A program made the translations under genes and the position numbers. Under the pieces are notes generated by a model. It ran no database searches. It was not told the DNA's origin and saw only the letters and a list, made by a program, of their open reading frames with translations. Positions 1 through 64,000 of a DNA stretch of 64,000 nucleotides are shown piece by piece. The DNA lies in assembly GCA_965204725.1 (NCBI GenBank), contig OZ242005.1, forward strand, positions 1,888,001-1,952,000, read 5' to 3'. Source of the stretch: Candidatus Latescibacterota bacterium (GTDB taxonomy: Bacteria; Latescibacterota; UBA2968; UBA8231). Position 1 is the first letter of the stretch. Every line of letters starts with the position of its first letter.

Positions 1-1
1 G

Positions 2-193
2 GCGGTAGCCATCGAGATTGGCGCGGAAGTAAATCCCGTCGGCCGCGACCTCGCTGGCCCAAGTGGGCGCGAACTTGGGATGCACGGCAATGCTGTCGTC
101 CCGCGTCTTAAACGAGGTCAACAAGAGCCAGACTAGCGGCAGCATGGCCACCGCGAAGTACCCCCCGACCAAGGCGATGCGCAGCGCCTTCAC
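2..193 (-). CDS. Carbohydrate ABC transporter permease (5' part; runs off window edge)
   Basis: GTG at 193-191 overlaps the TGA of the upstream permease; reads MKALRIALVGGYFAVAMLPLVWLLLTSFK, a typical MalG-like N-terminus. Confidence 0.8.
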   Translation of the reverse strand, partial: MKALRIALVGGYFAVAMLPLVWLLLTSFKTRDDSIAVHPKFAPTWASEVAADGIYFRANLDGYR

Positions 194-1053
194 GAAGCCC
201 TCGCCTCCTCGCGCCGCTGCACCGCGCTCAAGTAGCGCACAAACGCGCTGGCCAGCGCGATCACCAGCACCAGCACCACATACGAATACGCCGCGCCCAA
301 CCCCACCTTGCCGTCGCGGAACACCACCTGATAGAGCAGCGCACTCACCGTTTGCGTTGCGGGGTCGTTGGGGCCGGTGATCGCCATGACCAAATCGAAC
401 TGCTTGAGCGCGTCCGTGGCCCTCAGCAGCACGGCCAAGCCCAAAAGCGGCGCACACAACGGCAGGGTAATCCGGCGAAAGACCTTCCACCGCGAGGCCC
501 GGTCTATGGCCGCGGCCTCGTACAGGTAGCTGGGGATGGCGTTGAGTGCCGCCAGCGCGATCAGCATCATAAACGGCGTCCACATCCACACGTCAACCAG
601 CAAAATCGACAGGAGCTTGAGGTCGGGGTCGGTAATCCACTGGGGTTGGCCCAGCCCCAGTGCGGCGAGGCATTGGTTGAGGATGCCGTAGTGCCCGTTG
701 AGCACCAACTTCCAAAAGAGCGCGATCACGGCCGGCGGCAACATCATCGGCACCAAAAGCGCGGTCAGGGCAACCGCCCGGCCGCGGAAGCGATCTTTGA
801 GCGCCAGCGCCAAGGCAAAGCCCAAGACCAGTTCGGCGGTCACGGCCGTGCAGACAAAGAGCGCGGTCGTCCGCAACGCGGCCCCGTATTGGGCAAACTT
901 GAACGCCACCGCGTAGTTGAGCCCCCCCACGAATTTCCACGTCCCGCCGACCAAGTCCACATTGGTGAAGCTGAGTGCGATGCTGTACAGCAGTGGGAAG
1001 ACATTCACGCCAATGAGCAAGACGAGGGCCGGCCCCACAAACGCATAGCCCAT
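190..1053 (-). CDS. Sugar ABC transporter permease (MalF-like)
   Basis: Multiple TM segments; EAA loop YEAAAIDRASRWKVFRRITLP. Confidence 0.92.
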   Translation of the reverse strand: MGYAFVGPALVLLIGVNVFPLLYSIALSFTNVDLVGGTWKFVGGLNYAVAFKFAQYGAALRTTALFVCTAVTAELVLGFALALALKDRFRGRAVALTALLVPMMLPPAVIALFWKLVLNGHYGILNQCLAALGLGQPQWITDPDLKLLSILLVDVWMWTPFMMLIALAALNAIPSYLYEAAAIDRASRWKVFRRITLPLCAPLLGLAVLLRATDALKQFDLVMAITGPNDPATQTVSALLYQVVFRDGKVGLGAAYSYVVLVLVIALASAFVRYLSAVQRREEARAS

Positions 1054-1060
1054 TCCCGTT

Positions 1061-2365
1061 CTACTCCATCTTTAGCAAGCCCGCTTCCAGCAGAATCATC
1101 TCGTGCTCAGCGGCCAGCGCGGCGAGGGCCTCGGCGCTCGCGCTCGTTCCGTCGAGGGCCGCGCCCAAGTGGCGCACGGCCGCGGCCAACAGCTCGTTGT
1201 ACACCGGCACGTTCCAAAAGTCCTGCAAATAATCCAGCGATGCGGCGAACGCGGCGTTGTACGGCGCGGCCACGGCAAATTCCGCGCTCGCCAGCAACTC
1301 GGTATTGGCCGTGAACGAGCCGGGATAGGCTATCCACTTCTTCTGAATGGCGGTCTGGGAAAACCACGCGATAAACTGCTTGGCCCATTCCTGCTTTTGC
1401 GGCGCGGTCTTAGTTGAAATGCTAAACCCCTGCCCGCCCAGAGAGATGACGCGCTTGTCCGCGTGGCGCGGAACCTTGAAGAAGCCAGCTTGGTCGCCCA
1501 TGCTGGCGACGATGCCCGGGTAGAACGGAAAGTAGTCCAACACCATGGCCGTAGAGCCGTTGGAGAAGGCCTCCAAGTTAAAGAAGTAATCGGCGTTTGT
1601 GCCGCCTGCGGGCGCGAATTGCAGCAGGGACTTGAAAAACTCCAGCCCGGCCACGGCCCCCTCTGTGTTGAGGTGGCCCTGCACCTTGTAGCTTTGCGGG
1701 TCGCCCCAAGCGCCGCCCCAAGCCCAGAGAAAGGGCTGAAAGCCCATGACGATGGAGTCGTACCCCCGGCCGGTCAGCAGCGAGCAGCCATAGCGCTTTT
1801 GTTCCGGGCGGTGGAAAAACTCGGCTAGATCGCGGAATTCCTCCCACGTATCGGGCGGGACCAGCGGCCGGCCGTAGCGGGCGGCAAACGCCTCCTGCTC
1901 GCCCGGGTCGCTAAACCAGTCGCGGCGATAGACAAAGCCAATGGCATCCGTCTGACAGGGCGCGGCGAAAAACCGACCGCTGCCCGGGGGGTATTCGCAC
2001 AAATAGCGCGCGGCCCGCGGATGGATCGCGCCCAAGTCAACGGCCTCGGGCAGCCAATCGGTCAGTTCCAGATACAGCCCCTTGGTCGCGCCGCGCCCGA
2101 TCCATTGGCTGTCGCCCACGACGATGTCGAAGTCGGTCTGCTTGTTGCCAAAGTTGAGAAAGACTTGGTCCTGATACGCCGGCCAAGGAATTTGGTACAC
2201 CTCAACGGCAATCCCGGTCTCTTGGGCGAACTCGTCGCCCAGCGCTTGCAGGGCCGCAGCCGGATCCCACTGCGCCCACCAGATGGTGATCTTTTTGTCT
2301 TCAGCGCGTCCTGCTTGCACCGCGAATAGCAGAGCCGCAGCCAGCCCGATCATCCACATTCTCAT
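1061..2365 (-). CDS. Sugar ABC transporter extracellular solute-binding protein
   Basis: Signal peptide; family-1 SBP features (FAQETGIAV, PPDTWEEF, SLGGQG); operon with permeases; GGAG RBS. Confidence 0.9.
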   Translation of the reverse strand: MRMWMIGLAAALLFAVQAGRAEDKKITIWWAQWDPAAALQALGDEFAQETGIAVEVYQIPWPAYQDQVFLNFGNKQTDFDIVVGDSQWIGRGATKGLYLELTDWLPEAVDLGAIHPRAARYLCEYPPGSGRFFAAPCQTDAIGFVYRRDWFSDPGEQEAFAARYGRPLVPPDTWEEFRDLAEFFHRPEQKRYGCSLLTGRGYDSIVMGFQPFLWAWGGAWGDPQSYKVQGHLNTEGAVAGLEFFKSLLQFAPAGGTNADYFFNLEAFSNGSTAMVLDYFPFYPGIVASMGDQAGFFKVPRHADKRVISLGGQGFSISTKTAPQKQEWAKQFIAWFSQTAIQKKWIAYPGSFTANTELLASAEFAVAAPYNAAFAASLDYLQDFWNVPVYNELLAAAVRHLGAALDGTSASAEALAALAAEHEMILLEAGLLKME

Positions 2366-2413
2366 AGTCTCCTCCTTATAAGCATTTTTAACGTCGGTTT
2401 GAATTCGGTGCGC

Positions 2414-3109
2414 CTAGCATCCCTCGTTCTCGGCGGCGTTCAGCTTGTCTAGCACCTGCCACTTTTGCCGCTGGCGGCTTTCGGCCGAGTCAAAGACCTC
2501 GCGGATGAAGTGGTCTCGGCTTTTGCCGCCGGCCAGTTCGGCTAGGCGGTTTTGCAAGTCGTCGTGCGAGGGGTCGCGGCCCAGTGCCGCGCGATAGACC
2601 CCGCACACGAAATCCGCTTCGGCCGCTTCGTCGAGCAAGTCTTGGGCCTCGTAGGCAAAGGCCCTGAGCGTATGAGCTAAAGAGGCGGCCAACCAAGCCT
2701 TGTGCTCGGCCAACGGCCCCAACGTGGCGTACAACTCGGCGCACAACTCGGCATCGCCCGCCCCCTGCTGAGCCTCTTCTACTGGTTTGCCCTCAGACCA
2801 CGCTTGCAGGGTTTGGATATAGGTCTTGGCCCGATCTCGACGCCGGTCGTCCACTTCCCAAGCCCGCGTGAGCACATCCACAGCCGGCCGGCCGGGATAG
2901 GTGCCCTCGCCGATGGCGCGGGCGAGCAGGTTGAGGTTGTCAAAGGCTCGGTAGTGCGTCAGCGAGTCGAAGCGTGCGATGAGGGCGCGGATGTGGCGCA
3001 CCGCGTCGGGCAGCTCCTCCAGCGGCGCGACCCGGGCGTCAATGCGCTGCATGGCTTCGTCGGGTTCGTCGCCGTGGTGCAGAATATTGCGCCAGTGGGA
3101 AGGGGGCAT
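2414..3109 (-). CDS. Hypothetical protein with C-terminal DUF4214-like domain
   Basis: FVCGVYRAALGRDPS...SRDHFIREVFDSAE matches the DUF4214 pattern; AGGAG RBS. Confidence 0.65.
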   Translation of the reverse strand: MPPSHWRNILHHGDEPDEAMQRIDARVAPLEELPDAVRHIRALIARFDSLTHYRAFDNLNLLARAIGEGTYPGRPAVDVLTRAWEVDDRRRDRAKTYIQTLQAWSEGKPVEEAQQGAGDAELCAELYATLGPLAEHKAWLAASLAHTLRAFAYEAQDLLDEAAEADFVCGVYRAALGRDPSHDDLQNRLAELAGGKSRDHFIREVFDSAESRQRQKWQVLDKLNAAENEGC

Positions 3110-3171
3110 CTGTTTCTCCTATTGGGTTGGGGCTTCGGGATATTCACGAATATAGCCGTTCTACATCCTTC

Positions 3172-3232
3172 ATAAGGGATGTTCTGCATGGCGTGTTGGG
3201 TATGAGATACTTCGCTGCGCTCAGTATGACAA
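3172..3232. repeat. REP-like repeat family B (GTCATACTGAGCGxAGCGAAGTATCT core)
   Basis: Near-identical copies at 42204-42263 and 42586-42618 (opposite orientation) and 47475-47525 (same orientation). Confidence 0.85.
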
Positions 3233-3389
3233 GGGCTGGAAGACGAAGCCCTCGTCTGTGTGACTTTTTCTAGACAAAAAGACGCTGGTCAATCTATGCC
3301 CTTGAGGAGGGCGAGGGCAAGCCGCCTTGAGCGAGAAGAGGCCGCCCGCTATAATACCCTGCCAACCCAGCAAGCCAAAAAGGAGCACC

Positions 3390-4535
3390 ATGGCCCCACT
3401 CTACGATGTCCTACTCAAAAACGGGCACCTCATCGACCCCAAAAACAACGTGGACGGCCCGGCCGACCTCGCCGTCAAAGACGGCAAAATCGCCGCCGTG
3501 GGGCCGCAGTTGCCCGGCACCGCGACCCGAGAAGCCGAGGTCGCCGGCCTCTATATAACCCCCGGGCTCATCGACATCCACCTGCACGTGTACGGCGGCT
3601 TTGATGCTTGGCTCTTCCCCGACCCGCACACCCTGCCGCACGGCGTCACCACCTGCGTCGATACGGGCGGCGCGGGGTACAGGGATTTTGCGGATTTCAA
3701 AGAGACCATCATCGACCCGTCCATCACCCGCGTCCTCGCCTTTGTCAACATCGTCGGGGCCGGCATGACCGGCCCGCCCGAGCAAGACACCACCGATATG
3801 GACCCCATCCCCTGCGCCGCAGCCGTTGAGCGCTACCCCGAGCACATCGTCGGGGTCAAGTCGGCCCATTTTGGCGGCCCGGGCTGGGAATCTACCGGCG
3901 GGGCTATTGAGGCCGCGCGGCGGGCGGGCAGCCTAGTCATGGTCGATTTCTCGCCCAAGCCCACCCGCACGTACCCCGAGCTGCTCGCCCGCTACAGCCC
4001 CGGCGACATCCACACCCACTGCTACTCCCGACGCACGCCCATGCTCGACAGCGACGACCGCGTCTTCGACTTTGTCTGGCAGGCGCGGGAGCGCGGCGTG
4101 ATTTTCGATCTGGGTCACGGCAACGCCTCCTTCCGCTTCCACATTGCCGCACCGGCCATGGCCCAAGGCTTCCCGCCCGATACCATCAGCACCGACCTGC
4201 ACCGCCGCAGCCGCCTGCTGCCCAACGCCACCATGAACATCACCATGTCGAAAATGCTGGCCCTCGGCATGCCGCTGCAAGAGGTCATCTACCGCTCGAC
4301 CCAGCGCCCGGCCGAAGTCATCCGTCGGCCCGAACTGGGGCACCTGAGCGTAGGGGCTGAAGCCGATGTAGCGGTGCTGGCCGTCCACGAAGGCCGCTTC
4401 GGCTTTGTCGATGCCACCCGCAGCACCCTGCAAGGCCGCCAAAAAATAGAGGGCCGCATGACCCTGCGAGCCGGCGAAATCGTCTGGGATCAGGACGGTT
4501 TGAGCTTGCCGTCTTGGGAGGAAGGGGCGCGCTAG
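3390..4535 (+). CDS. Amidohydrolase/deacetylase family metallohydrolase (dihydroorotase-like)
   Basis: PGLIDIHLH metal motif, GVTTCVDTG, ISTDLH, GAEADVAV; AGGAG RBS before ATG 3390. Confidence 0.9.
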   Translation: MAPLYDVLLKNGHLIDPKNNVDGPADLAVKDGKIAAVGPQLPGTATREAEVAGLYITPGLIDIHLHVYGGFDAWLFPDPHTLPHGVTTCVDTGGAGYRDFADFKETIIDPSITRVLAFVNIVGAGMTGPPEQDTTDMDPIPCAAAVERYPEHIVGVKSAHFGGPGWESTGGAIEAARRAGSLVMVDFSPKPTRTYPELLARYSPGDIHTHCYSRRTPMLDSDDRVFDFVWQARERGVIFDLGHGNASFRFHIAAPAMAQGFPPDTISTDLHRRSRLLPNATMNITMSKMLALGMPLQEVIYRSTQRPAEVIRRPELGHLSVGAEADVAVLAVHEGRFGFVDATRSTLQGRQKIEGRMTLRAGEIVWDQDGLSLPSWEEGAR

Positions 4536-4567
4536 GCACTCCCCACTTTCCGCCTCCTACCAACCTC

Positions 4568-6529
4568 ATGTCGCGCCTCGGAATTCGCTGGGTAGTTCTC
4601 TACTTCCTGTCCATTCTCGTGCCAGCGGCCTTGCTCGCTTTTTTGGGTGTGCGCTCGCTACGCGATGTCCGCGACAGCGTGAGCCGGGAACTGCGCTCCA
4701 AGGCGGTGCTGGTGCAGGACGTCTTCGACCGCTTGATCAACAGCCGCGCCCAACTCCTAGCCGCATTTATTGCAGAGGGCGGCATGGACCCGCGCCGGTA
4801 CGCGGGTTTTTCCGAGATTGAGCAAATTTTCGCCGTCGGTCCCACCGGGGTGCTGCGCCATCCGGCGGTGCGGCCCTTGCGCTTGCAGACGCCCCAACCG
4901 GCCTTCGTCGCGCAGATGAAGCAGGCCGAGCAGCACGAGTTCGGCCTGCAAGACTGGGCCGGCGGCGCCGAAGGCTACCACCAAGCCTACGAGGCCGCGA
5001 CCAGTCCTGCAGAAGAAGCCGAAGCCCTCAATGCCCTCGCTCGCTGCGCCCATAAAGGGCAGGACGCGGCCACAGTCGCGGCGGTCCACCAGAGGCTGGT
5101 GGCGGACTACGGCCCGGTCTTTGACGCCGATGGAGCGCATCCCGTTACCCTGAGCCATTTGCGCTTGGGACGCCATGCCGCGCCCGTAGAGGCCCAAGCC
5201 AGCCTGATGGCGTGGGCGCAAGCGCTGCTCGAAGGCCGCTATCCCCTCTACCCCGGCTGCCAACAAGCCCTGCAAGAGGCCCGCGCATTGGCCCAAGGTC
5301 GGCTAGCGGCCATGGCAGACCGTCCCGTCCTGCTAGAGCGTTTGGCCCAAGTCAAGCAAGCCATTGATTTTGCGACGCGCTTCGGCGCGGTAGTGGAAGA
5401 CCAATGGGATGCGGCGCGGGAGCAGGGCTACCTGTCGGGCGTGGATGCCGACGGGACGAGTTTTCTGCTGTACTTGAGCGCGACCGCAGAAGGCGGCGCG
5501 GTGGGCATTCTATTCGACTGGAACGCGCTGACGGCTCTGGTGCAGGAGCAGGTGCCGCTGGCCGAGCGGGGTTTTGCCCTCGCCCTGTTCGACGCCGACG
5601 CCGAGGCCGCCTTTGTCGCCGCGCAACGGGAGGCCATCTACCAGACCGGGCCGGCCAGCCGCTGGATGGACCGGGTGCGGCTGGGGCTTTGGGCGACCGA
5701 TACTTCGGCCGCCACCGGATACTACCGCACGCGCAACTGGCTGGTGGGCGGCGGCATCTTTGCCTTGGCCGTATCCGTAGTCCTCGGGGGATTTATGATC
5801 CTGCGGGATGCTGGGCGCGAGGTGCAGGTGGCCCGCCTGCGCTCCGAATTTGTCGCCAATGTCTCGCACGAGTTGCGCACCCCGCTCACGTCCATTCGCA
5901 TGTACGCCGAGACCCTGCTCATGGGCCGCTACCAATCGACCGAGCAGATGCGGGCCTATCTGACCACCCTCTTGCACGAGAGCCGGCGGCTGTCGCACTT
6001 GGTGGATAACGTGCTCGACTTCGCCCGCATTGAGCGAGGCGACCGGACCTACCAGCGCCAACCCTGCGACCTAGGGGGGGCGGCCCGGGCCGCGCTGGAA
6101 ACCTTTGGCGGGGTATTGGCCGCAGAGGGCTTTGCGGTAGAGCAAGCCGTGGCCGAGGCCCTGCCTCCGGTGCTGGCCGACTCAGAGGCCGTGGAAGGGG
6201 CGGTGGCCAATATGCTAGGCAACGCCGTCAAGTACTCGGCCCAGCACAAGGCCATCCGCCTAGCCGTCAACCAGCGCGGGGCCGAGGTGGTGATTGAGGT
6301 GGCCGACCGCGGCATCGGCCTCCCCGCGGGCGAAGAGGAGCGCGTCTTTGAGCAATTCCACCGCGGCGTCAACGCGGCCAGCACAGCGGGCACTGGGCTG
6401 GGCTTGTCCCTAGTCAAAAACGTGGTCGAGGCGCATGGGGGCCGAGTGGAAGCCGCCAATCGGCCGGGCGGCGGCAGTGTCTTTCGTCTGTACTTCCCGG
6501 TTCACACCGAGGACCAAGCGCATGCCTAG
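4568..6529 (+). CDS. Sensor histidine kinase with large TPR-like extracytoplasmic domain
   Basis: Two TM segments; H-box VSHELRTPL, N-box NAVKYS, G-boxes DRGIG and GTGLGL. Confidence 0.93.
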   Translation: MSRLGIRWVVLYFLSILVPAALLAFLGVRSLRDVRDSVSRELRSKAVLVQDVFDRLINSRAQLLAAFIAEGGMDPRRYAGFSEIEQIFAVGPTGVLRHPAVRPLRLQTPQPAFVAQMKQAEQHEFGLQDWAGGAEGYHQAYEAATSPAEEAEALNALARCAHKGQDAATVAAVHQRLVADYGPVFDADGAHPVTLSHLRLGRHAAPVEAQASLMAWAQALLEGRYPLYPGCQQALQEARALAQGRLAAMADRPVLLERLAQVKQAIDFATRFGAVVEDQWDAAREQGYLSGVDADGTSFLLYLSATAEGGAVGILFDWNALTALVQEQVPLAERGFALALFDADAEAAFVAAQREAIYQTGPASRWMDRVRLGLWATDTSAATGYYRTRNWLVGGGIFALAVSVVLGGFMILRDAGREVQVARLRSEFVANVSHELRTPLTSIRMYAETLLMGRYQSTEQMRAYLTTLLHESRRLSHLVDNVLDFARIERGDRTYQRQPCDLGGAARAALETFGGVLAAEGFAVEQAVAEALPPVLADSEAVEGAVANMLGNAVKYSAQHKAIRLAVNQRGAEVVIEVADRGIGLPAGEEERVFEQFHRGVNAASTAGTGLGLSLVKNVVEAHGGRVEAANRPGGGSVFRLYFPVHTEDQAHA

Positions 6530-7202
6530 AATTTTAGTGGTCGAGGACGAAGCGACCATTGCCCGGATCCTGCTCGATAACCTGATCTTTGAAGGCTATG
6601 AGGCCGAGGCGGTCGCCGATGGCGCGGACGGACTGGAGCGGGCCTTGGCTTGGCGGCCAGACCTGATTCTGCTCGATGTGGTGCTGCCCACGATGGATGG
6701 GTACGAAGTGTGCCGTCGGCTGCGCGCCCAAGGGGCGGCCACGCCTATCATCATGCTCACGGCGCGGGGCGAGGAGGTGGACAAAGTCTTGGGCTTGGAG
6801 TTGGGCGCCGACGACTACGTCACCAAGCCGGTGGGCGTCCGCGAACTCATGGCCCGAGTTAAAGCGGTGTTGCGGCGGGGCGAGTCGGCTCCGGCCGCGA
6901 GCGCGGTGCTGGCGTTTGGCAAGGCGCGAATCGACTTCGACCGCTACGAGGCGTCCGTGGAGGGCCGGGCCGTGCATCTGTCCCCCAAGGCTTTTGGCGT
7001 GTTGCGCCTCCTGTGGGAAAGCCGGGGCCGCGCCCTGACCCGCGCCCAGATCTTAGAGCAGGTGTGGGGCTACGAAGTGTACCCCACCACGCGCACGGTG
7101 GACAACCACATCGCCGAATTGCGCCACCACTTGGAAGCCGACCCAGCCCAGCCGCGCCACATCCTCACAGTACACGGAGTGGGATACCGCTTTGTGGAGT
7201 AA
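6522..7202 (+). CDS. OmpR/PhoB-family response regulator
   Basis: ILVVEDE, LLDVVLP, GADDYVTKP, winged helix RTVDNHI...TVHGVGYRF. Confidence 0.95.
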   Translation: MPRILVVEDEATIARILLDNLIFEGYEAEAVADGADGLERALAWRPDLILLDVVLPTMDGYEVCRRLRAQGAATPIIMLTARGEEVDKVLGLELGADDYVTKPVGVRELMARVKAVLRRGESAPAASAVLAFGKARIDFDRYEASVEGRAVHLSPKAFGVLRLLWESRGRALTRAQILEQVWGYEVYPTTRTVDNHIAELRHHLEADPAQPRHILTVHGVGYRFVE

Positions 7203-7233
7203 CGGCAAGCCGGGACGCGAGGAGCGCGAGACC

Positions 7234-7482
7234 ATGAAGAAAGCTAAGTGCAACTTCTGCGAAAGCGAGCACTGCGAAGATCGGCGCATCGACTACCTTT
7301 ACAGTCACCAAGGCCGATACCTGTTGGTGCCCAACACCCCGGTCGAAATCTGCTCTCAGTGTGGCATGGTGTATTACGATGCGACCGTGCTCAAGGAAAT
7401 CGAACGGTGCTTTTTCGCCATTCAAAACAAAAAAGAAGAACCCGATCAGTATATCGAGATGCCGACTAAATCGTATATGTGA
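7234..7482 (+). CDS. YgiT-type zinc finger protein (MqsA N-terminal-like)
   Basis: CxxC...VPNTPVEICxxCGMVYYD pattern; GGAG RBS. Confidence 0.8.
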   Translation: MKKAKCNFCESEHCEDRRIDYLYSHQGRYLLVPNTPVEICSQCGMVYYDATVLKEIERCFFAIQNKKEEPDQYIEMPTKSYM

Positions 7483-7502
7483 GATGCCTTTTGGAAATCT
7501 CA

Positions 7503-7637
7503 GAAGCTGTCTGAAAACTCTGGTAGTCGTCCCTTGCGTCTAAACGATACCGGCTGGATTCCCGCTTTCGCGGGAATGACGGATCCTGTCTCTACGGCTT
7601 GTTCAACAAGACCCAAGGTGGGTTTTCAGACAGCCTC
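7503..7637. mobile_element. 135 bp MITE, IS5-family-like ends, internal palindrome
   Basis: 16 bp TIR GAAGCTGTCTGAAAAC / GTTTTCAGACAGCCTC (1 mismatch); TCA duplicated at 7500-7502 and 7638-7640; internal ATTCCCGCTTTCGCGGGAAT. Confidence 0.8.
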
Positions 7638-7669
7638 TCAGGTACGAAAGTACAACCTTTTTGCACGTC

Positions 7670-7691
7670 CATGACAAAACCATGACAACTC
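7670..7691 (+). promoter_or_regulatory. Candidate OmpR/PhoB-type direct-repeat operator
   Basis: CATGACAAAAC-CATGACAACTC, 11 bp period (TGTCAT on minus strand), upstream of 7764 and near the OmpR-family regulator. Confidence 0.5.
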
Positions 7692-7763
7692 GGGCTGCGC
7701 CGCTGTGTAGGTTCAAGGTGAGCGTTCAATCGCACATTCACCCGCCTAACAAGGAGGCGCATC

Positions 7764-9578
7764 ATGGAGCGCGTTATAGCGGTCCTCTTGAGTAGCGCGT
7801 TGCTGACCGCCAGCGGCCTACTGGCCAGCAGCGTTGAGGAGACTTATCAGGCGGCCCTCATGCAGGAAAAGGGCGAAGGCGACCTAAAGGAGGCCATACG
7901 CCTCTACCAGCAAGTGATCGAGGCGCACGAGAAGGGCGAAGGCGACGAGAGCTTGGCGGCCCGGGCGCAACTCCGCATCGGGATGTGCCAAGAGAAGATG
8001 GGGCTGGCCCAAGCGCGCCAAACCTACGAAGCGGTACGCGACCAGTACCCCGACCAGTCCCAAGCGAAAGAGGAAGCGACGCAACGCCTAAAATCGGCGC
8101 ACCAGCGCGAGGCGACGATCGAGGAGCCATCCACCCCTTCCCCTAAAGCCGCGGTCCGTGCCTACTCGGGGTTCAGCAACGAGCAGGTGCGCGGACAGTT
8201 GGAAGCCGTCCAGCGACAGCTAAAACTGGTCGAGCAACAACTCAAGAATTTCCAGCAGCAGGGCGTCCGGTCCATCTCGTTCCGAAAGCAGGGCGGCCGA
8301 TCCATCCCGTTCCAGCAGAAGGACATCCGGTACATCCCGAGCTTCTTGTGGCATCTCCGAGCGGATCAGCGCTACTACCACTACGCCAACTCGCCTCCGG
8401 TGGTCCCCTACGCCTATAAAAAGGTGGCGGAGGTGCCCGTGCAGTGGAAATTCCGCCTCAAGGAGGGCGAGCATCCGCAGCAGCCCCGCACCTACGCCGC
8501 CCCGGACTTTGACGATTCGGGCTGGGACGAGATCGACATTGGCCAAGCCTGGGAGGATCAGGACTATGACGACTACGACGAGGGGGCTTGGTATCGCGCC
8601 CGGATTGAGATAGAAGCCGAGGAGGGCTGGCCGGTGCTCATGGCCTTCGGCGGCGTGGATAAGGACGCTTATCTGTACCTCAACGGCCAATGGATCGGCC
8701 AGCACCACCTGTGGAACCAGCCCTTCATTCTCGACATCAGCGACCACGTCGTGCGCGATGGCGAGAACATAGTAGCCCTGTATGTGTACGACGGGATGGG
8801 CATGGGAGGCATCTACGGCCTAATCAATGTCCACCAACCCACGGGCGAGGTGGATACCAATGACTTTGCCGCCAATCGAGGCGGGAATTTGGAGATGGTG
8901 GAGGGCAAGAACGGCTGGCCGGTTTTCAAGGCCCACCTCGCCCGCGGCGAGCCTTACCGCCGCTATGCTCACCGGTCGCCGCACCTTCCCTACGCCTACA
9001 AAAAGGTGGCCGAAGTCCCCGTGCAGTGGAAGTTCAGACCCTACGCGGAAGAGCACCAAGCACACCAAGACGCCACCCTGAGCCGCGTGGATTTCGACGA
9101 CTCGAATTGGGCTACTATCGACATCGGGCGGGCTTGGGAAGATCAGGGCTACGACAACTACGACGAAGGGGCTTGGTATCGCGCCCGGATTGAGGTGAAA
9201 GCCGAGGAGGGCCGGCCGGTGCATCTGGCCTTCGGCGGCGTGGATAACAGCGCCTATGTGTACGTCAACGGCATCTTTGTGGGAGAACATCACGGGTGGA
9301 ACACCCCGTTCATCCTCGATATTAGCGAGGCGGTTGATCGCAAGGGGCCAAACGTGGTTGCTGTGCGGGTGTTCGATGGGTGGAACATGGGCGGCATCTA
9401 CGGCACCGTAGAAGTGATACAGCCCACGAGCGATGAGAACCTCGACCGCTACCTAGCCAACTCGGCCGCAGGTCTCCGCTTCCACCTCCAGCAAAAATTT
9501 GGCGCGTCGGTCGCCGATCCGAGAAGCCGCGACGACTCGGCCAAGAAGAGCTTTTGGAGCCGCTTAAACCCTTTTTAG
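7764..9578 (+). CDS. Secreted TPR-like protein with two GH2-N-type galactose-binding-like domains
   Basis: Signal peptide; TPR-like N-terminus; duplicated WKF...FDDSxW...GAWYR...FGGVD...YxNG...G.H...GGIYG modules 582 nt apart; AAGGAGG RBS. Confidence 0.8.
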   Translation: MERVIAVLLSSALLTASGLLASSVEETYQAALMQEKGEGDLKEAIRLYQQVIEAHEKGEGDESLAARAQLRIGMCQEKMGLAQARQTYEAVRDQYPDQSQAKEEATQRLKSAHQREATIEEPSTPSPKAAVRAYSGFSNEQVRGQLEAVQRQLKLVEQQLKNFQQQGVRSISFRKQGGRSIPFQQKDIRYIPSFLWHLRADQRYYHYANSPPVVPYAYKKVAEVPVQWKFRLKEGEHPQQPRTYAAPDFDDSGWDEIDIGQAWEDQDYDDYDEGAWYRARIEIEAEEGWPVLMAFGGVDKDAYLYLNGQWIGQHHLWNQPFILDISDHVVRDGENIVALYVYDGMGMGGIYGLINVHQPTGEVDTNDFAANRGGNLEMVEGKNGWPVFKAHLARGEPYRRYAHRSPHLPYAYKKVAEVPVQWKFRPYAEEHQAHQDATLSRVDFDDSNWATIDIGRAWEDQGYDNYDEGAWYRARIEVKAEEGRPVHLAFGGVDNSAYVYVNGIFVGEHHGWNTPFILDISEAVDRKGPNVVAVRVFDGWNMGGIYGTVEVIQPTSDENLDRYLANSAAGLRFHLQQKFGASVADPRSRDDSAKKSFWSRLNPF

Positions 9579-9620
9579 TTTAGCACCCAAGCCGGTCACA
9601 GCCGCTGCGGCAGCCTAATC

Positions 9621-9664
9621 CAGCAGGAGCGTCGGAGCCGGCCCGACGCTCCTGCTGCGTTTGT
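9621..9664 (+). terminator. Hairpin, probable intrinsic terminator
   Basis: CAGCAGGAGCGTCGG / CCGACGCTCCTGCTG stem followed by CGTTTGT, downstream of the 9578 stop. Confidence 0.6.
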
Positions 9665-9733
9665 GCAGGCCGACGACGAGGGCTTGTTGCGCTGGCGTGA
9701 AGAGGGCTTCAATGTGCATGGAGCAATCCTAAA

Positions 9734-9814
9734 GAAGCGGTCAGAAAACTCTGGAGGTCGTCCCTTGGATCTAAACGATACCGGCTGGATTCCCGCTTTC
9801 GCGGGAATGACGGA
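9734..9814. repeat. Truncated second copy of the 7503 MITE
   Basis: Colinear with 7503-7583 (left TIR variant, CTAAACGATACCGGCTGGATTCCCGCTTTCGCGGGAATGACGGA); right end missing. Confidence 0.8.
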
Positions 9815-9823
9815 ACCTTAGGC

Positions 9824-10867
9824 TCAGTCGTCCTCAGCCAGCTCCCACACCCGCTCCTCCAGCATGCCCTCGCATTGCCGCCCATCCGCAAAAACCACCC
9901 GCACCTCCACCTGCGTCCGGTCGAAGTCGGCCGGCAGTTCCCACAAATGCGTCGCCAGACCGCGCGACGCCTCGGCCTGCGGATCAATCGGCACCAGCGG
10001 CCCCAAGTCCTTCACCTCGACCTGTGTGCGCGGCGAACCATCGAACACATTGACAAAACGGCGACCCGAAGGCCGATGCCGGCACAGTTCCATCGCCTCG
10101 TCTTGCGCTGGCTGGAAGGCGTGATACTGGCTTTTGAACCCCCCTTCCCCATCGACTTCAACCACCCGATACCCCTGCGGCTCTCGCCCTTGCGGGCCGC
10201 GACTTTCCAGCCCGGTCTTCCACCAATTGCCGGCCACCGCAGCGGTCGTCATCACCTCCATAGAGCCGACGAAGTGGCGGCCGTTTTCGTGTTCGTGGCC
10301 GTGCAAGGAGATCACCTGTTCAAAGGGCTGCAACAGCGTCAGCACGCGCCGCGCCCCGACCATCTCGTTGGTGGGAAAGGCCATGCCCGGCGTCTGGCCC
10401 GCACGCTGGGGGAAGGTCGTCGAGAAAGGCACGTGGCTGGCGACCACCAGCGGCCTAGCCGGGTCCAGCCCGGACAAATCCGCAGCCAGCCACTCCAACA
10501 GGGCCTCGTCGGCCAAGACATGCCAGTTGGCCGGGTGGTCCTCCGTCGGCTCGAAGTAGCGCACGACGTCCAGCAAGACAAAGTGTACCCCGCCCAGATC
10601 GACGCTGGCGTGCATCGTCCCCCCTTGGTCCCGAGGCCGATAGCCGCTGCACATTTCGTGGTTGCCGTGGCTCAGCAACACCGGCACTTCGACCCCCTCC
10701 ATGATCTGGGCGTACTGGGCGAGTGCCTCGGGCGTGACTCCTAAGTCGCCGCCGTTGATCAGAGCTTCGGGCTGATGCGCCAGCATGGATTCCACGCACA
10801 ACTCAAATCCCCGGCGGGCGTCTATCCCGGTGTCGAGATGAATGTCGGTGAAATAGATGAACTTCAT
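9824..10867 (-). CDS. Calcineurin-like metallophosphoesterase
   Basis: Motifs TDIH, GGD, GNHE, SHVP, GHEH. Confidence 0.9.
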   Translation of the reverse strand: MKFIYFTDIHLDTGIDARRGFELCVESMLAHQPEALINGGDLGVTPEALAQYAQIMEGVEVPVLLSHGNHEMCSGYRPRDQGGTMHASVDLGGVHFVLLDVVRYFEPTEDHPANWHVLADEALLEWLAADLSGLDPARPLVVASHVPFSTTFPQRAGQTPGMAFPTNEMVGARRVLTLLQPFEQVISLHGHEHENGRHFVGSMEVMTTAAVAGNWWKTGLESRGPQGREPQGYRVVEVDGEGGFKSQYHAFQPAQDEAMELCRHRPSGRRFVNVFDGSPRTQVEVKDLGPLVPIDPQAEASRGLATHLWELPADFDRTQVEVRVVFADGRQCEGMLEERVWELAEDD

Positions 10868-10960
10868 CGGGTTATCTCCTACTGGGAAGAACGGCAGATG
10901 CGCGACAGACATAGCCGCCGCGCATCGGTGGGTTTAGTTCCTTTGGAGACCGCTCGCAGT

Positions 10961-11599
10961 TCACGGACGCCACGTTGCTTTCAGGTGGCCCCAAGAGGTT
11001 GGGGCGACCGCAGTGGAGGCCCCAACGCGGTGGAATGGCCACGTTTCGACCTCGCCTTTCTCCGTGGTCGTAGTAATGAACAAGGTTTCGCCCTCAATCT
11101 CGTAGGAGACGAAGAGATCGTAGCGGGCGAGTTGTCTATCGAGAAAGCCCCCGACGAACCCGGCGATATACTCCTCTTCAAATGCCGGGTAGTCCTCTTC
11201 GGGGAGTTGACTCGCGTCCGCTACGGCACGGGCCAAGTCGCGGGCGATTTCGGTAAAAAATTCGACGGCCGGTTGGTCGCCGACGAACTGGCCGACTTCG
11301 TTGCCTTCGATCCACAGGCTGTCGCCTTCGGTCCGGTACGTGCCGTTGACATGGGCCGCAAGCCCCTGTATTGGGGGCACCAACTCGCTCAGTTCCGGGG
11401 GTATTTCAAAGAAGTTGTCCGGGAGGAATGCGATCATTTGGCAGGCGCCATCGGCCTGAAAGGTCAGGCGGAAAACAACCTCGCCTAAATTCTCCGCAGC
11501 GATACTCCCTTCCCAAACGCCGATGAGGGCCTCGTCTTGGGCGGCGAGCGGCAGGGCGAGCAGGCAGAGGATCGCGATAGACGACAGAAACGGGTGCAT
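10961..11599 (-). CDS. Secreted hypothetical protein with C-terminal TAVxxxSWGxLK tail
   Basis: Signal peptide after AAGGAGG RBS; ends STAVAPTSWGHLKATWRP. Confidence 0.75.
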   Translation of the reverse strand: MHPFLSSIAILCLLALPLAAQDEALIGVWEGSIAAENLGEVVFRLTFQADGACQMIAFLPDNFFEIPPELSELVPPIQGLAAHVNGTYRTEGDSLWIEGNEVGQFVGDQPAVEFFTEIARDLARAVADASQLPEEDYPAFEEEYIAGFVGGFLDRQLARYDLFVSYEIEGETLFITTTTEKGEVETWPFHRVGASTAVAPTSWGHLKATWRP

Positions 11600-11678
11600 G
11601 AGGGCCTCCTTTGGGGGCAATGGGTAGTAGATAAAGGTACAGCGGGACCGCCTTGGCAGCAACGCGAAGCAGCGGCCC

Positions 11679-12947
11679 TCACTCGTCGGCCGCTTGCCGA
11701 CTTACGACCTGCTGCTCCTCTTGGACGCGCTGGTACAAGCGCTGCCATTCTTTCGAGCCATCGTCCTCCAGCACTTCGGTACGCACCCCCTCCACATAGG
11801 TTCCCGGAACATTGGGGGATTCCGTGTAGATGCAGGTGCCGTCTGGGTAGGAAACGGCGTTGATCAGCCGCGGTTTCGGGTGCGTGTAGGGCTGCCCCTG
11901 ATGCGCGTATTCTTCGAGCTTTGCCTGCGGAACTCGGTATTGCTCAACGGCCGCCTCATCCACCTCAACGCCGAGGCCGGGGCCATCGGGGACCCGCTGG
12001 TGCCCGTTGATCACCCGAACCGGCTCGGTGAGCAGATGGTGGCTGTACATATTGATACAGCTAATCGCCGGCCACCGAGCGTGCGTTAGCACCGAGCCGA
12101 GATGGGCGTCCCACGTGGTCGTCAACCCATTGCCGACGATCTGCAACCAAAACGGCATGGAAACTTCCGCCGCGCATTGCCCTTGGTGCATGGTCTGCGA
12201 CTTTCCGCCCCCAATCACCCAGCCATCGCACACTTCCTCGCGCACCGCCGTGACCAATGGCGGCGAACCAAAGTGCATGGCCACCGGCCTGTTCACCGCT
12301 TGGCGGATCTGGCGATTGCCGAGAATGTCCTCCTGCGGGATGGGCGTTTCAAACATGGCCACGTTTTCGTAGCGCTCGAGCCGCTTCATCAGGGGAATGG
12401 CGTTGGCCGAGTTCTCCCAAGAGCCGTTGGGATCGAGATCGAGATGGAAATGGGGCGGCACCACCGCGCAGATCGCCTCAACCTGCGCGAGGATGTCGTT
12501 CCAAGGTCTCGGCTTGTTCTTGAGACTCGTGTACCCGTGCGCCACGGCCTCGGCCGCTTCGGCCGCCCAGTTTTCCGGTGAGGAGTGGCTACACCACCAA
12601 GAGATCGGCGTCCAGTCGCGCACTTTGACGCCCAGCAACCGATGCACCGGGACTTCGAGTATCTTGCCGACCACGTCGAACAGAGCCATCTGCAAACCAG
12701 CACCCAAGCCATCTTCGTGCATGAGTTCGGCCGGGCTTTGGCCAATGGTGCGCGCCACCGCGTCATCGGTCACCCGGCCGTAGGTGTAGTGAACGACGGT
12801 TTCTCCCCAGCCTATGTGGCCGGTGTCGGTGGCTACCTTACACAGCTCGAGGATGGACCAGTTGTACACTGACTGGCGAGTAATCTGCTGCTGTCGAGGC
12901 GTGAACGGGACATCGACGATAATGCGTTCGACATGCGTGACTTTCAT
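11679..12947 (-). CDS. Mandelate racemase/muconate lactonizing enzyme family protein
   Basis: GWGE, ALFDVVGK, KxK (KNK), DPN, ETP, PDGPGLGVEVD. Confidence 0.9.
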   Translation of the reverse strand: MKVTHVERIIVDVPFTPRQQQITRQSVYNWSILELCKVATDTGHIGWGETVVHYTYGRVTDDAVARTIGQSPAELMHEDGLGAGLQMALFDVVGKILEVPVHRLLGVKVRDWTPISWWCSHSSPENWAAEAAEAVAHGYTSLKNKPRPWNDILAQVEAICAVVPPHFHLDLDPNGSWENSANAIPLMKRLERYENVAMFETPIPQEDILGNRQIRQAVNRPVAMHFGSPPLVTAVREEVCDGWVIGGGKSQTMHQGQCAAEVSMPFWLQIVGNGLTTTWDAHLGSVLTHARWPAISCINMYSHHLLTEPVRVINGHQRVPDGPGLGVEVDEAAVEQYRVPQAKLEEYAHQGQPYTHPKPRLINAVSYPDGTCIYTESPNVPGTYVEGVRTEVLEDDGSKEWQRLYQRVQEEQQVVSRQAADE

Positions 12948-13089
12948 GGGGTCTCCTTTCAGCCGAGGCGAGGGGGGCAGGGGTTGAAAGGCCAGTGAGT
13001 ATCTATCATCTTTAGCGGACGCAGAAGCGGCCCCGGCTGTTCACGAGTAAGATAACAGAACTAGCGTACCCTGCCACCACAACCGCGAG

Positions 13090-14658
13090 ATGGCCTCAAT
13101 GACGGACCGCAGCAACGACGGCAAGGCCCCCAGACGCCGCCCGCCCCGAATTCGCCTAAACGCGGGCGCTTGGAGTCCGCTCGTTGACATGATGGACATT
13201 TTTCCGGGACACCGCGGCGCCAGTCGGCACGGCGAACTCGCGCTGTATGACGCCCCGATTGGCATCCGCTTTGAGATTGAGGAGGCCGTTAAGTCCGACC
13301 CGATTTTACAGGCGGCCATGGAGTGGGAAGGCCGCCACATCTCGCCGCTCTACGTCTGGCAGCGGGCCGGGCGCTATCACTTGCTCTACGACAGCGAGGG
13401 CGGCCAGTGTTACGCGGTCAGCGACGATGCGTATCGCTGGACGCGACCCGTCCTCGGCTCGTCTAACAACAACCTAATCCCCAACTCGTGCAAAGGGGCC
13501 ACCGGAATTTTCCAAGACCCTACGGCCCCGCCCCAAGCGCGCTTCAAGGCGATGGGCGGCCGCATGTACTGGTGGGATCCGGCCAGCGGCCAAGAGCTGA
13601 CCGGCGATGAGCCGGCCCGGCGCATCCAAGCCGAACAAGAGCAAGCAAACTACACCGGCCCCCGCGCCGAAATCACCGGCCAGATGTTGGCTTGGACGTC
13701 CCCCGATGGCCTCGATTGGACTCCGGTCGCAGAGCCGCTGGCGCACCGGCCGGTCAACGGCGGCATATCGGCCCGTTACGACGAACACCGCGGCAACTAC
13801 TTCGCTTACATCCAGTTGATGGGCTACCCGGCCGAACTGCTCGCAGGCATCGGGGTCAACCGGCTCGAACAGGGCATCCAAGTCCGCGCGATCGGCTTTG
13901 CTCGCACCGACGACTTTGCCCACTGGCCCGCCCCCAAGCTGGTCCACTATCCCGACACCGAGGACCCGCCCGACATCAGCTTTTACGGCGCCAACTACTT
14001 CCCCTACCCGGGCCGCGACGACCTGCACGGCATGCTCATCCCGGTGTACCACCAAATCGCCAGCACCATCGACGGGCAAATCGCCTTCAGCCGCGATGGC
14101 CTCTACTGGTCCCGCCCCGAGCGCCGGCCCATCCTGCCTCTCGGCACCGAGGGAGAAGGCGACGAGTGCATGGCCCACTTCTGGCGCAGTGGCCTCGTCG
14201 AGCTGCCCGATGGCTACTGGGCTTGTCCATACGCGGCCTTCTCGGTCATTCACGATTGCCCGGCCGACGAAGTAGATGCGCTCTTTCCGGCGCGGCAGCC
14301 GCAGCAAATTCGCTGGGCGCGCTGGCGTCCGCACCGGTTCTGCGGAGTGCGCGCCCGCACCGAGGGCCGCTTCTCCCTGCCCTCCCTCTTCCGCGTCCAC
14401 GACGAGCTGCGCCTCAACTACCGCTGCGACCCGGGCGGCTGGATTCAGATTGAGCTGCTGGAGAAACTGCCATCATTGATGCGCCCCGATGCCGACCCGA
14501 TGCCCGGGTTCTCCTTTGACGAGTGCGACCGCCTAACCGGGGATTGCGAAGACCGGGTGGTTACTTGGCAGGGCCGCTCCAACATCGCCGCGGCCGGCGA
14601 GGCAGTCGGGATCCGAGTGCGCCTACTCGGCGCCAAGCTATTTGCCTATCGCGTCTAA
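13090..14658 (+). CDS. Hypothetical protein, GH32/GH43-like beta-propeller plus C-terminal beta domain (start may be near 13190)
   Basis: Repeated SxDGxxW motifs (SPDGLDW, SRDGLYW); C-terminal LRLNY...GWIQIELL...GFSFDEC...VTW...KLFA pattern. Confidence 0.65.
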   Translation: MASMTDRSNDGKAPRRRPPRIRLNAGAWSPLVDMMDIFPGHRGASRHGELALYDAPIGIRFEIEEAVKSDPILQAAMEWEGRHISPLYVWQRAGRYHLLYDSEGGQCYAVSDDAYRWTRPVLGSSNNNLIPNSCKGATGIFQDPTAPPQARFKAMGGRMYWWDPASGQELTGDEPARRIQAEQEQANYTGPRAEITGQMLAWTSPDGLDWTPVAEPLAHRPVNGGISARYDEHRGNYFAYIQLMGYPAELLAGIGVNRLEQGIQVRAIGFARTDDFAHWPAPKLVHYPDTEDPPDISFYGANYFPYPGRDDLHGMLIPVYHQIASTIDGQIAFSRDGLYWSRPERRPILPLGTEGEGDECMAHFWRSGLVELPDGYWACPYAAFSVIHDCPADEVDALFPARQPQQIRWARWRPHRFCGVRARTEGRFSLPSLFRVHDELRLNYRCDPGGWIQIELLEKLPSLMRPDADPMPGFSFDECDRLTGDCEDRVVTWQGRSNIAAAGEAVGIRVRLLGAKLFAYRV

Positions 14659-15365
14659 TGACTCAGAGGAGGCAACCTGTGGTAGAAGTACAAAACCTGT
14701 GGAAGCGATACCCCGGGGCAACGGCCTTGAGGGGCATCTCCCTAACCGTCGAAAAGGGCCGGGTGATGGGCGTTCTCGGGGAAAACGGGAGCGGCAAGAG
14801 CACGCTCTTCAAAATCCTCGCCGGCGTCACCCGCGCCAGCGAAGGCAGTGCGCGGATTGCCGGCCAGCCGGTCGGCGTCCAAACGCGCCGCATCACTTCG
14901 TACCTGCCCGAGGTCAGTCCGTTCTACGACTCAATGTACGTGGCCGAGCAACTCGAATTCCTAGCCGCGTTCTATCCGGGCTGGGACATGGGCAAAGCCC
15001 ACGAGTTGCTCGGGCTGATGAACGTCGATAGCCACCGGAAAATCGGCGCGCTATCCGATGGTCAGCGGGCGCGGCTGAAGGTAGTGACCGCGTTTTCGCG
15101 GCCAAGTGCGTTGGTGCTAATGGACGAGCCGCTCGGGCGCATTGACCCGCCATCGCGGCGGCGCATTCTAGAGACCTTGCTGAGTGAGTTTCGGGTTGGC
15201 GGGCAGACGATTCTGCTCTCGACGCACCTCGTCAGCGAGGTGGAAGCGCTGATCGAAGAGGTGGTGTTCCTGCGCCACGGCGAGATCGCGATTAGCGGCA
15301 ACGTCGAAGCGTTGCGGCAAGATCGCGGGTCGCTCAGCGACATTTTCGAGGAGGTGGTAGCGTGA
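14658..15365 (+). CDS. ABC transporter ATP-binding protein
   Basis: Walker A GENGSGKS, signature LSDGQ, Walker B LMDEP, H-loop STH; TAATG coupling. Confidence 0.93.
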   Translation: MTQRRQPVVEVQNLWKRYPGATALRGISLTVEKGRVMGVLGENGSGKSTLFKILAGVTRASEGSARIAGQPVGVQTRRITSYLPEVSPFYDSMYVAEQLEFLAAFYPGWDMGKAHELLGLMNVDSHRKIGALSDGQRARLKVVTAFSRPSALVLMDEPLGRIDPPSRRRILETLLSEFRVGGQTILLSTHLVSEVEALIEEVVFLRHGEIAISGNVEALRQDRGSLSDIFEEVVA

Positions 15366-16141
15366 GCACTTGGCAGACCCTGTACATAAAAGAAATAAAA
15401 GAACACCGCACCTTGTTCATCTTGCTGCCGCTGGTGACGGCCTTTCTGGAGCTCGTCGCGGTGCTGTCTTTCGACGACGAGCAGGGCCTGTCTCCCCACT
15501 TCCTGTGGAGCTTTGTGCCCTTCGCCTTTTTGCTGATTTTGCCCTTCCTGCTGGTCCACTCATTCGCCCAAGAGGTAAAGGGCCAGACCCATTATCTGCT
15601 CTTGTCGCTGCCGGTATCGCGGGCGCGAATTTTCGCGGCCAAAGCCGCGGCCGTGGCGACGCTCGGCCTCGTCTTGGGCGCGCTGAGCACGGCCGGTCTC
15701 ATCGCGGTTCTCGGCCAACTACACGCGCTCGCGGCCCGCATAATGACGCTGCGGATTGCCCCGTTCACCGCAACGGACATACTCGTTGTCAGCACGGCCC
15801 TCTACCTGTCGGCGCTGGCGGTGATGCTGGGCATGGCCGGCGGGGTCGCTGGCCTGAAGCTCGTGGTGCGCCGCTTTGCTGGCCTCGCGGCTACCGCCTT
15901 CGTCTTGGGCGTGTTGTACTGCTACTTCAGCGCCCTGCCCGAGGTGCTCGGCACATCCGAGGTGGTCTGGTTCGACTACAGTCCCAACGGGCCGGACGGG
16001 CCCAACGAGCCTAACGAGCCGCTGGGCATATCGCCGGATTTCATCAAGGTCAATTTAGTGTTCCTCGCGTACTCAATCTGCGTCGGGCTAGCGGCCATGG
16101 GGATCGGAATGTGGCTGTTTGAAAAGCGGGCCGAAGCCTAA
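15362..16141 (+). CDS. ABC-2 type exporter permease
   Basis: Six hydrophobic segments; LLSLPVSRARIFAAK motif; GTGA overlap with the ATPase. Confidence 0.85.
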   Translation: MSTWQTLYIKEIKEHRTLFILLPLVTAFLELVAVLSFDDEQGLSPHFLWSFVPFAFLLILPFLLVHSFAQEVKGQTHYLLLSLPVSRARIFAAKAAAVATLGLVLGALSTAGLIAVLGQLHALAARIMTLRIAPFTATDILVVSTALYLSALAVMLGMAGGVAGLKLVVRRFAGLAATAFVLGVLYCYFSALPEVLGTSEVVWFDYSPNGPDGPNEPNEPLGISPDFIKVNLVFLAYSICVGLAAMGIGMWLFEKRAEA

Positions 16142-17295
16142 GGGGCGAGCAGCGGCTGGCCCGGCACCAGCCCTTGCAAAAATTCGTCGCAGGGCAGGCA
16201 GCGTATTTCCTTTATCTCGACCCGCTCGTCTCCTCGGTATAGCAAACACACCTCGGCTTCGGGATAATCTTGCTTAAAGGCGCACAGGCTGTTGAGGTCA
16301 CTCGGGCGGATGGTGCGGGTATTTTTGACTTCCAAGGCCCAAAAGCCTTCCGGGCCATAGAGGACAAAATCGACTTCGCTGCCCGACTTGGTGCGCCAAA
16401 AATACAGCGCGTAGTGCTCGCCGCCGTAGGCATTCCAAGCCCGCAGATGCTGCGCCACCAAGCCCTCTAGGGCGGGGCCGTGTATTTCTTCGGGGCGATC
16501 GAGCGGTCCGGCCGGGCGCAGCGAGCGGAAGACGCCCGCGTCGAAGAAGTAAAATTTAGGGTGGGCGGTTAGCTTCCTTTTGGCTCGCTTTGCAAATACC
16601 GGCACCCGAAAGCACAACAACAAATCCTCTAAAATGTCGATGTACGCCTCAACGGTTTTCCGCTCAATCTGGCACTCCCTAGCGACCGCGGAAACACTCA
16701 GGACCATTCCATGAGAAAAGCTAATGGCTTCCAAAAAGCGCGAGAAGTTGCCGACGTTGCGGACTAGGCCCTCCATCTGAACTTCTTCTCTCAAGTACAG
16801 AGCGGCATACGCTCCGAGCACCTCGGAGGGCGAGGCCGCGTCCACGACCAAGGGGACGAGACCAAAGCGCAGGGCGCGCGCTAGGTCAAAAGCAGCCCCC
16901 AGTTCGGCCGCCATAAAGGGGTGCATGGTCTTGAGCACGGCTCGGCCAGCGAGCAGGTCAATCCCGGTGCGCTTGAGCTTTCGCGCACTGGAGCCGGTCA
17001 GCACGAACCGAAGCGGTCGGGGCTGCTCGACGAGTTGATGCACCACGTCCAACAGCTCGGGGACCTTTTGCACCTCGTCGATGATAACGGTGTCTTGGGC
17101 GGGATGGCCGGCGACGAGCTCGCGCAGGCGCTCGGGCCGGGACGCATAGAGGCGATACGTCTCTGGAGCGAGCAGATCCACGAGCAAGGCGTCGGGCAAA
17201 TGGGCATGAAGCCACGTTGACTTGCCGGTGCCGCGGGGGCCGAAGAGGAAAAAGCTGGTCTCTGTGGCTTGGAAAAATCGCCTCTTTGTTTCCAT
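16138..17295 (-). CDS. AAA_14 ATPase with DUF4143 (PD-(D/E)xK-like) C-terminus
   Basis: GPRGTGKS, IIDEVQK, LTGSS, KFYFFDAG, EVDFV...ALEVK. Confidence 0.9.
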   Translation of the reverse strand: METKRRFFQATETSFFLFGPRGTGKSTWLHAHLPDALLVDLLAPETYRLYASRPERLRELVAGHPAQDTVIIDEVQKVPELLDVVHQLVEQPRPLRFVLTGSSARKLKRTGIDLLAGRAVLKTMHPFMAAELGAAFDLARALRFGLVPLVVDAASPSEVLGAYAALYLREEVQMEGLVRNVGNFSRFLEAISFSHGMVLSVSAVARECQIERKTVEAYIDILEDLLLCFRVPVFAKRAKRKLTAHPKFYFFDAGVFRSLRPAGPLDRPEEIHGPALEGLVAQHLRAWNAYGGEHYALYFWRTKSGSEVDFVLYGPEGFWALEVKNTRTIRPSDLNSLCAFKQDYPEAEVCLLYRGDERVEIKEIRCLPCDEFLQGLVPGQPLLAP

Positions 17296-17360
17296 TTCTT
17301 CTGCTTTTTTGGAAGTATGGCCTCCAAAATATAAGGTCAGAACGCGGTACGCGCCCGGCC

Positions 17361-17555
17361 TTACCCTGCCTCCACATCGGAGCGGTAGGGTACGCGCCCG
17401 TGCAGCAGCGCGTCGCAGGCCGCCCTCATCGCCGGATTGCCGCCGGTCAAGTACCCCATGGCCCGGGCTTGCGCCGCGGTCAAGCCGCCGGCAAACAAAT
17501 CCTCCGGCCCTAGCGGGCGGACCGCTAGGGCTTTGTTGTACTGGGGTTGCTGCAT
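17361..17555 (-). CDS. Small hypothetical protein or gene remnant
   Basis: AGGAG RBS before ATG; 64 aa; no recognisable family. Confidence 0.4.
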   Translation of the reverse strand: MQQPQYNKALAVRPLGPEDLFAGGLTAAQARAMGYLTGGNPAMRAACDALLHGRVPYRSDVEAG

Positions 17556-17643
17556 GGTCGTTCTCCTGTTTAGGGCCTTGTCTCGTCCTCCCGATTATCG
17601 CTATTATACCCAACAATGACCAGCACTCAACTTGGAATTTGCT

Positions 17644-18426
17644 ATGAAAACCTTGCTAGCGGGCGTCCTCGCCCTCCTGCCGCTCCAGACCGCTTTGGCG
17701 CACGACGGGCCGGTGCTTGACGAAGCCAAAATCGTCGATCTGACTCATCCCTTTGACGAACACGCGATTGCGTGGCCGACCGCGCGGCCCTACAAGCTCG
17801 AAGTGGTTGCGGCCGAGCACACCCCCAACGGATGGTATGCGGCCAACAATATATGCCTTGCCGAGCACAGCGGTACGCATCTAGACGCGCCGCTCCACTT
17901 TGCCCACGACGCCCACGACGCCAGCGAAGTGCCCCTCAGCCGCCTCATCGGCCCGGCCGTGGTGGTCGATGTGCGCGAGCAGGCGAGCCGGAACGCTGAC
18001 TACCGCCTGACCAAGGCCGACCTGTTGGCTTGGGAAGCGGCACACGGTCGGATTCCAGACGGCGCAATCGTGCTGATGCTGAGTGGTTGGGGCCAATTCT
18101 GGCTGGACCGGAAACGCTATCTGGGCTCGGACGCGACCGGGGACGCGACCGATCTCCACTTTCCGGGGTTTTCCGCCGAGGCCGCCGAGTTTCTCGGGTC
18201 CGAGCGGGTCATCGACGCAATCGGCGTGGACACCCCGAGCCTCGACCACGGCCCGTCCAAAGACTTCATCGTCCACCGGATCGTCAGCCGCCTCAACATG
18301 CCCGGGCTGGAAAACATCGCCCAGCTAGAGCAACTGCCGCCGGTCGGGGCGCACCTAATCGCCCTGCCCATGAAAATTGCCGGCGGCTCGGGTGGGCCGA
18401 CGCGCATCATTGCGATCCTGCCCTGA
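17644..18426 (+). CDS. Secreted cyclase family protein (kynurenine formamidase-like)
   Basis: HSGTHLDAPLHF, GVDTPS, GLEN, GGSGGPTR; signal peptide. Confidence 0.9.
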   Translation: MKTLLAGVLALLPLQTALAHDGPVLDEAKIVDLTHPFDEHAIAWPTARPYKLEVVAAEHTPNGWYAANNICLAEHSGTHLDAPLHFAHDAHDASEVPLSRLIGPAVVVDVREQASRNADYRLTKADLLAWEAAHGRIPDGAIVLMLSGWGQFWLDRKRYLGSDATGDATDLHFPGFSAEAAEFLGSERVIDAIGVDTPSLDHGPSKDFIVHRIVSRLNMPGLENIAQLEQLPPVGAHLIALPMKIAGGSGGPTRIIAILP

Positions 18427-18454
18427 CGTATTGCCCGCGCACGGAGGCCAGCCG

Positions 18455-19333
18455 ATGAGCAAAACCCCCTTAAAAATCACGCCCGAACAACAGCGGCAGT
18501 TCGACGAAGACGGCTTCTTCCTCGTCGCAGACGCCCTGCCGCCCGACCGCATCGCCGCCCTCTTGCAGCGGCTCGACGCCTTGTACGACCGCTACCGCCG
18601 GGAACGCAATCTCGGGCCGCGCCAAGCCTTTCAAATGCGGAACATCGCGGCCGATCCCCTGTTTAAGGAATTGATCGACTATCCGCCCATTTTGCCGCTC
18701 ATCGTGGACCTCATGGGCTACAATATCCAGCTTCGCACCTCGCACCTCGACGTGCGCCCGCCGCAGGATCCAGCCGACGGGACGCACGAGTTAGGTGCCC
18801 CGGATAGCTTCTTCCCGTGGCATGCCGACGGCCCGGACTATGGCTGGCCGGCCGTCAATGGGGTGCTGCCGTTTATGGAGATGAAGGTCGGCTACTACTT
18901 GACCGACCTGACCCAACCTGTGAGCGGCGCCATTTGCGTCGTGCGCGGCAGCCATCGCCAATCGCCTTGGATCGAAGCGCATGGCACGCGCCGCATCGAC
19001 CCGGAGCGCATTGTCGAAGTCAACGTCGCCCCCGGCACCGCGCTCCTCTGGCGCACGGCCTTGTACCACTGCTTGACCCCCAATCTGTCCGACCAACCGC
19101 GCAAATGCCTGTACTACGGCTATCAGCACCGCTGGATCCGCCCCTCGGATTACGACCACCAAGCCCCGGAAGTCTTGGCCGGGTGCGGCCCAGTGCGCCG
19201 TCAGCTTTTGGGCGAGTTGGGCACCGGCAGCACGGCCTATGCGGGCGACGACCCGTTGGTACATCCCGTGTCGCGTTATTGGCGGCCCAAAGACGAGGAT
19301 ATTCCGCTCAAGGCTTGGGCGGAGAATTATTAG
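18455..19333 (+). CDS. Phytanoyl-CoA dioxygenase (PhyH) family protein
   Basis: FDEDGF, WHAD (HxD), VVRGSH, distal His, N...R. Confidence 0.88.
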   Translation: MSKTPLKITPEQQRQFDEDGFFLVADALPPDRIAALLQRLDALYDRYRRERNLGPRQAFQMRNIAADPLFKELIDYPPILPLIVDLMGYNIQLRTSHLDVRPPQDPADGTHELGAPDSFFPWHADGPDYGWPAVNGVLPFMEMKVGYYLTDLTQPVSGAICVVRGSHRQSPWIEAHGTRRIDPERIVEVNVAPGTALLWRTALYHCLTPNLSDQPRKCLYYGYQHRWIRPSDYDHQAPEVLAGCGPVRRQLLGELGTGSTAYAGDDPLVHPVSRYWRPKDEDIPLKAWAENY

Positions 19334-19360
19334 CTCAGTACGCGCCCCTGCATTGCACCC

Positions 19361-19408
19361 GGGATCGAGGGCGTCCCGCCCTCGACGAGGGCAAGATGCC
19401 CTCGATCC
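19361..19408. repeat. REP doublet family A (GGATCGAGGGC...GCCCTCG)
   Basis: GGGATCGAGGGCGTCCCGCCCTCG + inverted CGAGGGCAAGATGCCCTCGATCC; same family flanks the RAYT. Confidence 0.9.
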
Positions 19409-19483
19409 TTGGCAAGGCGCGTCGTAAGCCACTCACCCCCGAGAGGAGACCGTCCCGTGATCCAACAGAGCCAGACCCGTCGC

Positions 19484-20257
19484 ATGCTCACCCCGGCCCA
19501 AGTGGAGCGCTTCCGGCTCGACGGCTATCTGACCATCGAGCATGTACTGACCGCGGAAGAAGTGGCCGTTTTGGCCGCCCATACCGACCGCATCGCCGGC
19601 GGCGGGCTAGACCACATCCCCGACACCAGCATCCAGCTCGAACCCGTCTTCCGCCGCGGCGAAAAACCCGTCACCGACCCCGTGCTGGCCGTGCGCAAAT
19701 TGTACAACTTAGCAGTGTACGACGAGGTGATGTGGTCCTTTGTCACCCATCGCAAAGTTGCCGGAATTGCCGCCGATTTGCTCGGCACCGCCGACCTCAA
19801 GCTGTACGGCGACCAGCTCTTTATGAAAGCGCCGCGCACGGGTTCGGCGCAGGGCTGGCACCAAGATTCGGCCTCTTGGCGCGACATTTTCCCCATGGAC
19901 TTGGTCACCGCTTGGATCGCCATTGACGCGGCCACTCTCGACAACGGCTGCCTCAACTTTGCCTTGGGCACCCACCGCTGGGGCATGTTGCGGGGCGAGC
20001 GCTTGGCTCCTTTTGTCGCCGATCTGGCAAGCGGCGAGTGGCCCATCCGGCCCGCTGTCCTCCTCCCCGGCAGCATCAGTTTCCACCACAGCCTAACGCT
20101 GCACCAAAGCAACGCCAATCGCACCGATACGCGCCGCCGGGGCTATGCCATACATTATATGCGCGCGGCTTCTTGGCGCGACGAATCGGTTACGGACGCA
20201 CCCAAGATGCCGCCCTTTAAGCAGGTCTGCGGCCGGTCGTTTCCCGGCCGGGTTTGA
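19484..20257 (+). CDS. Phytanoyl-CoA dioxygenase (PhyH) family protein (start may be GTG 19457)
   Basis: FRLDGY, WHQD, NGCL...GTH, LHQS..N...RR. Confidence 0.88.
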   Translation: MLTPAQVERFRLDGYLTIEHVLTAEEVAVLAAHTDRIAGGGLDHIPDTSIQLEPVFRRGEKPVTDPVLAVRKLYNLAVYDEVMWSFVTHRKVAGIAADLLGTADLKLYGDQLFMKAPRTGSAQGWHQDSASWRDIFPMDLVTAWIAIDAATLDNGCLNFALGTHRWGMLRGERLAPFVADLASGEWPIRPAVLLPGSISFHHSLTLHQSNANRTDTRRRGYAIHYMRAASWRDESVTDAPKMPPFKQVCGRSFPGRV

Positions 20258-20312
20258 GATGGGCGGAGTGCTGTGTCTTAAATCCAAGTACGCGACACCT
20301 ACTCTGGCGTCC

Positions 20313-20340
20313 GGGATCGAGGGCAAGATGCCCTCGATCC
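20313..20340. repeat. REP family A single palindrome
   Basis: GGATCGAGGGCA-AGA-TGCCCTCGATCC. Confidence 0.85.
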
Positions 20341-30423: not shown

Positions 30424-30662
30424 TTCTGCGGCTCCCGCTGCGGCCGGGAATCGAGGGCGTCCCGCCCTCAACGAGGGCAAGATGCCCTCGATCCGTGGAA
30501 GGCGCTTCTGCGGCTCCCGCTGCGGCCGGGAATCGAGGGCGTCCCGCCCTCAACGAGGGCAAGATGCCCTCGATCCGTAGAAGGCGTTTCTGCGGCTCCC
30601 GCTGCGGCCGGGATCGAGGGCGTCCCGCCCTCGACGAGGGCAAGATGCCCTCGATCCGTGGG
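30424..30662. repeat. Tandem array of three ~82 bp units, each with a family-A REP doublet (BIME/REPIN-like)
   Basis: Units start at 30424, 30506 and 30588; near-identical linkers TTCTGCGGCTCCCGCTGCGGCC. Confidence 0.92.
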
Positions 30663-30713
30663 AAGCGGAGGGCAGAGGGTGGGTAATAAAATCAAAACCA
30701 TAAGGAAGTACTC

Positions 30714-33700
30714 ATGGCTATTACCAATCAAGACCGCGTCGGCAAAGCCCTCGAACTCCTCAAGGCCGGGCTCGGCCCCTTTGTCGAGCGCGAGGTGCAA
30801 AACAAAATCGAGGCCGGTCGCGTCCAGCTAGACGTAATCCGGCGCTTTGTCGATGATCCACACCTGACGGACAAGCCCATCGCAAAATGGGACGTGGCCG
30901 CGCTCCTCAAGCTGATGTGGGAAACGTGGAACGACGTGTTCCGCAGTGTGCTGGGCCGGGTTGAGCGCAGCCTCGTCAGCGAAATCCGCGACCAACGCAA
31001 CAAGTGGGCGCACCAAAACAGCTTCTCCAGCGACGATGCCGACCGCACCCTCGACTCCATCGCCCGCCTGCTAACAGCCATCTCCGCGCCACAGGCCGAC
31101 GAGGTCCAGCACCTGAAGATGGAACTGCGCCGTCTGGTTTTTGAAGAGCAGGCGCGCACTGAACGCCGCCGCGGCGCGGGCACCACCGTTGAGAGCCAAG
31201 TCACCGGCAGCCTAAAGCCTTGGCGCGAGGTCGTGGCCCCGCATCGCGACGTGGCCAGCGGCGGCTACCAACAGGCCGAATTCGCCGCCGACCTGTGGCA
31301 GGTCCATCTCGGCCAAGGAACCGACGAGTACCGCAATCCAGTAGAATTCTTTCGCCGCACCTACCTCACCGAAAGCCTGAAGAGCTTGCTGAGCGGAGCG
31401 ATGCAGCGGCTAAGTGGCCAAGGCGGCGACCCGGTGGTGGAGCTACAAACCAACTTCGGCGGCGGCAAGACCCACTCCATGCTGGCCCTGTACCATCTAT
31501 TCTCAGGAATGCCAACCGGCGAGTTGCTGGGCATCAACGACCTGATGGCGGCGAGCGAAATCGCCGAGCGGCCCGAGCACGTCAAACGGGTCGTGCTGGT
31601 CGGCACCAAAATCTCGCCCGGCACCCCGTCGACCAAGGACGACGGCACCGTGGTCCGCACACTGTGGGGCGAACTGGCTTGGCAACTCGGCGGCAAGGCG
31701 GCCTTCGACAAAGTTCGGCAAGACGACGAGCGCGCCACCAACCCGGGCGACACCCTCCGCGAACTAATGAACGAATACGGGCCGTGCCTCATTTTGATCG
31801 ACGAATGGGTCGCCTATGCCCGCCAGTTGCACGACGACGCCGACCTGCCGGCCGGCCGCTTTGAAACCCACTTCAGCTTTGCCCAAACCTTGACCGAATC
31901 CGCCCGAGCGGCGAGCCGCTGTCTGCTGGTGATTAGCTTGCCATCCTCAGATACGGCGGCCTCTCCCCACGCCCAAGGCGAAGACGAGGAAGTCGGCGGC
32001 CGCCGCGGCCGGGAGGCACTGGCGCGGCTCAAAAACGTCGTTGGCCGCGTCGAATCCTCTTGGACGCCAGCGAGCACCGAGGAAGGCTTTGAGATCGTGC
32101 GCCGCCGTCTGTTCGAGCCCTTGAGCGAGCGGGCGCAATTTACCGCCCGCGACAATGTCTCGCGGGCCTTCGCCGACTTCTACCGCGCCCAGCAGGAGTT
32201 CCCGCCCGAATGCCGGGACGCCAACTACGAGCGCCGCCTGCGCGCGGCCTATCCAATCCATCCAGAGGTCTTCGACCGGCTCTACACAGACTGGTCGGCG
32301 CTGGTGAAGTTTCAGCGCACCCGCGGCGTCCTGCGGCTGATGGCCACGGTCATCCACAGCCTGTGGGAGCACGGCGACCGCAACCCGCTGATCATGCCGG
32401 CGCACATCCCCATTGACAACCCGCACGTCCGCAACGAGTTGACCCGCTACTTGCCCGACATCTGGACGCCGATCATTGAGACGGATGTCGATGGTCCGAA
32501 CGCGCTGCCGCCGCGCATTGACGGCGAGGTCGCCAACTTGGGCAAATTCTCGGCGACCCGCCGGGTGGCGCGGACCGTGTACCTCGGCTCTGCCCCGACG
32601 ACTTCGGCGGCCAATCGCGGCATTGAGGACCGCCGCATCAAGCTCGGCTGCGCGATGCCGGGCGAAACCCCGGCGATCTTTGGCGATGCCCTGCGACGCC
32701 TCGGTACGCAGGCGACGTACCTCTATCAGGACGGCCCGCGCTACTGGTTCTCAACCCAGCCGACCGTCACCAAGTTGGCCGAAGACCGGGCCGATCAACT
32801 CAAGCGCGATCGCACGCCGGTCGAGGCCGAGATCGCCCAGCGGTTGCGCACCGACTTGCGCGCCGCAGGCGATTTTCAGCGCATCCACCCCGTGCCGCAA
32901 TCCACGGCGGACGTGCCCGACGATATGGACGCCCGTCTGGTGGTGCTGGGGCCTGAGCACCCGCACAGCAGCGGGTCGAACAGCAAAGCGCAAGCCGCGG
33001 CCACCGCCATGCTCGAAAATCGCGGCAACACCCCGCGACTCTTTCGCAATGCGCTGATTTTCCTCGCCGTTGACCAGACCCGCCAGCAGGATTTGGAGGA
33101 AGCGGTTCGTCGCTACTTGGCGTGGTCGTCCATTCTTCAAGAAAAAGAAGCCCTCAACCTCGACCCGCATCAGGTGCGGCAGGCCGAAGCGCAGTTGAAG
33201 TCCGAGGATGACGCCGTGGTTGGACGGCTGCCGGAGGCCTACCAGTGGCTGCTCGTGCCCGTGCAGTCCACGCCACAGGCCGCTGTCAAGTGGCAGGCGC
33301 TGCGGCTGGCTGGGCAGGACCCGCTCGCCGTCCGGGCCAGCAAGAAGCTGCGCTCGGAAGAGCTGTTGGTGCCGGTGCTCGCGGGTACGCGCCTGCGCTT
33401 GGAGCTCGACCGGGTGCCCCTGTGGCGCGACGATCACGTGGAAATCCGCCAGTTGGCCGACCACTTCGCCCGCTATCTCTACCTCCCCCGCCTCGCCGGG
33501 CCAACGGTCCTCATTGCGGCCATTCAAGACGGGTTGGGGCTCCTCCTCTGGAACGAAGAATCGTTCGCCTACGCCGATGCCTTCGACGAGGCCACCGGCC
33601 GCTATCGCGGACTCCGCTGTGGCCGCACGGTCGCGCTGATTAGCCCTACGAGCGATGGGCTGCTGGTCAAGCCCGAAGTCGCGCTCGCACAGCAGAACGC

Positions 33701-34037
33701 CGAGCCGAAGGCCGCGGACCCCAGGGCGAACAGCGGCGTCGCTGAGCCGGGTGCCAGCACCAAGCCAGCACTAGAGCCAACGCCGGCCCCACCTGAGCCG
33801 AAGGCGCGGCGCTTTCACGGTGCGGTCGCCCTCGATGCCACCCGCGTCGGGCGCGACGCGAGTCAGGTAGCCGATGAGGTCATTGCCCACCTAGCCGGCT
33901 TGGTGGGTGCGAAAGTGACCGTAACCCTAGAGATAGCAGCGGAAATCCCCGCGGGTGCGCCCGACCACGTCGTGCGTACCGTCACCGAAAACAGCCGGAC
34001 GCTCAAGTTCGTCAGCCAAGGTTTTGAAAGCGAATAG
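30714..34037 (+). CDS. DUF499-family AAA+ ATPase with N-terminal Swt1-like HEPN domain
   Basis: RNKWAH (Rx4H), LKPWREV..PH.DV, Walker A QTNFGGGKTHS, Walker B ILIDEW, YPIHP, FQRTRGVLRL. Confidence 0.9.
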   Translation: MAITNQDRVGKALELLKAGLGPFVEREVQNKIEAGRVQLDVIRRFVDDPHLTDKPIAKWDVAALLKLMWETWNDVFRSVLGRVERSLVSEIRDQRNKWAHQNSFSSDDADRTLDSIARLLTAISAPQADEVQHLKMELRRLVFEEQARTERRRGAGTTVESQVTGSLKPWREVVAPHRDVASGGYQQAEFAADLWQVHLGQGTDEYRNPVEFFRRTYLTESLKSLLSGAMQRLSGQGGDPVVELQTNFGGGKTHSMLALYHLFSGMPTGELLGINDLMAASEIAERPEHVKRVVLVGTKISPGTPSTKDDGTVVRTLWGELAWQLGGKAAFDKVRQDDERATNPGDTLRELMNEYGPCLILIDEWVAYARQLHDDADLPAGRFETHFSFAQTLTESARAASRCLLVISLPSSDTAASPHAQGEDEEVGGRRGREALARLKNVVGRVESSWTPASTEEGFEIVRRRLFEPLSERAQFTARDNVSRAFADFYRAQQEFPPECRDANYERRLRAAYPIHPEVFDRLYTDWSALVKFQRTRGVLRLMATVIHSLWEHGDRNPLIMPAHIPIDNPHVRNELTRYLPDIWTPIIETDVDGPNALPPRIDGEVANLGKFSATRRVARTVYLGSAPTTSAANRGIEDRRIKLGCAMPGETPAIFGDALRRLGTQATYLYQDGPRYWFSTQPTVTKLAEDRADQLKRDRTPVEAEIAQRLRTDLRAAGDFQRIHPVPQSTADVPDDMDARLVVLGPEHPHSSGSNSKAQAAATAMLENRGNTPRLFRNALIFLAVDQTRQQDLEEAVRRYLAWSSILQEKEALNLDPHQVRQAEAQLKSEDDAVVGRLPEAYQWLLVPVQSTPQAAVKWQALRLAGQDPLAVRASKKLRSEELLVPVLAGTRLRLELDRVPLWRDDHVEIRQLADHFARYLYLPRLAGPTVLIAAIQDGLGLLLWNEESFAYADAFDEATGRYRGLRCGRTVALISPTSDGLLVKPEVALAQQNAEPKAADPRANSGVAEPGASTKPALEPTPAPPEPKARRFHGAVALDATRVGRDASQVADEVIAHLAGLVGAKVTVTLEIAAEIPAGAPDHVVRTVTENSRTLKFVSQGFESE

Positions 34038-37000
34038 CCCGCAGGTAACGCTCGAAGACCTCCAGCCCGACGCCGCGGTGCGGGGCATTCTCCCCGAGGG
34101 ACTCGCAGTGGTCGTCAGCGTGCAGTGGTTTGGCTCCGAGGCCCTAGAACTGACCTACAAGACGCCGACTGGCAAGGTCGCCAACGAGCTGCTCTACCGC
34201 ACCGACGAGGCGCGGCTCGAAGTGGTGGAACAGGGGCGGCCCTGGAGTTTTGACGGCGACGGCGCGCTGTTCCGGCTGGTGTCTGAGGCGTTGCGCATCC
34301 GCCTCGCGCATCTGTTCGATCCCGTGCTGGCGGTTCACACTTCGGTCGTCGATCCGTTGCCCCACCAAATCACCGCAGTGTACGAATCCATGCTGCCGCG
34401 CCAGCCGCTGCGCTTCCTCCTCGCCGACGATCCGGGCGCTGGCAAGACCGTCATGGCGGGCCTACTCATCAAGGAATTGATCGCCCGAGGCGATATCGAG
34501 CGGTGCCTGATCGTCTGCCCCGGCAGCCTCGCCGAGCAATGGCAGGACGAACTCTACCGGCGCTTTGAGTTGCCCTTTGAGATTATGACCAACGACAAGC
34601 TCGAAGCCGCTCGCACCGGCAACTGGTTTTTGGAAGCCGATCTCGTCATCGCCCGCCTCGACAAGCTAGCGCGCGACGAACAGGTGCAGCACAAGCTCCA
34701 AGCACCGGACGCGGGCTGGGATATGGTCATCTGCGACGAGGCGCACAAGATGTCGGCCCGTTTCTTCGGGGGCGAGATTCGCTACACCAAGCGCTATCGG
34801 CTCGGACAGCTTCTGTCCGGGCGGGCGCGCCACTTCTTGCTGATGACGGCGACGCCGCACAACGGCAAGGAAGAGGAATTCCAACTCTTCATGGCACTAC
34901 TCGACAGCGACCGCTTCGAGGGCCGCTTCCGCGATGGTGTCCATCGGGCCGATGTCTCGGACCTGATGCGGCGCATGGTCAAGGAGCGGCTGCTCAAGTT
35001 CGATGGCAAGCCCCTGTTCCCCGAGCGCATCGCCTACACGGTGCCCTACCAACTCTCAGCCGCCGAAGCCCAGCTCTACGAGGCGGTCACCGACTATGTG
35101 CGAAAGGAGTTCAATCGGGCGGACGCACTCGCCAACGCCAAGCGGGCCGGCACGGTCGGCTTCGCTCTAACGATCCTCCAGCGGCGGCTCGCTTCGTCGC
35201 CCGAGGCGCTCTACCAGTCGCTACGCCGCCGGCGCGAGCGTTTGGAGGGCCGCTTGGGCTCCCAGCACCCCGGCTCGGCCACTGGCCCCGATCTCGCAGC
35301 CGAAGACATCGAGGATCTCGACGACGCACCCGAGCACGAGGTCGAGGCCGCCGAAACGCGCATCCTCGACCAAGCGACCGCGGCCCGCTCCATCGCGGAG
35401 TTGAAGGCCGAAATCGAAGCCCTGAAGATGCTGGAAAGTCGGGCACTTGCCGTGCGTCGGCGCGGGGAAGACGCCAAGTGGCGGGAGCTTGCAAGCCTGC
35501 TCAGCGAGGTTTTTACGGCGTCTGGCCTAGCGGGCCGCACCGGAGAACCGACCGCGCTCTACGGCCGGGGCGAGATCCCGCGTCCGGCCCCTTCCCCGCA
35601 CCAGAAATTGGTGCTCTTCACCGAGCACCGCGACACACTCCACTACCTGCAGGACCGCATCGCCATTTTGCTCGGGCGCGAAGAGTCCGTGGTCGTCATT
35701 CACGGGGGCCTAGACCGCGAAGATCGCCACCAAGTGCAGGAAGCCTTCCGCCACGACCCCGCGGTCCAAGTGCTACTGGCCACCGACGCCGCGGGCGAAG
35801 GGATCAACCTCCAGCAGGCGCACCTGATGGTCAACTACGACCTCCCGTGGAACCCCAACCGCCTAGAGCAACGCTTCGGCCGCATCCACCGAATCGGCCA
35901 GACGGAAGTGTGCCACCTGTGGAATCTAGTCGCGAACGAAACCCGCGAGGGCGACGTGTACCAACGCCTGCTCAAGAAACTAGAACTGGCGCGGCAGGCC
36001 CTCGGCGGTCAGGTGTTTGACGTCCTCGGCAAGCTCGAGTTCGAGGGGCGACCGTTGCGGGACCTCCTGCTCGAAGCCATTCGCTATGGCGAGCAGCCAG
36101 CCGTGCGCGCCCGCCTCGACACGGCCGTTGATCAGGCCCTCGACCGGAGCGCGTTACAGGACCTGCTAGCGGAGCGGCAGCTCGTCCACGATGCGATGGA
36201 CGCCAGCCGCTTGCAGCGGGTCCGCCAAGAGATGGAGCGAGCCGAGGCGCGCCGCCTCCAGCCTCACTACATTGAGGCGTTTTTTCTGGAGGCGTTCCAG
36301 CGGCTCGGGGGATCGGCCCGGCAGCGCGAACCGCGTCGCTACGAAGTTACGCAGGTCCCCGCGCCGGTCCGCAATCAAGGTGGGCCAATCCTCGACCGCT
36401 ACGCCCGGATCGCCTTCGACAAGTCGCTGGTCGCGCCCCCCGGCCAACCCGCAGCGGCCTTTGTTTGCCCGGGGCACGCCTTACTGGACGCCGTCCTCGA
36501 CCGGACGCTGGAGCGTCATCGCGATCTGCTCAAGCGCGGAGCGGTGCTGGTTGACGAGCGCGATCCGGGGCCGACCCCACGGGTGCTCTTTTATCTCGAA
36601 CACGCTCTCCAAGACGCCAGCCGGACGCGGCGGGGCGACCGCCGGACGGTCTCCAAGCGAATCCTCTACATCGAAATCAACGCCACGGGCAACGCCCGCT
36701 GCCTGCACTACGCCCCCTACTTGGATTATCGGCCGCTAGCTCAAGACGAGCCTAGCGTTGAGGCCATCTTGGAGCGACCGGAATGCGCGTGGGTCAACCA
36801 AGAAGTGGAGGAGCAAGCACGAGCCTATGCGGTGGCTCACGGCGTCCCCGAGCACGTAGCCCAAGTCCGCGATCCCAAGCTGGCGTTGATCGCCAAGACC
36901 GAGGCGGCCGTCAAGGATCGCCTGACCAAAGAAATCTCCTATTGGGACCACCGCGCCGAACAACTCAAGCTACAGGAGCAGGCCGGCGCGAGCGGTGCGC

Positions 37001-37560
37001 GGCTCAACTCGGACGAAGCGCGCAAACGGGCCGATGCGTTGCAGGCTCGGTTGCACAAGAGGCTACAGGAGTTACAACTCGAAGCCCAAATCTCGCCGCT
37101 GCCGCCGGTGGTGCTCGGCGGCTTGCTCGTGGTCCCGCAGGGGCTGGTGGACGCCATGGTGGGACGCCGATCGCCGGTAGATACGCAGGCGGCGGCCGCT
37201 CGGGCGCGGGAAGTCGTCATGGGAGTAGAGCGCGACCTCGGCTTCGAGCCGGAGGATCGGGAGTTTGAAAAACTCGGCTACGATATCGAGTCGCGAGTGC
37301 CCAGCACCGGGCGGCTGCGCTTCATCGAGGTCAAGGGGCGCGTCCGCGGGGCGGCGACCATCACGGTGACCAAAAACGAAATTCTCTACAGCCTCAATAA
37401 GCCCGACGACTTTATCCTCGCCATCGTCGAGTTCTTGGACGACGGCGAGCACTGTGTCCACTATCTGCGCCGCCCTTTCCAGCGCGAACCCGACTTTGGC
37501 GTCACCAGCGTCAACTACGACTTCGCCGAGCTGCTAGCACGGGCCGAGGCCCCAGCCTAA
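34024..37560 (+). CDS. SNF2-family helicase with C-terminal DUF3883 (NOV_C) nuclease domain (start uncertain)
   Basis: LADDPGAGKT, DEAH, TATPH, EGINLQ, QRFGRIHRIGQ; C-terminal GYDIES...FIEVKG...NE. Confidence 0.92.
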   Translation: MKANSPQVTLEDLQPDAAVRGILPEGLAVVVSVQWFGSEALELTYKTPTGKVANELLYRTDEARLEVVEQGRPWSFDGDGALFRLVSEALRIRLAHLFDPVLAVHTSVVDPLPHQITAVYESMLPRQPLRFLLADDPGAGKTVMAGLLIKELIARGDIERCLIVCPGSLAEQWQDELYRRFELPFEIMTNDKLEAARTGNWFLEADLVIARLDKLARDEQVQHKLQAPDAGWDMVICDEAHKMSARFFGGEIRYTKRYRLGQLLSGRARHFLLMTATPHNGKEEEFQLFMALLDSDRFEGRFRDGVHRADVSDLMRRMVKERLLKFDGKPLFPERIAYTVPYQLSAAEAQLYEAVTDYVRKEFNRADALANAKRAGTVGFALTILQRRLASSPEALYQSLRRRRERLEGRLGSQHPGSATGPDLAAEDIEDLDDAPEHEVEAAETRILDQATAARSIAELKAEIEALKMLESRALAVRRRGEDAKWRELASLLSEVFTASGLAGRTGEPTALYGRGEIPRPAPSPHQKLVLFTEHRDTLHYLQDRIAILLGREESVVVIHGGLDREDRHQVQEAFRHDPAVQVLLATDAAGEGINLQQAHLMVNYDLPWNPNRLEQRFGRIHRIGQTEVCHLWNLVANETREGDVYQRLLKKLELARQALGGQVFDVLGKLEFEGRPLRDLLLEAIRYGEQPAVRARLDTAVDQALDRSALQDLLAERQLVHDAMDASRLQRVRQEMERAEARRLQPHYIEAFFLEAFQRLGGSARQREPRRYEVTQVPAPVRNQGGPILDRYARIAFDKSLVAPPGQPAAAFVCPGHALLDAVLDRTLERHRDLLKRGAVLVDERDPGPTPRVLFYLEHALQDASRTRRGDRRTVSKRILYIEINATGNARCLHYAPYLDYRPLAQDEPSVEAILERPECAWVNQEVEEQARAYAVAHGVPEHVAQVRDPKLALIAKTEAAVKDRLTKEISYWDHRAEQLKLQEQAGASGARLNSDEARKRADALQARLHKRLQELQLEAQISPLPPVVLGGLLVVPQGLVDAMVGRRSPVDTQAAAARAREVVMGVERDLGFEPEDREFEKLGYDIESRVPSTGRLRFIEVKGRVRGAATITVTKNEILYSLNKPDDFILAIVEFLDDGEHCVHYLRRPFQREPDFGVTSVNYDFAELLARAEAPA

Positions 37561-37573
37561 CCACCCAACAACC

Positions 37574-38686
37574 ATGACCCCCTACTGCCCCGCTCCCCAC
37601 GACTGGCAACGCCGCAGCCCCGCCCAAGCCGGCTTTGATGCCGACAAACTGGCCGCGGCGCTGGCCTTTGCCCAGACCCAAGCGATCCAAGGCTCCACCG
37701 ACTTGACCGCCATGCTGCCCAAAGGCGACCGCCACCCCAACGACCGTCCGTTAGGTCCGCTCAAAAAACGAGGTCCCACGGCTGGCTTGATCGTGCGGCA
37801 AGGGTATCTGGTCGCGGCCTTCGGCCCGGTCGCCAGCGTCGAAGTCACGTTTAGTTGCGCCAAGAGCTATATCTCGGCACTGGCCGGCGTGGCCTTTGAC
37901 CAAGGGTTAATCCGCGACTTGGACGAGCCGGTCGGCCGCACGGTCTTGGATGGCGGCTTTGACGCGCCGCAAAATCAGTCCATCACTTGGCGGCATTTGC
38001 TCCAGCAGACCAGCGAGTGGGAAGGCGAACTCTTCGGCCTGCCCGACTGGATCGACCGGGGCCGCCAACTGGGCCAAGGGGCGGCCGAAGCCACGGTGGG
38101 CGGCACCGCCTCCAGCGCCGACAATTACCGCTCGCTCGAACCGCCCGGCACCTTTTGGGAATACAACGATGTACGCGTCAACCGCACGGCCCTCAGCTTA
38201 CTGCGCCTTTTTCGCGGCCCTTTGCCCCCCGTGCTCAAACAGACCATCATGGACCCCATTGGGGCCTCTCCTACTTGGGAATGGCACGGGTACGAAACCT
38301 CCTATGTCGAGGAAAACCAGCAACGGGTCCAATCGGTATCCGGCGGCACCCACTGGGGCGGCGGCCTGTGGATCTCCACCTATGACCACGCCCGCTTTGG
38401 CCTGCTCTTTGAGCGGCGAGGGCGTTGGAATGGCCGACAAATCCTCTCCGAAGAGTGGATTGACCACGCCCTCACTCCCTGCCCCATCAAGCCCGAATAC
38501 GGCTTCCTGTGGTGGCTCAACCACCAACGCGACCTGTCCGACTTGGCCGGTCCCGACAGCTTTGCGGCCCGCGGGGCCGGCGGCCATGTCGTCTTTGTCG
38601 AGCCTGAGCGCGAGTTGGTCATTGTCCTGCGCTGGTGCGGCGCGGCCAAGGCCGTGATCGACCGCATCCTCGCCAGCGAAGTTTGA
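37574..38686 (+). CDS. Serine hydrolase, beta-lactamase family
   Basis: SxxK (FSCAKS), HLL..TS, YND, ARFGLL. Confidence 0.88.
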   Translation: MTPYCPAPHDWQRRSPAQAGFDADKLAAALAFAQTQAIQGSTDLTAMLPKGDRHPNDRPLGPLKKRGPTAGLIVRQGYLVAAFGPVASVEVTFSCAKSYISALAGVAFDQGLIRDLDEPVGRTVLDGGFDAPQNQSITWRHLLQQTSEWEGELFGLPDWIDRGRQLGQGAAEATVGGTASSADNYRSLEPPGTFWEYNDVRVNRTALSLLRLFRGPLPPVLKQTIMDPIGASPTWEWHGYETSYVEENQQRVQSVSGGTHWGGGLWISTYDHARFGLLFERRGRWNGRQILSEEWIDHALTPCPIKPEYGFLWWLNHQRDLSDLAGPDSFAARGAGGHVVFVEPERELVIVLRWCGAAKAVIDRILASEV

Positions 38687-38910
38687 CCCCGTATCGGGGC
38701 ACGGGGGGACGGTCTAGCAAAGGGGGCACGGGGCGGGAATCCAAGGGGGCGGGGCGGGTCACACCCTCAAATAGTAACCAACCGCATCGCCCCTGAAAAG
38801 CAATCGCCGCGCCTTGAGCCATCCGCTAGCCGCTCCGTATATTCTCAGCCCATTTCCAAACGAAAGTTCAAGGCATTCCGCAAGGTTGCCGACTGCCGCA
38901 AGGATTTGCT

Positions 38911-39351
38911 GTGACTGCAAACACGTTCCTTCAAGAAGCCAATTCGGAAGGCATCGTGCGTTATGTCGTCGGTGCGGTTATTGCCAAAGAAGACACCGTC
39001 CTCCTGCTTCGCCGTAAAATTGACGACTTTATGGGCGGTATTTACGAGTTACCGAGCGGTCAGGTTGACGACAGCGAGTCACTTGAGAGTGCCCTTAGGC
39101 GTGAAGTTCTCGAGGAAACAGGTCTCGATATGGTCGAGATTCGCCGCCATCTGTCCAACTTTGATTACGAGTCCAAGAGTGGTACTCCAACGCGCCAGTT
39201 CAACTTCGAGGTACGCGTATGCTGTGCAAGCCCAGTTCAACTCACGGAACATGACGCGCATATTTGGGTAAGTATGTGCGACATCGGATACTACGAAGTC
39301 ACGCCTAGCGTCCGTAAGGTATTGGACGCGTTCTGGAGCAGTTCGGAATAG
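38911..39351 (+). CDS. NUDIX hydrolase
   Basis: Nudix box GQVDDSESLESALRREVLEETGL. Confidence 0.88.
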   Translation: MTANTFLQEANSEGIVRYVVGAVIAKEDTVLLLRRKIDDFMGGIYELPSGQVDDSESLESALRREVLEETGLDMVEIRRHLSNFDYESKSGTPTRQFNFEVRVCCASPVQLTEHDAHIWVSMCDIGYYEVTPSVRKVLDAFWSSSE

Positions 39352-39476
39352 TTGTTTTTCCCCGACGTGCGCGACAGTAAGATGGGGTTCATAAAAAGGC
39401 CGACACCCGATCCAACCGAGTGCCGACCTAGACCTAATCTACCAACAAAAAAGACAGACAAACCTACTCGTCATCG

Positions 39477-40970
39477 TCACAGCGTGTCAAAATAAGCCAC
39501 CACCGCCGTATGACCTTTCTCCACCGCCAAGGCCCGAGGCGTCCTGCCTTTGTTGTCCGTAGCCGTGCGGCTTGCCCCCTGACCCACGAGATACTTCACA
39601 ACCTCCAAATGACCCTCCCACGCCGCCCGGTGCAACGCTGTCCAACCGCCGGAGTCCGTAGCCGTGAGACTCGCCCCCTGACCCACGAGATACTTCACAA
39701 CCTCCAAATGACCCCCCGCCGCCGCCCAGTGCAGAGCCGTCCAGTGGGCTTGGAGGTTCCCCGCATAATAAGGACTAGTTGCATTCACATCCGCCCCCTG
39801 ACCCACCAAATACTTCACAACCTCCAAATAACCACCCCCCGCCGCAACTTGAAGACCCGTCCAGAAGGAGTTCACATAAAGACCAGTTCTAGCATTCACA
39901 TCCGCCCCCTGACCCACCAAATACTTCACAACCTCCAAATGATCCCCCCCAAACACCCCCCCTCCAAATTGAGCCCCCCCCCACACCGCCCAGGTAAGAG
40001 GCGTCCCAGTGTCGTAGACAGAGTTCACAGGCGACCCCTGACCTACCAAATACCGCACGACCGACAAATGACCGCCCTTCGCCGCATGGTGCAGAGCCGT
40101 CAGACCACCACCGGCTAAATAAGCCACATCCGCCCCCGCCTGTACGAACAGCTTGACAACCGCTAAGTTGCCCGCCCCAGCCGAATCAAGAAACGCCGCG
40201 CCCGTATGAGCGACACCCAGCCGCGTCAACTCAGCACGAGCCTCCGCCGCCGTCTTGGGTGCCAGATAGGTATTAACCGCTGTTTGTCCTGAAAGATCGG
40301 CGGTCTGGGTAGGCGTCAAGCCGTCACTGGAGGTGATCGTAAGATCGGCTCCTTGCCCTTCCAGATATTTCACAATCGTCAAGTGCCCATAGGCCGCCGC
40401 GTAATGCAACGGTGTCTCGCTCGCTGTGTTCTTAGCATCGACACTCGCCCCTTGACCGACAAGGTCCCGCACCATCAAAAGATTTCCTGACGCAACCGCC
40501 GCATGAAGCGGCGTGTCCCCCGCCCCGTCCGTACTGCTGACGCTCGCACCCTGACCGACAAGGTACGTAACCACAGCGAGATGACCGCCACGGGCCGCCG
40601 CATGAAGCGCAGTCCGTACCCGACCAATACCCGCGACGGTGACAAGAGCTTGCCCCTCTTTGTCGATCCCCGCCTGTACAAACGACGTGACCGCAGCCAG
40701 ATCGCCCGCCGCCGCCGCCAGAATAAACGCCGCAAGCGACGAACCTGCGGAAGTGTACTTGCTTTGGGCCTTCAGACTGGCCCACACCGAATCAGGCGTC
40801 ACAGCAGAGGTCGAAGGAGGGGTCGAAGGAGGGGTCGTAGCAGGCGTCGAACTATCGTCCGTTGCGATCTTGGCCGCGGGTTCGCTTGACGGCGCGATGG
40901 GTTTCGTATCCGTGCTACAACCGGCCACTACGACCGCCAGACACGCGAGTATTCCGAATAACGGGTTCAT
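39477..40970 (-). CDS. Ankyrin-repeat lipoprotein
   Basis: Lipobox VVAGC, Pro/Ser/Thr linker, about ten TxLHxAAxxGHLxVVKYLVGQGA repeats. Confidence 0.93.
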   Translation of the reverse strand: MNPLFGILACLAVVVAGCSTDTKPIAPSSEPAAKIATDDSSTPATTPPSTPPSTSAVTPDSVWASLKAQSKYTSAGSSLAAFILAAAAGDLAAVTSFVQAGIDKEGQALVTVAGIGRVRTALHAAARGGHLAVVTYLVGQGASVSSTDGAGDTPLHAAVASGNLLMVRDLVGQGASVDAKNTASETPLHYAAAYGHLTIVKYLEGQGADLTITSSDGLTPTQTADLSGQTAVNTYLAPKTAAEARAELTRLGVAHTGAAFLDSAGAGNLAVVKLFVQAGADVAYLAGGGLTALHHAAKGGHLSVVRYLVGQGSPVNSVYDTGTPLTWAVWGGAQFGGGVFGGDHLEVVKYLVGQGADVNARTGLYVNSFWTGLQVAAGGGYLEVVKYLVGQGADVNATSPYYAGNLQAHWTALHWAAAGGHLEVVKYLVGQGASLTATDSGGWTALHRAAWEGHLEVVKYLVGQGASRTATDNKGRTPRALAVEKGHTAVVAYFDTL

Positions 40971-41220
40971 AGGATGCTCTCCTTAGAGTAAGGTGAAAGG
41001 TGAACGACGTAACTCAAGGTTGATTTTATCTGGGGAAGGTCCGCACCGTGCAACCGCGCATACCGGCGCACCCATAGCGGCTCCCAAGCATACTCCGCGG
41101 TGGCAATAGAGCCGTACAGACCGCTGCCCACTCGGCACCGAAATGGCTCGCCAAGCGGCAGCAAAGCGATCCTCCGGCCCTTGATGGGGCTTAAAAACTC
41201 GTAGCCTAAAGGCCGAAAAT

Positions 41221-41385
41221 GGGGGGGGGGGGGGGGGGGGTAACTTCTTGTCTTACAACGACTTACGACGATTTTCTTAGGCGAAATTTTAGGACTGGAA
41301 GCAGATGTAACTATCGCGGCGGGCTTTGCCGGCGGCAACGTCGTCGCAAATGTGGGGTGATTTCTCATCTTCCAGTTCGTCCTTC
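41221..41385 (-). promoter_or_regulatory. Conserved leader element with palindrome and C20 tract (copy 1, upstream of ankyrin gene)
   Basis: G20 at 41221-41240; reverse complement aligns with 42392-42548. Confidence 0.6.
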
Positions 41386-41593
41386 CGATGGGCGGAACAG
41401 CAGGCTCCGCTTCAGCGGCTACAAGCATAAGGAAACGCCAAGGCTTGTCAAGAGAAAGTTCAGCACACCCTGCCGCAAGCCGCGTCCCTTCCACGGCGAT
41501 GCCTCAATCGTCAGGCCGCGCAAGACCGTCCCCCCATGCCTCGACACGGGGCGGCAAGCCATAAAAGCGTCCGGCCCGAACAACTGAAATGTT

Positions 41594-42254
41594 CTTGCGC
41601 TTGCGCGGGATATAGACGTGACGCGCCGCTCATTTTCACTTATCTTGCAAGTATGGCCCAAACGCTTTCAGGCCATACCCAAACAGCCCCCCGAACCCCT
41701 CACTCGAAAGGAGTGAATCATGACGGAACAACCCCTCCCCCTCCCTCAAACGCAAGACCGTGACCTCCGTCTTGGCCGGTTAGAAGGCCTTGCCGATCAA
41801 TTCGTCGAGCAAAGCCGCGAGACCAACGTCCGCTTAGGCCGCATGGAGCAAACCATTGCCGAGCAAGGCCGCCGCATCGACGAGCAAGGCCGCGACCTGC
41901 GGCAAGAGATCGCCGAGCAAGGGCAGCAGACGAACGCTCGCTTTGACCGCATGGAGCAAACCATCGACGAGCAAGGCCGCGACCTGCGGCAAGAGATCGC
42001 CGCACAAGGGCAGCAGACGAACGCTCGCTTTGACCGCATGGAGCAAGCTATCGACAAGCAAAGGCACCGTATTGATGTGCTGACGCGGTGGTTGGTGGGG
42101 ATGCAGGTGGCTAGCTTGGTGGCGTTGGGGACGTTGATTTTGGTGCGGTTGCCCTGATCTAGCCGCCCCCCCTACGTCGCCAGCGACGCGACCACAGCCT
42201 TCCTGTCATACTGAGCGTAGCGAAGTATCTCATACCCAACACTCCATACAGAAC
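41594..42254 (+). repeat. Long inverted repeat, left arm
   Basis: Upstream region + coiled-coil gene + REP-B; reverse complement at about 47475-48123. Confidence 0.88.
41720..42157 (+). CDS. Coiled-coil repeat protein with C-terminal TM anchor (DUF1640/CCDC90-like architecture)
   Basis: AAGGAG RBS; IDEQGRDLRQEIAEQG repeats; hydrophobic C-terminus WLVGMQVASLVALGTLILVRLP. Confidence 0.8.
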   Translation: MTEQPLPLPQTQDRDLRLGRLEGLADQFVEQSRETNVRLGRMEQTIAEQGRRIDEQGRDLRQEIAEQGQQTNARFDRMEQTIDEQGRDLRQEIAAQGQQTNARFDRMEQAIDKQRHRIDVLTRWLVGMQVASLVALGTLILVRLP

Positions 42255-42391
42255 ATCCCTTATAACTGCCTCGAAAGCATGTAAAGATGCTTCGGCTGCG
42301 CTGCGCTGCGCTCAGCAGGACACACGGGCGGCCTTTGCGGGCGGGGGTTTTTCGGCATATTTTGGTGTTTTATGAATGAGCAGAATGAACA

Positions 42392-42548
42392 GGGACGAAT
42401 CAGGAAGATGGTAAATCAACTGAATTATGAGAGGATGTTGGCGGCGGGGCAGCCGGCCGCGATGACCGCATCCTGCTTTCAATGTCAAGACTTAATAATT
42501 CGTCGTAACTTATTGAAAGACAAGCATTTACCCCCCCCCCCCCCCCCC
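42392..42548 (+). promoter_or_regulatory. Conserved leader element with palindrome and C18 tract (copy 2, upstream of adhesin gene)
   Basis: C18 at 42531-42548 preceded by CGTCGTAACTTATTGAAAGACAAGCATTTA. Confidence 0.6.
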
Positions 42549-42738
42549 ACGACAGCAGCGACGCGGCCACAGGCTTCCGGCTTCCTGTCATACTGAGCGG
42601 AGCGAAGTATCTCATACCGGCAGGGCGCGTGGGGGACGGTCTGGCGCGGGATGACGGATCGCCTCCCCCCCTTTGTGCCTTTTGTGCCTTTTGTGGCTAT
42701 CTTTTGGTCCTTCCCGACACGTCAAACGCAACTTATGC

Positions 42739-42766
42739 TTGCAAAAATAGCCTTTTTTAGCATAAT
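42739..42766 (+). promoter_or_regulatory. Candidate sigma70 promoter of the adhesin gene
   Basis: TTGCAA-N16-CATAAT in AT-rich DNA; AGGAGG RBS downstream. Confidence 0.4.
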
Positions 42767-42833
42767 TATTGAATGGCTTGAATAACCTAAAAACGTCTCT
42801 TTGTATTCTTTGCATTCCACAGGAGGTTGAACG

Positions 42834-45800
42834 ATGACATCCATGAAGTTTTTTGCATACCGGCCCTACGCTCTTTCCCTGCTCGTCGCGGGCTTGGTGC
42901 TGGGGTGGGCTGGCTCGGCGGCAGCGGACATTACGCTGTCGGTAGATAAACCTACCATACGCGAGGAGGACGGCCGGACTGAGATTACGGTGACTGCCGA
43001 AAGCAACACGAAGGTGACAGCAAATACGGTGGTCTCCCTGAAACTGGGTGCCCGGACTTTCGATTTATTCCCCGGGAATATCCTCCCCAACGGAGTAGGG
43101 AATGTCAGCCCCGGCCACACTGTAGATGAACATGGTCGTTGGACGGGTTATGGGCAGCCTTGGTGGGCCTTTGGAGGTGCGGACCGTAGGCGAGGTGCTC
43201 GCCTGACTCCGCAGACAAAGCCGGGGGGGGATTGGAAAGACTGGTTCAATAGTCGCGCCCATGTCAATGACCGCTTCGCCATCACGCTGCCGACGCTCGT
43301 CATTCCGAAGGACCAGAAAAAGGCGACCGGCACCATTATCCTCACGCCTGTCGATAACGACGAGCGCGGTTTTTATAATACCTATGATGACTTCACCCAG
43401 CCTTTTGGCCTTGATCAACGAGAAGATATTGATTTTGTATTCGAGGGAGGACAAGTCTACTTTAGAGTCGATGGTGTTCTATACCCCGACGACGGGGTCG
43501 GTACTGAACAGGCGTACCGCATAAGAAGACAGCGCGGCACCCTCCTGGGCCGCCGCTATCCCGATCTTATCATTAAAATTGACGGCCTTGCCGGTAGCGA
43601 TCCGGTTAATACGGTTAATCGGACGGAGATTCGCGTGACGGACGACGAAAAGCTAACCAATCAGGTAAACCTTTCGTTTTCGCCGGCCAGTCTGAGCAAG
43701 GACGCGGGGCCGACCGAGGTTACCGTGACCGCGACCTTAAACGGCGGTACGCTGCGGTCGGACCAAACCTTTACCTTGATCCATAAAACGCAGTTCCCCG
43801 GTGCTCATTACGAGAATTTCCCGCCGGGTGTTCGTGCGTCCGATGTACTGACGCGCGATACGGATTACTCGGCGACGTCCGCGTCGCTAACCATACGCCG
43901 GAATAAGCCATCGGGGAAGGCGACGATTACCATCGATCCCAAAGGCAAGGTTGGCTACATCGCGCTCGCGGCGGGGACGGAGCGGCTGGTCCTCACGGGC
44001 ATTGACTTGAATCTCGATGGGGATATGAGCGACTCGCTGGCGCTTAGTAAAGTAAGCCGGTTCGTCGATAGTAATACTAAGCGACCCGACCGCGCCGTTT
44101 TCTTCAACGAAGAAGGTTTAGGCTGCACCCCCACGACCTCCGGCGAACCCCTGTCCCAACACGATCTCAACTTTGATGGCCGCTGCGATGGCATTATTCG
44201 GGAAGGGAGAATCGGCATCGACCTGAACGGTGATGGGAGGATTGAGTATGCTAACATTAATCAGGTGATAAACTTTGGTACGGGTCAAGCGATTCGACAA
44301 AATTTAGGGATTGGTGCTCAGATGGTCCTATTTGGCCAACTAGGCAATGCTGACAATCGCGACCCCAATCGCGACGGCGGAGCCCTGCTGCTGGCTGCGA
44401 TAGCGGCTAAAAGGGTCCCTTGGATCGCTGACCGGGGTGCTCAGTTTAGCACCGAGTACAATCCTAATACTGGTGTTCCATGGGAGCTACCGGTTGTCCC
44501 AGGTGGTACCCGTCCCGATGAGTGGCCTACGTCGAATCCGAGGTTTGTGTTAGTTGAAAGCAAACTGCCGCAGTATATTGAGTTTCCCCACCATCTCTTT
44601 GAGATAACGGACACCCCCGTTGTCACGCTCAAAAGCGCGACCGACGGCCTGACCGCCACGCCTGCGACAATCCGCGAGGGCGCCGGTCGGCAAGAAATCG
44701 CCCTGAAGGTCACCTTGAAGGACGCCGTAGCGTCGGATACGCGAGTGACGTTCACCATCAACCCGCAAGAGGGTCGCCGCGACATAGACTACACGGTCGT
44801 CTTGAGCGATCTCGTCGTGCCCAAAGGCCAAACCTCGGCCTCGACGACGCTGGTTCTCACCCCAGTCGATAACGAGGTAGTGAACGACGCGCGGACCTTC
44901 GATGTAGTCGCCTCGGTCGGCGAGTCCGCCACCGACGCCACCGCGACGATCACCATTGTAGATGACGAGACGCAGAGCACGCAGATCATGCTGACGGCCA
45001 GTCCGGCGGAACTCAAGGCTGGCACCGGCGCCAACAACGTCACGATCACCGGCACGTTAGACGGCCAATCCTTCGACGAGGACGTGGACATAGTCTTAGT
45101 CGTCACCACCGATACGGACGCCGACGGCGATGTGGACGACGCCGATAAAGCCGCCACCCGCGACACCGAATACACGGCGATCTTGCGCGGCCTGACGATT
45201 GAGGCGGGCGAAGTCAGCGGCACAACCACTGTGTCCGTAACCCCCCTCGCGGGCGGCGACAAAAAGATCGGCCTAACCGCCCTAAAAAGCCCGGTCAAGA
45301 ACGATGACGACGAGGACGTCACCGTCACCACAACCGTCATAACCCTGAAAGACGGCGACCCAGAGACCGGGCCGGGCATCCTTGCTTTCGACGAGGACGT
45401 CGACGTCGTCTCCACCGTGTTTGAATACGTAGTCGGCACGGCCATTGAGCCGTACGTCCTACCCGCGGCCACCGGCGGCATTGGCGACAAGACCTACAGC
45501 GTGTCCGCCACCCTGCCCGCCGGTCTAGTCTTCGACGCAGAAACGCGCACCCTGTCGGGCACGCCGCTGACAGCGGGCGACGCCACCGTCGTGTACACAG
45601 TCATCGACAGCGCCCCCGACCCAGTCAACACTGCCGTCCTCAGCCTGACCTTTGAGATCGGCACGGCCCCGCCCGCCACCGTGCGCGTCGCCAGCATCAC
45701 CTCGACGCATTCGTCCATCCGCGAGAACGGCGAGACCACCGCCATCCTCCTAACGGCGACGCTAGCCGCTCCCGCCCCCAGAGCCGAGACCATCCTGTTC

Positions 45801-47267
45801 ACCATTGCCGCCCCCAGTTCCGGCACCCCCGCCGTGCGCGACGCCGATTACACCGCCGTCATCGGCGGCTCCGTCGTCATCGCCGCCGGCGAAACACAGG
45901 GCCGGACGCTGCTCACCCTCACCCCCCTCGACAACGAGGAAGTCGATGGCAACAAGTACCTAGGCGCGCAAGCCTCCGCTTCCGGCGGCTCCGCCCAAAC
46001 CGACATCAAAATCGCCGACGACGAGACGCCCAGCACGTCCCTGTCGCTGGAGGTAACGCCGCACACCCTCAGCGAGGACGCTGGTGTGACGCAACTGACC
46101 GTCACCGCCATGCTAGACGGCAAAGCCCTCGACGCCGCTGCAACCGTAACCCTTTCCATTGACCCAGAATCGGCTGCCACCCGCGATTTAGACTACTCTG
46201 CGTTGTACAACCCCTCGCTGTCCATCCCGGCCGGTTCCACCTCCGGTTCGATCACCCTGCTGATCGACCCGACGGCTGACAACGAGGACGAAGGCAACGA
46301 GACGATCACCCTCACCGCTTCTGCTGAGGGCCTAACGAGCGCCTCCGCCCACATCACGCTCGCCGACGCTGGCACAGAGGCGACGCTTCCCCCGGAAGCC
46401 ACCCCTCTGTCCTTCGCCGACGGCACGTCAATCGCCGACCAAAAATACACCGCCGGTACGGAGATCAGCGCTATGGAACTCCCAGCGGCCGTTGGCGGCG
46501 TCGGCGACATAGCCTATAGCGTGTCGGACCTGCCTTCCGGCCTGTCCTTCGACGCTGCCACGCGGACGATTTCGGGTACACCCGACGCGGCCACCGACGA
46601 ACCTGTCGAAATCACCTACACCGCCGCCGACGGCACGGGAGCCTCCGCCACGTTGACCTTCTCCATCACAGTCAACGCCGAGATAACCTTCGACCTAGTC
46701 TTCTTCGGCGCCGGCAAGCTCGTCCCAACCGCTTCCGACGACGGTGCTTCCATCCCCGAGTTCATCTCCGGTCAGCCGGTCAATGCCTTCACGCTCCCTT
46801 CCGCCACCGGCGGCACCGAGCCGCTGACCTACACCCTTTCTCCAGACCTCCCAGCGGGCCTGTCCTTCGACGCTGCCACCCGCACGATTTCCGGTACGCC
46901 GCAGTCCGAAGGCTCCCCCGTTTACATCTACACGGTGACGGACGCCCTCGGTGCCAGCGTAACAATGCAGCTTCAGACGCGCCCCGCCGCCTTCGCGCTC
47001 GCAACCAACTACCCCAACCCCTTCAACCCGGCGACGACGATCCAGTACGCCCTGCCGCAACCGGCCGACGTGCAGCTAACGGTCTATAATGTAGTAGGCC
47101 AAGTCGTGCGGACGCTGGTGGCTGAGCACCAAGCTGCCGGCCGCTATCTAGTCGCTTGGGACGCCACCAACGACAACGGCCAAAGCCTGTCAGCAGGGGT
47201 TTACTTCTACCGCTTGCAGGCCGGCGGCGAGTTCCACGCCGTAAGGAAGATGCTGTTGCTCAAGTAA
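42834..47267 (+). CDS. Large secreted adhesin-like protein: Calx-beta-like repeats, putative Ig (He_PIG) domains, C-terminal FlgD-Ig/T9SS-type-A-like domain
   Basis: Signal peptide; repeated ATRDxDY...LTIPAG...TLTPxDN modules; three LPxGLxFDAxTRTxSGTP; NYPNPFNP...GVYFYRL...KMLLLK. Confidence 0.88.
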   Translation: MTSMKFFAYRPYALSLLVAGLVLGWAGSAAADITLSVDKPTIREEDGRTEITVTAESNTKVTANTVVSLKLGARTFDLFPGNILPNGVGNVSPGHTVDEHGRWTGYGQPWWAFGGADRRRGARLTPQTKPGGDWKDWFNSRAHVNDRFAITLPTLVIPKDQKKATGTIILTPVDNDERGFYNTYDDFTQPFGLDQREDIDFVFEGGQVYFRVDGVLYPDDGVGTEQAYRIRRQRGTLLGRRYPDLIIKIDGLAGSDPVNTVNRTEIRVTDDEKLTNQVNLSFSPASLSKDAGPTEVTVTATLNGGTLRSDQTFTLIHKTQFPGAHYENFPPGVRASDVLTRDTDYSATSASLTIRRNKPSGKATITIDPKGKVGYIALAAGTERLVLTGIDLNLDGDMSDSLALSKVSRFVDSNTKRPDRAVFFNEEGLGCTPTTSGEPLSQHDLNFDGRCDGIIREGRIGIDLNGDGRIEYANINQVINFGTGQAIRQNLGIGAQMVLFGQLGNADNRDPNRDGGALLLAAIAAKRVPWIADRGAQFSTEYNPNTGVPWELPVVPGGTRPDEWPTSNPRFVLVESKLPQYIEFPHHLFEITDTPVVTLKSATDGLTATPATIREGAGRQEIALKVTLKDAVASDTRVTFTINPQEGRRDIDYTVVLSDLVVPKGQTSASTTLVLTPVDNEVVNDARTFDVVASVGESATDATATITIVDDETQSTQIMLTASPAELKAGTGANNVTITGTLDGQSFDEDVDIVLVVTTDTDADGDVDDADKAATRDTEYTAILRGLTIEAGEVSGTTTVSVTPLAGGDKKIGLTALKSPVKNDDDEDVTVTTTVITLKDGDPETGPGILAFDEDVDVVSTVFEYVVGTAIEPYVLPAATGGIGDKTYSVSATLPAGLVFDAETRTLSGTPLTAGDATVVYTVIDSAPDPVNTAVLSLTFEIGTAPPATVRVASITSTHSSIRENGETTAILLTATLAAPAPRAETILFTIAAPSSGTPAVRDADYTAVIGGSVVIAAGETQGRTLLTLTPLDNEEVDGNKYLGAQASASGGSAQTDIKIADDETPSTSLSLEVTPHTLSEDAGVTQLTVTAMLDGKALDAAATVTLSIDPESAATRDLDYSALYNPSLSIPAGSTSGSITLLIDPTADNEDEGNETITLTASAEGLTSASAHITLADAGTEATLPPEATPLSFADGTSIADQKYTAGTEISAMELPAAVGGVGDIAYSVSDLPSGLSFDAATRTISGTPDAATDEPVEITYTAADGTGASATLTFSITVNAEITFDLVFFGAGKLVPTASDDGASIPEFISGQPVNAFTLPSATGGTEPLTYTLSPDLPAGLSFDAATRTISGTPQSEGSPVYIYTVTDALGASVTMQLQTRPAAFALATNYPNPFNPATTIQYALPQPADVQLTVYNVVGQVVRTLVAEHQAAGRYLVAWDATNDNGQSLSAGVYFYRLQAGGEFHAVRKMLLLK

Positions 47268-47327
47268 TCGTCCTTCCCGCTCCGTGTTAGGTCACGGGGC
47301 GGGAATCCACCGACCCCCCAAGTTCAT

Positions 47328-47372
47328 AAAATGGGGCCTCTCTCCACCAGAGCAGAGGCCCCATTTTTCTTT
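47328..47372 (+). terminator. Intrinsic terminator
   Basis: AAAATGGGGCCTCT / AGAGGCCCCATTTT stem followed by T-rich tail, after the adhesin stop. Confidence 0.8.
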
Positions 47373-47474
47373 CTAATAATAGACGTGAAGTTGTTGCGTT
47401 TCCTTACGGACTGACGCACGGGAAAGGCCAGAAGATAGCCACAAAAGGCACAAAGAGGGCGAGGGCAAATTGCA

Positions 47475-48123
47475 AGTTCTGCATGGAGTGTTGGGTATGA
47501 GATACTTCGCTACGCTCAGTATGACGAGGGCTGGGGCCGCGTCGGTGGCGTCGTAGGGGGGGGGCGTCGTCGTAGGGGGGGATGGTCGCGTCGTAGGGGG
47601 GGATGGTCGCGTCGTAGAGCGGCTAAGTTAAGGCAACCGCACCAAGATCAACGTCCCCAACGCCACCAAGCTAGCGATTTGCATCCCAACCAACCAGCGC
47701 GTCAGCGTCTCAATCCGACGCCCTGCGCGTCAATCCGACGCCCCTGCGCGGCGATCTCTTGCCGCAGTTCGCTGCCTTGCGCGTCGATACGGTTGCCTTG
47801 CTCGGCAATGGCTTGCCGCAGTTCGCGCCCTTGCTCGTCGATGCGGCTGCCTTGGGCGTCGATGGTTTGCTCCATGCGGCCTAAGCGGACGTTGGTCTCG
47901 CGGCTTTGCTCAACGAATTGATCGGCAAGGCCTTCTAACCGGCCAAGGCGGAGGTCACGGTCTTGCGTTTGAGTGAGGGGGAGGGGTTGTTCCGTCATGA
48001 TTCACTCCTTTCGAGTGAGGGGTTTCGGGGGGCTGTTTGGGTATGGCCTGAGAGCGTTTGGGCCATACTTGCAAGATAAGTGAAAATCAGCGGCGCGTCA
48101 CATCTATTCCCGCGAAAGCGGGA
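47475..48123 (-). repeat. Long inverted repeat, right arm
   Basis: Reverse complement of about 41594-42254; includes a local ~21 bp tandem expansion at 47550-47617. Confidence 0.88.
47628..47998 (-). pseudogene. Frameshifted paralog of the 41720 coiled-coil/TM gene
   Basis: Same N-terminus; one G missing at 47721-47723 (CAGGGCGT vs CAGGGGCGT in the preceding repeat); the TM tail continues in another frame to TAA at 47628. Confidence 0.75.
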
Positions 48124-48196
48124 ACCAGAAACGGGGGGACGTTTTTGCGTGGGAAGGACGGAGAACACGACCCAAGGGGGGGTTGCAGACCGCGCC

Positions 48197-49063
48197 TCAC
48201 AAAAAGCGCGTAATGCCAAAGCCCATGCGCCAGTTGTCCGGGGCCGCGTCGTCGGGTGCTCCGACCAAATACTGGGCTGGACTCAGGCGCGTATTGTTGG
48301 TGGCGAACACGTAGAAGGTATGCCCCCCGGTATCGATGGACAGGCCCCAAGCGAGCGAATTGTGGGATCGGCCGGCGTCGCCCGGCAATAAAATGCCTTG
48401 GTATCCCGCCAAGGTCGGGCTGTACTCCAACCACACGCCCCATCTAGCGTCAAAGTAATACTGGACGTAGGTCCCCAGCGTAAAGGTGTACTGGGTATCG
48501 ACGCTGAAGATGGCGCTGTTGTACAAATAGGAGGGCACCACCCCTAGGCCCAACCTCTCGTCGAGCAGCGCGTTGAAGATCAATTGCCCGTAGTACTGAA
48601 AATTGTCCGCCGCAGTAGCATCGCGCTCGACAAGGGCCGGCATATCCGTATTCCAAGCCACGCCGGCGTTGAAGGCCAAGACCGCTGGCAAACGCTCGTG
48701 GGGAAATTGCCGCCAATGGTACTGCAACTGTAGGTCCAAATTGTCCAGCACATTACTCCGCCCCAAGGTCGCCATCAGCCGGTCGCTGAGGCCGTAGCTA
48801 AGCGAGGTGCGGATATTGGCCGGCCCATCAAAACCGAAATTGGCCTGATAGCCCTCGTCAATGGGCGGGAAAAAGCGGTGCGAGATCTCGTAGTGGAAAT
48901 CGCCTTGGGACAACGTCTCAGCGGTGGGATAATTGGCCGTCTTAATAGCCCGGAACAACGCCAGCCGCGTCTCGGCTGGGGCACCGGCCTGCCAAGACGG
49001 CTGGGCACTAGCCAAGGCCGGTACTAGCCCACCCCAGACAACCCCCAACCACAAGACGTGCAT
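48197..49063 (-). CDS. DUF5777-family outer-membrane beta-barrel protein
   Basis: ISHRF, FGFDG, SYGLSDRL, IDTGGHTF..F.TN, GFGITR terminal strand. Confidence 0.8.
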   Translation of the reverse strand: MHVLWLGVVWGGLVPALASAQPSWQAGAPAETRLALFRAIKTANYPTAETLSQGDFHYEISHRFFPPIDEGYQANFGFDGPANIRTSLSYGLSDRLMATLGRSNVLDNLDLQLQYHWRQFPHERLPAVLAFNAGVAWNTDMPALVERDATAADNFQYYGQLIFNALLDERLGLGVVPSYLYNSAIFSVDTQYTFTLGTYVQYYFDARWGVWLEYSPTLAGYQGILLPGDAGRSHNSLAWGLSIDTGGHTFYVFATNNTRLSPAQYLVGAPDDAAPDNWRMGFGITRFL

Positions 49064-49086
49064 GTTCACGGTCAATCCCTCCGGCT

Positions 49087-49665
49087 CTATCGAACGTGTT
49101 TTAAGTAGAACGAGACCTCAACGGCAATTTCCTCGCTCACCTTGATAAATGCCGCCAAGGAGGGGGCCTCAATGTGGTAGTCGGCCAGTTTGAGGGTAAA
49201 AGCCGCCTCGACCTTGGAACGCCCCGCTTCCACCACTACGGTCCCGGGCACCTCTATGGCGCGGTCCACCCCGTGTAGCGACAGGATCCCCTTGGTCTTG
49301 ACGCGGTAGGCACCCCCTGTGGAATCGATGGCGGCATGCTCGGCGATCGCCCCTTTGTACACGGCCTTGGGCCACTTATCCGTGTCCAGCACTTGGCGCA
49401 TGTCGCGGTCTCGCTTGCCAATGCCCGTATCGAAGCTGGCTAACTCCACCTCAAAATGCAGTTGGTCCTTGGCCGCAAAAAGCGAATCGCCTTCCCAATA
49501 GATGAAGCCGTCAATTTTATCGGTCGTGCCGGTAAAAGTAAGGGCCACCACTTTGGAGGTGAACGCGACTTGGTTGCCCTCGGCCTTTGTATCGACGTGC
49601 CACTCGCCGCCGTGGACAGCCAGCGGCGCGCCGATCAGGAGCGGGATGAGCCAGCGCACCAACAT
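49087..49665 (-). CDS. yceI: YceI family protein
   Basis: DTGIGKRDRDM...L....P, GILSLHGV, ADYHI; signal peptide; TAATG coupling. Confidence 0.88.
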   Translation of the reverse strand: MLVRWLIPLLIGAPLAVHGGEWHVDTKAEGNQVAFTSKVVALTFTGTTDKIDGFIYWEGDSLFAAKDQLHFEVELASFDTGIGKRDRDMRQVLDTDKWPKAVYKGAIAEHAAIDSTGGAYRVKTKGILSLHGVDRAIEVPGTVVVEAGRSKVEAAFTLKLADYHIEAPSLAAFIKVSEEIAVEVSFYLKHVR

Positions 49666-50075
49666 TAGTCGTTGGGAGCCCCCTTTTCTATCCAAGCACG
49701 CACGGTTTCGAGCGCGGCCGGGGTCAGGTACGGTCCGTTAGGCGGCATGCGGGCTCCATCGATGTCGGCATCGGCCAAGAGTTTGCGATACAGGTAGCTG
49801 TTGTCGGGATCGCCCGGCTCGACCAGCGCGATGCCCCGGCTGCTCTCCACCCCGACGATGTTGTCGTATGCTTGCCCGGCCGACAGGTTGGGCCAAGCAC
49901 TCTTTGCATGGCAACCGCTCGAAGCGCAGGAAACATCGAATATCGTCGTTTGCACCTGCTCAAAGGTCGCCGGCCCTTGGGCAGCCGCGTCGAATACCAT
50001 CTCCGTGCTCGTGGTCGGACCGGAACAAGCGGTCCCCATACATACCAACGCGACGAGCACCATGAACACTTTCAT
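49665..50075 (-). CDS. Cytochrome c-like lipoprotein (CX4CH motif)
   Basis: Lipobox GTAC; CASSGCH; VEPGDPDNSYL, RMP, WIEKGA. Confidence 0.75.
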   Translation of the reverse strand: MKVFMVLVALVCMGTACSGPTTSTEMVFDAAAQGPATFEQVQTTIFDVSCASSGCHAKSAWPNLSAGQAYDNIVGVESSRGIALVEPGDPDNSYLYRKLLADADIDGARMPPNGPYLTPAALETVRAWIEKGAPND

Positions 50076-50209
50076 GGCCTTGCTCCTTGGAATGAACTAC
50101 ATGGGCAACTTAACCACGCCGGTCGGGCGCTGCAACGCGGGAGTGGGCTTCGCGCCGCTCGGTCCGCAACGTCATTGGGTTCGGCGCAAAAGACGCCGAC
50201 ACCCCGTCC

Positions 50210-52255
50210 TCACAAGCTCTTCTCGATCGTCGCGACAATCGCGTCTGTATCCCTTACGTCAGGAAGAGAAAGACGTTCTACAATCAGCCCTTGTGAGTCC
50301 ACCAAGTAATACGAGGGCAGGGCGTTCACTTGGTAGGACTCAGCCAAGTCCGATCCAAAGCCGTCCGCACGCACGTGGACGCCTTTGATCTCGTGTTTGT
50401 CAATCGCCTCTCGCCAAGCTCCCTCATCCGTGTCCAGCGATAAGTTGAGAAAAACAACCGGCTGGTCCGCCATCCTTTCCTTGATCGCGCGGAGGTCGGG
50501 CAAGTTGCCGATACACGGGCCGCACCAACTCGCCCAGAAATCGAACAGAATCGCTTGGCCTTTGAACTGGCTCAGCGATACGGACTGACCATCGAGGTCG
50601 TGGAGGGTAAAGTCGGGGGCGGGTTGTCCGGGTTGTAGCTTGAGGGCCTTATGCAGAACGGCTTGGACTGCCTCGTTGTATTCTGGGTACGGGTTGGTCT
50701 GCTGGAAATCTTCCCACTTGCGCTGGGCCAACGCCAAGGCGTCGAATCCGCTCTTGAAGCTATCGATCAGTTCCTCGGCCAGAAACCAGTAGAGCACTCT
50801 CCCCTTTAGTATTTCCTTGGCCAAATCATATCTCGGCGAAAAATTACTCCACCTCCCAGTACGGCTCTCCGCAGTTATCGAATCAAGCTGGGCCTGCATC
50901 GCCTCCGACAGACCAAGGCTCGATAAATCGATCCGCTCGGAGAGCTTGAGCGGCTGGCGATGTTCGTACATCGAGTCGAGTTGGGCGCGGGTGACTTCCG
51001 GCAGCCCCGATAGATCGAGTTGCTCAGAGAGCTTGGGAGGCTCTTTTGCCAGAGAATCCTGCTTTATTGCGAGTGGCAAGTAGAACGTCACAGAACCACC
51101 CGTCGTATCCACGCTAGCCGCTTCTATCTTATCTGAAGTGGAGAAGGTATAGGATTTGGACTTTTTATATAGGGAGTCGAGGCGAGCTTGGTCGGCTGCC
51201 GAAAGACCAAATACCGACAGGTCGAAGCGCTGGGAGAGCCTAGGAAAACTCTTCTCGTACATCGAATCGAGGCGGGCTTGGGACGCGGGCGACAAACCAA
51301 CGGCTGACAGATCAACCATCTGCGGCAGGCTGGGACGTTTGCTCGCTTCGTGCATTGTGTCGAGGCGGGCCAAAGTCTCCGCCGACAGCCCCAAACTCGA
51401 CAGATCAAAGACTTCGGAGAACTTAGGCCGCCAATGTCGGTCGGAATTTTTTCTCGACTTGTCCAACTCCCAGTCCAAGGTGCGCCTCAGAAAGGTGCGA
51501 TAATATCCCACGCCTATGGCCTTTTCTTCAACTAAGGGAATTTTCTGCAAAAAGCTGTAGTACTTCGCAGTGACCGCTGGGTTGTAGTGGCCATTGGCAC
51601 GGCGGTACTCCCTTGGGTAGGAAATCATGAGTGTGGCCCACTTGTAGTTGAAGTGGGCTGTCGCATAGTCGATGAATCCCGGCGAGAGTGCGTATTCTTC
51701 GCGCTCTTCAGCTAGGAACTCCAACTGATCCTGTAGCCACTGGTCCGCTTGGCGCGAGAAGTCCTCCACCTGCAGATCCTCGTAGTCCAAGCGAGGGCTC
51801 CAAAAGCGCGGAAACAACTCGGCAAGGAAGCGGTTGTTGTCCGCGTTGGAACCGCTGAACGAATAAGAGGGGCCGAAAAAACCCTCCTGCACGGTCACGT
51901 GCAGACTATCGCCGGGTTCGACGAAGAAAACCAAAGGATTGTGCCCGAAGAGGAAAGCGCCTAGCCAGTGCGTCCACTTCCACCGCTCTTTCGCAAAATT
52001 CCCCCGGACGAGGGTCCCTCGCTCGACCGGCACCTCAAAGGCGAAGCGGTCTAGGCTGTCGAGCACGACGCGCCGCTCGGCTCTTGCCAGCACCGACGGC
52101 AATTCGTAGTCAAACGCGATTTCCCGCGAGGTTGGATCCCGGATTTCGCCGGTAATGGTCGCAACCGATGGCTGGCTCTGGGTGCTTTCTGCGGCTAGAC
52201 AAGCACTCGACGCCACGAGTATGGCCATTAGGAGACTACTGTATCGGTCCGTCAT
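50210..52255 (-). CDS. TlpA-family disulfide reductase with internal repeat insertion
   Basis: C-terminal APDF...DFWASWCGPC...LP thioredoxin fold; signal peptide; five DLS..GLS...ARLDS repeats. Confidence 0.88.
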   Translation of the reverse strand: MTDRYSSLLMAILVASSACLAAESTQSQPSVATITGEIRDPTSREIAFDYELPSVLARAERRVVLDSLDRFAFEVPVERGTLVRGNFAKERWKWTHWLGAFLFGHNPLVFFVEPGDSLHVTVQEGFFGPSYSFSGSNADNNRFLAELFPRFWSPRLDYEDLQVEDFSRQADQWLQDQLEFLAEEREEYALSPGFIDYATAHFNYKWATLMISYPREYRRANGHYNPAVTAKYYSFLQKIPLVEEKAIGVGYYRTFLRRTLDWELDKSRKNSDRHWRPKFSEVFDLSSLGLSAETLARLDTMHEASKRPSLPQMVDLSAVGLSPASQARLDSMYEKSFPRLSQRFDLSVFGLSAADQARLDSLYKKSKSYTFSTSDKIEAASVDTTGGSVTFYLPLAIKQDSLAKEPPKLSEQLDLSGLPEVTRAQLDSMYEHRQPLKLSERIDLSSLGLSEAMQAQLDSITAESRTGRWSNFSPRYDLAKEILKGRVLYWFLAEELIDSFKSGFDALALAQRKWEDFQQTNPYPEYNEAVQAVLHKALKLQPGQPAPDFTLHDLDGQSVSLSQFKGQAILFDFWASWCGPCIGNLPDLRAIKERMADQPVVFLNLSLDTDEGAWREAIDKHEIKGVHVRADGFGSDLAESYQVNALPSYYLVDSQGLIVERLSLPDVRDTDAIVATIEKSL

Positions 52256-52449
52256 GAGCTTTGCTCCAGTCCGCTAGCCGTACGCGCCGTGATCGAGGAA
52301 GCCAAGCAAGCGTTTCAGCCGGGGGTTCGCATCCTCTATTTTGTGCAAGGTCGGCGCAGGGCCTATTGGCGCATTGCGAGGCCGATGCCTTTCTTTGCTA
52401 CGTATAGCCAAAGTCTGGCTTGGTAGCCACCTAGCCCAAAGGAGACGCC

Positions 52450-53397
52450 GTGTACATCCAAGACCAACTCCCCCATGACCGCATTACCGACGACAACCTG
52501 AGCTATTACAAAGCCATTGGCGTCGATTACCTGACCGTCAATTCCCTCCCGCCCAACCTACACACCTACCCTGAGATGGTCGAGTACCTGACAGCAGTGC
52601 GCGACCGCGCCGCAAAAAACGGCCTCCGCTTTTACAACGCCGCCTTGACCGGCCCGGACGAAATCACCCTCGCCGGGCCAGACCGCGACGCCAAAATTGA
52701 GGAGTGGTGCAACTGGCTCCGGGCCATGGGCACCGCGGGCGTCCCGACCCTCGGCTACAATTTCAAGCCCGTAGGCAATTTCCGCACGCCCTCAGCCACC
52801 GGCCGCGGCGGCGCCCACTACAGCACCTTCACCTACACAGAATACGAAAAAGAAAACCACGACTATCCAGCCAAGTACATCGACGAGGCCGGGATGTGGG
52901 CCAATATATCCTACTTGCACCAGCGCATCGTCCCGGTCGCCGAGGAAGCGGGCGTCACCTTGGCCCTGCACCCGGACGATCCCCCGTTACCCGAGCCGAT
53001 GGGCGGCGCAGCGCGGATTGTCTCCACCCTCGACCAATACGAGCGCATCTTCGCCCTCAACCCCAGTCCCCAAAACGCCATGCTGTTCTGTCAGGGCTGC
53101 GTCACCGAAATGGGCATTGACGTGTACGAGGGCATCCGCCGCATGGGCCGCCAAGGCAAAATCGCCTACGTCCACTTCCGCAACGTGCGCGGCACACCCA
53201 AGGATTTTAGGGAGGTCTTTATCGACGAGGGCGACGTCGATATGTTCCGGGCGATGCAGACCTACAAGGAGGTGGGCTTTAACGGGCCGTTTATGATGGA
53301 CCACACCCCGTCCATCGCCGGCGACCAAGGCGGGCGTCAGGGCCATGCCTATGCCACCGGCTTCATCCGCGCCATGATCCAAGCCGTCTATCGCTGA
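52450..53397 (+). CDS. uxuA: Mannonate dehydratase (UxuA) family protein
   Basis: YNF, LHPDDPP, FCQG, VHFRN, DEGDVDM, DHTP; AAGGAG RBS. Confidence 0.82.
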   Translation: MYIQDQLPHDRITDDNLSYYKAIGVDYLTVNSLPPNLHTYPEMVEYLTAVRDRAAKNGLRFYNAALTGPDEITLAGPDRDAKIEEWCNWLRAMGTAGVPTLGYNFKPVGNFRTPSATGRGGAHYSTFTYTEYEKENHDYPAKYIDEAGMWANISYLHQRIVPVAEEAGVTLALHPDDPPLPEPMGGAARIVSTLDQYERIFALNPSPQNAMLFCQGCVTEMGIDVYEGIRRMGRQGKIAYVHFRNVRGTPKDFREVFIDEGDVDMFRAMQTYKEVGFNGPFMMDHTPSIAGDQGGRQGHAYATGFIRAMIQAVYR

Positions 53398-53424
53398 TCC
53401 AACCCTACCAACGGCGGAAGGCGG

Positions 53425-53919
53425 TCAATCTATCCGGTCCATCGCTTCAATGGCTTGGTCAAAGGCCGGATCGTCCACCCAAGTACCGGCCAAGTCGTCT
53501 AGATCGTGGTGCCGCACGGTCTGTTCCGTTCTCGCTCCGGCGCGGTCGGAATCGTCGAGGAGGGCCAGCATCCGGGAGACAAAGCGATGAACGACCGGAC
53601 GTTCCTGTTCAATCTCGTATTCTTCCATGTCATTGTGGAAGAAATTTTTGTGGAAGTCTTCCGCCGCTAAGAATCCGGCGAGAATGAGCGGGTCGTTATA
53701 CTCCTGTTCCAGCCGAAAAATGGCGTTTTTCATGGCGCGATGGCTGCGGTACTGCCAATCCCGCTGTTGGGCAATGGCGGTTACGATGTGGGTGGCAGCA
53801 CCATAGAGCTTTTCCGAAGCCTGTAAACGCTCGCCAGCAGCAAATTCCCGATCAGAGGCCGCTAGAAATTCCAAGGCCGTCTGAGTGTGCTCTTGGGTTG
53901 TCATTTCTCTAGCATTCAT
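53425..53919 (-). CDS. PaREP1/HEPN-like protein with antitoxin-like C-terminal tail
   Basis: FL..SDREF..GE.LQASEKLYGAA...H...HKNFF pattern; tail DLDDLAGTWVDDPAFD. Confidence 0.65.
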   Translation of the reverse strand: MNAREMTTQEHTQTALEFLAASDREFAAGERLQASEKLYGAATHIVTAIAQQRDWQYRSHRAMKNAIFRLEQEYNDPLILAGFLAAEDFHKNFFHNDMEEYEIEQERPVVHRFVSRMLALLDDSDRAGARTEQTVRHHDLDDLAGTWVDDPAFDQAIEAMDRID

Positions 53920-53934
53920 GAGTTTTCCTTCGGC

Positions 53935-55104
53935 TTAGCCCGCGGCCGCGCGCAGCGCCTCGGCCATCTTCCGCACCTTGGCCTTGGTGTTGTTCGGGTG
54001 CATGGGGACCAAGACGGCGCGCGCCAAAACATCGAGCGAGTCCGCGCACGTCTTGAGCTTGTATTTGACCCGCGCCTTGCGGTTGGCCGGGAGCTTAAAG
54101 GGATTCAGTGCCGGATGGTGCGCGCCTTGGTAGCGCAAAATAGGCTCCCAGCGCGTATAGACGTGGCGGCCGGTATCCATGGGCAAAAAGGAGCGCATGT
54201 CTTGGGCGGCCAATCGGTTGCAAAAGGAGCGCGCCTCGTCCTCGGTGGCAAACAAAAAGCCCAAGTGCGTGCCGCACTCGTGATCCAAGCTGTTGTTTTT
54301 TATGGACTCCAATCCCACCTCTAGCCCGACCTGTAGCAGCTCCTGCTTGTGAGAACGCATCGTCTTGAGCATCCCCCGGATTCGCCGCAACTGCACGTTG
54401 AGTATGGCCCCCTCCACTTCAGAAGCCCGGAAATTGGGGCCGGCAAATTGCAGATCTTCGCGCTCTTCGTCCGGGTTCCAATAAAAGGAGCAGCAATCCA
54501 CCGCCACCGAGCCGCGCTGATGCACCGCCTCGGCATTAGTTACAAAAGCCCCGCCCTCGCCGCAGGTCATGTTCTTAAAAAAGTTGAAACTAAACGCGCC
54601 GGCGTGGCCCCAACTGCCCAACATCCGGCCCTCGTAGCCCCCGCCCACCGCCTGACAGGCGTCTTCGAGAACGAGCAAGTCGCGTTTGCGGGCGATCTTG
54701 GCAATTTTCTTCATATCGCAAGGCAAGCCGACCATGTGGACCGGAATAATTGCCTTGGTGTGCTTTGTAATGCGTCGCTTTAAGTCCTTGGGACACAACG
54801 TCAAGGACGTATCTACATCGGCGATTACCGGAATGGCCCCGGCCCCTAACACCGCCAAGGCGGTCGCCATGTAGGTATAGGCCGGTACAATCACCTGATC
54901 CCCCGGCCCCACGCCCAATCCCACTAAGGCGGCGTACAGTGCCGAGGTCCCCGAGCGCGTCATCCGACAGTGCTCCACGCCCACGTACCGCGCCCAGTTC
55001 CTTTCAAAGCGGTCGCACTCTCCATTTGATCCATAGCGGAAGATCGCGCCGCTCTCGAACAGCCGCTGTAGTTGCTTGGTTTCTGCTTGGCCAATGCGAT
55101 ACAC
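53935..55104 (-). CDS. DegT/DnrJ/EryC1/StrS PLP aminotransferase
   Basis: SGTSAL, EDACQAVG, FSFNFFKNMTCGEGG. Confidence 0.92.
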   Translation of the reverse strand: MYRIGQAETKQLQRLFESGAIFRYGSNGECDRFERNWARYVGVEHCRMTRSGTSALYAALVGLGVGPGDQVIVPAYTYMATALAVLGAGAIPVIADVDTSLTLCPKDLKRRITKHTKAIIPVHMVGLPCDMKKIAKIARKRDLLVLEDACQAVGGGYEGRMLGSWGHAGAFSFNFFKNMTCGEGGAFVTNAEAVHQRGSVAVDCCSFYWNPDEEREDLQFAGPNFRASEVEGAILNVQLRRIRGMLKTMRSHKQELLQVGLEVGLESIKNNSLDHECGTHLGFLFATEDEARSFCNRLAAQDMRSFLPMDTGRHVYTRWEPILRYQGAHHPALNPFKLPANRKARVKYKLKTCADSLDVLARAVLVPMHPNNTKAKVRKMAEALRAAAG

Positions 55105-55115
55105 GATAGACTCCT

Positions 55116-56855
55116 TTAGACGAGTTCCAGTTCGACCCAGCGTCGAACCGAATTAATAATATAGAGGGCGTCGGCTCGCGCCAATTCGCCGATGGGCAAA
55201 GGGCGTGCGTGGAGTTGACCCTGCGCCAACAGCTCGGCGCGGAACGTGCCGGCCAACAGCCCGGATTCGACCGGGGGCGTGTAGCGGACGCCAGCGCGCT
55301 CCAGCACCAAGTTGCCGATGCAGCACTCGGTCAGCTCGCCGCGCTCGTTGTACAGCACCACGTCGTCGCAATCCGGGCGCGCCGCCAGCCGCTGGTCGTA
55401 CAAGGCCCGGTGGGTCGTCTTGTGGTACAGCAAGGGGTCGGCGCTATCTACGGCCGCATGGGCTAGGGCCACCCGCAGCCGCCGCGCCGGCGCGAGTGCC
55501 TCGTGCTGCAAGCGGATCGCGCCGGCGCGAGAAAGCCGCAAGCGCACCCGACACCGGCCCTCCAGCGCGTGGGCCGCGTCTTGCAACCGCGCCCGGACGC
55601 GGTCGCCCGCATAGCAAAACCCCCAGTACGCTGCCGACTGAGACAATCGCTCTAAATGCCTGTCCAACAAAAAATAAGCCCCCTCTTCATACAGCAACGT
55701 CTCCACCAGTTCAAAAGACGGGTGCGGCCGGGCGCGCAAGACCTCGGCCTTGACGAGGCATTCGGCGTATTCTTCTGCTGCCGATGAGGCCCAGACGATC
55801 CCGCCGCCCACGCCAAATTCGAGCTGGTCCTGCTCGCGGTCGAGATGCGCCGTGCGAATCGCCACGTTGAAGCACGCCTCCGGCCCGGGCGACACATAGC
55901 CCAAGCAGCCGGTGTAAATGCCGCGCGGGGCGCGCTCCAGTTCGGCGATGATGGCCATGGTCCGCACCTTGGGCGCGCCGGTCACCGAGCCGCAGGGGAA
56001 AAGCGCGGCAAAAACGTCGGGCAAGCGCACGCCGGCTTTGAGTTGGCTGGCCACCGTAGAAGTTAGCTGCCAAACCGTGGGATAGCGTTCGACCGACCAC
56101 AGGGCCGGAACCGCCACGCTGCCGACTTGCGAGATCCGCCCCAAGTCGTTGCGCAACATATCTGCGACCATCAGGTTTTCGGCGCGGTCCTTGGCGGAAT
56201 GTTGCAGGGCGTCGGCCCGCTGCCGATCCTCGGCCGCAAAGCGGCCCCGCGGCCGGGTGCCCTTCATGGGCCGCACCGTGCAACGCCCGTTGTGCAGGCG
56301 GAAGAACAGCTCGGGCGACGCTGAGATCAGCACGTGCCGACCCAAGTCGAGATACGCGCACAACGCGGACTCCTGCCCCTGCCCCATGTCGCGGTACAGC
56401 GCCCGCGGATCGCCGCGGAAGCGGCTGTGCAAGCGCAAGGTGTAATTGACTTGGTACGTGTCGCCGGCCGCAATATAGGCGCGGATGCGCTCAATGGCGG
56501 CCTCGTATTCCTCCCGCGACACCGACGGCCGCCATTGGTCCAATTCGTAGGAGCCCAAGCTATCGCTGGGCGCGGCCACCGGCAGCCGCTCCTCAAAGAG
56601 ACCAAAGTACACTAGGGGAAGCGCGTCAGCGGGACGGGTGGTGAAGGCCGGGTCCAGTCCAGCCGCGGCCTCGTAGCAGACAAAGCCTACAGCGTGTAGT
56701 CCTTGCTCCACCGCCCGCTCCACCGCGCTGAGGGCCGGGCGCACCTCCTCTGCCGCTGCGGCCACGACCTCCCCCACCGGATGGGTAAACGCAAAGGAGC
56801 GCTCCTGCCCGCTGCGGGCATAGGACGACAACAGCACTGGACTTTCTATACCCAT
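55116..56855 (-). CDS. pabB: Aminodeoxychorismate synthase component I fused to class IV aminotransferase/ADC lyase domain
   Basis: GDTYQVN, SPELF, PMKGT, KDRAEN.M..D, FPCGSVTGAPK; C-terminal HKTT, GLLAGTFR. Confidence 0.92.
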   Translation of the reverse strand: MGIESPVLLSSYARSGQERSFAFTHPVGEVVAAAAEEVRPALSAVERAVEQGLHAVGFVCYEAAAGLDPAFTTRPADALPLVYFGLFEERLPVAAPSDSLGSYELDQWRPSVSREEYEAAIERIRAYIAAGDTYQVNYTLRLHSRFRGDPRALYRDMGQGQESALCAYLDLGRHVLISASPELFFRLHNGRCTVRPMKGTRPRGRFAAEDRQRADALQHSAKDRAENLMVADMLRNDLGRISQVGSVAVPALWSVERYPTVWQLTSTVASQLKAGVRLPDVFAALFPCGSVTGAPKVRTMAIIAELERAPRGIYTGCLGYVSPGPEACFNVAIRTAHLDREQDQLEFGVGGGIVWASSAAEEYAECLVKAEVLRARPHPSFELVETLLYEEGAYFLLDRHLERLSQSAAYWGFCYAGDRVRARLQDAAHALEGRCRVRLRLSRAGAIRLQHEALAPARRLRVALAHAAVDSADPLLYHKTTHRALYDQRLAARPDCDDVVLYNERGELTECCIGNLVLERAGVRYTPPVESGLLAGTFRAELLAQGQLHARPLPIGELARADALYIINSVRRWVELELV

Positions 56856-56900
56856 GTCTTTGGCAAAGAATTCTCTTAGCGTCCCCAACGACGCCGATCG

Positions 56901-57710
56901 CTAGCCTGCCGCCTCGCCGGGCTGGTACTCAATGCGCCGCATGAAACGCTCGCCGACATCGTAGTTTGGCTGGTCGGAGACAAAGCGCCACAAGCGCACG
57001 CGCTGCATCAGTTCGTAGCGATGCTCGTTGCCCTCCCAGCCGTGGTTGGTCGATAGGATGGGGCCGATTGCAGGATCGTCCAGATCCGCGGTGTCAAAGT
57101 TGCAGACCTGCGGCCGCGTCGGGTTGAGCCGCAACTTGTACATGAAGCGGTCCCGAGCCGTGTAGTTGCTGCGCGCCCCGTGCCAGACGCGGGTGTTCCA
57201 CACGTACATGGTCCCCGCCGGGCAGGTCGCCCAGACCTTGCCCCGCATGTGGTGGTAAATGGCGATCTCCCCGGTGCGCACATTGCGGAATTGCGTTCCC
57301 GGCACTAAGAAAGTACCGCCCATCTCGTCTGTTGTATCTGCGGGGAACAGCGATAGCTGGATATCGAAGTAATGGTCGCGGAAGTCGATGACCGAGTCTT
57401 GGTGCATATTGGGGCCTTTGGTTTGCTCGGCCTTGGTCAAGTGCGCGGCGTGGTGGTCGTACAGGGGATCGGGGCCAACCAAGGAGTGGATGAGTCCCTG
57501 GACCTGCGGCAGGCGGAACGCATCGCCCAAAGCCGTGCCTTTGGGCCAAGTCTCCTCAAACGGGGTCCCCACGGCGAGATAGCCCTTATTGTGGTGCATT
57601 TCCTCAAGGCAGGCTCGGCACAGATCTTTAGGGACCATTTCTTCAAACTTCAAATACCCCGAGGCGACAAATTGCGCCATCTGCTTCGAGTTCAAAAGAT
57701 GCTCTTTCAC
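56901..57710 (-). CDS. Phytanoyl-CoA dioxygenase family protein
   Basis: FVASGY, HQD, GGT.LVPGT, WH...N...R. Confidence 0.82.
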   Translation of the reverse strand: MKEHLLNSKQMAQFVASGYLKFEEMVPKDLCRACLEEMHHNKGYLAVGTPFEETWPKGTALGDAFRLPQVQGLIHSLVGPDPLYDHHAAHLTKAEQTKGPNMHQDSVIDFRDHYFDIQLSLFPADTTDEMGGTFLVPGTQFRNVRTGEIAIYHHMRGKVWATCPAGTMYVWNTRVWHGARSNYTARDRFMYKLRLNPTRPQVCNFDTADLDDPAIGPILSTNHGWEGNEHRYELMQRVRLWRFVSDQPNYDVGERFMRRIEYQPGEAAG

Positions 57711-58006
57711 GATGTGGCTCCTTCCTCTTTTTGCAGCTCGTTGAATTTCGACAACACGATCTGGTAGGGCAGCGGCCCCAGTTCATAGCCCTCTTGGGGC
57801 GAGCGATGCTTGAGTTCCGACATCTGGATGACTTGCCAGCCATCGCGCAGGGCCGCCATGGCGTTGTGGTAGGGCGGCTCGCTCTCCTCGACCAAGTCGC
57901 CTAGGCCCGTCCCCTTGGAGGCTTCGTAGCGCGCCCAAGCGACGACTTGGGCGTCGAGCGCGGGCGTGGTCTGAAAAAGTACTAGAATGTCTTGCACTGC
58001 GGTCAT
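57707..58006 (-). CDS. Small hypothetical protein
   Basis: ATG after GAAGG; ALRDGWQVIQ motif; GTGA overlap with the downstream gene. Confidence 0.65.
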   Translation of the reverse strand: MTAVQDILVLFQTTPALDAQVVAWARYEASKGTGLGDLVEESEPPYHNAMAALRDGWQVIQMSELKHRSPQEGYELGPLPYQIVLSKFNELQKEEGATS

Positions 58007-58101
58007 AAAAAAGCCTTCCGGTGATATGGGGTTGAAGGTTGAAATTGCCGAGCGGTGTCCATTAAAAGTTAAAAATAGAGAACCTGTCGCCGCGCCGGCC
58101 G

Positions 58102-59070
58102 CTAATGCGTCCGCGCCAAGGGCGTCCATTCGGAGAGCGCGTCCAACTCCGTTCGTTCCCCATCCCCCAACTCCACTTCCAACGCGCCAAAGACCTCCTC
58201 CACGTGCTCGGGGCGGTCTGGGCCGATGATCGGTGCGGTAACATCCTCGTTGGCCAATATCCAAGCGATCGCGACCTGCGCCGGGGTTTTGTCCTGTGCT
58301 CGACCGATCTCGGTTAGCTTCTGCACGATTCGCTCGGCTTGGTCGCTCAGGGCCGCTGCAAACCGCCCATCGTCCTGCCAAGCACTATCGGTCGGCGGCT
58401 TTTGCCCGCGCCTAAAGCGGCCGCTCAACAGGCCGACGGCCAGCGGACTATAGGTCATCATACCGAGGCCGTACTGCCGACACAAAGGCAATAGCTCCGG
58501 CTCCACTTCCCAGCGCTGCAATAGGTTGTACTGATTTTGTAAGGTGAACAATGGGTCTAGCCCCCGGCGATCCGCCGTCCACAATGCCTCCACCACTTGG
58601 GCGGCGGTAAAATTGCAGGCGCCCACATAGCGCACCTTGCCCTGCCGCACCAAGTCGTCAAACGCCCGCAGCGTCTCGTCGAGTGCGGTGTCGGCATCCC
58701 AGTGGTGCAGCAAGTATATATCGACGTAATCCGTGCCCAAGCGCTTGAGCGACCGCTCGATCTCGCGCATGATGGCAAAGCGCGACAGGCCGCGGTCGTT
58801 GGGGCCATCGCCTACGGGGCTCCAGACTTTGGTCGTGATCACCAGATCGTCGCGCTTGCCCTTGATGGCCTTGCCCAACAGCGCTTCGCAACGGCCCTGA
58901 AAGTAGTAGTTGGCGCAATCGAGGAAATTGCACCCCAAGTCGAGGGCGGTCTCAACCGTGCGCACAGCGGTCGCCTCGTCTGTGTGCCCGTGCCAGTACC
59001 CGCGGAAGGCCGTGCCCAAGCACAGCCGCGAGACCTTGACCCCAGCCCGTCCCAATCGCACGTACTCCAT
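58102..59070 (-). CDS. Aldo/keto reductase
   Basis: LGRAGVKVSRLCLGT, D.A..Y, SLKRLGTDYVD, GKVRYVG, YSPL. Confidence 0.93.
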   Translation of the reverse strand: MEYVRLGRAGVKVSRLCLGTAFRGYWHGHTDEATAVRTVETALDLGCNFLDCANYYFQGRCEALLGKAIKGKRDDLVITTKVWSPVGDGPNDRGLSRFAIMREIERSLKRLGTDYVDIYLLHHWDADTALDETLRAFDDLVRQGKVRYVGACNFTAAQVVEALWTADRRGLDPLFTLQNQYNLLQRWEVEPELLPLCRQYGLGMMTYSPLAVGLLSGRFRRGQKPPTDSAWQDDGRFAAALSDQAERIVQKLTEIGRAQDKTPAQVAIAWILANEDVTAPIIGPDRPEHVEEVFGALEVELGDGERTELDALSEWTPLARTH

Positions 59071-59338
59071 GATTTCTCCTAGTCCAGTTTGATTGGCAAG
59101 TTATATGTCGGCGCATTCACGGGCCGCGCCAAGCCGATTTCGAGGCGGATTTCAGTCCCCGGCAGCAAGCCTATATTCTCTCGTTTCTCGCAAGGTTCCG
59201 CCCCCTTGACGTAATTCCTACAGCTATACTATGTATATGTATAAGCTGAGCACTGGAAATACTCAAGAAAACCTTTATCGATAAGATACGGGAGATGATG
59301 GAAATGCTCTCAGGACTACCCAGAGGCTGAGGACGCCC

Positions 59339-59911
59339 ATGCAAGGATTGGCACTCATTGATTTGGATAATTTTCGTGAGCGCGACAAGAAGTCTAAGGT
59401 TGATTTGGAGTTTGATACCGAGACGCTTGTCGATGACGTCGCTCGCGCCTTTGCAACTGTATTTCCGACTGCTCGTGAGCTCGACGTCCGTCTGTATGGT
59501 GGCTGGAGGGATGAGACCGGCTCGCCGAGCCACGAGGCATCGTGGCTATACGAGTTGCTGCCCGGTCTGCGCGGCCGCCGACATGGGCTGATCGTCCGCC
59601 CTGCGCTCGCAACGACCATGATCCAATTCCCAGAGTTTCTTCTGCGCGGCACCGTGCGAGGCCGAGGACGGAGGCAGCGACAGAAAATGATTGACGGCAT
59701 GATTGGCTGTGATGCCCTCTATATAGCTACACGCGGCCCGACGTACATTGGTATCGTCACCAACGATGATGACCTTCTACCAGCCACTCTCTCAGCACAC
59801 CGTGAGAACGCCGACGTGTTGGTATGGATGCGTCCCCGAGCCATCGGCTCAGCCGTCAATGACACGGGCTTACTGAACGAAGGGATGCGAATTCACCAGT
59901 TTAGGAGTTGA
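59339..59911 (+). CDS. NYN/PIN-like domain protein (putative nuclease)
   Basis: IDLDN, RLYGGW, QKMID...D, TNDDDLLP acidic motif set; GAGG RBS. Confidence 0.75.
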   Translation: MQGLALIDLDNFRERDKKSKVDLEFDTETLVDDVARAFATVFPTARELDVRLYGGWRDETGSPSHEASWLYELLPGLRGRRHGLIVRPALATTMIQFPEFLLRGTVRGRGRRQRQKMIDGMIGCDALYIATRGPTYIGIVTNDDDLLPATLSAHRENADVLVWMRPRAIGSAVNDTGLLNEGMRIHQFRS

Positions 59912-59915
59912 TCTC

Positions 59916-62207
59916 ATGTTTGAAAGCTATCACAAACGTATCGAACTAGATCTAGCCTCTTTCGCCGATCCCGGTAGTGTCGAGGTAATTCCATCCGGGA
60001 GGACATTATACGCCGAATGGAAGATGCGAGGGGAGCCACGGGCGGCGACGTTTACATTTTCTTCAGACAGTGGTGTTAGTGTCAAGACCGACGACATAAC
60101 CCGGCCCCAGCCTTACTCTATCTTTCTCGCTGGTACGCAAATGGCTGACCTTAGACGCATGGCGCAGATGATAAGCCAAGCTAAGCGTCAGGAGATATTC
60201 ATTCCTACGAGAGCACACCGTACTGATCTCGACACCACCGATCCGTCTTCAGCCACAGAGCTATTGGCTAAACTTCTTGAACGCGACGACGCGGAGACGA
60301 CCCAAGTAGTCATGATTACTGGCGATGCCGGTACAGGAAAGACCCGTGTCCTACAGGAATTGGTTTTACAACAAGCCAGCAAGTATCTTCAAGGAAAAAC
60401 CAAGAAGTTATTCCTATACGTCGATGCACAGGGTCGTGCGCTAGCGCGGCTAGATGAAGCTCTGGCGACAGAGCTTCAGGACCTAAAGGTCAATATTACC
60501 TATCACTCCATTGCAACCCTCGTCCGCGTTGGATTGCTGGTACCGATCATCGATGGCTTCGACGAGCTTCTCGGTGTAAGTGGATACGATGATGCGTTCA
60601 GTTCTCTGGCAACATTTCTAGAGCAGCTAGAGGGTCAGGGCGGGCTGATTGCATCGGCCCGATCTGTGTACTACGAGGAAGAGTTCCGCAGTCGTGCTAG
60701 TCGTGCTTCTATAACAGGAGAACAAGCATGGTCCCACATCCCGGTCGAGATCGTCCCATGGGAATCCAGCTATCAGAAGGACTTTCTGAACGAACTAGCC
60801 AAACATAAGTCTATGTCGGAGGAGAATAAAGCGGCATTAAGCAAACGCGTCGACGAAGTATTCAAGGACAATGAAGCCCTCGCCATGAAACCGCTGTTCT
60901 TCGCCAAAGTTGTCGACCTGCTACTCGAGGAGCCGGATTTTTCCGGCGGCGGGGATCTCCTCAATGAACTGACGCACAGCTATCTAAAACGCGAACAAAA
61001 GGAAAAACTGCTCGACCGACAACAGCAGCCATTACTATCCGAATGCCGCCTTGAACAGCTCATGGGTGAGTTGGCCGAGGAAATGTGGAACCAAGAAACC
61101 CGCGAACTAGACTTCCGCTCCGTTCGGGAAGTCGCGGAATACGTTCTTTACGACGAGAAAGTACCGGAATCCACACGGCAAGTCGTTGTCGAACGGATGC
61201 CGACGCTCGCGTTCCTTGCAACTAATAAGAAGCATACGGGTATTACGTTCGAGCACGAGGTCTTCTTCTTTTATTTTTTAGCCCGAGCAATAGTAAATAA
61301 GTATATTCAAAACAAGGCCCTGCAGGTCGTCTTGAGCCGTTCCACGCTTCCAGAATTTGTCGCTGAACGTTTAGCTTTTGAACTACAGCAAGAGAGCCAC
61401 CTCTCAACACTCAATGACCTACAAAAAATTCTCGATCGGTTGGGTGACGCCGGACGAACTGAGTGGCACCGAACGGGCCAAGTGCGGGAAAACGCTGGCA
61501 TCGTTACGTTGGCGTTATTGCGCAAGTTCACGGATATCAATGGACCGAACTCTGAGATTGAGGGATGCACAATCAGCTCGGTTGTTTTTCCAGGGAGCAA
61601 TCTAGACGGCGTTACGTTACGAAATTGTACATTGGTCAATGTAGAGTTTCGCCGGACTAATTTGAGAACCACCAAATTCATCAAATGCACTGCAAATAAT
61701 GTTCGGCTAGTGGAACCAAGGGTACATGTCAATTCTACTCGTTTGGAGTTGAACGGACTTCGCGTACCCGAGGATGTATCCAGCATTCAAAAACTGAGCG
61801 ACGACGGATCTCCCACGATCTATGATCCGAGTGAGATTATCCATGTTCTCCACGGATGCGGCACCCCCGTGGAGAACAGCAGCGACGAGGAGTTGCACGA
61901 GGTCCCAGAGGAATTTCTGGAGCTGTTGAAAAAACTAATACGGGCGTACGAGAGAGCCAATCCCATCTGTATTAGTAATGACGAGAACCCGTATATCCAA
62001 AGGCTGTTGAAAGATCCTCAGTGGCCTACGTTGCGGGATATTCTTATCGAACACGGCATTGTGAAACGGGAGCATCGCGGGACTAGCGGCCGACGCAAGG
62101 AATTTCTACGCCGTCAGTTTTCATCTGATCAGATCATGTCGGGGATAAGCAAATCGGGCCGCGCCGATCCGCAAATTGCAAGGTTTTGGAACTCTCTTGA
62201 AGTATAG
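59916..62207 (+). CDS. NACHT/STAND-like NTPase with pentapeptide-like repeats
   Basis: Walker A GDAGTGKT, Walker B IIDGFDE, KPLF, FEHEVF..YF, NLDGVTLRNCTLVNVEFRRTNL; AGGAG RBS. Confidence 0.82.
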   Translation: MFESYHKRIELDLASFADPGSVEVIPSGRTLYAEWKMRGEPRAATFTFSSDSGVSVKTDDITRPQPYSIFLAGTQMADLRRMAQMISQAKRQEIFIPTRAHRTDLDTTDPSSATELLAKLLERDDAETTQVVMITGDAGTGKTRVLQELVLQQASKYLQGKTKKLFLYVDAQGRALARLDEALATELQDLKVNITYHSIATLVRVGLLVPIIDGFDELLGVSGYDDAFSSLATFLEQLEGQGGLIASARSVYYEEEFRSRASRASITGEQAWSHIPVEIVPWESSYQKDFLNELAKHKSMSEENKAALSKRVDEVFKDNEALAMKPLFFAKVVDLLLEEPDFSGGGDLLNELTHSYLKREQKEKLLDRQQQPLLSECRLEQLMGELAEEMWNQETRELDFRSVREVAEYVLYDEKVPESTRQVVVERMPTLAFLATNKKHTGITFEHEVFFFYFLARAIVNKYIQNKALQVVLSRSTLPEFVAERLAFELQQESHLSTLNDLQKILDRLGDAGRTEWHRTGQVRENAGIVTLALLRKFTDINGPNSEIEGCTISSVVFPGSNLDGVTLRNCTLVNVEFRRTNLRTTKFIKCTANNVRLVEPRVHVNSTRLELNGLRVPEDVSSIQKLSDDGSPTIYDPSEIIHVLHGCGTPVENSSDEELHEVPEEFLELLKKLIRAYERANPICISNDENPYIQRLLKDPQWPTLRDILIEHGIVKREHRGTSGRRKEFLRRQFSSDQIMSGISKSGRADPQIARFWNSLEV

Positions 62208-62217
62208 AGCGGCCTCC

Positions 62218-62973
62218 TCACCCCTTTCCCCCCTTCACACTCCACACCGCCCCGGTGGTGTACGTATTCCGCTCCGAGCACAAAAACTCAATCACCTCGG
62301 CCAATTCCTCCGCGTCCGCGTAGCGTCCGATCGGGGTGCCTGGGTTGCGCAGGTGCGCCTCGTCAAAGCGCGGTACCACCATGTCGGTCAACGCCCGCCC
62401 CGGCTCGACGCCATTGACGAACACCCCCTGCCGCGGCCAAGCATCGCCTAGCGCCTGAATAAACGACCAAACCGCCCCCTTGGACACCGAGTACGGCACC
62501 TGATTGGGGCTGCCGTGGCGCGCCCCAGAGGAAATCGTCACGCAGCGCCCCCACTCTCGTGCGAGCATGTGCGGGACCGCCGCCTGATGCGCGTAGTACA
62601 CCCCGTGAACATTGATCTGCATGACCTTGGCAAACTGCGCGGCTGGTTGCTCGAAAAAGGGCTTTTCCCACCCCAAGACCCCGGCGCTGCACACCAGAAT
62701 ATCCAGCCGCCCAAAAGCCGCCACCGCTTGGGCCACCGCCGCGTGTACCTGCCCCTCGTCGCTCACGTCCGCCTCGACGAAGAGCGCCTGCTGCCCCATG
62801 GCCTCAATCTCGCGCACCCGCGCCCGCGCCGGTTCGGCCTGCACATCGATAATAGCAACGTGCCGGCCGGCCTCGGCCAAGCGCAACGCGGTCGCCCCCC
62901 CGATGCCGCGGGCACCCCCGGTAATCAGGGCTACCCGTTGTTCCACAGGTGCTGCAAATCGCAAATGTGCCAT
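62218..62973 (-). CDS. SDR family oxidoreductase
   Basis: TGGARGIG, YSVSK (YxxxK), VN...PG. Confidence 0.92.
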   Translation of the reverse strand: MAHLRFAAPVEQRVALITGGARGIGGATALRLAEAGRHVAIIDVQAEPARARVREIEAMGQQALFVEADVSDEGQVHAAVAQAVAAFGRLDILVCSAGVLGWEKPFFEQPAAQFAKVMQINVHGVYYAHQAAVPHMLAREWGRCVTISSGARHGSPNQVPYSVSKGAVWSFIQALGDAWPRQGVFVNGVEPGRALTDMVVPRFDEAHLRNPGTPIGRYADAEELAEVIEFLCSERNTYTTGAVWSVKGGKG

Positions 62974-63074
62974 ACCATCCTTCCTTGCTTGCACGGCTTG
63001 CGCGGCCGCGCAGTTTTGAATAAAGATAAGTTATCTATCGCCCCTTTACGATTATAATATACGGAGCATAAAAA

Positions 63075-64000
63075 ATGAAAATCGCACAGATCGACTCCCT
63101 CCTGCTCGGCAACGGCTATGTCGTCCGCATCACCACGGACACCGGCCTAACCGGCATTGGTCAAACCGCCTGCTGGGGCTATCCCACGGCCGTGCAGAGC
63201 ATCGTCGAGGTCTTCAAAGACTACCTCATCGGCCAAAACCCCCTCCGCATCGAACACCACTGGCAGCACCTCTACCGCATGGCACCCTTCCGTGGCACAG
63301 TCGTCATGGGGGCCGTCTCGGCCGTAGATATCGCGCTGTGGGACATCAAGGGCAAGCATTTCGAGGTCCCGGTGTGGGAGCTATTGGGCGGTAACGTCCG
63401 CGACAAAATCCGCCTGCACCTGCTGTCGGGCGGAGCCACGCCGGAGGCCAACTTCAACGCCGCCCAAGCCGCGGTCGCCGAGGGCTTCACCGCCATCAAG
63501 TTCGACCCCATCACCACGGACTGCCACGACAAGGGCCAAGCGCGGATGATCCAAACCGCAGTCGATCTGACCGCGGCCGCCCGCGAAGCCGGCGGCCCGG
63601 ATTTGGACCTGATTATCGAGCTGCACCGCAAGTTGACGCCCATGGTCTCCTTGGCCCTCGCCGAGGCCCTCAAGCCCTTCCACGTATTCTTCCTCGAAGA
63701 CCCGATCCAAATCGACAGCATCTCCGCCCAAGCCCACATCGCGCAAAAATCCACCGTGCCCTTTGGCAACGGCGAGCGCTTCGTGTCTATATGGGAGTTT
63801 CGCGAGTTGTTGGAGCAGGGCGGCCCCCAGTATTTGCGGCCGGATGTGGCTTTGGCGGGCGGCATCTCGCACTGCAAAAAAATCGCCGCCATCGGCGAGG
63901 CCCATCACTGCGCGGTCGTGACCCACAACTTCTTGGGGCCGCTGACGACGGCGGCCTCCCTACACCTCGACGCCTCCATTCCCAACTTTATCACGCAGGA
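63075..64000 (+). CDS. Mandelate racemase/galactonate dehydratase (DgoD-like) family enzyme, partial
   Basis: MKIAQID, SAVDIALWDIKGK, KFDP, FLEDP, GER, THN; open to the window end. Confidence 0.88.
   Translation, partial: MKIAQIDSLLLGNGYVVRITTDTGLTGIGQTACWGYPTAVQSIVEVFKDYLIGQNPLRIEHHWQHLYRMAPFRGTVVMGAVSAVDIALWDIKGKHFEVPVWELLGGNVRDKIRLHLLSGGATPEANFNAAQAAVAEGFTAIKFDPITTDCHDKGQARMIQTAVDLTAAAREAGGPDLDLIIELHRKLTPMVSLALAEALKPFHVFFLEDPIQIDSISAQAHIAQKSTVPFGNGERFVSIWEFRELLEQGGPQYLRPDVALAGGISHCKKIAAIGEAHHCAVVTHNFLGPLTTAASLHLDASIPNFITQ

Follow-up and report, generated by a model that had tools for sequence, protein, structure and literature searches.

The two-gene cassette described here lies in the window (the whole stretch of 64,000 nucleotides that was analysed) and is, on our reading, probably a two-component conflict system of NLR-like type that is mobile and most likely directed against phage, in which a NACHT switch works with a separate NYN/PIN-fold nuclease as its effector. 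A variant of bacterial NLR-like anti-phage defence without an existing name is plausible because the two genes are nearly always co-inherited and their products are predicted to bind. A first reading, made from the sequence alone, had described an AT-richer two-gene operon between aldo/keto reductase and SDR metabolic genes, and each element of this was recovered: both ORFs, a 4-nt gap with both genes on the + strand, low G+C, and flanks matching PF00248 and PF00106 (Table 1). The ORF pair is more than chance, as both genes have hundreds of conserved homologues. A word-indexed search returned 132 for gene 1 and 640 for gene 2, and the gene-1 homologues number 911 clusters at 50% identity.

Table 1. 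Features of the cassette and its flanks, in window positions.
Feature	Position	Strand	Length	Description
Aldo/keto reductase gene	58102-59070	-		Left flank, native genome, outside cassette; PF00248, E 1e-75
Left end of insert and A+T-richer region upstream of the operon	59089-59338	+		Sister-species homology break
Gene 1	59339-59911	+	190 aa	ORF; divergent NYN/PIN-fold protein, predicted metal-dependent nuclease
Gene 2	59916-62207	+	763 aa	ORF; NACHT NTPase
Gene 2, residues 1-122	59916-60281	+		N-terminal alpha/beta domain, no family match; one helix, four strands, two helices
Gene 2, residues 123-545	60282-61550	+		NACHT module
Gene 2, Walker A (G136-T143)	60321-60344	+
Gene 2, Walker B (D213-E217)	60552-60566	+
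Gene 2, residues 546-630	61551-61805	+		Short pentapeptide-repeat beta-helix
Gene 2, residues 631-763 and stop codon	61806-62207	+		Linker and C-terminal domain, no family match
SDR gene	62218-62994	-		Right flank, native genome, outside cassette; PF00106, E 6e-51

The cassette was acquired horizontally. Homology with the closest sister species ends at about position 59090 and picks up again at 62214, and the G+C content of the cassette is 0.475-0.585 in 400-nt windows, compared with 0.60-0.66 in the flanking genes. The corresponding slot in three sister species is filled by other low-GC conflict cargo (dynamin-like GTPase, HerA-like ATPase, WHH nuclease and SUKH immunity). Neither gene was found in any of the 30 other species of the genus; among 168 genomes of the phylum only this one gave a strong match, and 163 lack the pair. 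The cassette ends carry no convincing terminal repeats, only a 17-nt imperfect direct repeat, and contigs from four sequencing runs contained no empty-site joint. The motif GAGGA sits 7 nt 5' of the gene-1 ATG. A sigma-70 consensus scan gave no + strand site upstream of the cassette, and the number of sites returned by a promoter and terminator scan was not above that of shuffled sequence.

Searching genomes with gene 1 gave 32 loci, of which 27 have gene 2 directly downstream, or 30 when distant pairs are counted; the two remaining loci are remnants. Stop and start codons overlap (-8, -4 or -1) in 18/32 pairs and are separated by a gap of +1 to +29 in 11/32, the other three pairs being left out of this count. 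The pair spans at least six phyla, with variable flanks. Its sources include sponge metagenomes, and the public runs listed as carrying it comprise no RNA run. In metagenome loci found with gene 2, gene 1 was directly upstream in 32 of 75; at 38% identity or above it was upstream in 16 of 20, and the other four were all one 5'-truncated form. Pairing is obligate in the closer clades. Among gene-2 relatives at 29-37% identity, about half lack any gene-1-like partner within 3 kb yet keep the N-terminal domain. These partner-less relatives retain both terminal domains, and a second-round HMM detected no gene-1-like ORF upstream of them. Thus, the NACHT protein can evidently exist without the nuclease; the expectation that the pair would be conserved together was borne out, although this deeper gene-2 clade weakens the reading.

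No third gene was common to the loci, and no metabolic neighbour was conserved between them. The neighbourhoods were mostly metabolic (101 neighbouring ORFs in the 29 of 32 genome loci scanned). Mobile or defence-type neighbours were limited to integrases (L016, L018), transposases (L008, L028) and DNA methylases (L002, L022), and with so few of these among the 101 neighbours the classical defence-island signal is weak. A weak search for proteins fusing gene 1 to a NACHT module returned only two longer proteins, of 352 and 375 aa, both without NACHT. Scanning viral_contigs with the gene-1 alignment gave no match, and searching BFVD with the gene-1 model gave nothing at E 1e-3 or better.

We compared gene 1 with the NYN family (PF01936: MARF1, LabA/DUF88, Rae1/YacP). 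The NYN acidic motifs noticed in the sequence-only reading are present and near-invariant, in NYN-type order and spacing: D8/N11 (D-x2-N), D119-x5-D125, and D143-x-D145 followed by a hydrophobic residue and P. Across 138 aligned rows, D8 was kept in 135, N11 in 128, D119, D125 and D143 in 137 each, and D145 in 136; the equivalent acidic positions are invariant in canonical NYN domains. The predicted fold is also shared. VIA-align ranked the MARF1 NYN domain 5yaa best (Z 10.9, rmsd 3.5, 142 aa), with LabA-like 2qip at Z 9.7, NMNAT at Z 9.0 and FEN-type nucleases at about Z 8, and the top-probability Foldseek rows were NYN proteins (probability 0.99, with E only 3.6e-3). Gene 1 differs from that family in its insertions, which comprise the family-specific YGGW loop (53-56) and Arg-rich hairpin (77-91) together with residues 92-117, and in having no OST-HTH/LOTUS or other RNA-binding domain.

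Unlike canonical NYN proteins, gene 1 has no score of its own against PF01936, and searches with Pfam, NCBIfam and PADLOC models left it unmatched; PF01936 did not match gene 1 or 37 close homologues even at E 10, and in a scan of the whole genome it matched only another gene. An hhalign comparison of the gene-1 profile (A1) with 12 canonical NYN domains gave a probability of 0.7% (E 0.078) and aligned only the D..hhh[ST]xDxD[FL]xP motif, in the correct register. A transitive link runs through the partners of distant gene-2 relatives, which match both the gene-1 HMM and PF01936. The L125 partner, a distant member of the gene-1 family, matched the gene-1 HMM at E 6e-20 and PF01936 at 27.8 bits (cut-off 24.2), and other distant partners scored 23.5 bits (L030) or less (L088, L032, L117). 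By fold, motifs and this transitive Pfam link, gene 1 encodes a very divergent NYN/PIN-fold-like protein. Its product is a predicted metal-dependent nuclease, most likely an RNase; catalysis is favoured because the metal-binding acidic positions are kept in 135-137 of the 138 rows (128 for N11). Separately, 5 of the 37 gene-1 homologues gave SUKH-3 matches (best E 0.007), which we took for noise.

The Pfam match, Walker motifs and NLR fold matches of gene 2 identify it as a true NACHT NTPase. Gene 2 matched PF05729 at 35.7 bits (cut-off 26.7) over residues 131-224, and all 51 aligned sequences keep Walker A (GxxGxGKT), Walker B (DGFDE), R249 and H447 unchanged. H447 falls in an FEHE motif in the WHD part of the model, where it was set beside NLRC4 H443 by model position only; the putatively equivalent histidine is a hyperactivating position in bNACHT25 and NLRC4. 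Foldseek matched the model to NLRC4 (2.5e-12) and also to NOD2 and NLRP3, and VIA-align aligned 402 residues with NLRP3 (Z 21.2, rmsd 4.8, model residues 73-570). The pentapeptide repeats were detected by PF00805 (22.3, cut-off 20.2), by a PDB profile search in which residues 535-611 matched pentapeptide proteins (E 2e-6), and as short regular strands at 552-626 of the model; PF13599 scored 32.4, under its cut-off of 38.

The initial description of gene 2, namely an unrecognised N-terminus, a P-loop, pentapeptide-like repeats and a C-terminal domain without a recognisable effector, was thus accurate. No effector or adaptor family matched residues 1-122, and no family matched residues 631-763. 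PDB profile searches with the N- and C-terminal domains gave nothing below E 0.3, and ESM Atlas gave no usable match to residues 1-118 or 600-763 (best score 0.81, in the chance range). The VIA-align search with the whole protein covered residues 78-548. A homotypic adaptor common to gene 1 and the gene-2 termini was considered and rejected (hhalign probabilities 0.3-0.6%).

The two products are predicted to bind each other. The complex prediction scored 0.73, compared with 0.00 for the best control. Of 157 solved complexes, 116 attained that mark, as did 2 of 215 mismatched pairs. The complex prediction proposed at the outset, run here with controls, therefore supports binding. Runs had at least 88% of contacts in common, with a partner pLDDT of at least 84. 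The model places the nuclease on NACHT-module surfaces contributed by the NBD and the winged helix, not on the gene-2 N-terminus. The predicted contact with NACHT is made by the gene-1 insertions (YGGW loop, Arg-rich hairpin and 92-117), and the predicted contacts also include the catalytic-motif residue D125 and strand-1 residues. On the gene-2 side, 27 of 42 interface residues were at least 90% conserved, compared with 193 of 721 elsewhere, an enrichment confounded by the large share of the interface that falls within the NBD, where conservation is highest of all domains. The gene-1 interface was not enriched for conserved residues (15/39 v 45/151). The paired clades keep gene-2 interface residues R178, Y196, H197, D225 and Q393-T395, whereas the clade without a partner has other residues there, a contrast that may reflect a single evolutionary event.

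The sequence-only reading had the sensor activating a separately encoded effector. The separate NYN-like gene and the predicted binding fit that proposal, but the interface is on the NACHT module and not the N-terminus, so that 'activates' may really be 'holds, then frees or re-positions'. In the mechanism we propose, gene 2 would be the NACHT (STAND) NTPase switch, with its pentapeptide beta-helix and C-terminal domain as the sensing end, and gene 1 the separately encoded effector nuclease. Both genes would be translated together and their products would form a complex, with the Arg-rich hairpin of the nuclease seated on a composite surface of the NBD and winged-helix region, where the closed, ADP-bound NACHT would keep the nuclease in check. 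An invader trigger would then bring about nucleotide exchange, opening and oligomerisation, upon which the composite surface would break up or be rebuilt and the nuclease be freed or clustered. The nuclease would degrade RNA, and either cell growth would stop or replication of the invader would be blocked. Which substrate is cut, whether control is by release or by recruitment, what acts as trigger and the role in defence are all inferred in this scheme.

A more specific version, which we offer tentatively and think somewhat unlikely, is that a bacterial NLR clamps its effector in trans across the NBD/winged-helix cleft. The clamping surface would exist only in the closed, ADP-bound state, and the switch itself would constitute release. 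If true, it would combine NLR signalling with the logic of toxin-antitoxin systems, a hybrid that to our knowledge has no described example among NLRs. Work on bacterial NLR-like proteins treats them as ancestors and analogues of the innate immune receptors of animals and plants, and in almost all described bacterial examples that we know of the effector is within the same polypeptide. A widespread family with a separate, co-translated effector predicted to dock on the switch module would offer a simple system for studying how NACHT opening is coupled to an effector. The catalogue of defence effectors would in turn gain an NYN-like nuclease clade that is so far unannotated, and the family is a test case for systems located outside defence islands and restricted to uncultured bacteria.

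We then considered known systems. The cassette had initially been proposed as undescribed, and in line with this PADLOC-DB v2.0.0 and the NCBIfam anti-phage models gave no family-level match to either gene: none of the 37 gene-1 members matched, and gene 2 gave only P-loop-length matches (mad8 8/51, Avs2 6/51, best E 3e-5). Our literature search found no description of an NYN and NACHT gene pair; preprint supplements outside its coverage (e.g. Kibby Table S1/S2) may list such architectures. In the available text of Kibby et al. (10.1101/2022.07.19.500537), phage defence is provided by NACHT proteins that combine a pentapeptide sensor with a nuclease effector at the N-terminus, and 'adaptor' bNACHT forms are proposed to recruit other effectors. 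Like gene 2, bNACHT proteins carry Walker A and B motifs in their NACHT module and have C-terminal repeats that form superstructures, pentapeptide repeats being among the bNACHT sensors; their conserved winged-helix histidine has a putative counterpart in H447. They also resemble the cassette in patchy horizontal spread, and nuclease effectors are common among them. However, the RNases named there are Schlafen and HEPN, whereas here the fold is NYN/PIN. The cassette also departs from the arrangement of effector, NACHT and sensor in a single polypeptide, the putative effector here being a separate, tightly coupled gene and the gene-2 N-terminus a small domain without a family match.

Avs/AVAST and other STAND systems are similar in that, as described in the accessible parts of PMC13581612, a sensor leads to NTP-dependent oligomerisation and effector activation, and some Avs systems carry extra genes. 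They differ in belonging to another STAND branch, with mostly TPR sensors and with effectors that are fused or from other families (PMC13581612), and the PADLOC Avs2 model matches only 6/51 gene-2 members, on the P-loop. NYN, PIN and pentapeptide are all absent as terms from the main text and 7 supplement files of that article. A PIN-fold RNase and a NACHT NTPase do occur together in a conflict system in the sections available of Kaur et al. 2020 (PMC7159879), but as one polypeptide in vWA-MoxR ternary systems, while here the genes are separate and there is no vWA or MoxR. From the portion available of Payne et al. 2024 (10.1101/2024.01.29.577857), HEC-09, found in a defence context, carries an NYN domain that resembles MARF1 and has conserved aspartates, while HEC-03 combines a PIN protein with an ATPase. 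HEC-09 consists of one gene whose N-terminal part is HTH-like, and it gave no defence against the phages tested; the ATPase of HEC-03 is ABC-type and not NACHT. Neither is embedded like the NYN-NACHT cassette.

Three other readings compete with a NACHT switch controlling a nuclease effector. Gene 1 could instead be a sensor or co-factor, for example binding invader RNA ends via its PIN-like pocket, with toxicity residing in a gene-2 terminus or a host factor. The retention of both terminal domains in partner-less relatives would fit, as would docking on the NBD/WHD switch region and not the N-terminus, where effectors normally sit, and the gene-2 termini have no assigned function. However, the acidic metal-binding positions kept in 135-137 of 138 rows point to catalysis and neither gene-2 terminus resembles a known enzyme by sequence, and we consider this role for gene 1 quite improbable. 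An unlikely reading, which we nonetheless rate above that one, is a toxin-antitoxin-like addiction module, that is, a selfish two-gene cassette with no dedicated anti-phage role in which the nuclease is the toxin and the NACHT protein a mere stoichiometric neutraliser. PIN-fold nucleases are the commonest type II toxins, and in VapBC a mobile pair of overlapping genes encodes such a toxin and, next to it, a protein that binds it. The cassette shares with VapBC a PIN-fold nuclease beside a protein partner (with binding predicted here), overlapping or nearly abutting genes, and mobility. An addiction module would also accord with transfer across phyla, with scattered insertion sites, one of them inside a hydantoinase gene pair (L001), and with predicted contacts that take in D125 and strand-1 residues. 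Against this, the partner is a 763-aa NTPase whose invariant Walker motifs, putative WHD histidine and repeat sensor far exceed the needs of a neutraliser; there is no small DNA-binding antitoxin as in VapBC, and the nuclease gene comes first. A tblastn search of both proteins against plasmids, where addiction modules abound, gave no match. Many toxin-antitoxin systems are themselves abortive-infection defences, and this reading therefore overlaps with the anti-phage one.

The third alternative is a regulatory or housekeeping RNA-processing module, in which the NACHT protein would be a signal-dependent regulator of MalT/AfsR type, its C-terminal domain would bind nucleic acid and the NYN protein would process particular RNAs. 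The mostly metabolic neighbourhoods are consistent with it. So is the C-terminal domain of gene 2, whose order of helix-helix-helix-strand-strand is winged-helix-like, and some bacterial STAND proteins are transcription factors, according to the text available of a 2026 preprint on AfsR. We nevertheless regard such a module as very doubtful. The pair is missing from 30/30 other species of the genus and from 163/168 genomes of the phylum, has foreign G+C in a variable chromosomal slot, and has no metabolic neighbour conserved between loci. In one genome (L020) it is tandemly duplicated, a pattern typical of conflict genes and not of housekeeping genes.

Gene 1, encoding a divergent NYN-like protein, and gene 2, encoding a NACHT NTPase, are mostly kept together. 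A scan with the gene 1 alignment, one genome per species, found 32 loci, all in MAGs, from Binatia, Spirochaetia, several orders of Acidobacteriota, Gamma- and Alphaproteobacteria, Gemmatimonadota and Planctomycetota. Gene 2 lay directly 3′ of gene 1 in 27 (tblastn), three more had a 23–25% identical NACHT-pentapeptide relative behind a 24–35% identical gene 1 relative, and the last two gene 1 loci were fragments. In the reverse scan of gene 2 against metagenomes, gene 1 was directly upstream in 32 of 75 loci. At 38% identity to gene 2 or above, 16 of 20 had it; full-length relatives at 29–37% identity were divided between those with a gene-1-like partner (n = 16) and those without (n = 18), and NACHT-only partial matches had no gene 1 partner. 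The four exceptions among the 20 share one 5′-truncated form of gene 2, starting at residue 162. A gene 2 truncated to start at about residue 159–162 is seen at L083, L084, L085 and L118 and also at L018:7001-9079, where it comes directly after a gene 1 fragment (residues 17–106); this could be a deletion derivative or else a fusion.

Among 32 pairs with both genes complete, 18 had overlapping stop and start codons (by 8, 4 or 1 nt) and 11 had them spaced by 1–29 nt, a tally resting on 29 pairs because three were mis-called. Identity to the query fell in step for the two proteins (Spearman 0.93, descriptive only as the loci are related), and no third gene was recurrent across loci. One Acidobacteriota MAG carries two complete pairs in tandem (L020:7001-12902; identity to gene 2 of 47% and 41%), and decayed copies occur at L013, L018 and L027. 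Weak gene 1 matches within the phylum of the window are NYN-like and NACHT pairs of a distant type. L005 additionally has, on the opposite strand, a NACHT-pentapeptide paralogue (12473-14554).

Features of the cassette, its flanks and its predicted interface (plain positions are in the window; L numbers are loci from the homologue scans; G numbers are sister species)
Feature	Position	Strand	Description
Gene 1	59339-59911	+	ORF, 190 aa; co-directional with gene 2
Gene 2	59916-62207	+	ORF, 763 aa
Aldo/keto reductase	58102-59070	-	Neighbour of cassette
Short-chain dehydrogenase (SDR)	62218-62994	-	Neighbour of cassette
642-668-aa gene	L051:94-2022; equivalents L052-L070		Between reductase and SDR; no Pfam or PADLOC match
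Low-GC slot insert	L062:228-7690; L063:2459-8866; L064:235-6494		Species G002, G004, G032
Gene 2 contacts	residues 174-200, 221-237		Nucleotide-binding domain (NBD); complex prediction
Gene 2 contacts	residues 389-406 (EEMWNQETRELD)		Winged-helix domain (WHD) location in model; complex prediction
Gene 2 contacts	residues 440, 471, 515-518		Complex prediction
Gene 1 contacts	residues 47-51, 60-101 (Arg-rich hairpin and neighbours), 2, 4, 125, 129-135		Complex prediction

The NACHT sensor of the cassette is ordinary. Pfam NACHT matched gene 2 residues 131–224 at 35.7 bits (gathering score 26.7), and Pentapeptide was barely over its gathering score (22.3 versus 20.2). In an alignment of 51 homologues (39–90% identity to the query), Walker A (G136–T143), Walker B (DGFDE, 213–217), R249 and H447, which lies inside an FEHE motif, were invariant. 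A WHD histidine is described by Kibby et al. (10.1101/2022.07.19.500537) as a defining NACHT residue, and H447 may be its equivalent. The AlphaFold2 model (pLDDT 87, pTM 0.85) matched NLRC4, NOD2 and NLRP3 in Foldseek (best E 2.5e-12), and model residues 73–570 aligned with NLRP3 over 402 residues (VIA-align Z 21.2, rmsd 4.8). The family profile matched solved pentapeptide-repeat proteins at residues 535–611 (E ~2e-6), and the model has a short beta-helix at 552–626. Residues 1–122 (modelled as one helix, four strands and two helices) and 631–763 (helices and a hairpin, ordered much like a winged helix) had no match by Pfam, PDB profile or protein atlas.

Gene 1 and 37 close homologues had no match to any Pfam, NCBIfam or PADLOC model, and a profile search of solved structures returned nothing. 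Its model (pLDDT 86, pTM 0.85) was nearest the MARF1 NYN domain (VIA-align Z 10.9, rmsd 3.5, 142 residues), followed by the LabA-like protein 2qip (Z 9.7), Rossmann-like NMNATs (Z 9.0) and FEN/PIN-type nucleases (Z 7–8.4). Foldseek gave the same NYN structures at probability 0.99, although their E-values were weak (3.6e-3). Profile-profile comparison with a control set of 12 canonical NYN domains taken from related genomes was not significant (probability 0.7%); the sole segment aligned, in correct register, paired gene 1 D125...VTNDDDLLPA with canonical D...VSGDGDFVPL. The canonical invariants D-x2-N, K...D-x5-D and D-x-D-F correspond to gene 1 D8/N11, K116/D119/D125 and D143/D145, which are kept in 128–137 of 138 rows (the window sequence and 137 representatives clustered at 50% identity). 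Distant relatives found with the gene 1 HMM, upstream of distant gene 2 relatives, reached or neared the Pfam NYN cut-off of 24.2 bits (L125, 27.8; L030, 23.5). On the motifs, the fold and this link, gene 1 is classed here as a divergent, NYN-like putative nuclease, assigned to the NYN fold by its model and to the superfamily by transitive evidence, whose sequence lies outside the Pfam NYN family as defined. It has its own YGGW loop, Arg-rich hairpin (77–91) and poorly modelled segment (92–117) as specific additions.

The two proteins are predicted to bind one another. With both family alignments the complex scored 0.73 (best control 0.00). Of 157 solved complexes 116 attained this mark, as did 2 of 215 mismatched pairs, counts that are only approximate with custom alignments. 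At least 88% of contacts were common to three prediction runs, and partner pLDDT was at least 84. We know of no comparable solved complex, so memory of a solved structure is an unlikely cause of this result. Apart from residues 19–20, predicted contacts avoid the gene 2 N-terminus; they fall within the NACHT module, on segments that are invariant and particular to the family. Conservation of at least 90% was found in 27 of 42 gene 2 contact residues versus 193 of 721 elsewhere, a difference confounded by the conservation of the NBD, which exceeds that of every other domain; gene 1 contacts had no conservation enrichment (15/39 versus 45/151). Paired clades keep R178, Y196-H197, D225 and N/W392-Q-E-T. 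In partner-less relatives R178 becomes N, Y196-H197 becomes R-D or H-D, D225 becomes G or S, and N/W392-Q-E-T gives way to variable residues, a swap that may be a single evolutionary event.

The description of the locus in the sequence-only reading was accurate wherever it could be checked (ORFs, 4-nt gap, neighbours, and G+C of 0.475–0.585 across the pair versus 0.60–0.66 in adjoining genes). Neither gene was found in any of 30 other species of the genus, in all of which the flanking DNA is conserved, and among 168 genomes of the phylum only this one had a strong gene 1 match. Homology with the closest species is lost roughly 18 nt past the reductase start codon (~59090) and picks up again at 62214. 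Both junctions were bridged by contigs from three other public runs (95–100% likeness), so the insertion is real and shared within the species; no empty-site form was seen in contigs from public runs. One contig of run X7 (depth 2) joins 59785 and 61067, skipping 1281 nt within the cassette, and is either a rare deletion variant or chimeric.

The slot between the flanking genes is variable among sister species. Most hold a 642-aa gene of native G+C that has no Pfam match, in some cases together with Sel1-repeat or coiled-coil ORFs; the conserved 642–668-aa gene was present in 20 of 20 sister species whose slot was retrieved. This genome lacks it, as does the closest species, G038, where a 295-aa coiled-coil ORF takes its place. 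Three sister species have a 6–7 kb insert of low GC (0.36–0.53) encoding a dynamin-like GTPase (PADLOC LeoBC-like, E 1e-9 to 3e-19), a ~1050-aa HerA-like ATPase (mad8/HerA, E 1e-18), a WHH/Colicin-DNase nuclease, a SUKH immunity protein and a Sel1-repeat protein. The insert has the look of a conflict system in its own right, one that may be unnamed.

Neighbours of the pair in other genomes are mostly metabolic. At L001:4502-11735 it sits exactly between hydantoinase/oxoprolinase A and B, splitting a metabolic gene pair; a minority of loci have integrases (L016, L018), transposases (L008, L028) or DNA methylases (L002, L022), and the pair was absent from the plasmids and viral contigs searched. 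The picture is of a small, often transferred cassette, not a classical defence-island resident. The sequence-only reading had proposed an anti-phage sensor with a separate RNase effector; this is partly supported, all computational tests having been passed, but the defence-island context is weak, and we lean slightly towards a defence-type system with a nuclease effector.

In NLR/STAND proteins the closed, ADP-bound state packs the WHD on the NBD, and activation rotates the two apart, permitting oligomerisation. A partner bridging both surfaces would thus bind in a conformation-dependent way. In the reading we favour, the closed NACHT protein would hold the nuclease; on sensing a trigger via the pentapeptide helix or C-terminal domain the switch would open, and the nuclease, freed or re-arrayed on the oligomer, would then cleave RNA. 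Alternatively, the NACHT protein may recruit the nuclease, activating it by proximity. The trigger could, speculatively, be a DNA-binding invader protein, conceivable because pentapeptide-repeat proteins are DNA mimics (Kaur et al. 2020, PMC7159879).

The closest kind is bNACHT, single-gene anti-phage NLR-related proteins, whereas the cassette has two genes. Kibby et al. (10.1101/2022.07.19.500537) find bNACHT genes rarely in operons, list Schlafen and HEPN among the RNase effectors, and mention N-termini of an adaptor type that may recruit other effectors. PIN fused to NACHT is on record as a single polypeptide (Kaur et al. 2020, PMC7159879), unlike the separate genes here. HEC-09, a single-gene MARF1-like NYN candidate, is reported to give no defence when tested (10.1101/2024.01.29.577857). 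We found no description of an NYN and NACHT gene pair in the literature, preprint supplements being outside its scope, nor by term look-up in the available text and supplement files of the 2026 STAND survey (PMC13581612). New here is the apparently obligate, separately encoded, unannotated NYN-like partner with its predicted docking site.

Several partner-less distant gene 2 relatives (L108:536-1945, L120:1359-2930, L113:1312-2436, L114:648-2438, L102:2106-2750) have upstream ThiF and JAB, a phage-type integrase, Schlafen AlbA_2 with HATPase_c_4, or PRiA4_ORF3, settings characteristic of mobile or defence regions. A 224-aa ORF (57707-58381, minus strand), for which Pfam gives no match, overlaps the reductase 3′ end by ~280 nt; its actual start probably lies downstream of this one. 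An imperfect direct repeat of 17 nt (59120-59136 and 62155-62171; 15/17 identical), with one copy ~30 nt in from the left border of the insert and the other ~40 nt ahead of the gene 2 stop, may be due to chance.
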